Shown here in pieces: positions 1 through 44,969 of a stretch of 44,969 bases of DNA (positions are counted from its first letter, which is position 1; every line of letters starts with the position of its first letter). The translations under genes and the position numbers were made by a program. The stretch comes from Atractiella rhizophila (Eukaryota), in NCBI GenBank assembly GCA_021432655.1, contig MU271300.1:1-44969 (forward strand), in the 5' to 3' direction. The notes below the pieces were generated by a model. That model was not told the DNA's origin. It made no database searches and saw nothing but the letters and a program-made list of their open reading frames with translations.

Positions 1-366
1 ATCCTGCCGCCATCCCTCCTTCCTCTCACCGAAAAGTACAGAGGTGACACACTTCGTCTTTCTCCCACAGGCTCTCACCTGCTTACCACCACGCGCGGTT
101 CCACGTCGGAATACAAAGGCTACTTGACCGTTTTCCCTCTCACGGAAGAAGGACTGGGAGAAGCAAGCGATCGATGGGAGACGCCGTCGTGGGCTGGGAA
201 GGCGAACGCGATCGAGGTCCACCCTGATGGCTGGGTAGTCCTCACGGACGACAGCGGGGAGGAGGGTGGAGTTCACGTGCTGCAGTGGAAAGAGCAAGGG
301 AAGGTGGAATATGTCGACGGAGTCAAGTGGGCAGAAGGGGGTAGCCATGCTGTTTGGTTGGAATGA
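1..366 (+). CDS. 3' end of a beta-propeller lactonase (3-carboxy-cis,cis-muconate cyclase-like), 5' partial
   Basis: Frame is open from base 1: ILPPSLLPLTEKYRGDTLRLSP...TTTRGS...WETPSWAGKANAIE...GGSHAVWLE*. The YRGDTLRLSP, GKANAIE and SHAVWL motifs match my recollection of the fungal lactonase C-terminus. Confidence 0.75.
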   Translation: MLPPSLLPLTEKYRGDTLRLSPTGSHLLTTTRGSTSEYKGYLTVFPLTEEGLGEASDRWETPSWAGKANAIEVHPDGWVVLTDDSGEEGGVHVLQWKEQGKVEYVDGVKWAEGGSHAVWLE

Positions 367-542
367 CATTGCTTTCGCTTTCCTGGATTGTGTGCTCTGT
401 GTACTAGGTTGGATAGGAATGCCAACGATTTTGAATTGGGATTCACTGAATCGGGTATGGTCACAATGTCATCTGAGTCTAAAGCAGTCCAAAAGAATAT
501 CCATAATACAACATCATAAACAATCCATCCGAAAGTCTCTAT

Positions 543-3500
543 CTAATAAACCTACACGGCAAAGGAAATGTCAAAACTGTTGCCTGCATCATAACGGAAG
601 AATATGAACGTACCTCTAAAACATAACGTTCCTCGTCCTTCAAGCGTTCTATATACTGCTGCGCATCCTCCAACTTCATCCCTCTATTGACATGAGCGTC
701 GCAAAGGGCCTCATAGACATCAGGTACGGGCCAAGTGGGGCCGCAAAGATAGAAGACTCCTTCCTTGAGATAATCGACGAGCATGTCTCCATCCTCCTGC
801 ATCCGATGCTGAATGTAGACTTTCTTCTTCCCATCCCTCGAAAACGCCATACGACCGTGGGTCAAGATACCGTCGAGGATATACGCCTCAATTTCTTCTC
901 TGTGCCACAAAAAAGCATGCAGATGAGCGATACAATATGTTGGGAAAGTGAGAAAGAAAGACGAACCCGTAAAGGTACTCCTTCGAACTGTACCTGGAAC
1001 CGAAGTAATAGACCAGAGGACCAATATCGATCCCACGCGCTCTCTGCCAGGCTTTCTCCTGGAGGAAAGCTCTGAAAGGAGCAGCTCCGGTTCCCAGTCC
1101 GGCCATGATGATCGGTTGAAGTGGAGAAGGGGGAAGCTGCACTCTCAGTCAGTAGTGTGCCGAAGCGGAGAGCACAGGAGGACGAACCTTCATGACGGAT
1201 GGTTTGAGGGAGGTCATTACCTTGTCTCCCGGCTTCAGCCCATCCAAATACCGGGTGCACTGTCCCAGCTTCAGGCGACCTGGAACAAAAACAGAAAAAG
1301 TCAAATCTCGATAGCAGTGACGAAGAGGGTGGACGGACCGTCTGGCGTCTTCCAGTCGACAGTGACGATCAAGAGATGGACGGAATCTCCGACTGCGTTC
1401 TGCGAAGAAGCGATGGAGTAATGTCTCTCTTTAATCGGCGCGATCTCCTCCACGAGTTCCTTGATCCCCCAGCCTTTTCTTCGACTCCGGGAACCTCTGC
1501 AAGACCTCGAAATAATTAACAGTCTCCAGCTCCGACCACTTCCTAAACATGCTCTGACCCTGTTCCGACGAGATAAACCTGAGAATCCTCGCCTCCTCCA
1601 ATGTAGCGGTGGGGCTGAGACCAAGACGTTCGTAGAAAGATTTGGGTGGCTTTCCAAAGACGTCCAAGTTCTGTTGAAAAAGCTGAAAGATGGTTCTACT
1701 CTCGCTCCTCTTCTTCGAGTTCTTCTTCGCTGGTAACTCCACCACTGCATCCGGATCGAGACCGTACCACTCGATGAACTCGAGCACCTCCTTCCCATCG
1801 TTCCATCCGTGCACTCCCAACGCGTCCCCGATGTGATACTTCAGACCGGTACCTTTGGTGGAGAACTCGATGTGGAACACGTTCCTGTCATAATCGAGAG
1901 GGGTCAGACGTCGGTTCTCCGTAACTGTGAGCAGGTAATTTTCTTCGTGCAGGTCTGGCCTGAGGAGGTCGGGACTAGAAGGAGGTGGGAGTGAGTAAGG
2001 GGAGGAGAAGAGGAGTTTCTGTATCGTCGAATGATCCGCTCTCTTCCCGGATCGGGTTTGAAAGGAAGAAGACGATTCCGAACGCGCGGGGGTGGAGAAG
2101 AAAGAGGTGGATTTTACGTTGGATGGTCGAGGTACGGCGTGTCCATTCGTACCATTGACCTTGACCCCATTGACACCGTTGACCCATTGATCCCATTAGT
2201 CTTCACGCCATTTATCCCATTCGCCGTTAAGAGGTTGAGCTTTGTCAATCCTCCAAAGTCACCCTTCCATGCCGCACCGATCAGATCGACAACCTTTTCC
2301 GCTTCCCATCCGACGGTATCTGCAATCCACACGGATCCTGCCTTCCTCAAAGCATTTTTATCCTGCTCCTTCACCTTCTTCTCTATCTCCTCCTCCGTCC
2401 AAGGAGTCAACAAAAGGACATTGGTCGATTTTGTGACATAAGAAAGGGGGGAAGCGGCGGAAAAGACATCTTTAGGAGAGTGGATGACGAGGAGGGAAGG
2501 AGAGGTAGAAGCGAGAGCAGTGAGGGAAGAGGATGAGGATGGGGAGGAAAAGACACTTTGAAGGAGACCGGCAAGAGGAAGGGCGTAGGCGTCATAGTTG
2601 GTCAAGGCGCGAGAGTCGGAAGAGAGACCAGCTACAATCTCAAGGGTGGAAGGGGTATCGGGAGCCCAGAAGGAGAGATGTCCGTCCTTCCCTTGCCGGT
2701 CAGAGGAGACGCCGAAGTATTTCGCCCATGCCGCCGCTTCTTCCCCAGGAGGGAGAGTAAAGATCTCGACTGGCCTCTGAAGCGAGTCGGCCAACGTCGC
2801 CTGAAGAGATGAGGAACTCGAGGTCTCGGAAAAGAGAGAGATTTTAGTGATAGAGGGAAGAGCGGCGGAGATAGAATCGCCATCGAATGGGAAACGATTG
2901 AGGATGAGCAAGGCAGTGTTGTTCTTGTCGCTTGCAAGGAAAGCAGTCTTTGCAAGAGAAGAATGGATCGAGGCAGGAATAACGATAAGATTCGTTGGTT
3001 CTTCTGATGTCTTGAGGATTTCGAAGGCCTCGAAGCTTGACTCCGTCTTGGTCTCATCCCTTGCAGCCTTCGCTCGAAGCCCCTCAAAAGGGTCCAAGAC
3101 GATGATCCGGTCTCCTTCTTCCCTCTCAAAGGCACTCCAAGCCCTCTCAGACTCCTCCCTCGTGCCTCCAGCCAAATGAGCCTGAATCCGACCTCGACGA
3201 GCCTCTCCGCCTCCCGAATGGCAAAGTCGACATCAGGGACCAACTGGAGCGTAGACGGTTCGCTCGTGGACGCTTGAACGATCACGTCGATCCTCGGACG
3301 GTTGTTTTGGGTCTTGGAGAATGCGCTGATGTGAGGAAGGAGGGGAAGAGCGCGCGAAGAGAGGTTGATGGTCACCCTCTGGGATGGCGGTGGGATGCCT
3401 CGGGCGACGTAGCGAGATCGGAGGAGGGTTTCTTGAGCTAAGAATCCGGCGATGGCGTCGCCACTGGACTGCCTCTCGTCAAGTACGAAGACGTTATCCT

Positions 3501-3594
3501 GCTTCTGTAGGGACTGGTGGATGATGTTCTGGGGGTCGTCATAGGTGAAAATAGTTGAGGATTTCGAGAGTTGGGACTGGATGAACGTGGCCAT
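543..3594 (-). CDS. MET10: Sulfite reductase (NADPH) flavoprotein alpha subunit; three 1-nt frameshifts as assembled
   Basis: Motifs ENRRLTPLDYDRNVFHIEF, YHIGDALGVHGWND, RHYSIASSQ, MAGLGTGAAPFRAF, YYFGSR and FYLCGPTWPVPDV. Terminal RYVLE|VY* follows an intron, stop at 543-545. Four short 3' introns. Frameshifts near 3172, 2184 and 1468. Confidence 0.93.
2140..2225 (-). repeat. Coding NG(I/V) low-complexity repeat in the MET10 linker
   Basis: Imperfect aatggg/aacggt units encode NGINGVKTNGINGVNGVNGVKVNGTNG once one G is restored. Confidence 0.7.
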
Positions 3595-3847
3595 GATGGC
3601 GGTGGTAAGGGCTGAAAGAGAATCATGGTGAGTGATTGATTTTATCAGCTGGATGATGCGATGAGCAATGTCTTATTCGCAATCCGGTGATTATCACATC
3701 GCTGTCAAACCTTTATCCGTCACTACTCTTTAGTCATCAACCTTATATCCTATCTACTTCTAATCTTAGTCACGCAAATTGTCGTTCATCCCCTATGAAG
3801 TCACAACCGAAGTGACGGTGCTGGAGGAGGATCAGGATATTGAAAAG

Positions 3848-6025
3848 ATGGACAACATAGAAAAGGAAGAGCTGGCGATAGAGGACGAACGGAGCTCTTG
3901 GGGCTACTGGTTAATAAAACAGCTGTTCAAGGTGCGTACCATATTGTCCCCCAGATTATCACCCTGACCTGCGTTTCTTGCGCAGTGCCTCATAAAGACC
4001 ATCTACAACGACGTGGTGATCGAAGGTCTCGAGTACCTACCCAAAGATGGAGAAGCATGCATAATCTGCGCCGTCCGTCCCTCCCCCTCCCCCTTCTCCG
4101 CTGAAGCGAAGCGGTGAAGCTAACAACGGGATATGGGATGCAGAACCACGGAAACAGTCTCACGGACCCAGCCGTGCTTCTCTCACATATACCTTCCGCC
4201 AAGAGGTCTCTCATACGCCTCACTGCCAAGGATACACACTTTAATCAGAATACTGTCGCCAGCTTCCTCATCCGTCAGGTACGCTTGATACGCCAGTTGA
4301 ACTTTTCCCCCCCTCGGTCAAATCTAACGGAGAGCCGAAGTTGACGGTGGCTGATAATAATGCAGTCGGGTGCAGTGCCGATTATGCGTCCGAAGGACCA
4401 TCTGGAGAAACCTGAATTCGTGAAAGAAGGGAACATCCAGACTTTTTCCAAATTGATACAGGTTAGTCTTCTTTTCGTCCTTTCCCTTTCTCTCTTCCAT
4501 AGTGTTTATTCTTCTTTCCTGCTTGCTTGGGGCCGCCTATCTTTCCTGTCTCTTGCAAATAGTCCTTTCTTTTCTGCACAATACCTTCATTTTCCTCTTA
4601 TTCGTCACTTCTTCTCTGCACATGCCCATTGTGCACATAGAATCCATTTCTGACACGTTATTTATAGGCGCTTCAGAAAGGAGCTTGCGTCCTCCTCTTC
4701 CCCGAAGGAATCTCGCGCTACCATCCCTCCATCTCCCCTCTCCGAACCGGTGCAGCTCGCATCGCTCTCACAGCGCTCTCCACCGCTCCCACCGACACAT
4801 CGGAACCTTTCACGCTCACCGTCCTGCCAGTGACGCTGACATACCTCCACCGCTTCCACTTCCGTTCCAACGTCCTCGTCCGCTTCAGTCCTCCCATCGT
4901 CCTCTCCTCTCAAACCCCCGAATCCAACCTCCCCACCGTATCTCAGCTGACTGCAGAAGTTGAACACAGGCTGAAGAGGGCGGGTATCGACGCTCCTAGT
5001 TGGAAAGAGGTCCGCCGTGCCCATACGGCCAGGAGGGTTTGGGCGCCATGTAACGCTGCGGGAGACGGAAAGATCACGCTGGGAGAGTATGTTCGGCTGA
5101 CCCAATTGTTTGTACAATTGTTGGAGCAGAAGGAGGAGGAGGGAGAGGCTCGGATCGAATTCAAGATGAAGCTCAAAGAGGACATCGATTCTTACGCCAC
5201 GGCACTCAGGGTCGTCGGCATCAAGGACAATCGACTTGCTACTCAATCTCAACTTGGATCTGCCGTCCTCATCTATCGCCTCTCGTTGAGGATCCTTTGG
5301 GCTCTATGTCTCGCTGTACTCGCAGCCCCAGGACTCCTCGTCGCATCCCCAGTGTTGGCGATATCCAAGCGGGCTGAACGACGATTCAAGTCTACAGACA
5401 AGCCACTGTGGGACGTATTAGACGAGGTTAGTCCCTTTCCTCTTACCTCACCACTTCCGAACATAGGAGTGATGGACGATGGATAGGTGATGCAAACGAA
5501 AGCACTCACCGGCTGGCTCTCCTTCCTCGCAGTCTACTCGGTCCTCCTCCTCCTCACAGCACCTTTCGCCATCGTCACCACGTGGGCCATCCCGATGTGG
5601 CTATGGCTCACCCTTCGTTGGTCCCAAGACCTTCCGCCTTACGTTCCGCCAGGTCCCTTTCTCGTCTTCTCTGGCTCCGTTGGCGAGACGAAGGGTCCGT
5701 CAAACGCCTGTTACTTCTCAGGAGCCACATATACGATCGCCTCCTCACTTTGTTGAAGGAAAGCGGGTTCGAAAAGCCCGAAGATTGGGAGATGACGCTA
5801 GCTATTTTGGAGGAGGGGGCGGAGGGGAAAGAGGGTAGAAAGGATAGAAGGTTGAAGTTTAGGGAGAGGTTTGGATATTTTAGCGTCAAGAAGAGGAGAG
5901 TGAGGGATTGGAATGAGTCGGTCTTCCTCTCTTCCCAGCCTGATGAGGATCTCACGTTTTTTTTGCGCAGGGTGTTGAGATTGACGGATTTGAGTGACTT
6001 CGATGATGAGTTGGTGGACAATTAA
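3848..6025 (+). CDS. Glycerol-3-phosphate O-acyltransferase (Sct1/Gpt2-like); start uncertain, one frameshift near 5632
   Basis: Spliced motifs IICA|NHGNSLTD (HxxxxD), RLTAKDTHF, GAVPIMR and LLFPEGISRYHP, followed by hydrophobic segments and RRVRDWNE|VLRL. The frame is also open upstream of ATG 3848 back to 3770. Confidence 0.85.
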
Positions 6026-6206
6026 ACTGGACGATCTTGGGAACATGATCAGTGCTTTTGTGAATAGTCAGTTGCTAGTAGTGTGTTCAGTTCCGGATTA
6101 TGGTTGGAATAACGAAAGGGCTTCATGAAGCATTATATCCAAAGACAAACCAACGTATCCTACAATCGAACTGACCGCAAATGAAGAGTACCTGACACGC
6201 TTGCGC

Positions 6207-7172
6207 CTAATCTTTATGCCTCCTTTTATTAGAAAGCGGTATATATACCTCTCCCTTCATCCCTCTATTCCAATACAGGGCCATCTGTATTGCCAAGATG
6301 CCGTTGAGCGTAGCCGCACAAACGAAACCCCACCACAAGACTGGGTCACCTGTTTCCGTGCTGGTCGTGAAAACGCGTGCAACGCATCCTGCAAAAGAGT
6401 TGAAGATGAGAAAGGCGGATAGTTGACCAGTCGAGCGTTGACGATAGTTTTGAATAATCTGGGGGAACTTGGATGAGAGGGAGAGGGGAATCGAGAGCGC
6501 GACGAGTGAGGTCAGGATTGCGGAAGGAAGGAGCGGGGAAAAGAAGAAGGAGATGATCGGGACGAGGAGGACGAGGAATAGGATGGGAGAGTATTGCTTG
6601 GTGTAGTGGAGAATTAGTGTCATGATTATTATGTTCTGCAAAAATGGTGATTTGTTGCATCAGCCGTGACGACGGACAAGAATGGGAGGCGTACCTGGAT
6701 AAAAAGGAAAAGGTTCTCTCCGTACGTTGAAAAGGGAAATTTGTTCCTCACGTTGTAAGAGACAACTAAGAGGAGGGAAACGGTATCGAGGAGGAAGAAA
6801 GAGAGGCTAAGGCCGCGAACGGAGCGAGAGCGAACGATCTTCCATATCTGTGGTACTTTAACTATGGAGCCGCCGACGACGATTCCCAATCCTAGGACTT
6901 TGGATATCGAGTATCGAAGACATTGTGTCGACGTCAAATCGAGGTTCCAAACAAGTTTCGTGTAGCATTCCTGTCCCGAGAATCCGTGAGCACTCAGCTT
7001 GTTTTGCTACGTGGAAGGGAGACACACTGTGCCTATCAGTTTAACCAGTGGTTCTCTCACGATGAAAGGAAGATGGTGAGTGAGGATCTAGGCACTCCAT
7101 CAGGCGCTTGAAAGGCGAAGAACGATGGGCAGTGAACTCACCTTCAAAACCGATAGACGGTGAGAGACCCAT
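6207..7172 (-). CDS. MPDU1: Mannose-P-dolichol utilization defect 1 (PQ-loop) protein; start uncertain
   Basis: LTHHLPFIVREPL..IG|ECYTKLVWNLDLTSTQCLRYSISKVLGLGIVVGGSIVKVPQI, FPFSTYGENLFLFIQ|N, and a second PQ loop SKFPQIIQNYRQRSTGQLS. ATG 7172 is 1 nt out of phase with exon 2. Confidence 0.88.
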
Positions 7173-7642
7173 ACGAGCAATGGGAAGGAAGGGTTGGAGT
7201 CTGTTGCGGACTGTATTATGGCGAGAGGCACTCTGGGAAGCCTTCGTCCAGTAGTGAGCCTGCTGGCAAGTGACGTGAAAAGTGTTTCGTGCTCCAACCT
7301 GAAAATCACGTGTTAGCATGTCAGCCATAGTACTCATCTTCCCGAATTCGCGAAGTGATGCAGCTACGACAGTATTAGTCCTCATCACAGTATAAATAGC
7401 TATGTATCTATCCTAGAATCCGTACATTTGCTAGCTTGCTCTTACAATGCAATCATACCTGACCCGGAGCTTAGGCAAGTCCATCCACGCGGGGGGGTCT
7501 CATTCATTGCTGCAAATGTACTATGAAATAAGAGCGCATAGTTTCGTTGGTCTGCGAAATGATATTTATGACTAGAAACGGCCAAATAGATCAAGAGAAG
7601 TGACCCAATTAACCAATCTGCCTTCACACAGCTACCAACGCC

Positions 7643-10600
7643 TTAATTTTCTTCCTCAGGATCCTGAAGGCGGTCTTTTTCCTCGAGCGAATGTACTCCC
7701 ATCTAAGAACACATCGGTCACTGTTCGGGGCGTCAAGCAGTGAGAACACACGTTCAAGCAACACAGCCAATCCAAAGTCGCCGTTATCATGGCCCAGGCA
7801 AACACGCTCTTTAAGGCTATTCTGTAACTTGCCAACGCTTCAGTTTTGAGCTCAACTGGGAGCTCTCTGAGGAAAGCTGTATCGTGTCGAATCCTCGCGA
7901 TAAGCTACCCAGATTTTTAGGTTCGTTACCGCACAGATGAATGAAAACAGACACCATCGCTGTCAGGTCCATGAATCCGAGCTGCAAGCTCACGGGAAAG
8001 CGTGCTTTGAAGAATTGCGCCACCAAGCCCAACCCCGAGCGTTTGTCCTAGCCCGTATCACTTTCACTTTATAAACTGAGGACAGTCCGGAGCTTACCAA
8101 AACCTCTAAATATGAAGTTGGAGCCTGAGCAATCATCGTTCAGTTTTTGTTGGAATACAAAGGTTCACGCTAACCTGTGATGACTGCGAGTTGGGAATCT
8201 GAGTAGCACCGTTAAGTGAGGAAGTGAATAGTAGACAACGAAACGCTGACGGGGAACGGATGCTTGCAGTGCAACTGGGACCTTGCATCAGCTTTAGGGC
8301 ATCCACTCGTAAAAACGACACACTGAAGGAGCCAGACATCATGCTAGAGTAACCGAATCCGCTGGGAAACTGAGATATCTTGTCAGAATAGTCACTGATG
8401 AGTGTGTAGTCAACCTACTATTGCCAACCATCGCATAATAGAAGGCGAGTCTGGTTCGAGATTCGTTATGAGGTAAGCAGACCAAATCGGTAGCAGGCCA
8501 GATACTACCGACATCCACCTGATTTAACAACATAACAAGAACGTCAGGCGGTCCCTAGGAACTGAAAGGGACACACCAATACCGCCCTGTCTTACTGCGT
8601 GATGGTCAGAACAAACCCAAATAAGGTGAAATGCTAACTAGATGATCCAACCTGCAAAAGCACTACCGAGGGTTGCGCCAATCGACTGTGGGATCATGTG
8701 CAGACCTGTAGGGACGGTGAAATCACTTTAGATGTAAGCACCATATTTCGCGTACCAGCTTCAGATCCACTTGCGCCTTCCATAACAATGTACCACGTTG
8801 GGAAATGATAGATCTAACTCATATCAGTTGTCTTGAGGACACACCTAGAGAATCGCCTTACAACCATGAGGTTACTGATGGCGGTGAAGAACTGCATAAA
8901 CCCAGTAAAAACCCTCGTCCTACTCCTTAATGCAGGAAAAGGGAATATAGGTTCCTTAACCCAAAAAGCCTCAATGACGAGGAAGGAGGAGAAGAAACAA
9001 GCAGCAAGGATCAAGGGAACGTGGACTTTGGGATCGGAAAACTGCATTCGTTTTTCTTTTCAACTTGCGTTCACGGGATGAATGATGAAGACATACAGGG
9101 TGCGCCTCGTTATTCTTCTCACTCAACCCTATCAGTAGTCCAAGGAATCCACCAAACAAAGTAAGCGACCCGAACCAATCAATGCGCCGGATAATTTCCT
9201 GTGGAGTCCGTTTCCTATCACTTTGGTGCGGGAGTTTGTAGTCGATAGAGATGAAGGTCACGATGGAAAATAGGACTACGAGCGTATAGATCAGAGACCA
9301 ACCGTCCCAAGCAAGATAAATAAACACGAATCCACCCACCCAGGAAGGGAATCTGGATGAGGAACGCGAACCTCCAACCAACCGAATCCGCGAGGAAGCC
9401 ACCGAACGGTCCTCCTAACGCGCCGCCTATGGCCCAGAACATCTTTTAAATTTCATCAGGTATACTGTGATAGCATGAATGAGATATACATACAGTGCTA
9501 AAAATCACTGCTACGGCTCTGCCTTTCATTGTAAGCAAGTCACCAGTGATTACAGTAGCTGCAGTCGTCATTCCTCCACCTCCCATCCCAGCAATAAACC
9601 TGGCTGCGATCAAGGACCTAAACCATGCATAAATCATGACAATCACCTCAACACCTTTGTTCAAGCCTAACGAGGTAGGGGATGCTAACTTCATGCTCCA
9701 GGCAATTCCACACAACCCTGTCCCTACGGCGAAAGTTCCCATCGCGAACAGAATACTATTTCTCCTCCCCACGATGTCGAGCAATCTTCCATAGAGCGGC
9801 GTGAAGGTCAGAGTTGAGAGAAGGTAGGATGTTCCCAGCCAAGAGGCTTCGTGCGCGGATTGGAAGGACGAGGAAACGAGAGGGAGCAGGGTCGTCATTA
9901 GAGTCGCTTGGGAAGTACAGCGCTGAGTTGTCTGCTTGTATAGGGAAACACGAGACGTACTGTCCAGTGCCTGCATGAAACCGACATCAGTTTCCTACAG
10001 CTTTAACGTGGGTGAGAGTGAGGTGGTCAAGCATGGCTTCTCTTAGGTAAGGGCGTGAAAGCCAAACTCTGCCTATGTATTGCTCCATACAGGGTGTACG
10101 GCTTCAGTAGTAATCAGAAAGTCACGCAAGCAAATATAACGTTCTGCTGTGAAACCTTTGCTGGAAACCGAATTTTGATGGTGCCATGAAAGAAAATGCA
10201 GCAGCAGCTATTTCCAATGTACCTTGAATCAAGGCCGATATTCCAGCCTCCACGTTACGGATATAGTCCGTCAACTCAACGGATCACCCATAAACAACAG
10301 GTGGAATGGACAAAGAAAGAAATAGCGAGACGGAAAGAGACACGGTACAGAAGGTCTGATCAGAGACATGATAACTTACAGATGCTACATTCGGTACAAC
10401 AATCAACAGGGCGTAAACGTGGGAAGAACAGATGGACGCACCAAAGTATGCTCCCCAGACAGCAAACAGAATAATGTTCCTTTTCCCTGTGCTTAAACTC
10501 AATGGTCCCCCTGGATCAGTTAGCTTCTTAATAGTCCCATCTCCTGCTCCAAGCAACGGCTGAGTTTCAGCGTCACGATCTGGAGGCGAATCCGTTTGAG

Positions 10601-10790
10601 TGTCCCTTTCGTGCGAGAGGAGCGTCTTCAAGCTTGCAGATCGTAGGGATCGTGGGAGCGATAGAACACTCGATCCTTCTAGTCCAGGAGAAGAACAGGA
10701 TCTCGCTGATGATTGGGAATCCCTTCGCTTTTTGGAGGGGGAAAGAAAGGCTTCGCCTTCTTCATTCCTTGCCGTCGACGTCCCAGACAT
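7643..10790 (-). CDS. MFS transporter, DHA2/Vba (vacuolar basic amino acid or drug) type, many introns
   Basis: ETQPLL dileucine-like motif, ALDTTLMTTL, ASWLGTSYLLSTLTFTPLYGRLLDIVGRR (motif A), ARFIAGMGGGG, GGALGGPFGGFLADSVGWRFAFLIQIP, RIDWFGS and KEPIFP. Ends HSLEEKDRLQDPEEEN* at 7643-7645. Confidence 0.88.
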
Positions 10791-12137
10791 ACTATATCCA
10801 CCAAAATTGTTGGAGAGAAACTGGAGATGCCCAGGTGGATGGGGGAGAGAGAACACGAAGCAGTGATATAAGTCTAGGATACCTGCTGAATCAGTCACTG
10901 TTGAAGAATCGCTCTGGTGTGGGTTGAGAGACGCACCAACATCTTCCGCCGCAGTCACCAAGCTGGTGTTTGACTCGACCTTGTTCTTGTGCCCCTTTCA
11001 AGGAGGCATTGATTAGAACCTAGACGCATCCGATTCGTGGTTGTTGGGTTGTTCGTGGGCAAAGAAAGGGAAGGGAGACTATGACATTATCTTTGAGTGA
11101 AACTTGCTGTTGGCCTCAATCGATGTTTTCACCCTTTAGAACAACAATGTTCGAACGTGTCGTCGCTCTTCTTTGGTTCTGAATATTTGTTATCAGCCCG
11201 CAGAGGTGATGTTCAAGGTTGGGATTTCTGTATTGTGGAGGACGATGTGTGCCGGTGAAGGTTGACAAGCAGGACGGAGGAGAGGTTCAAACCACTTGAA
11301 ATTTTGGAGCAGGCTGAAGTTCTTGCGCGTTGCGGTACGACTATTCTATTGCTCAAAGTCTTCTCTTCGATGTTTGACCGCAAGCAAGTGGAATATATTG
11401 ATATCCAATAGCGCCGTGACTAGCATGACAACATTGTGATAATTGTGAGACAGAAATACAATGTGATGAGCGGCCATGTGTTCCCAAGTGTCCATCCACT
11501 TTCTGTACCATGGAACTTGAAGGAAATATCTTCCCGGCGACTTGACATTCGAAAAACTGGACGTTGCACAATGCTACAGCACAGCGAAGAAGATTTGTGA
11601 CGGGCAGGTCGACTCATGTGAGGATATTGGCTTGGCTAAATCCTCTTCGTACGTGAGGGAGATGAGAAGGGTAGAACTTCGAAGGGTTTAAGAGCGGTTC
11701 GTATCAGAAATCAGAATGTAAATATGGTCTTTCGCCGTTCTCATCAAATGTCGGCGTAACACTGGCGTGACCACCCCGTAGGTGAAAGAAAGGTGGCTAC
11801 AACCAAAGGACATCGTTACACATTCCACCGATAGTGACCCCTAAGTCGATGTCTGCTCCAACAATGGCTAGAGGCGTTTAGGCATATGGTGACCAGGGGC
11901 TGGGGAGATAGAGAGAGAGTGGCCGACGGTCACGCTCCCACGAAAACCGGTGAGATGACAACGGTATGAGGAACGTTGGAGGCAAGATCAGCCTGCATGT
12001 CCACGATCCAAGTCTTCATGAATAGAGTGTATTTAGGGTTTTTCATCTGCTGTTTGAACAGTAGATATAGAGAACCAATGGAATATAATGTCCATAGGTA
12101 GTTAAAATGATGTGAAATAGTGAATTCACAGTTGAGG

Positions 12138-13484
12138 TTATTCCACACCCAAATTCTGCTTAACCCATTCGCTCGCAAGATGCCCTGCTTTTTTCTGCGC
12201 TTCGTCCGTGGGATGACCATGCTCTCTGCTAAAGTCCTCTTTCTCCATCCATCCAGTCTGCAGAAGTGGATACTCCTTAATGGCTTTGCGTGAAGGCATT
12301 GAATTACTCACTGTATTCATGAAACGTATATTGTTGTCCCCTTCCGCCTCTCTGGCTGCAATAGCCTCCTCTAGCTTTCCTTCATAGATAGGTAGCAACT
12401 GTGGCACTTCCTTTCCTTTGTTGTGGTCGTACCATCCCCAAAGGCGCATCAGAACTATGGTCTGAGAAGGGTAGTAGCCCCTCAATCTTCGTAGGAATAC
12501 GACATAGGTCTGAAGATATTCTTCTGGCGGTACACGAGCCTGTGCTGTCTTTCAGCAATCATTGGAAATGGAAAGAGGAACCTACAACAACAGAAGCATC
12601 GTTTGAGCCAATATTGATGAAAATATGCGTCACTGGCTGTCCATACTTCGAAGGGTCAAAAGCCTCGACATCTACGATGAAGGGAGAGGCGTAGCGGTCC
12701 ACACAGCTATCTTGTACCGTGTGATAAAGGTGCGATAGTCCTTCACCTCCCCTCAGTTTCGCATTGGCTGCTAAGGGACCGAAGTACCTCGCTTGTTTCC
12801 CCAAGCCGGCTTCGATACTTGTCAGGATTACACAAGGATTGAGGAAGTCATCCCTACAACGTCGCTCAAGCAGCAGCCTGGAAAAGCAATAATATTTCTC
12901 TCTGCCTGGAAAGTGTTCGCAAGGTGCCACGCCCACGATGAGAGAACACCGTCGGAAAGGTATTGGCCCTTCTTTAAGATAAGCCTCCCACATTTTTGAA
13001 TGGATACAATGACTTACGGCTGTTAAAGAGTCTCCTATGAACTCAAACACCAAATCAGAAGTTCGCGGCTGCACCAATTCGTAATCCTGCCTCTCGCATC
13101 AAGTTGAAAGCAAAATCTCAGGAGTTTTCAACGCCTCACTCCCTCAAATTCCACATTCTCCACTTGTATCCTGTTATGCTCCCAACCGGTTACGTTCACC
13201 CTCCAGCAATAAACACCATTACTTTCTTCCCAGTGGAGGTGCTCCAAACTCAGTTCTTGCACACCCTGGGAAACCTTTCGTTTCTGCCATTCCATCCCAT
13301 CTCCACTCCACGCGATCTCCACCCCTTGACTGGTTCGTTCCCCAAATCCCACGACCACTTTCTTAGGTATTTGCTCACCACGTAAAAAGCACTTGAATCC
13401 AGTTCCTGGCCACCAGGACGTGGAATGTTGGTCCCATCTTCCCGTTTTATACACAAGTGGATTTGAAAATTTCACCACAGTCAT
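12138..13484 (-). CDS. SGNH/GDSL hydrolase, carbohydrate esterase family 2-like, no signal peptide
   Basis: N-terminal YKTGRW..SWWPGTG, block I FEFIGDSLTA, IAFPG, block III IFINIGSND, and C-terminal GHPT lacking the usual DxxH Asp (as in CE2 dyad enzymes). Confidence 0.78.
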
Positions 13485-13690
13485 TATGGACCTGTGATCC
13501 CTTTCCGTTCTTCAGAACTTGCCGACTCGAACCAAAGACGCTTCGCTTCGAGGGACGTTGCAGCCTTTATAACACGAAGGATAACCAGGGGATAACATCC
13601 TGAAAAGGGCCGACGCGCCGCAACGCGATCGAATCTGGCAAGAACTTTATTCCGGCACCCCCACTTCCTCCCCACGGAAACAAATGATGT

Positions 13691-13696
13691 TATAAA
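13691..13696 (+). promoter_or_regulatory. TATA-like element in the 283-bp divergent promoter between the SGNH esterase and the cytochrome b2-like gene
   Basis: TATAAA 77 nt upstream of ATG 13768; based on position only. Confidence 0.35.
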
Positions 13697-13767
13697 TTCG
13701 CGCCGCTTGCTGCAATGCCAGGGCATTCCCTTGGAATTATTTGACGACTGGAGACAAAGTAGAGAAG

Positions 13768-15787
13768 ATGTTGGACGGGAAAGATGTCGCTACCCACAAT
13801 ACCAGAGAGAGTTGCTGGATCGTCATCAGCGGAAAGGCATATGACGTTACCAAGGTACGCCTTCTAATTGGCCCGCCTTCATCTGGGGATTGGTGTCGAG
13901 GAAGGCTGTAGTTCTTGGACGAGCATCCAGGAGGTGCAAATATCTTGCTTAAGTACGGTGGAATGGACGCAACGGAGGAATACGTATGCTTTCTTCCTTC
14001 CTCCTCAGCTTTGTACTCCAAGTTGAAGGAGCATGTGTTGTAGGACCCAATGTCAGTTGTACTCCACATTTGCCGCTATCTATTAGAAATTTCTGAAAAC
14101 GGTTATCTAGTCATCCACCAGGAACGATAGACACGCTCCCCAAGGACTGCCACCTTGGTCCAGTGGACCCAGCAACATTAAAAAAGCCAGCGAAGAAGGA
14201 AGACCACACTGTGCAAGATGATGATGAAATACCCTTGGGTTCTGATGGATTACCTGCGCTTTCACGAGTGCTGAACATCGAGGACATTGAGAAATGCGCG
14301 AAGCGGGTACTGAAGAAGAAAGCTTGGGGTAGGTTTATCATTCCTGTTCCATACAAAAGCAGAGAAGCTGACAATTATTACAGCGTACTATTATTCAGCG
14401 GCCGACGATATGCGGAGTGCACCTTTTCGTCAGAACTAGATTGTAGATGCTGAAATTGGAGAGCAGCACGAGACTACAATCACACCCACTTCCACTCGAT
14501 TCGATTCCGACCTCGCGTGCTCACACCTACCGGGAACTGCACGCCAGCTACCAAAATTCTTGGATTCTCCTCTTCTCTCCCACTATTTATCTCCCCTGCG
14601 GCGTTGGGAAGGCTTGCACATCCAGACGGAGAGAAGTGTCTTGCTCGCGGTGCCGGGAGGATGGGGATTCCTTACGTTGTAAGTGTCCTTCCTCCTTACT
14701 CACGAGAAGAAATGATTGATGCGGGCAATAGATTAGCAACAACGCCTCTGTCTCACCAGTCGATGTTGCGAGCGTCGCAACTTCCGATCAGACGCTCTTC
14801 TTCCAACTATACATTAACGCAAATCGCAAGTCTTCAGAAGAGCTTCTGAAGAAGGTGGAGGAAGTAGGATATAAAGCGGTTGTTTGGACTGTCGATGCTA
14901 TTGTATGACTGTCTTCTTTGGACGACTCCTTTACTTATGAGCTTCATACCTGGACAGGCACCTGGGAATCGAGAGATCGATGAACGCGCTAAATTCATGG
15001 ATGAGGCTGTAGACGTCGACACTGGCGCTATGAACACTGCGAAGACAGATGCGCCACGGTCGGTTAATCAAGCTATGTTCAGCTCGCAGGATTCCAATCT
15101 TGTTGTACGCAACTGTCCTCTCTGCGCCAAAATGAACACTGATGGAGTATTATGCAGTGGGAAGACCTCAAGTGGATCCGAAAGCATACAAAGCTGCCCA
15201 TAGTCGTGAAAGGTATTCAATCAGCAGAAGACGCGGAGCTCTGTGCACGATGGGGCGTGGCGGGTATCTTCCTCTCCAATCACGGTGGACGCCAATTAGA
15301 AGGTGCACCGTCATCAGTTGAGACTCTCTTGGAGATTAGGAAGCATTGTCCTTGGGTTTTCAAAAAGTGTGAGGTTTATTGTGATGGCGGTTTCAGGAGA
15401 GGAACGGACGTGGTCATGGCTCTTTGTTTGGGAGCGAAGGCCTGTGGTATCGGACGACCAGCCATGAACTCGCTAATTTGGGGAGGTCCGTCTTCATGTT
15501 CCTCCCTCATGAGCAGAGCGCTGATAATTGCTGCACAATGCAATCAGATGCTGGAGTGGAGAAGTGCATCGGAATCTTTGCAAAGGAGATCGTCGTTGCC
15601 ATGAAGCTGTTAGGCGTGTCCACCGTTGAGGAGCTTGGACCTCAGCATGTGTGTCTCCTCATTATCCCTTGCCGTCCATCTCTGACTCTTGGTACAGGTG
15701 AATGCCTCCGAGTTGGAGCGCAACGTCATCAGCTCATACCAGTCACCTCCAGGAGCTCTTACAACTTGGCTAAAAGCGCGGCTTTGA
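13768..15787 (+). CDS. Flavocytochrome b2-like FMN alpha-hydroxy-acid dehydrogenase (cytochrome b5 plus FMN_dh) with C-terminal PTS1
   Basis: [73 protein letters not shown] and [10 protein letters not shown]. Last exon ends WLKARL*. Confidence 0.92.
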
Positions 15788-16054
15788 TTCATCCCTGTTA
15801 CGTGTTCTACCTTTCTTATGTGGAAATTGCACCGCAACTACTGGAAAACTTGTGCACGAGTCCCAAATTAAGGCGTCCACAAAGTCAAACCGTCAGAGTC
15901 GACATAGGCATTAAGTGTACTGTGAAAACTAATACGTGACAAATGCTGAACGATGCACCAAAATATCTATTCATGAGTATGTCTGAGAAAGAAAGTCTCG
16001 AGTCGGTAATGTCCGTTAAGTAGGTAGCAGTCCATCCAATCCCTCGTGAAAATG

Positions 16055-17266
16055 TCACAGCAAAACTTGCACACCAACAAAAGCGATCAGTGCGAACGAG
16101 ACAATACCTAGCCGTAAGCTTGACGCCGCCGAATCTTCGTTATTGGTTGAAGACTGCGAGCCGCCAGTGTTGGACCCTGTGGATGACGGTCGAACGCTAG
16201 ACTCAGTGTTGGACGTCGCTCCAGAGAGCGACTTTGATAGAAGCCAGTTGAAATGGTCCTCGAAGAATGGAGCTGGAAGCGGGCTGTTAGCACTTTACCT
16301 CTATATAAACGACAAACAAACCGTTGGCCATTTGATTGTGCGCTGGGCTGATAGCGGGATCAGGGCCCTGGATGATGGTGAGCTCCACCTTTGTTCCTCC
16401 CAAAGCTTCGATGAGTCTCTGAGTCTCATTAGCTCGTGCTACGTTCGAAGCGCCTTCGTAATCCTTTGTCCCAGCGTAGTGCATGATTGGGATGTTAAGG
16501 AGCGGCCTGAAGTCTGTGGTATTGTCTGGCTCGCCAGCAGAGAGGGCAACTGCGGCGAAAGAGGTAGGGTATGCGATGGCCATTTTCCATCCGTCACGAG
16601 CCCCTGGAATACCGAAGTTCAGCTTAACAATCCCGTCATAAGAATGCGAGATTACCCATCGAGTAACCCGTAAGGTAAACACGATCTTGATCGTAGTCGT
16701 AGTTCTGCTGAACAAAGTCGAGAACCGCTTTAACGCGACCAAGATTCCATTCTGGACTAACCCATAGATCGATCAAAGCCGTTTCGATGAGAACCAAGGG
16801 AAGACCTTACACATCTGGGTAGAAGGTATCGTTGGGATGGATGGGCATGACGGTTAAGAACTGTTCAGCAGCGAGTTTGGAAGCGACTGTGATGTTTCCA
16901 TCATAGTATTCCTTGATTCGCCTCCCTGGTCCATTGTATAACAGTTTGACGTCCATCTCGCCAAAATCTCCCACAGATCCTGTCCCTAAGTTCCCTCCTC
17001 TTCAACACCACTGCTTCGAACATGGAAGGAGAATATTGACCGTGGAGGAACAAGTTGAGAGCTGGTTTAGCTGGTGGGGAGTTCCCTGCTGGTTTGACGA
17101 CAGACTGCTCTTGAGTGTAAGCTAACTTCAATTTACAAGGGAGTAGAATGCGTGCAAAGAAATACTCATCGCCCAACTCATTATGGTGGATGAACGGTAC
17201 CTGAGCGTTGACAAAAGGCGAGAATGATAGGCAACTGAGAAGGGCGAATGCGGCGGAGAAGAACAT
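16055..17266 (-). CDS. Secreted, probably GPI-anchored alpha/beta-hydrolase (serine esterase)
   Basis: Signal peptide MFFSAAFALLSCLSFSPFVNA, LNLFLHG, DRVYLTGYSMG (GxSxG), YPTSFAAVALSAG, HYAGTKD and PAH. Last exon has an S/T-rich linker and the tail DSAASSLRLGIVSFALIAFVGVQVLL*. Confidence 0.8.
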
Positions 17267-18645
17267 GATTAGGGGAAGCTGAAAGCTCTAAACTGCGATA
17301 GGAGGCTGGCACAAAGGATGAAGAGAACCGTGCAGAAGAACCTGAATATGAAGTCGATTCGATGGATGCAAAGAAGATCGTTAAAGTGATATGCTTCGTC
17401 TCAGGTTCAGAGATTACTTCAACAAACCACCCCACAGAACGCTGACGCAGGAGATAGCTGAACAGCAGGAAGCAAAGCAAGAAGGGTCAGTAAAAAAGAG
17501 GACACGATATTTATTCAACGAGTTAGCTCACTGTACGAACCCGTGGTACAAGCATGAATGTGAACAAAGAACACTTCCCTGGAGTTTGGAATGCCAAGGA
17601 ACACGATCCGAGAAGTGCATTCTAGTATTCTATTATAGATATTTTGGGAAGACCCCAGAAGACAAGGAAGGTTGGAATCTTCCAGGGGTCTAGGTTTGGA
17701 CAGCAATCTCCCAATAGGTCGAACAGCGCCGAAAGAGTTTGGTTGGTCGTCCTGCAGAAACAAAGAAGCACACGTGGGACTGAACTATGGCGCTTTGGAG
17801 CATTCTGACTACCTGGAAATGAAATGACAACTGATGCCGAAAGACCTTCACATCCGCGCTAGAAGCCAGGCACGTGAGGAACAAGAAGCTCATGTATTAT
17901 TCACATATTCACATAATCGATTCTACTCTTCTTTGCGCTTACCGTATCATCATGCACTTTGTTAAGAAATCGGCAAGTCTCTATCATAAAACACTCTGCT
18001 TTGCACAGCTTGTGATGCCAGTTAGTGACAAAGATAGTGAAACTGCCTGTGTATGGCGGGTAAGAAGAGATTTTCACGTTGACTTTACGCGCTTGTCCCG
18101 GGTAGAACTCGTCTCCCCTTTGGGAACGGAGAAAGCCTAGGATCAGCTTCTAACATGATATGAATACTGATGGTACCAAGAGGTTATCGCGTCTGATACT
18201 GTGTTGATAAAGGTCCATCTCAAGGATCAATGCAGAGGCACTAACTGGCAGCAAGCAGAATTCAGCTGTTATTTGTTTGCAAAGGGCAATAATGTTGATC
18301 CCCATGGTGGTTGAGCATTGTCATTCCCAATGCACGTGCGCACAGTTACAAAGAGGAACTGAACCACTCCAGTCCAGTCCAACAGAGAGGGGACGCACTG
18401 ACTACTACTTGATCATCCACAGTTGATGTCTCCAAACCCAGTAACCAGACTCAGTCATCGTACTTCATTCAGGCCAGCCTACGTCACGACCTCGAGTCGT
18501 CGTTAGGTCGTTAGCTATCATCTTTCCCACGAGGATTCGGGGAGATTGATCGAAAGTTTGCCAAATTTTTCTTCAGCCAGCTCAAATTGGTCACCACACC
18601 AAAGTAGAGCGAATAAGGGGGCAAGGAAGTAGTATCAGCGTCAAG

Positions 18646-20482
18646 ATGAAGATCCAAGTACTCTCTCGATCCATGTCTGACCATGTCGCCTCTTCCTCTC
18701 GCGGCGCCGCTCCAATCCACAAGAACCTGGACCCTGCGCTCCATCCATTCGCCCAAGCTCGCGAATACACACGGGCTCTAAACGCAGCGAAACTGGAGCG
18801 CATGTTCGCCAAACCCTTTGTCGGAGCCCTGGAGAGCGCGGGCGATGGTGTTTATGCGATGTGTAAGGACTACGAACATTTAGGAAGGGTCGCTACGGGT
18901 TCGGCTGATGGAATGGTCGAGGTGTGGGATTTGGCGACGAGGGAAAGGGTCGGTGAGAAGGGATGGGAAAATGCTCATAAGGGAATGGTTACTGGTGTGT
19001 GTTTTGCCGGTATTGGGGAGGGAAGGGGAGTTGGAATGGGTTGGGATGGAGTGCATAAGAAGGGGAAGAAGCGGAAGAGAGATCAAATTGAGGAACCTAC
19101 GGTCTCCGACAAGGCTAAGGGGAAGAGGAAAGAGGTGGAGCATAGCGAAGATGAAGATATGGAGGAGGAGGACTTCTATAAAGACCTCACGGAACGAACT
19201 AGCTACAGAGGCTCGAATCGCCTTCTCAGCTGTGGAGTTGACAAGACGGTCAAGTTGTGGGACGTCAACGCAGGAGGGGGGAAAGATGCAAAACCTCTCC
19301 AAATTTTTCACGGCAAATCAGGCTTTCAGTGCGGCGGTCTCTCCCTGCACTGCCTTTCTACCTACTGATACAAAACGCAGTTCGATAACGCATCATCGGT
19401 CGGAATCCGTCTTCGCGACTGCTTCAGACCGTATTCAGATATGGGACGAGACCAAGTCCGTCCCTCTTCCTTTCTGTACATACACTGATGCTTTTTTAAG
19501 GTCGGAGTCCATTCAAACTCTTCAATGGTCTACTGCAACAAACTTCACCGCTGGAGATCATAGTGCGGTCCTCTCTTCTCACGCTTTCACCTCATAACCT
19601 TGACGGACACAGTCGCATGCGTGACATTCAACCAGTCAGAAACCTCGGTCCTCGCTTGCTCAGGCTCAGATCGTACCGTCATCCTGTACGATCTCCGTTC
19701 CTCTCGCGCTTTAGGACGGGTAGCCCTCACAGTGCGCTTCTTCTCCTCCATCTTTGTATCTAGCAGACAAACTCGCTGTCACAGATGCGAGTGAACTCGA
19801 TGGCTTTCAATCCTATGCAGCCTCCCATAATCTTATTCGGCTCTGAAGACCATCAACTTTACACCTTCGATATGCGGAAACTCACTACCAGCACACATGT
19901 CTACAAAGACCACATTGGCGCGTGCGTCTCTTTCGCTCCAGGCGCCTGTTTGCATTTGCTGATGGATTGATATTTGCTTTGTCAAGGGTCATGTCGTGCG
20001 ATTGGTCGCCCACGGGTCGAGAGTTCGTTAGCGGATCCTACGATAAAACAGTTCGACTGTGGACTGCCGGCTCTGGACGCAGTCGCGACTGCTACCATAC
20101 AAACCGTATGCAGCGCGTCTACTCTACGCTCTCCACCCTCGACGCTCGTTTCCTGCTCACGGGTTCGGAGGACGGAAATGTGCGGATCTGGAAGTGGCGA
20201 TCAAGCGAAAAGCTTGGTGTGTTGGATGGGAAGGAGAAAGAGGCGAGGGAGGTTAGGTATGCGCTCAGGAAGAAGTGGAGGCATGTGGGAGAGGTGAAGA
20301 GGATCGAGAGGCAGAGGTATCTGCCAAAGAACATCAAGAATCAGCAGAAGTTGAGGACCACGATGTTGGAGAGCCGGAGGAAGAAGGAGGAGAACCGGAT
20401 TAGACATACGAAGAAGGAGATCGCAGATACCATGAGACCCAAACCGGAGAGGAAGAGGAATATTGAGAGAGTTGATACTTGA
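18646..20482 (+). CDS. SOF1: U3 snoRNP / SSU processome WD40 protein Sof1 (DCAF13)
   Basis: MKIQVLSRS...NLDPALHPFAQAREYTRALNAAKLERMFAKPFVGAL, WD repeats, DWSPTGREFVSGSYDKTVRLW, SRDCYHTNRMQRV and the Sof1 C-terminal domain. Confidence 0.96.
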
Positions 20483-20707
20483 TTTGATTTAGCGCTACAT
20501 GCAGTAGTTTAAAAATCTTATAGTACATGCGTTCCTTCATTGACGGTACATTTGACAGTTCCAAGGGTATAATTATTTCTAATTGTTTTGGGATTATATG
20601 AGTTGCAAGCTTTGCAGAATGCACGTGAACGACACCCAGGAAATCCGCCAACTCCGCGGGTACTCCCTTTGCCCATCTCAGTCCACCACCAAAACTTCTA
20701 ACTCACC

Positions 20708-23700
20708 ATGCTCCCCCGTTCCACCTTCGTCCGCGCGCGCACAGTCACTTTCCCCCTACGAGCACACCCCCACTCGAATTTCCAACGCCTCCAACGGCGG
20801 CAGCTGTCCGTTTCGGCAAAGGGAGCAGCAAAGTGGGCTGCTATTGGAGTCGCAGGGTTTGTAGGCAGCATTGGTATTGTCGTCGGTGGACTGTTAATAT
20901 GGGACGCGAGCACTTATCAGAAGGCGTGAGTATTCGATTTGGATGCATAGAAGAAAGGCTAGGTGTTTGAGCAGTTGTTGATAGACTGGTTCTGGATTCG
21001 GTCATTGACGTTGCGTAATTGGGTTTGAGTTCGTGAGGAGGAGATGGCAGCTAGCGTTTGCTGGTAACACATGCTTACCTTGTCGATTAGTCTCCTGCTA
21101 GTTGCTTTTCTGGTGATATGCGCCATGTATCATGCATTACCCTTACGCTGCCTTGAGGCGGCGCAAGCATGCAGTTGCGCTTTTGCCCTGTTTGACTGTT
21201 GGAACTCAAAACACTTGTGACTAATGTTTCCCATGATAGGCACATCGACCGCATCCCCGTTTCCCCACTCGCGCTCCAAATGGAGCGAGGGGGACCCAAG
21301 AACCTTCCCATAGCGCAGGTGTACGCTGACGATGAAGTGGACGATGAAATGAAGGAGTTGAGCAAGAAGCCGAGATTGGTTGTCCTGGGTGGAGGATGGG
21401 GGGTAAGCTTATGGTTGAGGGAAAGAATGAAGGCTGATGAACAATGAACAGGCAGTCGCAACCCTTAACGGATTGGATACTAATAAGTATCACGTCACTG
21501 TTATCGCCCCAGAAAGTAAGCTTCGTTCTCTCTTGTGGCGAGAAGGCAAACTAAATGTGATTCCTTCGTAGATGTTAGTACTTGGCATTTTCTGACGTCT
21601 AATTCCTAACAAATATGGTAGTATAACCTCTTTACCCCTCTTCTTCGTATGTCATTGATACAAGCTAAATGCCCTGAATTCGGCTAACCTATATGCCTAG
21701 CTTCTGCAACTGTTGGTACCGTGGAGCCTCGTTCGCTCGTTGAACCTTTGAGACGGATCATTGCTCGACTACGAGGGCATTATCTCCAGGCCCGATGTGT
21801 GGATATCGACATGGCCAACCGACTTATCGAAGTGGAAACGATGACTGGATCTGCTGTTCGAGGAGAAACACCTGGACAGGTGAGTTGTCTTACACAGGCA
21901 TGGAGCTATGGCTGATGCTTCCGCAGTATGAACGCTTTTATGTTCCTGTAAGTATACTTCATATACATGATGAGAGATTCTGATCGCCTCGATACAGTAC
22001 GATAAATGCGTTGTTGCCGTCGGCGCCATTTCGAATACCCACGGAATCCCAGGAGTTGAACATTGCTTTCAGCTGAAGACCATCAAGGATGCGCAGGAAA
22101 TTCGACGGCGTATTCTGAACAACCTTGAGATGGCAGTGATGCCCAACACAACAACAGAGGAAAGAAAGGTATGCCATTGCATCGCTCGCCTCGACGTGTC
22201 CTAATTAATACAACGATAAGAAATTGTTAAGCTTCGTCATTTGTGGTGGAGGTATGCAAACGGCAGTGCCAGTCTCATAGGCTAAAGGTATTTAGGTCCT
22301 ACCGGTGTCGAGTTCGCGGCCGAGCTCTGTGACTTCATGAATGAGGATGTGATGCGTTTCGTGAGTGATTCTCCTGAAGAATAGCTGAAATTTAATTGCA
22401 ATGGGTTTAAAAGCTGCCCAAGACAATCCGCAACGACGTAGAGATCACGGTCATCCAGTCCCGCGACCACCTTCTCAACACGTATGCTCAGACAATATCT
22501 GATTACGCCGAGAAGCGATTCGACCGCGAACACATCAACACCATCCTTAACTCTCGCGTGAAGGAAATCACGCAAGGGTCAGTCACCTATTCCACTAGGG
22601 CATCAGATGGAACGTGGACAGATTCTACTCTGCCTACTGGATTTGTGCTCTGGAGTACTGGTATTGGTGCGACCTCTGCTTATCATGTTGCACATCGCGT
22701 TAACGAAAGCGATAGGCATGAACCCAGTGACAAGGCGAATTGCAGATAAACTACCCAACCAAGCCCATCTGCACGCTCTGGAAGTTGACTCCCATCTGCG
22801 AGTAAAGGGCGCACCTTTGGGCAGTTTGTACGCTATTGGTGATTGTGCCACCCTCGAAACCAACCTCGTCAGCTATCTCCTGGATCTCGTCAAGCAGTGT
22901 GATGTTAATAACGACGGACATATTGATTTTGAGGAATTCGAGAAGATGATGGTCATCGTGAAGCGCAAGTTCCCGACCAGTGCGTCCCCTTTTCTTTCCC
23001 TCACCCTCATTGTGGTTTATGTGACTGCACAGGCACTATCCATGTTGAGAAGATCAAAGACGTCTTTGACCAATACGATCAAGACAAGAATGGATCACTG
23101 GACATGGACGAAATGACACATCTCTTCCAGGCCGTTTCCGCTGACATGACTTCTTTACCAGCTGTAAGCCACTTTTCCATCCATCGATAAAGTATGCCCT
23201 TGTTTCTTATCGTGAATGGTCAGACTGCCCAAGTCGCAAAGTGAGTATCCTTTGCCTGATGTTCGATTCCCATGATAGGCACATCGACCGCATCCCCGTT
23301 TCCCCACTCGCGCTCCAAATGGAGCGAGGGGGACCCAAGAACCTTCCCATAGCGCAGGTGTACGCTGACGATGAAGTGGACGATGAAATGAAGGAGTTGA
23401 GCAAGAAGCCGAGATTGGTTGTCCTGGGTGGAGGATGGGGGGTAAGCTTATGGTTGAGGGAAAGAATGAAGGCTGATGAACAATGAACAGGCAGTCGCAA
23501 CCCTTAACGGATTGGATACTAATAAGTATCACGTCACTGTTATCGCCCCAGAAAGTAAGCTTCGTTCTCTCTTGTGGCGAGAAGGCAAACTAAATGTGAT
23601 TCCTTCGTAGATGTTAGTACTTGGCATTTTCTGACGTCTAATTCCTAACAAATATGGTAGTATAACCTCTTTACCCCTCTTCTTCGTATGTCATTGATAC

Positions 23701-25860
23701 AAGCTAAATGCCCTGAATTCGGCTAACCTATATGCCTAGCTTCTGCAACTGTTGGTACCGTGGAGCCTCGTTCGCTCGTTGAACCTTTGAGACGGATCAT
23801 TGCTCGACTACGAGGGCATTATCTCCAGGCCCGATGTGTGGATATCGACATGGCCAACCGACTTATCGAAGTGGAAACGATGACTGGATCTGCTGTTCGA
23901 GGAGAAACACCTGGACAGGTGAGTTGTCTTACACAGGCATGGAGCTATGGCTGATGCTTCCGCAGTATGAACGCTTTTATGTTCCTGTAAGTATACTTCA
24001 TATACATGATGAGAGATTCTGATCGCCTCGATACAGTACGATAAATGCGTTGTTGCCGTCGGCGCCATTTCGAATACCCACGGAATCCCAGGAGTTGAAC
24101 ATTGCTTTCAGCTGAAGACCATCAAGGATGCGCAGGAAATTCGACGGCGTATTCTGAACAACCTTGAGATGGCAGTGATGCCCAACACAACAACAGAGGA
24201 AAGAAAGGTATGCCATTGCATCGCTCGCCTCGACGTGTCCTAATTAATACAACGATAAGAAATTGTTAAGCTTCGTCATTTGTGGTGGAGGTATGCAAAC
24301 GGCAGTGTCAGTCTCATAGGCTAAAGGTATTTAGGTCCTACCGGTGTCGAGTTCGCGGCCGAGCTCTGTGACTTCATGAATGAGGATGTGATGCGTTTCG
24401 TGAGTGATTCTCCTGAAGAATAGCTGAAATTTAATTGCAATGGGTTTAAAAGCTGCCCAAGACAATCCGCAACGACGTAGAGATCACGGTCATCCAGTCC
24501 CGCGACCACCTTCTCAACACATATGCTCAGACAATTTCTGATTACGCTGAGAAGCGATTCGACCGCGAACACATCAACACCATCCTTAACTCTCGCGTGA
24601 AGGAAATCACGCAAGGGTCAGTCACCTATTCCACTAGGGCATCAGATGGAACGTGGACAGATTCTACTCTGCCTACTGGATTTGTGCTCTGGAGTACTGG
24701 TATTGGTGCGACCTCTGCTTATCATGTTGCACATCGCGTTAACGAAAGCGATAGGCATGAACCCAGTGACAAGGCGAATTGCAGATAAACTACCCAACCA
24801 AGCCCATTTGCACGCTCTGGAAGTGGACTCCCATTTGCGAGTAAAAGGCGCACCCTTGGGCAGTTTGTACGCTATTGGTGATTGTGCCACCCTCGAAACC
24901 AACCTCGTCAGCTATCTCCTGGATCTCGTCAAGCAGTGTGATGTTAATAACGATGGACACATTGATTTTGAGGAATTCGAGAAGATGATGGTCATCGTGA
25001 AGCGCAAGTTCCCGACCAGTGCGTCCCTTTTCTTTCCCCTCGCCCTCATTGTGGTTTATGTGACCGCACAGGCACCATCCATGTTGAGAAGATCAAAGAC
25101 GTCTTTGACCAATACGATCAAGATAAGAATGGGTCGCTGGACATGGACGAAATGACACATCTCTTCCAGGCCGTTTCCGCTGACATGACTTCTTTACCAG
25201 CTGTAAGCCACTTTTCCATCCATCGATAAAGTATGCCCTTGTTTCTTATCGTGAATGGTCAGACTGCCCAAGTCGCAAAGTGAGTATCCTTTACCTGATA
25301 TTCGTAACCTTTGCTCATTGATCGTTCAGTCAACAAGGCAAGTGGCTGGGTAAAAAACTTTCGAAGCTGGCAAAGAGCTCGAATAAGGAGCTTGCCAAGG
25401 AGGTGGACGACGTCGACGATATTGTTTCGGTGCGTTCTCTTCTCCACTGCACACCCAAACTGACCAGATGGCTAAGGATCCATTCGTATACAAACATCTC
25501 GGATCACTGGCTTACCTGGGCAACAGTGCTGTCTTCGACTTTGGTGGGAAAGGTATCTTCGACATTTCTTCACCATCCCTGCTCGCATACTGAAGAACAT
25601 CTGCAGGATTTGCTGGAGGTATCATTGCCATGTATCTTTGGCGTTCCATCTACTGGAGCGAACAAGTCTCGCTGAGGACACGAGCGATGTTGATGGTCGA
25701 TTGGTATGCATTTCCTTTCGNNNNNNNNNNNNNNNNNNNNNNNNNNNNNNNNNNNNNNNNNNNNNNNNNNNNNNNNNNNNNNNNNNNNNNNNNNNNNNNN
25801 NNNNNNNNNNNNNNNNNNNNNNNNNNNNNNNNNNNNNNNNNNNNNNNNNNNNNNNNNNNN
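20708..25860 (+). CDS. NDE1: Mitochondrial external type-II NAD(P)H dehydrogenase with EF-hands; internal 2039-bp duplication as assembled, last exon presumably in the N gap
   Basis: Arg-rich presequence, ERGGPKNLP, LVVLGGGWG, NYNLFTPLLPSATVGT, FVICGG|GPTGVEFAAEL, YAIGDC, EF-hands DVNNDGHIDFEE and DQDKNGSLDMDE, LPA|TAQVA|NQQG and YLWRSIYWSEQVSLRTR. Resembles the Neurospora Ca2+-binding NDE1 class. Confidence 0.92.
21228..25304. repeat. Direct tandem duplication, 2039-bp period (21228-23265 and 23267-25304)
   Basis: The ORF track repeats at +2039. The first ~1 kb appears identical and the remainder has scattered substitutions. A single A separates the copies at 23266. Confidence 0.97.
25721..25860. 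other. Assembly gap (140 N)
   Basis: Run of N immediately after a donor site (gtatgc, 25704) of the NADH dehydrogenase. Confidence 1.
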
Positions 25861-26501
25861 ACTCTTTCCTCTCACAAGCCATAATTATCAACTTATAATA
25901 GGTAGTCTTGCTAATCGACTTCCGCTTGAATAAGTGTGACGTGCTTAATGATCTGACGCCTCGACGAAACGGACAATAATCCTGCCTTCGTCGTTCTTTG
26001 CTCGTTTCTTATCTTCAAAATAGTCTAGGGGTGTGTAGTTGCGATTTGTGGGGATGGTCGTGTCAAAGAAGTGCAATAAAAGTACATCCGACATCCAGAA
26101 TGCCGTACATTCTTTGACGTTGAACGTGAACGGAACTTTGACCCGCTGGCTTTATTTGTGTTGAATGTTGAGCAAGTTGAGAGTTGGAGAGAGTGACGCG
26201 GGTCGTGCGATGTTGGACGAAGACTTGAAAAGGTGGTACATGACGGATGGGTTTTGTCCTGTACTTATATTCGAGCATTATCCGGGTTTCGAAACAGGTA
26301 CTTAGTTCCCTTCTGTGCCTCTTGACGAAACCTGTGAACAGTTATGGACGACGACTTTGGAACAAAACTTTTCTACCAATCTGACGATGTTGCTTTAGAG
26401 GTGTGTGGGGATGGCGACGCAGGCTTGAAACTGTTCCATATGACACTGCAAAAATGACGGTTGCTCTGAACAAGGATGAATGGATTTCAGAGATCTAAAC
26501 T

Positions 26502-27113
26502 CTATGCTGTCGGTCGAACAGCTGCAGGATCGTCCCTTCCGGCATAAAAGGATTCCATGAACGTGGTCGGTTGGGCTGAAAGAGCACGGATAAGTGAAAT
26601 GCGGCTTCAGAGCAGTAAAGATATTACCAGGTGCCTGCACGCAAACATGTTAAATTTTGTGGAAAATCAAAACACAAGAGGGAAGACGTACCTCCTCAGC
26701 CGCGAACCAACGCATAACATGAGTGTCCATCTTCCAAAGGTTTAGAGTCTCCTGAAACTCCTGATGCCCCTTCAAAAGGAGTACATCCACGGCTTCAAGG
26801 TCCTTCACCTCCTTGTATTTGTCGAATTCACTCCGAATCTTCGCCCGGATGACGGAGGGAGGAAAAGGGAGCGCATAGAGGGATACAATCTCCGGTGCAG
26901 CTGTTAGATATTATCCTGAGCGGCTGTATTCAGGAGATTGGCCCGCATACCTCGGTACCAGTCGCGATAGAGGCCACGAACTCTTGCCCTCGCAACTGGC
27001 CAGGAACCTGAGAACCCAATCAATTTTTGCGATAATGTACCATGCAGATGCTTACCTGAGACTTGGGCGGCTCTCGCGAGCCTTGAAGGGATTGCGGAAG
27101 AGAGAGCTGACAT
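26502..27113 (-). CDS. NDUFA6: Complex I accessory LYR subunit B14 / 14.8 kDa
   Basis: MSALSSAIPSRLARAAQV..ARARVRGLYRDWYR..APEIVSLYAL..IRAKIRSEF..VDVLLLKGHQEFQETLNLWKMDTHVMRWFAAEE|AP|AQPTTFMESFYAGRDDPAAVRPTA*. Confidence 0.94.
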
Positions 27114-27188
27114 GGAAGGCAAGTTTCGGCAGAAAAGGTGATGGAAGTTTCGACAGATGTCACGTGTACCCTGAGGGGAAACTTGATG

Positions 27189-28799
27189 AGTAAGCATTCA
27201 AAATCTTCCCCAAAAGACAACGACCATCAGCAGAAGCAGAAACTCGGTTTCAAGGGAATCAGGTCTATCTCAGGACTTTTCCCTTCTCGCGAGGGGATAA
27301 TTCTCTTTTCCCAGGCTCATAGGGCACGCGAAAGCGCAACCGAAGGCTAAAGAACAGAGTTTTATTCAACTCAGTCCTTTCCATCCCATCCCTCCCTTCC
27401 GTCCATCTCTGGTCAGATCGAATCTCAGACGTCGAGGAGACAATCGGAAATCATTGGCTGTGGTGGAATAAGTGGCGATATTCGAAAGGTACGTCTTGTC
27501 CTCGCGATTAAGGAGTTGTGTGGTCTGCGGTTCGGTCTGTTCCGGGTGAGCGCGCTGACTTGTCCTTCCCCTTTCTCCCGATCAATTTAGGATCGTCGCC
27601 ATTTGACCATCAGAATCAGTTTCTCGAGACCTCTCCCACCTGTCGGGATCGAAAACCGTACTCCCATCTCTTGTTACGACCGTTGCACGCCCTTCGGTGG
27701 CAACAATCCAACCCATCGCCGAAGGCTAGCTCTTCTTCTCTCCTTTGTAAATCAATTGAATCCACACCACAAATCGCCTATTCGCGCATAACGACCAAAC
27801 CACACCAAATTCTTTTCCTTTCAGAGGCTTGATATTCGTTTCAATAACACCAAGGCTTATTTCCGCTTGCAACAACACTCATCACGACCTTCTTCACGCT
27901 GTTTTATTTCCTCGTTTTTGAATCTTCTAGCTTTCGCTGATCATTTCAGTCCTTTTCCTCAAAACCTGTTCAAACCTTCTATTCTCGAATCTTTGCGAGT
28001 CTGTCACATCATATCCCTCTTCGGTTCCGATTCAGTAAAGCGGTCGAAAGCAATAAAAACTTGTCTCCCTTTCATTTTGTCTTTTCTTTCTTTAAGTAAA
28101 TCTCTTCGTCACAAAAAAGCAGAAAATTAAATCAGTTATTGGTTATAACGGTTCTAGCGCTTTTTTGAGATTTTTGGCTTCGAACTTGGTCTGCTGTTTG
28201 GGTTCCCTATAACTTCGCATTATATCGGCTTGTGACGCGTCTCTTCTTATCTCAGGTCTATCGTACGTCCGTTTCCTCTTTGAATTGTGGCAGCTGTTAA
28301 CATTTCACGACGGAACAGGATTTCTTTATTCGCATAGAATAACTTTCATACCTCCACCTCACACATTTTTTCAAGCCTTCGACCTAACGTCTCAGAAGTA
28401 CTCGCTTTTGGTAAACGTCATCCCGAATCAATCTGGCGTCGACAATTCCTTCTCGCGATCTCTGAGGCACCTCAACACATTCATCAGGTCCAACCGGACC
28501 AATAGGGCGACAGCTCTCCTCGAGACGGAGAAGAAGTCTAGACATCTGTAGCTCTCTGTCCCCATCACACTTTTTATCTTTATAAAAGAGCCCGCTCCAT
28601 CAGTTATTAATTCAGCGGGACCCTTACCTATTTCTTTCACTCCGATTATTGCCACCATCTCGGTAATCGTCTCAACTTCGCTCGTTGTTCGGAGACACTC
28701 ACGAAAAGAAGCCCTTCGAACCACGGACCGCTTTTCTGGAGTTGTAGCTTTCGGTAGCCTCGTTTGGAGTCACAGTCAATTGATTTCACCAATTTCAAG
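27189..28799 (+). promoter_or_regulatory. Promoter and long ATG-free 5' leader of the cyclin gene, with two putative UTR introns
   Basis: Manual scan found no + strand ATG in 1611 nt. Intron-like segments at 27489-27590 (gtacgt..gctgac..ttag) and 28263-28318 (gtacgt..gttaac..acag). Confidence 0.7.
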
Positions 28800-30954
28800 A
28801 TGACGCATCCATACAACAATCCTTCCCCACTCGCGGTCGCCGATATGTTGCCCCCAGGCATATGGTCACCAGCCGTGCCAGGTTCTGGTCAGGCCGACTA
28901 CTTCTTCTATCACCCTTCGCAACCTTCTGCTTTCGCGCCGCACCGAACTTGGAGCAGGAACGTTTGGTCGCCTCCCACGTCCACGGGTGGTCATCAACCT
29001 CCTCCATACGGCTTTTTCAACACGTCCCTTCCCCCTGCCTTTCAGCCGCAACTCCCAACGCAGCAACAAAGGAACGCGATGAAGTGGCAACCGAGTTGGA
29101 ATACTCCCTCAAATACGAGGAACATTGGGATGCAGACTGCAACTCAGCCACAGCAACAGCAACAGCAGATGTTTGTTCATAATCATGGACAGCCATCTCA
29201 AACCCCTTGCTACGCTCCTCTCATGTCTCACAGGATGCCAGCAGCTCGACCGTTCAAGTTCCATCCTCAGTTTCAACAGAACGCCCGAACCTATCAATCA
29301 CCCCCATTCGGGATGGGACTCGCGGTCGCACCAGCATATGCTGCCGCTGGAGCGATGTTTTACGATCCCCCTGCCAATCCTCCCCCTGGATTCGGATACC
29401 CCCACACCAATGGAGCAATGCAACCTCCGCCGCCTTACCGTCCTTTTGAGTATCAACAACGATATTATACCCAGGCACCCGTCGTCGACGATAAAGTTGT
29501 GGGAGCATATGCTTTCCAGTTTCACTCTCGGCCTGCCCCTCCCCCAGAAGTTGACAACAGCCCTTGGGATCATGATGTCGAATATTCACAGCCGTTTAGG
29601 TTGCAGGAGAATGGACCAATGGGTATCACAGCGCAAAAGAATGCAGGTTTCGGAGTCGTCGGTGATGGAAGAGAGCGGACGACTGTCGGACACCCGGTGC
29701 AAGTGGAGGGATTAGGACCATTCCCAGTGGATGAGTACGATTCTGGTAGTTGGGACAGGTACAACAACAATGCTTATGGTATGCTTTGTTCTCTCGCATC
29801 CATTCATAGCACACTAATGATTGTATGTGACAGATGAACACGAGAATACCTATGCTAGGTCGAGGAACGCAAGAGCTCCTGCACCGCTGCCTGAACCCTA
29901 CGTCGAATATCAGCTTGTGCCCACAAACGTCAACCCAGTCCTCCCTCCTCCTCCAATTGAAAATTCGGCCGTTCCTCTGTCGTCCTTTGCAGCAGATTTG
30001 ATATGGAGCTTCTGTTGTTCGGCATATGAAAAGCGCCACTTTGTTCAAGTTCCCGCGAAAACCACCGTCTATACCCCTTTTGGCGTTATCGGCCAGGAGA
30101 CTGCTACGAGGAGGAATTCAATGTCGGAATGTGCCAGTGTCCTCACTTCTCCTGCCAGCACTGCTCCTGGAACTCCTGTGGATCAGAACGTCATGATTCC
30201 CTCGGGAGATATCAAGGCAAAGACTGAGGACGAGCCGTCGGTTTTCCCAGAAGACTTTGTCTATTCTCCCACGACCGATGTCAAATTTAAGGCGTTCGCC
30301 AAAAAGATCCTTACCCAGACTCTGCTTACACCCACGGTTTTACTCCTCGCCTTGTCCTACGTCGAGAGGGTCACCACGAGCCAGAATTATCCGAAAGAAC
30401 TGGAGTCTCCATACAGACTCCTCGTTGTCGCTCTCATGACCGCCAACAAAATCCTCGACGACAATAGTTATAGATCGGAGACATTCGCGATGATTTCGAC
30501 TTTTACGCTGTCGAAGTTGGACTCTTGGGAAGCGAGCTTCCTAAAAGTTCTCGACTTTAAATTGAACTTGGACAGGTCAGAATGGGCATGTTGGGTGAAC
30601 CAGGTGATCGACAAGAAAAGGCAGTCGTGTGAGAAGGACACAAGAGGAGACGAGTTGTTGGCCGAGGCGTTGGAAGCTGCCGAGAAAGACGCGTCGACGA
30701 AGAAAGCAAAGAAGGAGCACCCATTCGTAGGACAGCTTCTGTTCCCAATCTTCGATAACCCAGTTGAGGGCGAAGATCTTGATGACGAGGAAGGGCCTAT
30801 CAAGTCGCCTCACAGACTGAAGAAGCGAACGACGTCGGACACCAAGCATACCCTTTCGAGATTCGGTGAAGACTTAACAAACCATATTCCCAGATTGTAC
30901 GTCGATAACTACCTCTTTACGCACTCAGCTGACTCCTGCTGTAACAGCGTCTGA
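28800..30954 (+). CDS. Pho85-type (Pcl/Clg1-like) cyclin with long P/Q-rich N-terminal low-complexity region
   Basis: Cyclin box KILTQTLLTPTVLLLALSYVER..YRLLVVALMTANKILDDNSY..WEASFLKVLDFKLNL. Intron 29779-29834 joins the two ORFs in frame. Confidence 0.85.
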
Positions 30955-31776
30955 TTCATTTGCGCCGTCAATGTAGCATTAGTATCCCCAGCATTTTTCA
31001 GTTCATGTCTCTAGTGCCCGTTTGGTTCCATCCAGGAAAACAAGAAAAACGTGGAGAAAAAAAGGATAAACGAAGGGTTTCAAACACTATTACCTGTTAA
31101 TTGCCTCTTGTCTATGAGATTGTGGCTATTGATTGCTTCGTTCCCGAATCACGTGTTCACTTATCTAGTTCTTACGTCCCCACGTTCTTTCTTACACTCT
31201 TTGGCTGGTTACCACAGTATCGTTTTCAGACTCATGCCTGCTGCATCGTAGTTTACTTCACTTTCCCATTCCATGGACGCCAACCTTTCGAGTGGGTTTC
31301 TGAAGTAGCATCTGTCTTTCGCAAGAGCTGCTCGTTTTGAGCTCTACGTTATGTTCTGGTATGTTTCCTGTGCAATTGTGAATTATGAACGGTGCCTGCA
31401 CAGAACCTGCTGAGGCTATACCTCGATGCTCCCTACTGTATTGTAACTGCCCCACTGTCCTTCACAGGAACTGGAGGCGACCGGATCAAACAAAATTCAA
31501 ACAGTTGAGCTCCTTCAGTGGAAAAATAAATATTAAATCAGGATCAATCACAACCGCACCTCCCTTATCCTTCCACTAGCTTCCACGGGTGTGTTTTGAA
31601 AGAATTGACGAGGCTGCATTGAGTTCGCAGATCGGAAGCCTGAACCGAACTTTCCCACTCTGGTGCCAGGATTTTGGTAGAAAGCAACGCGGGCGAAGTT
31701 GGCTGCAAAACAAAAGTGCTCTGTCTTTTCTCTCTTTCCGACTCCTCAAGCACTTACCAGAGATTAGGGCTGGAGA

Positions 31777-34548
31777 ATGTATTATCGACCCTATTCCCAT
31801 AACCATCATCACTGGAGCTCACTCCCACGAGCTTTAGAAGATCTACCCTCCAGTCCCCAGCCTTCAAATGATAACAGCTCTTCAAGTTCTTATCCCACGA
31901 CGTCGGCTTCCTATCCAATCAATCATGTGCATCCTTCCATATCCCAACTTGAGGCCGTCTTCCTACAAAGCATCGGACTGCCGCCATCGCCATCCTCTGT
32001 CACACCGCCCCGAGCGAACACACCACGTCTTCGTGAAGCCCTCGAAGTGTGTGATCAATGTATCGATGACGCCGCTGAATGCATCTGGTCGGGCTCAAAT
32101 GAACCAAAAGTCGTTGCATGTCAACGCTGTTTACGACTGAAACAGAGATGCACTTCTGAGTATTATTTATTGCTTGCCAATACAAGGAATGAACGGCAGA
32201 CCAATAAATTGTTCGTCCCCACACGATCCTTTGATCTACCTCCAGCCATCGAATTTTAATGATTTGCAGGTCTTTAGAAGAAGAAATCCAGCAAATTCTG
32301 GCTTCTGTCCAAGATTCGAGCTTTCAGGCTCAGGGTCCCCCATTGAAGAAAAGATTTCGCTCGTTGTACCGTCAAGCTGAAGATTCGAACTTGCGACCTA
32401 GCAGTTCCTCAAATCGGCTGAAGGATGTTGAGCTAGCCAAGAGCTTGAGCTTTGAGCTTGTCAATGAGAGGTATGCAGCACTTAACAAACTTCCTCTTTG
32501 ACAGAAGCCGCAGTTTGACACGACAGCCCGAATTGTAGGTGCAGTTAACTCTTAACCAATACTAACAAAACTGCAGTATGTTTCTGCCTTTATATGAGGA
32601 CCTACCCAAAGCGTTCTGGGACAGTGGTCTCAATCCCAAGAAGATGGGAAAGCATGCGTCCGTCTCCTTCCTTTCATTCCACCTTTTGACTTTTTTTCTC
32701 TAGCGACGTAATTATCGCGACTTTATGTGCCCGAGGTGAGTTCAAGTACAAGGTACAAGTGTCTGTGCTAAAACCATACCAGGTTCCATGTCTTCTACCC
32801 ATTCTTCAATTATGCCACAAGGGTCGCCTTCCTTAGCAACTCTAAAGCTGGAAGGAGACTTACGACAATATGGGGAAATACGACAATCGAAGGTGGAAGC
32901 CCTAGTCAACTACACATTAGAGCTAGTGGAAAGTTCCGGCCTTTTACGGGAGAGTAGTCTTGAGGGCCTCATTGCCATTGGTCGGTGCCGGTAGGATTCA
33001 GAGTCGCGCAGTTTTGATGTTTTGGTCCACAGAAAATCTAATCCAACTCCTTGTTTGTGAGTTCTCAATAAGCCGTGGCTGTCGATTTCTTGACGATCTC
33101 AATTGTAGGGTGCATGGGACGATATGAACAGATTGCTCTCCGCTTGCTCATTTTCCACGTTCAGCAGTACCGTGAGCTCGTGGAACAGGACCGGATTTCG
33201 AGTCGCTTGAAAGAGCTATTTTGTCAAGATATTTTTGTGTGTTTGCTAATTTCCCTTAGCCCAGCCTAAAATAATCACTCGTGGTGCAGATCCGTGACTC
33301 TCAAATTGCAGGGAGGATGCGCCGCGCTCCATTGCTGTCAGCACATTTCCTCGTATCCTGATATGAGCTTGAAGGGTGACGCAGAAAGGATGAAGACATT
33401 CAATGGATGATGGGAGGAACACGTTTTCAGCTCGAAACCTTCACCACTAGGTAAAACACTGTCCTCCTGTCTAGGATTATTTGTAACAGTGTTCGATCCA
33501 GTGCCTTCATTCAGACCTTAGATCCCGCAAGTTTTCATCATCACATTCTCCAATGTAACCACGCTGCGTTGGACCGAGAACTTCTCACTTTGAGTGCGTT
33601 TTCGAACGTTACATGAAACTCTCCGCTCATGACAAATAGGTTCAAGGTTAGCGAACTCGGATTCGGCAACCGCAGAAGGGATTCTCGAAGATATGTTCTC
33701 TCGCTGGTCCCGATTCGATGTTTGGTTGGAGTTACATTATGCACAAGCTGGTAGAAAGATCGGCCCTGAAAATGTACCTGAAGGCATGTGGGATGGGTGA
33801 GAGATTCCGTCCACTCCCCTCATGTTCATGAGCTTATGAGGTCCTTTTAGTTTGCGACCACTGCATACTTTTGCGTTCCAAAGTCGCATGCTTTTTGAAT
33901 ACTTCTCTGACGTCGATTGGGCACAATCGAAGTTCAACTCATTCCCATTGATCATGAGATGGTCGAAAACGAAGAAACTCGTTGCTCAACTGATTCACAG
34001 CCTTGCTGCCAAACTACGAATGCATCTAGACGTGATATTCTCTTGATTCTTCTTGCAAAGACACACTGAGCGACGTTTAGAATGCTGGCCCGGTCGGAAC
34101 TCCAGCAAGTAATGCACGCGTGACAGCGTGTTGGACCCTCACACGCTTACCAGGAGGAACGTCCTATATTGCGCGGTATATTCTCCAGTTTGTCTACTTC
34201 GCGAGACCCTGTCTTATGTCCAATGGCAGCTATCTCGACGACGAAGACGATGGTTTCAGTCGTACACAGAAGCTGGAAGATATCGGATGGATCCTGGAAT
34301 GTGTGATCTGTTTATCCAACGTATGAGCCGCTGAACTGATGGACATTCTGTTAGCAATGCGACCTACAGGTTTTTTAAACGCTAGATATGGAGAATGGTC
34401 CACCGTGCTGGAGGAATCTCTGACGAGAGCGCTCACTTTGGCTCCCGAGAGCTCGTTATCAGAAAGGAAGAATGACAGGGAAAGAGAAATCGTTCCTATG
34501 CATAAAAAAAGAAAACACCATGAAGGTGAAGGGTGCGAGACACAGTAA
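31777..34548 (+). CDS. Multi-exon protein with an atypical Zn2Cys6 cluster (putative transcription factor); TGA at 34324 in this copy
   Basis: CDQC-x6-C-x12-CQRC-x6-C at 32050-32151, then many short exons bounded by GT..AG. Internal exon structure was only partly resolved. Confidence 0.6.
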
Positions 34549-36054
34549 AGTATGACCAAGCTAGACCTGTTGCTTAAGAGGCTCTCGATGAAGCAACATA
34601 TAGACCTTGTAATATCATTTCAGACCACCGAATTCTCATAGTTACTCGTGTGACTAAACAACAGCATCACAAGACGCGGTCGTCGAATTTCGAAGAAACA
34701 CAACGTTGGAAGGGACAGCAAGCAACCTGCACGTGCCGCCGCAGCATACGCGACGTGTTTTGTCACGTTACTCGATAATCCAAGGATTCATTAGAGTCAA
34801 AGGCAGCCATAAATATTTCGCAACTCCTCTTCTTCGAATTTTCAGCTTCAAGCAACCCTGAACAATGCCACCACGTCGAGCAGCAGCAGCTAGAGCGAAC
34901 GGAGGAGGAAACAAGAGCGAGACTTTCCAGGGGATTGAGGATCGTGGTCTCTGGGACGTTCAAGTCGATGTTTGTTACCTCTCTTTACTCTGGATTGCAT
35001 GCTGACAGCCATTTTGTTAAAGTAATCAAACAGCTATCTCAGCTCTTATTACCCAACACGGTGGAACGGTTCTCAAGACCGTTTCTTCGAAGGCGGACGA
35101 CCCAACACATCTCGTAACAACTTCCGCGGAGTACTCAGGCAGCTATCTCGACGACGAAGACGATGGTTTCAGTCGTACACAGAAGCTGGAAGATATCGGA
35201 TGGATCCTGGAATGTGTGATCTGTTTATCCAATGTATGGGCCGCTGAACTGATGGACAATCTGTTAGCGATGCGACCTACAGGTTTTTTAAACGCTAGAT
35301 ATGGGGAATGGTCCACCGTGCTGGAGGAATCTCTGACGAAAGCGCTCACTTTGGCTCCCGAGAGCTCGTTATCAGAAAGGAAGAATGACAGGGAAAGAGA
35401 AATCGTTCCTATGCAGAAGAAAAGAAAACATCATGAAGGTGAAGGGTGTGAGACACAGTAAAGTGTGACCAAGCTAGACTGACTGCTTAAGAGGCTCTCG
35501 ATGAAGCAACATAGAGGCCTTGTAATATCATTTCAGACCACAGAATCCTCATTGTTACTCCTGTGATTAAACAACAGCATCACAAGGCGCAGTCATCGAT
35601 ATTCGAATTTCGAAGAAACACAAACGTTGGAAGGGACCCTAGAACTGCACGTGCCGCCGCAGCATACGCGACGTGTTTTGTCACGTTACTCGATAATCCA
35701 AGGATTCATTAGAGTCAAAGGCGGCCATAAATATTTCGCAACTCCTCTTCTTCGAATTTTCAGCTTCAAGCAACCCTGAACAATGCCACCACGTCGAGCA
35801 GCAGCAGCTAGAGCGAACGGGGGAGGAAACAAGAGCGAGACTTTCCAGGGGATTGAGGATCGTGGTCTCTGGGACGTTCAAGTCGATGTTTGTTACCTCT
35901 CTTTACTCTGGATTGCATGCTGACAGCCATTTTGTTAAAGTAATCAAACAGCTATCTCAGCTCTTATTACCCAACACGGTGGAACGGTTCTCAAGACCGT
36001 TTCTTCGAAGGCGGACGACCCAACACATCTCGTAACAACTTCCGCGGAGTACTC
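34225..36054. repeat. Direct tandem duplication of ~915 bp (34225-35136 and 35138-36054)
   Basis: Covers the last exon of the Zn-cluster gene, the intergenic region and the PARP 5' end. SNPs and small indels lie mostly in the first half. A single A separates the copies at 35137. Confidence 0.96.
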
Positions 36055-37618
36055 TGCCCCTAAAACGGCGAAGACAAAAGATGTCATTGCACTCAAAGAA
36101 GCAGGAAAGGACGTGAAGATTGTCAGTCTCGAATGGCTGAATAAGTGCGTTGCAGAGGAGAAGAAGGTGGACGAAGCGGAATTTGAGGTGAAACAAGAAG
36201 GAGAGGAGGATGAAATGCAGGTTGATGCTGAGGAGAAACCAAAAAGCAAGCAAGCTGCGAATGGAAAAGGAAAGGGGAAGAAGCGTGCAAGATCTCCTTC
36301 GCCTGTCGAAGACGAAGAAGAAGAAGAAGAGGAGGAGGAGGAGGAGAAACCTGCCAAACCTGGTACGCTTTTTTATGTGGTTAAACATTTCTTATTTATT
36401 GGTCGGCGGTATATGGGCTAAAGAACCTAAGATGGTTACGAGAGTGACGAAAAATAATGTCGCTGTGGACGAGATGTTCAGTCAAAAGAGCACGTTTCAC
36501 GTTCATGTTGATCCCGCGACGGGTGTACCTTGGGATGCGAATCTGAACCAAACAAATGCTGGGAAGAACAATAACAAGGTGCCCTACTTCTTTCACTAGG
36601 TTGCACTGCTAACTCCTCCAGGCAGTTTTACAAGATCCAAGTTCTCAAATCCGATACTGGTAACAAGTTCACTTGCTTTACTCGATGGGGTCGTGTTGGT
36701 GAGGTACTTGGTATCCTTTTCACTTCTTTAACCGCAACTGATAAAATGGATCAGAATGGACAAAATAAGGATTTAGGCGGAGGGACGGAACAAGGAGCGA
36801 TCGCTGAGTTCCAGAAGAAGTTCAAGGACAAGGCGAAGATTCCTTGGGAGCAACGTTCTTCTTCGGCCCCAAAAGCTGGTGTGGTTTCTCTCCGATTTCG
36901 CCGCTGAATGCCATGTTGATGAATGTAGGTGCATACACTTTTATTGAGATGGCGTACGATGCCGAGGAAGAGGAGGCAGAAGAAGAAAGACCGGCAAAAA
37001 AACAGGACACTAAGGAAAGGAAGGATACTGTCTCGACCCTCGATAAGAGGGTGCAGGAATTGACTAAGTTAATTTTCAATACCGATACCATGTTTGTCCC
37101 TTTTTTCTAGGTGACTTTATTTCTAATCATGTCTAAAGGAATCAAGTCATGAAGGAGCTCAATTACGATGGTGGGCTTTCCATCCTGCCCCCCTGTTGGT
37201 ACAACGGTTGAGGATGTGAACAGCTAACAAACTCCCTCTTGGCAAATTGTCGAAGAATACCATTTCCAAAGGCTACGAAGTCCTCCGTCGCATCGCCGAT
37301 ATCCTCGCCACAGAAATAGATGATAGGGAAGAAGGCTGGGCATCCGAAGTGTCAACATTGACGGACAACTATTATACCTACATCCCGCACGCCTTTGGGA
37401 GGAACATTGGCCCGAGAATCAATCATTCAAAGATTTTGAAAGATGAAATGGATCTTTTGGACAATTTGAGCGAGATGAAGATCGCAGAGAAGCTCATGAA
37501 GGAGTGCGCTTCTCCCTTTGCAGGCTAATGAAACGGTTTTGACCTTAGTTCATGCAGGGTCGAACCCGTTGACGAACATCCCCTCGACTCGCAGTTCAAG
37601 ACGCTCAATTTGGAGTGA
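35783..37618 (+). pseudogene. Poly(ADP-ribose) polymerase (BRCT-WGR-regulatory), frameshifted near the start and lacking the catalytic domain in this window
   Basis: BRCT (LRIVVSGTF, QHGG, THLVTT, IVSLEWLNKC), WGR (LNQTNAGKNNNK|FYKIQV..TRWGRVGE) and regulatory domain (LPLGKLSK, YYTYIPHAFGR, LLDNLSEMKIA, HPLDSQF). Recognisable similarity stops at about 37615. Confidence 0.85.
36314..36346 (+). repeat. (GAA)5(GAG)6 poly-Glu tract in the PARP linker
   Basis: Read directly; encodes 11 Glu. Confidence 0.9.
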
Positions 37619-37619
37619 A

Positions 37620-40600
37620 CCTCCGGGACTTCTAAGAGTTGCTCGTTAGAGATCAATAATTACTTCTCTTTTACAGTAACCCGTTCCCTGAGTAACTAAA
37701 TGAATCCAGTATAACAGCTGCCGTCTCCTTATGCTTGCTTAGGGCTATTTCAGCTATTCTAGGAGTCAACCGGTTGAGGACGGTGATAGTGACTGCAGGC
37801 TCCTAAGTAGTTAGACCGTTGAATAATATTTGCAAAGCAAGGCTTTAAGAGAGTATAGTACAGCGGGGAGATGCTAGATTGGTACCCTCGAGGTTTCTTT
37901 GCTAGCCGCTAATAGACCTGAGTTCTAACAGTTGTTAGGAAGCTCCGCTATTTTGTTACGGATTGCTGGTGTCGAGAAGAAGCGGTAGGTGCGGGAAAGA
38001 GGGGTAAGCAATAGCTGACGCTGCGAAGTCCTTCTTTATATCCTCGCCAGGATGTTGTCCTACTTCCACAGTTGAAGTATTTTCCTGTTGGGAAGCTGGA
38101 ACAGTTAATAAGCTTCTGCAAGTTCCTCTTCTTGGAAGCCGGTCAGCGCATGCTAAGTTTCTGCAGATAGAGGATGCCTCGTCTTCATAAGCCGTGTTCT
38201 CTCCCTCAACAACCGATATCACGTAAGCAATTTCGTGACCTCCCCTATACACCTTCCCAGCGGATAGAACCAAGCATGTCTAGTGCTTAGAGAAATTTAT
38301 AAAAAGCGAGCGTTTCCGTGCAGAGCTCTTCTGAACGGTCTAAACACCTGCTTTAGCTTGTGAAGCTGCAGCTTTAGTAAATGTCCGGGCCTTCTTTGGT
38401 CGACCGCCGACTGCGGAACAGGGCTGCTCTTCCTGAAGGACTGCAAGGGCTGCTGCTATGCGTATGAGGTGAGAAACGTCGGGGATAGCTAAGTAGCCTT
38501 AGTGGAGAGTGGAAAGGACTTTTCAAGCGTAGCCGTCGTTAGAGGGACTTCTTTTATCTCCTCCTAAACTTCCCTCCTTCCTCCTAGCTCCTTAATTGCT
38601 TATTCGCAAAGGAGAACGAGTTGCCACTGAATAAAGCATAACCTTACCTACCCTTTGTAGAAGCCTAAGGATGGTGGCAGCTCCTGCGACAGTTCTAGCG
38701 ATGTCGATAGGTGGTTCTGAATCCTGTAAATCGGCGGGCAAGCTGTCACCTTGTTTAAGTTAATGCAGAGACCTGCGGAAAGTTAGTGCTGGAGCGAGTT
38801 ATGCAACAGCTATCCACATGGCTTACAGTTAAGGAGCTGGTAGTGGCGTAACCGGGAGTTGGCGAGGTAGGAGAGGCCGGTAGTGAGCGAAAGCTGAAGA
38901 CCAGAGAGCTGAAGCAACCGGGGGAGGGCGAGAGAGCTAGTTTCTTGGTCATAGAGTAATGGCGATAGCTAGTACCGTGGTTGACCACGAAACGCTGACG
39001 GGATGGTTCTACGCTGCTTCTTAGCCGACAGGTCTACCAGTTCAATTAGCAAGTTCTTGCTCCTTTTGGGTCAGCTTATGAGTGCCTGTTGCCTGAGGTC
39101 AAAGATCCTGACATGAAGGTTTGGTGCAACGCGGCAAATCCTTAAGTCGTGGAGTTCTGCTGGGGAATGGTAGGTGTCTGGTTGCCTGCTTAGCTTGCCA
39201 AGGTAGTCTGTAAGCAACCTTAGGAACGTGCCAAGACGAGGGGTCCTTTAGTCCTGTTCACCCTACTTAAACAACCTCTGCGGAACAACCGGCATGCTCG
39301 ATTGTTCTGAGCTTGCAAACCTGTAAGCGGAAAGAAGGAGTTGAAGCCAGTCCTGGGACAGGAGGGGAGACTAGCTGGGGTAGGTTAGAGAGGACCGAGG
39401 TGGCTTGTTACAGAGTGCTTCAGTTCGTTCTAGTTATAGCTGCTTCGCTTATGCAGGTGCTAGAGTGTCTGCAAGCCCGAGCTCGAAGGGTTGCGCGAAA
39501 ACTATAAGCTCTTGCTGCTCGGGTCCTAGCTCTGCTTGAGATGCGACTGGTTCCTAAGTAGTAACCTCTGAATCACGACGCTACCTTGCTGTCCGCACGT
39601 TTGTTCAACGTCGGATCTACCCTACCTGGCAAGTTCTAGTTTCCTTACCGCCTATTGCCTTGAATGGTCGACCTCTGTTGTGTGCCAATACACAATTCCT
39701 GCGAATAGTTACCTCTTTTCGACTTTAACAAGTCTTGTTTTGTAAGATAATGCTTAGGCCTTGAGACCATAAGCTGTGTTGCTGACGTTCGAGTTCTAGC
39801 TTACCGGGTCCCTAAAGCAGGCGGAGGTTAGCAACCTGGAGTTGGTGGAGCGCAAACCTGAGGAGGAGGTTAAGGTGCTGATGGATGAGGAGGAGGTGGT
39901 GTAGGCTGAGGCTCTCGTGGGGGATCGCGAGGAGGGCAAGGCGGGTCAGCAGGTGCTGGTCAAGGAAGCTGAGCTCAAGATGCTTGAGCTGGAGGAGGTG
40001 GGGGAGGAGCAGGAAGAGGGCGAGGGGCAGGAGTCTGCAGCGCTGTTGGTGCTCGATGAGCGGTCCTCCATGGACTGTTGGTGGTCGCGGGACTTGGAGA
40101 CGCTTATGAGGAAATGCTAGTCCTGCAAGGCGGTCACGTGGAGCTGTAGATCTGTTAAGGTCTTAGATTTTCTACAGTTGCTGTAGACCTAAGTTACATA
40201 TTTTAACACGCATAAAGTGGAAAGCAGCACGAAAACTCCATATCTAAGGGCATTCGACATATGCTCGCAAAGTATATGATCTAGCCCAAAAGGGAGAGAT
40301 CGTGAATAAGGAACGAAAGATTATACAACAGAATGAGAAGGAGACAAGAGAAACCAGAGACGCACGGGGCCAACACATAGACAAACTAAGATAAAGAAAA
40401 TAGAAAGGTACTCGGACTCTACCGAGTCCAACTCTTCCCCTACTACACCTATGCTACTGAGGAGGCAATCTCAGTACCAAGGGCAGATGACGAAGCTGTG
40501 GTGAAACCCCTTAAGGGACAGGAAGGTTGTGGAGAAGAGAGGGGTAGTAAGAGGGGGAGTAACGTTGTAAGTCCAGTGCGTAATCCACTAGGACATTACT

Positions 40601-43134
40601 AACAATCATAGAGAGGAATGAGGGGATAAGGCAGAGAATACTAACAATGAAACGAGAGAACGTATAAGCTACTAACAAATACCATAGTAACCATAAAGTA
40701 CAAATATATTCCGGAGAGCATGTCGATACATTTAAGTCTGAACAAGGGTCAGAGTTGGAGCGTAAGGCGGAGAGCGTAAAGATTGGAATTGGAAAGGCAT
40801 ATGCGGCATAAGTGTCCGTCTAAACTAGTGCACTGCGAAAACTCTCCTCAACTTATTTTCACGGAACTTTTCTGGTCTTTTCGTCCTTCTTCATACCGAT
40901 TATGGTGGCACGCTCCTCGGGAAAGCTAGGTACCGTTTTTGGGTGTCCATGCATAGATAAAGAGTGTAAAACAAGGCGGAAAGCTCAAATAAAACAAGAG
41001 CGCACAAGGTCGGGTCTTGAAGTACGACCGGTAGTTGGTCTGGGAGATTGCGTTGTCTCACGTTTTTGAATTTTGACGACAGACACGGTTATTTTCAAAT
41101 CTTCCAGAGATCGATATTTCTTTGTCGATACTCATGCCCAAAGGAACGATTATTGTATGACGTAACAGCGAAGAGCTTTCTAGGAAATTGACTCGCTGAC
41201 AGATAAGCGGGATCAAGGAGCAGCTCGCGCAGTAGTCTCCAGCTTAGATGCTCAGCGAGATGACCTTTCTTGTGACAAAGCGAGAATGACGTCGCTGGTA
41301 GTAACTGTTCCGTGACCTCGAGTTCAAATAACCTCCCTGCATACGCTTAGAATTCGGCTGTCTTAAGTACACAGAAAGGGAGTTCAACGACGTCTATGTC
41401 GGGCTCTTCCGATATCACAATCTCATAAACTTCCGTCTCCTTATGTTCAAGCACGAGGAAAATACTTTATGTGGGTTCCTCTCCTACAGTGACTATTCAC
41501 AACCTTATCCATAGACTCCCGTAACCGACATAAAATGTAAGCAGAGTGAAAAAGAGGTGAACTCCACATAGTCTGAGAGCTTGGCGATGAGTTACTGATG
41601 GCTTTTTATGCGATAGCTAGTTACCCACACAAGAGAAGGACAGTGTAAAAGGGTAACCACTAAGAGCGGTAGTGTAGAAGTCTACCTTCGATAAGATAAT
41701 GTTGCTACCTGAGGAAATAACTGAGGGAAGACGCTAGGCTTTCTCAGACGCTGTAGGTCGACGGGGCGGAGTGTGTTGCTTTCCACAACCTTCTTTGGCT
41801 TCTCGACCTCGGCGCCTGTTCGTTCGACCCTTTCCGTTATAACCCACTCTCTCTTGCATCGCACTGCGGTCTCCTCCTCTCCGTCGCCATACAGTCGCAG
41901 TCGGGGCTCTATTCGCTTCTTCTCCTATCCATGCAGTCAGTCTCGGGTCTCCAGTCGCTGTTGCTCCTCCTTCTCCTTTCCCACTCGTCTGTTGGGAGGG
42001 GACTCTCCAAGCAAAGTTTTAGTGGACTCCACAGCCTCCTACTTCTTACTCTGGCTATGATGGCATTGAAACTACACAGCAAACGGGAACATTTACATTA
42101 CACAACAAGAAAAAATTCAGTTAACTAGTCAAGTCGTACACTCAGCTGCCGTGTCTTTTCCGTAACAAGAGTTGCTACTCTACATACTTATGTAGTCCAT
42201 TAGCTTTACCAGCTTCTTTGTTCTTGAGGTTTTGGTTAGGCACTTGTGAGTCATTATCGAACTTTTTAGCGTCTGCTCGTTCATAGAGTTGAAGTTGGAC
42301 AACGATGTACTCGTAAAGGCTCACCTCCTCTCCTTTCTTGCGTGACTAGGCAAGCTATCTGCTACTTGAGCAGTATGTCATCCGATGAGACACGGAAGTA
42401 CAGGAAGCCGAAACTCAAGTTGCGTCCGTAGAGTTATGGACGTACCAAACGCTTTGTAATCAGAGACTTAGAGCTCTGCTACCACTTTTGTACGGAAGTT
42501 CAAGCCCTGAGTCGTGGAAGCGCAGAAGGGTAAACGAGCCGACCCACAACGGGTGAGGGGTTCACCTGTTTTTTGGCCGAAAGAACGTGCTAAGTCGACG
42601 GAGCATAAGGCGGACTACGGAGTGCATCTTACCAAGGCCGGGTTCAACCCGAAGCGTCTCATCGTCTTACGGAAACGGCGGACTCTATGACCCCATTGTC
42701 ATAGGTCGTCTAAACCTTCGCTTGCTTCGCTCCATCTGAGGGAACGGTTTGTACATAGGGCTGTGACCACGGAGTCCTCCTCGCTAGGCGTCTGGAACTC
42801 TTTCCTATGGACATTATGAGAGGACTTATATGTAGTCTTCATTCCCTTGCTCTCTGTTGTGTGGTTGTTTCAACCAGCTGGACGATGGCACGGTATTCTC
42901 GGAAGAGAAAGGAAACAGGACAAGTACGTAGGGTCGGAAGAGTTTAGATCGGACGAGCGGAAAGGCTCGTTTAAACATGCGTAACACATAGAACTCGGGC
43001 ATCACTACGCAGCGGGATTAAGAATACAGTCATCTCACTCATTTCCCCCACAACACGTTGCCTGGGCGATCATAAACAGTTGTTGCAGACGTCAAAGCAC
43101 ATGAGGAGCGATCTTCGCAGCTGCCCCAAGTACA
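37620..43134 (-). mobile_element. Decayed repeat- or transposon-derived region with stop-riddled minus-strand ORF relics; family not identified
   Basis: No intact genes, TpA excess, and coding-like minus-strand frames at about 37.7-40.2 kb and 41.2-43.1 kb broken by TAA/TAG/TGA. No RT, integrase, transposase motif or terminal repeat was recognised. Confidence 0.5.
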
Positions 43135-43159
43135 NNNNNNNNNNNNNNNNNNNNNNNNN
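43135..43159. other. Assembly gap (25 N, true size probably larger)
   Basis: Sequence resumes mid-exon of MED4. Confidence 1.
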
Positions 43160-44137
43160 GAGGAAGAGGAGGATGAGTGGGAAGAGGCTCTGGAGAGAAT
43201 AGAGAGAATGGAGGAGGCGTTGAAGGAGTGTGGTGCAGGGGAAGAGTGGCAGAGGGAGAAGAGGGAGATAGAGGATGCAAGGATAAGTGAGTGCCTCTTC
43301 CCTTCAACATACTCCGCCTGTGTTACTAGAGAATCTGTCCTTAATTGCACGAGAATTAGTAATTGTGGATTTTCTACATTGCTCAATCGTTGAATTCCGT
43401 GAAGTTTTTGGACATTTTCAGAAGGCTGCATTGTCCTACCTTTGTGGTCTGCATTATTTTCCGTTCCTTTGTAACCTCTGAGATTGAGTATGTAATTGTC
43501 AATGCTTAGTCTAAGTAAATGTGTCAGGGCCTCGTAGGGCTTCTATCATGACCTTCATTGCACCTGTAGCTGACTAGAGGCACATTTGATCGTGAGGACA
43601 CTCTCTCGCGTAGATCTTTCCTGTCGCACGCAGATGACTGGATCTGGATCATCTCATGGTCTCATGACTTTGCACCCATGAAAGACGGGCATCCTAACCT
43701 TTGATGGATGGATACATTTTGCGGTTCAGTTTATCACAAGAGACTAACCATTCCATTAACCCACTGTAGACCCTCTCTCTTCGACCCGAATCCTCACGCA
43801 CGCTCAGCGTCTTGCTCCCTTCACCTCCTCACTCACCTCCCTTCCCTCCTCTCTCCAAACCCTCCAGAGCACCGTCCTCCCACCACACATACGGCCGCCC
43901 TTCCCATCCGAGACGTCCATGCGTCAAGGAAGATTGGCGGCGTCGATACTAAGGGGTAGCGTTGGGGAGATTAGCGAGACGAAACCTCCGGTGGTGGATG
44001 AGGAGGGGAGGAGGAGGCTGGAAGAAGTCAGACTGGAGATGGGCCGGAGGGAGCGGGGGAAGAGGGAGAGGGAGAGGGAGAAGAAGAAGGAAGGGATCGT
44101 CGCCGGGTTCGAGCTCGACCTTAATCCGGAGCTTTAG
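43160..44137 (+). CDS. MED4: Mediator subunit 4, 3' part (5' end lost in gap)
   Basis: Coiled-coil-like exon 43160-43286 and phase-1 intron 43287-43769, then NPLSSTRILTHAQRLAPFTS...RPPFPSETSMRQGRL...FELDLNPEL*, matching my recollection of the basidiomycete Med4 C-terminus. Confidence 0.82.
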
Positions 44138-44277
44138 CTACTCTGTGAGACAGTGGTCGCTGATGTGACAAGCTTGTTACGTTGGATTATTGGATTTGAT
44201 AACGATACGACAAAGTCTATCATGCGACCATGTACAATATGCCCCTTCCTTCTGCTTGTATAAAGATGAGCACCAAA

Positions 44278-44969
44278 CTAGAACATGCTGTTCATGAACT
44301 TCATCGACGCCTCCACACCTAAGAACGTAGCAGCATTCGCTGGTATAGCCTGTCCGCACCACGCCATGTCAGCCCGAGATCCTCGTTTCCTGACCACCAG
44401 CAAGATAGACGAAAGCAACTCTTACCCTGGCCATAGCTGGTCCAAATCCTTTGAACAGCGCACCGACCCCATCTTGCGCAATCGTCTTCCGTGCACAGTC
44501 CATGAAACCGGAGTACACTCCATGGGGAGCAGCCTGCAGCCTCGACTTGATCACCTACAAACCATCACGAACACTGGTCAATTCGAGCCAAAAGCAAGAA
44601 ACAGAGGCGAATGGGTGACAAACGTCAGGCGGCAGCGCGATCAACCACATTGCTACTCCTGCAAGTCCACCAGAGGCGATCACAGCTCCGAGGTTGAGGT
44701 CGGAGGCAGATGCGCCGGCTGGAGTCAGAGCTTTCTTGGAGGCTTCGTATGCTGCAAAGTACCAGCTGCCAGTTTCCACCGTGTCTTGCGTTTATGTTTC
44801 CAGGTTAGCTGCAATAACCGTTTGACATGTTTCTTCCTCCCCACGCAAGGTAGAAAGCACCCTGCGATCCCCTGTTAGCGTTCCCTGCCCGGTCCATCGC
44901 GGCGCATTCATAAGAACGAGGACAAGGGTACCAGCTAACAACTCATCTCTGACTAACCTGCCATTGTCG
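44278..44969 (-). CDS. CRC1: Mitochondrial carnitine/acylcarnitine carrier, 3' part
   Basis: YFAAYEASKKALTP..GGLAGVAMWLIALPPD|VIKSRLQ..YSGFMDCARKTIAQDGVGALFKGFGPAMAR|AIPANAATFLGVE..NSMF*. Confidence 0.92.

Follow-up and report, generated by a model that had tools for sequence, protein, structure and literature searches.

Positions 27189-28799 on the + strand of contig MU271300.1 of Atractiella rhizophila, which we analysed over its full 44,969 nt (hereafter the window), very probably represent the footprint of a very long, spliced, AUG-free 5′ leader that is scanned by ribosomes and kept under selection upstream of a PHO80-like cyclin gene. We infer that purifying selection against upstream AUGs has acted on this scanned leader, and that the leader may have a regulatory role. 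A sequence-only reading of the same DNA had proposed such a leader, and that interpretation is partly supported, since each of its testable structural points held.

The ATG-free run is flanked on the + strand by an ATG at 27186 and by the start codon of the cyclin at 28800, a gap of 1614 nt, and our computed count of zero ATG within 27189-28799 established that the sequence-only reading had missed none. This was the longest ATG gap in the window, where the second longest + strand run measured 426 nt and the longest - strand run 572 nt; its rank within A. rhizophila thus rests on 45 kb of sequence. The run contains no N (the N runs of the window lie at 25721-25860 and 43135-43159). The window as a whole had 768 ATG and 682 CAT, and all windows of 1611 nt gave a median of 28 ATG with a minimum of 11 outside the desert. 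The base counts of the 1611-nt run (T 495, C 442, A 383, G 291) correspond to 58% pyrimidine, as expected of a stretch that had been called pyrimidine-rich, and predict 21.2 ATG from base composition or 11.1 from a first-order Markov model; the figure of 25 given earlier is the expectation at uniform composition (1611/64). No other of the 64 trinucleotides was as under-represented as ATG; the next lowest count among those listed was 6, for TGC. CAT, which the sequence-only reading had noted to be common, occurred 29 times against 29.9 expected, so that the deficit of ATG (0 against 11-21 expected) is strand-specific and goes beyond composition.

Chance, or a mutational or compositional bias of a low-G, T-rich or RIP-like kind with no selection on AUG, was already disfavoured as an explanation and we regard it as extremely improbable. 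Such a bias could draw on the fact that G makes up only 18% of the stretch and that the Markov expectation is just 11, but every one of 2000 dinucleotide-preserving shuffles kept at least 2 ATG (mean 11.1). The 98 AT dinucleotides in the run were followed by C in 44 cases, T in 37, A in 17 and G in none, and a conditional null in which G follows [CGT]T with a probability of 56/397 gave 13.8 expected ATG and P(0) = 3.4e-7. Besides CAT, the triplets CTG (18 against 15.0), GTG (9 against 8.9) and TTG (29 against 20.9) were at expectation, and RIP would strip CA and TG from both strands equally. The depletion also recurs in orthologs of the cyclin gene, where it spares their 3′ parts and a leader intron (see below).

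RNA-derived contigs covered 27189-28799 in all four runs. In the metatranscriptomic library X2, a single contig of 3684 nt aligned as 27468-27486, 27589-28262, 28319-29777, 29833-30896 and 30948-31414, with both leader introns removed and continuing into the cyclin coding sequence. Because this contig joins the leader exons to the coding sequence, we interpret 27189-28799 as a spliced 5′ leader on the + strand. Leader exon 1 (27231-27488) has an uncertain 5′ limit, contigs reaching 27231 in X4 and 27468 in X2. It is followed by leader intron 1 (27489-27590, 102 nt, GTACGT..TTTAG; joint 27486->27589, cut +2), leader exon 2 (27591-28262, in X2 and X1 contigs), leader intron 2 (28263-28318, 56 nt, GTACGT..ACAG; joint 28262->28319) and leader exon 3 (28319-28799), in which X2 and X1 contigs run through the start codon into coding sequence. 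The two + strand introns recognised in the sequence-only reading therefore exist and are used: each is GT..AG and was seen spliced in three of the four runs (X2, X4 and X15 for the first, X2, X1 and X15 for the second), and neither contains an ATG. A poly-T loose end lies at 28263 in X15, with no template for it in the window. The mature leader measures at least 1174 nt when counted from 27468 and about 1411 nt if transcription starts at 27231, which agrees with the spliced 5′ UTR of more than 1 kb that had been predicted; we thus place the spliced leader at at least 1.17 kb and probably at about 1.4 kb. The contigs are assemblies, so that one holding leader and coding sequence is no proof of a single molecule, and they show neither start, strand nor level; the strand of the leader was taken from its GT..AG joints.

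Where transcription begins bears directly on a second explanation, under which the run is a promoter-type ATG desert of the kind that Lee et al. (Genome Res, 2005) reportedly described for the dispersed/TATA-less core promoters of mammals. Many or alternative starts would be spread over the 1.6 kb, including one downstream of the TATAAAA at 28581, and the stretch would be ATG-free so that all isoforms encode the same protein, the long leader being one, perhaps minor or condition-specific, isoform. We consider this possible but rather doubtful, and compatible with a scanned leader rather than exclusive of it. ATG deserts are an established concept for mammalian dispersed promoters in the available portion of PMC5580651. 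The TATAAAA that had been noted is indeed present (28581-28587, in leader exon 3, 219 nt upstream of the AUG), and a shorter isoform from about 28581 would fit contigs that give no start sites. Their 5′ ends also vary by run (27468 in X2, 27231 in X4, 27589 in X1), the X1 end running into a loose end of adapter-like sequence followed by letters of exon 1. However, both RNA and splice joints were observed upstream of the TATAAAA, a result opposite to the start confined to its downstream side that the sequence-only reading had named as evidence against itself, and the splicing of each leader intron in three of four runs indicates that transcription begins far upstream in several independent samples.

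The mature leader contains no AUG, and splicing creates none; stops close each of its three frames (14, 17 and 7). The conserved ORF begins at the first AUG that the mRNA offers (28800, with A in position -3), as indicated by the ATG-free leader, an N-terminus common to homologs and a TAG stop in the same frame 42 nt before that AUG, at 28755-28757. With zero ATG there are no AUG-initiated uORFs of the CLN3/GCN4 type in the leader. None of its six stop-to-stop ORFs matched a Pfam family at or above the curated cut-off, the sole match listed being DUF4559 (E 0.061, 13.2 bits against a cut-off of 27). An Rfam search of 26900-29000 on both strands at E <= 1 gave no matches, and repeats in 27100-28850 were confined to short two-copy families of 12-26 nt that we judged to be chance. 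Leader exon 2 forms the core of the leader, G-poor (10-16% G), rich in pyrimidine and weak in folding, with values between -10 and -24 kcal/mol per 150 nt and z from -0.5 to +1.9. Among 13 windows of 150 nt over the mature leader, three had z of about -2.3 to -2.5 (leader positions 1-150, 201-350 and 1001-1150) and the other ten lay between -1.4 and +1.9; z was mostly near zero, and we claim no structure from these windows.

These properties also bear on the idea that the leader serves mainly as a platform, for internal or cap-independent entry of ribosomes, for RNA-binding proteins with a part in mRNA localisation or storage, or for non-AUG uORFs, with AUG-freedom a side condition. Such a role would suit a leader whose length is conserved without sequence conservation and whose pyrimidine-rich core could bind pyrimidine-tract proteins; near-cognate triplets, too, are not depleted (TTG as given above, ATC 44 against 38, ATA 17 against 12.3). 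Against it stand the near-zero folding scores in most windows, the empty Rfam result and comparisons among ortholog leaders that revealed no conserved motif, peptide or structure, and a leader used for internal entry need not be AUG-free throughout. We therefore hold the platform explanation to be unlikely and favour a leader that is scanned from end to end.

The gene downstream of the leader is BT69DRAFT_1296528 of A. rhizophila, which encodes a 721-aa PHO80-like cyclin. Its match to PF08613 (47.1 bits against a cut-off of 21, E 4.3e-12) places it in the family and bears out, at family level, the cyclin identity assigned from sequence; it also matches PF00134 (32.5 bits against a cut-off of 23). 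The best solved relative was cyclin-Y (9r2i_D, E 7.6e-4), and no Pho80 structure matched at E <= 0.01. PHO80-like cyclins pair with kinases of the Pho85/CDK5 type, and family membership suggests a putative Pho85-type partner here. Coding exon 1 (28800-29778, +) begins with the ATG at 28800 and encodes a protein starting MTHPYNN..., with an N-terminus of the family type and a P/Q-rich N-terminal region that matches no Pfam family; the P/Q-rich extension spans about 470 aa. After a coding intron of 55 nt (29779-29833; joint 29777->29833, cut +1, GT..AG, four of four runs), coding exon 2 (29834-30896) holds a PPPPPIE.SAVPL motif and the PHO80-like cyclin box. This family-specific motif was found in 11 of 11 aligned Pucciniomycotina-type homologs. 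The protein thus resembles PHO80-like cyclins and metazoan cyclin Y in its cyclin box but differs from them in its N-terminal extension and in this motif. The last intron seen in RNA (30897-30947, 51 nt, +; joint 30896->30948) was spliced in four of four runs; the deposited 721-aa model requires an acceptor at 30976 instead of the RNA-supported acceptor ending at 30947. The last exon and 3′ UTR (30948-31414, to the end of the X2 contig) contain eight ATG against 7.0 expected, a normal number.

Orthologs of the cyclin were sought by word-indexed homolog searches, which returned only the cyclin protein itself, and by a full HMMER scan, which yielded 1085 proteins at E <= 0.001 and 125 at <= 1e-10. 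We examined 26 metagenome loci that form 12 groups. Loci without an identifiable start codon (L001, L012, L013, L017, L018, L021 and L024-L026) were left out, L012 and L017 belonging to groups with other informative members; the start codons used were validated by the shared N-terminus. Four transcript-like groups from other lineages had leaders of 683 nt with no ATG (L002), 771 nt with one (L006), 994 nt with none (L008, L009 and L011) and 1077 nt with one (L010). Together these hold two ATG in 3525 nt, against 37.3 expected from composition or 19.1 under the conditional null, while the 3′ parts of the same contigs were normal (51 ATG against 47.8). The two upstream AUGs open only minimal uORFs (MSSDNI-stop and M-stop). 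The examination of ortholog leaders that the sequence-only reading had called for thus found them long and AUG-poor.

Owing to their C-rich, AT-poor composition, several ortholog leaders carry little weight when taken one at a time: the conditional null gave a P(0) of 0.32 for L002, 0.07 for L014, 0.02 for L003, 3e-3 for L010 and 5.5e-4 for L011. Alignment of L002 with the genomic locus L014 revealed three leader introns, and the only ATGs in the last 1 kb of L014 (2325 and 2332) fall within leader intron 1. That ATGs are tolerated in a leader intron and not in leader exons suggests that selection acts on the long mRNA in its mature form, and argues against a promoter-type desert. So does the start of L008, L009 and L011, contigs from different assemblies that begin at the identical base 994 nt upstream of the AUG, which suggests a defined, focused distal start in that lineage. 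Over the last 1 kb, the genomic loci L004 and L019 had two and one ATG where 6.9 and 8.6 were expected. In L004, L019 and L022 the run nearest the start was not significant under the conditional null, and these GC-rich contigs contained longer ATG-free runs elsewhere. L022/23, a paralog-level match only, had six ATG in 1 kb against 7.5 expected and no depletion beyond 528 nt. Comparison of leader with leader by blastn yielded no match longer than 17 nt (E >= 0.011), and by tblastx nothing convincing, with E >= 0.003 and low-complexity stretches only; the ortholog leaders share no sequence. Related Pucciniomycotina thus appear, from these loci, to keep spliced, AUG-poor leaders of 0.7-1.1 kb on the orthologs, an apparently ancient arrangement. 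Since the orthologs keep both leader length and AUG-freedom without sequence similarity, the two would be an old, maintained trait.

On the other side of the leader lies a divergent gene of the NDUFA6/LYR family, whose 5′ exons occupy 26691-27113 on the - strand (PF05347, 26.2 bits against a cut-off of 24.8). Its coding start is at 27113 (CAT at 27111-27113 on the + strand; translation MSALSS...), and its joints, 27005->27054 and 26900->26951, read CT..AC on the + strand, in contrast to the GT..AG of the leader joints. The most upstream contigs, 27231-27430 in X4 and 27091-27268 at low depth in X15, bring the 5′ end of the leader to within about 100-150 nt of the start of this gene, close to where the sequence-only reading had put it. 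The X15 contig, if part of the cyclin transcript, would add ATGs at 27112, 27141, 27157 and 27186. No NDUFA6 homolog was found near the cyclin in any of the 26 loci, so the head-to-head order is not conserved and a shared-promoter layout is no family trait; the long leader is thus independent of an NDUFA6 promoter.

Bidirectional promoters frequently give rise to divergent non-coding RNA. The RNA upstream of the cyclin could accordingly be a separate non-coding transcript, either promoter-associated or an NDUFA6-divergent lncRNA, that the assembler merged with a short-leader cyclin mRNA, the more so as a contig spanning two features does not prove one transcript. Nothing would, however, be expected to clear a non-coding RNA of AUG along 1.6 kb of a single strand, and the same layout appears as single contigs in four other lineages that do not have the NDUFA6 neighbour, which makes a separate transcript very unlikely. 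We therefore return to a single spliced cyclin leader.

Few fungal leaders exceed 1 kb, and in regulators the known examples are usually uORF-based. The long leaders of S. cerevisiae CLN3 and GCN4 and of C. albicans UME6/EFG1 act via AUG uORFs or inhibitory structure. The cyclin leader resembles them in that it, too, is exceptionally long and belongs to a dosage-sensitive regulator, here a cyclin; it differs from the CLN3/GCN4 type in having no AUG, the orthologs having at most one minimal uORF (0, 1, 0 and 1). If the cyclin leader regulates, it would do so by a route other than a uORF, namely length, helicase dependence or bound proteins. Mammalian ATG deserts are likewise kb-scale, ATG-poor zones at gene 5′ ends that leave one protein whatever the start site, whereas the A. 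rhizophila zone is an exonic leader with introns of its own, its 5′ edge abutting a neighbouring gene, in a fungal host.

Depletion of upstream AUGs by purifying selection is itself a general feature of eukaryotic 5′ UTRs (Zhang et al. 2021, PMC7889888; Wallace et al. 2020, PMC7049704). In the available text of PMC7889888, AUG has the lowest 5′UTR/3′UTR observed/expected ratio of the 64 triplets across 478 eukaryotes, including 242 fungi, and the AUG-like triplets TTG, ATC and ATA are at or above expectation in 5′ UTRs, as they are here. The accessible part of PMC7049704 describes uAUG-containing mRNAs in Cryptococcus as NMD-sensitive and repressed, and gives fungal leader averages well below 300 nt (84 nt in S. 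cerevisiae and more than twice that in Cryptococcus). The one-strand loss of ATG from a transcribed leader, with other triplets, the 3′ UTR and an intron unaffected, follows this pattern as far as these sources set it out; what differs is that the loss is complete over about 1.4 kb and that the length is kept in cyclin orthologs of at least four other lineages. The sequence-only reading had proposed undescribed regulation, and this stands in part: AUG depletion of leaders is already a known rule in the available portions of PMC7889888 and PMC7049704, and the novel part is how extreme the length is and that orthologs conserve it. The portions of the literature available to our search for this leader or cyclin gene family held no description of either.

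Under our preferred explanation, 43S complexes would load at the cap and scan through the entire leader as far as the AUG at 28800, the first they would meet. The lack of AUG and a core predicted to fold weakly are consistent with such a cap-dependent route, and the G-poor, pyrimidine-rich core may keep the leader scannable. An upstream AUG would send ribosomes into a uORF and make the mRNA liable to nonsense-mediated decay, and for that reason purifying selection would have removed every AUG from the leader. Leader length may in turn make cyclin synthesis depend on scanning capacity (helicases, eIF4F) and hence on growth or nutrient state. Our best guess, to which we would give roughly even credence, is that the length serves dosage control without uORFs through this dependence. 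A broader proposal, which we put forward only tentatively, is that an ancient, obligatory, long (0.7-1.4 kb), intron-bearing and AUG-free leader is present on this one PHO80-like cyclin across Pucciniomycotina, with length and AUG-freedom conserved and sequence not, and acts as a uORF-independent length gate through which cyclin synthesis reports scanning and helicase capacity and hence growth or nutrient state. If true, it would be a functional counterpart of the CLN3 uORF with the opposite build.

If the leader only reflects a distant promoter, it amounts to a tidy annotation point and no more. The signature itself is simple, namely a run on one strand that lacks ATG and stops at a start codon; in this case its prediction of a long spliced 5′ UTR was correct, and it could reveal unannotated long leaders in fungal genomes. 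The cyclin leader appears to be an extreme, conserved and apparently ancient case of a known translation rule, and a leader of about 1.4 kb that is free of AUG, and that distant relatives keep long even as the sequence changes freely, offers a natural test of scanning processivity and of whether leader length alone can be a regulated, selected property.

On the + strand of contig MU271300.1 the ATG at 27186 is followed by none until 28800, the start codon of the PHO80-like cyclin gene, so that 27189-28799 is free of ATG, in exact agreement with the sequence-only reading. The 1614-nt gap is the longest on either strand of the 44,969-nt window, where the second-longest ATG-free runs are 426 nt (+) and 572 nt (-) and other 1611-nt windows hold at least 11 ATGs (median 28). 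Pyrimidines make up 58% of the stretch and G 18%. One would expect 25 ATGs if the four bases were equally frequent (1611/64), 21.2 given the local base composition and 11.1 under a first-order Markov model, the last being too low because the missing ATGs themselves deflate the model. A conditional null (G after [CGT]T) gives 13.8 expected and P(0) = 3.4e-7, and none of 2000 dinucleotide-preserving shuffles lacked ATG (mean 11.1, minimum 2). The stretch has 98 AT dinucleotides, and the next base is never G; CAT occurs 29 times (29.9 expected), and CTG, GTG and TTG counts are normal. The intergenic space of 1686 nt separates the cyclin from a divergent - strand LYR-family (NDUFA6-type) gene with its coding start at 27113; the only further + strand ATGs there (27141, 27157 and 27186) are no more than 75 nt from that start. 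On the NDUFA6 side, CAT is absent only over 27114-27194 for the opposite strand, so that two strand-specific ATG-free zones meet at about 27190.

For RNA evidence we aligned Logan contigs of four sequencing runs to 26100-31600. X2 and X4 are metatranscriptomic, X1 was guessed to be RNA, and X15, with high depth, is of unknown type. The desert is covered in every run, and a single 3684-nt contig from X2 spans 27468-27486, 27589-28262, 28319-29777, 29833-30896 and 30948-31414. Both joints within the desert are GT..AG on the + strand, and those of NDUFA6 are CT..AC. The two + strand leader introns, 27489-27590 (102 nt; joint in X2, X4 and X15) and 28263-28318 (56 nt; joint in X2, X1 and X15), are precisely the well-formed introns predicted earlier. 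The most upstream contigs cover 27231-27430 (X4) and 27091-27268 (X15, low depth). From contig extents and intron removal, the mature leader measures at least 1174 nt (from 27468), or about 1411 nt if it starts at 27231; being assemblies, the contigs are no proof of single molecules and carry no information on start sites or levels, and a short cyclin isoform may start downstream of the TATAAAA at 28581. The assembled RNA joins the cyclin ORF to a long, spliced leader free of AUG, and the structural proposal of the sequence-only reading, a long spliced 5' leader running into the cyclin, was right on every testable point. At 28263, exactly at the donor of leader intron 2, two X15 contigs carry a loose end (an A, then Ts); this sequence has no copy in the window and is possibly an artefact.

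Splicing of the leader creates no ATG. Its three frames hold 14, 17 and 7 stops, and none of its ORFs reached a curated Pfam cut-off, the sole listed match being DUF4559 (E 0.061, 13.2 bits against 27); an Rfam search of the leader region gave no matches. The core of the leader is poor in G (10-16%), and its predicted folding is weak (-10 to -24 kcal/mol per 150 nt, not more stable than shuffles), which fits a scannable leader.

The ORF from 28800 is the 721-aa hypothetical protein BT69DRAFT_1296528 (100% identity) from Atractiella rhizophila, which belongs to the Pucciniomycotina (Basidiomycota). Coding exon 2 matches Pfam PF08613 (PHO80-like cyclin; 47.1 bits, cut-off 21), bearing out the earlier cyclin call, and among solved structures the nearest in sequence is cyclin-Y (9r2i_D, E 7.6e-4). 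The start AUG has A at -3 and an in-frame TAG 42 nt upstream. At the last intron, all four runs show the splice 30896 to 30948 (51 nt), giving a 682-aa protein that ends ...IPRFV and a stop; the deposited 721-aa model requires an acceptor 29 nt downstream (AG 30975-30976) and ends ...NTITC, with a terminal Cys common to 7 of 11 aligned homologs. Region 30896-30980 may reflect alternative 3' splice-site use or a mis-modelled gene end. In NDUFA6 (-), a joint at 26576-26691 skips 114 nt, and its two sides are separated by 5 extra letters, or by 8 in a variant, which suggests a micro-exon or alternative splice.

A full HMMER scan returned 125 homologs at E <= 1e-10. The best have 600-730 aa and the same architecture as the A. 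rhizophila cyclin, come from Rhodotorula, Sporobolomyces, Puccinia striiformis, Pseudohyphozyma and Microbotryomycetes, and have a PPPPPIE.SAVPL motif and a similar N-terminus in common. Scanning metagenome contigs with the homolog alignment gave 26 loci in 12 groups; the start codon was not identifiable in nine (L001, L012, L013, L017, L018, L021, L024-26). Four of the 12 groups are transcript-like, being spliced relative to genomic DNA or differing by a retained intron. Their leaders measure 683 nt without ATG (L002; nearest named homolog S. blumeae, 66%), 771 nt with one ATG, in a 6-codon uORF (L006/L003/L020; P. striiformis, 65%), 994 nt without ATG (L008/L009/L011; no named homolog, first base common to the three contigs) and 1077 nt with one ATG, a start-stop uORF, 'M*' (L010; no named homolog). 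Pooled, they hold 2 ATGs in 3525 nt, versus 37.3 expected from composition or 19.1 under the conditional null (Poisson P(<=2 given 19.1) ~ 1e-6), and the 3' parts of the transcript-like contigs hold 51 versus 47.8 expected. The only upstream AUGs (L006, 205; L010, 57) both lie near the 5' end in minimal uORFs, a kind thought to permit re-initiation. Genomic L014, 87% identical to L002, has a leader with three introns; in the 1 kb before the start codon ATG occurs just twice, both times inside the first intron, as selection on mature mRNA predicts. The last 1 kb holds 2 ATGs in the Rhodotorula-like L004 (6.9 expected) and 1 in L019 (8.6 expected); the ATGs at L019 1016 and L004 4865 lie in GT..AG introns plausible by eye, which the automatic intron finder did not call. 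The trait recurs in orthologs, and the AUG deficit is specific to strand, exon and leader.

Several ortholog leaders, being C-rich and AT-poor, are weak evidence singly (conditional P(0) 0.32 for L002, 0.07 for L014, 0.02 for L003), and GC-rich ortholog contigs have long ATG-free runs elsewhere too. The paralog-level match L022/23 shows no ATG depletion past 528 nt. NDUFA6 adjoins the cyclin homolog at none of the 26 loci, and the ortholog leaders cannot be aligned with one another. Since length is conserved without sequence, we suggest that what counts is leader length or a distally placed promoter together with leader introns.

Other parts of the window also drew attention. A 351-nt + strand ATG-free run (31426-31777) begins 12 nt beyond the last base of the cyclin RNA contig (31414) and leads up to the ATG that opens the following + strand ORF (MYYRPYSHNHHH...); this run resembles an ordinary AUG-free leader and suggests that the signature is general in this genome. 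Region 37577-39768 is CAT-poor on the + strand (few ATGs on -): its roughly 2.2 kb hold 8 CAT, the 1611-nt window beginning at 38276 holds just 6 (the median is 25), and long ORFs are few. A further long AUG-poor leader, or non-coding sequence, on the - strand could explain this. Within 34588-36035 lies a tandem duplication, copies about 918 nt apart, with identical ORF starts (MPPRRAAAARANGG...) after ATG-free runs ending at 34865 and 35783; the near-identical BRCT-like ORFs (34779-35461 and 35697-36421) lie upstream of a WGR/PARP-like gene. Assembly gaps (N runs) occupy 25721-25860, flanked by sequence of 24-26% GC (25600-26050), and 43135-43159. For 26300-31300, a single-copy fungal locus, at least half of the sampled words were present in 16 runs, and some part in 20 rows from 14 studies and at least 10 labelled organisms. 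Because the locus occurs in many runs, with aligned contigs differing from the window at few sites only, close strains of A. rhizophila seem widespread in samples of other organisms.

Long fungal regulatory leaders such as those of CLN3, GCN4 and UME6 operate via uORFs, whereas the cyclin leader is without them. Depletion of upstream AUGs is already known, and ATG deserts are a known phenomenon (Lee et al. 2005, as cited in PMC5580651); literature searches turned up no description of the leader in this gene family. Across 478 eukaryotes, no other of the 64 triplets has a 5'UTR/3'UTR observed/expected ratio as low as that of AUG (PMC7889888), and in Cryptococcus upstream AUGs repress translation and trigger NMD (PMC7049704). 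On the scanning model and these reports, ribosomes that load at the cap would scan the cyclin leader over its full length, and selection would have removed all of its upstream AUGs. What is new is the comparative evidence, long AUG-poor leaders in orthologs. We regard the cyclin leader as an extreme, conserved case of a known depletion. Our preferred guess is that leader length would make cyclin synthesis sensitive to scanning capacity.
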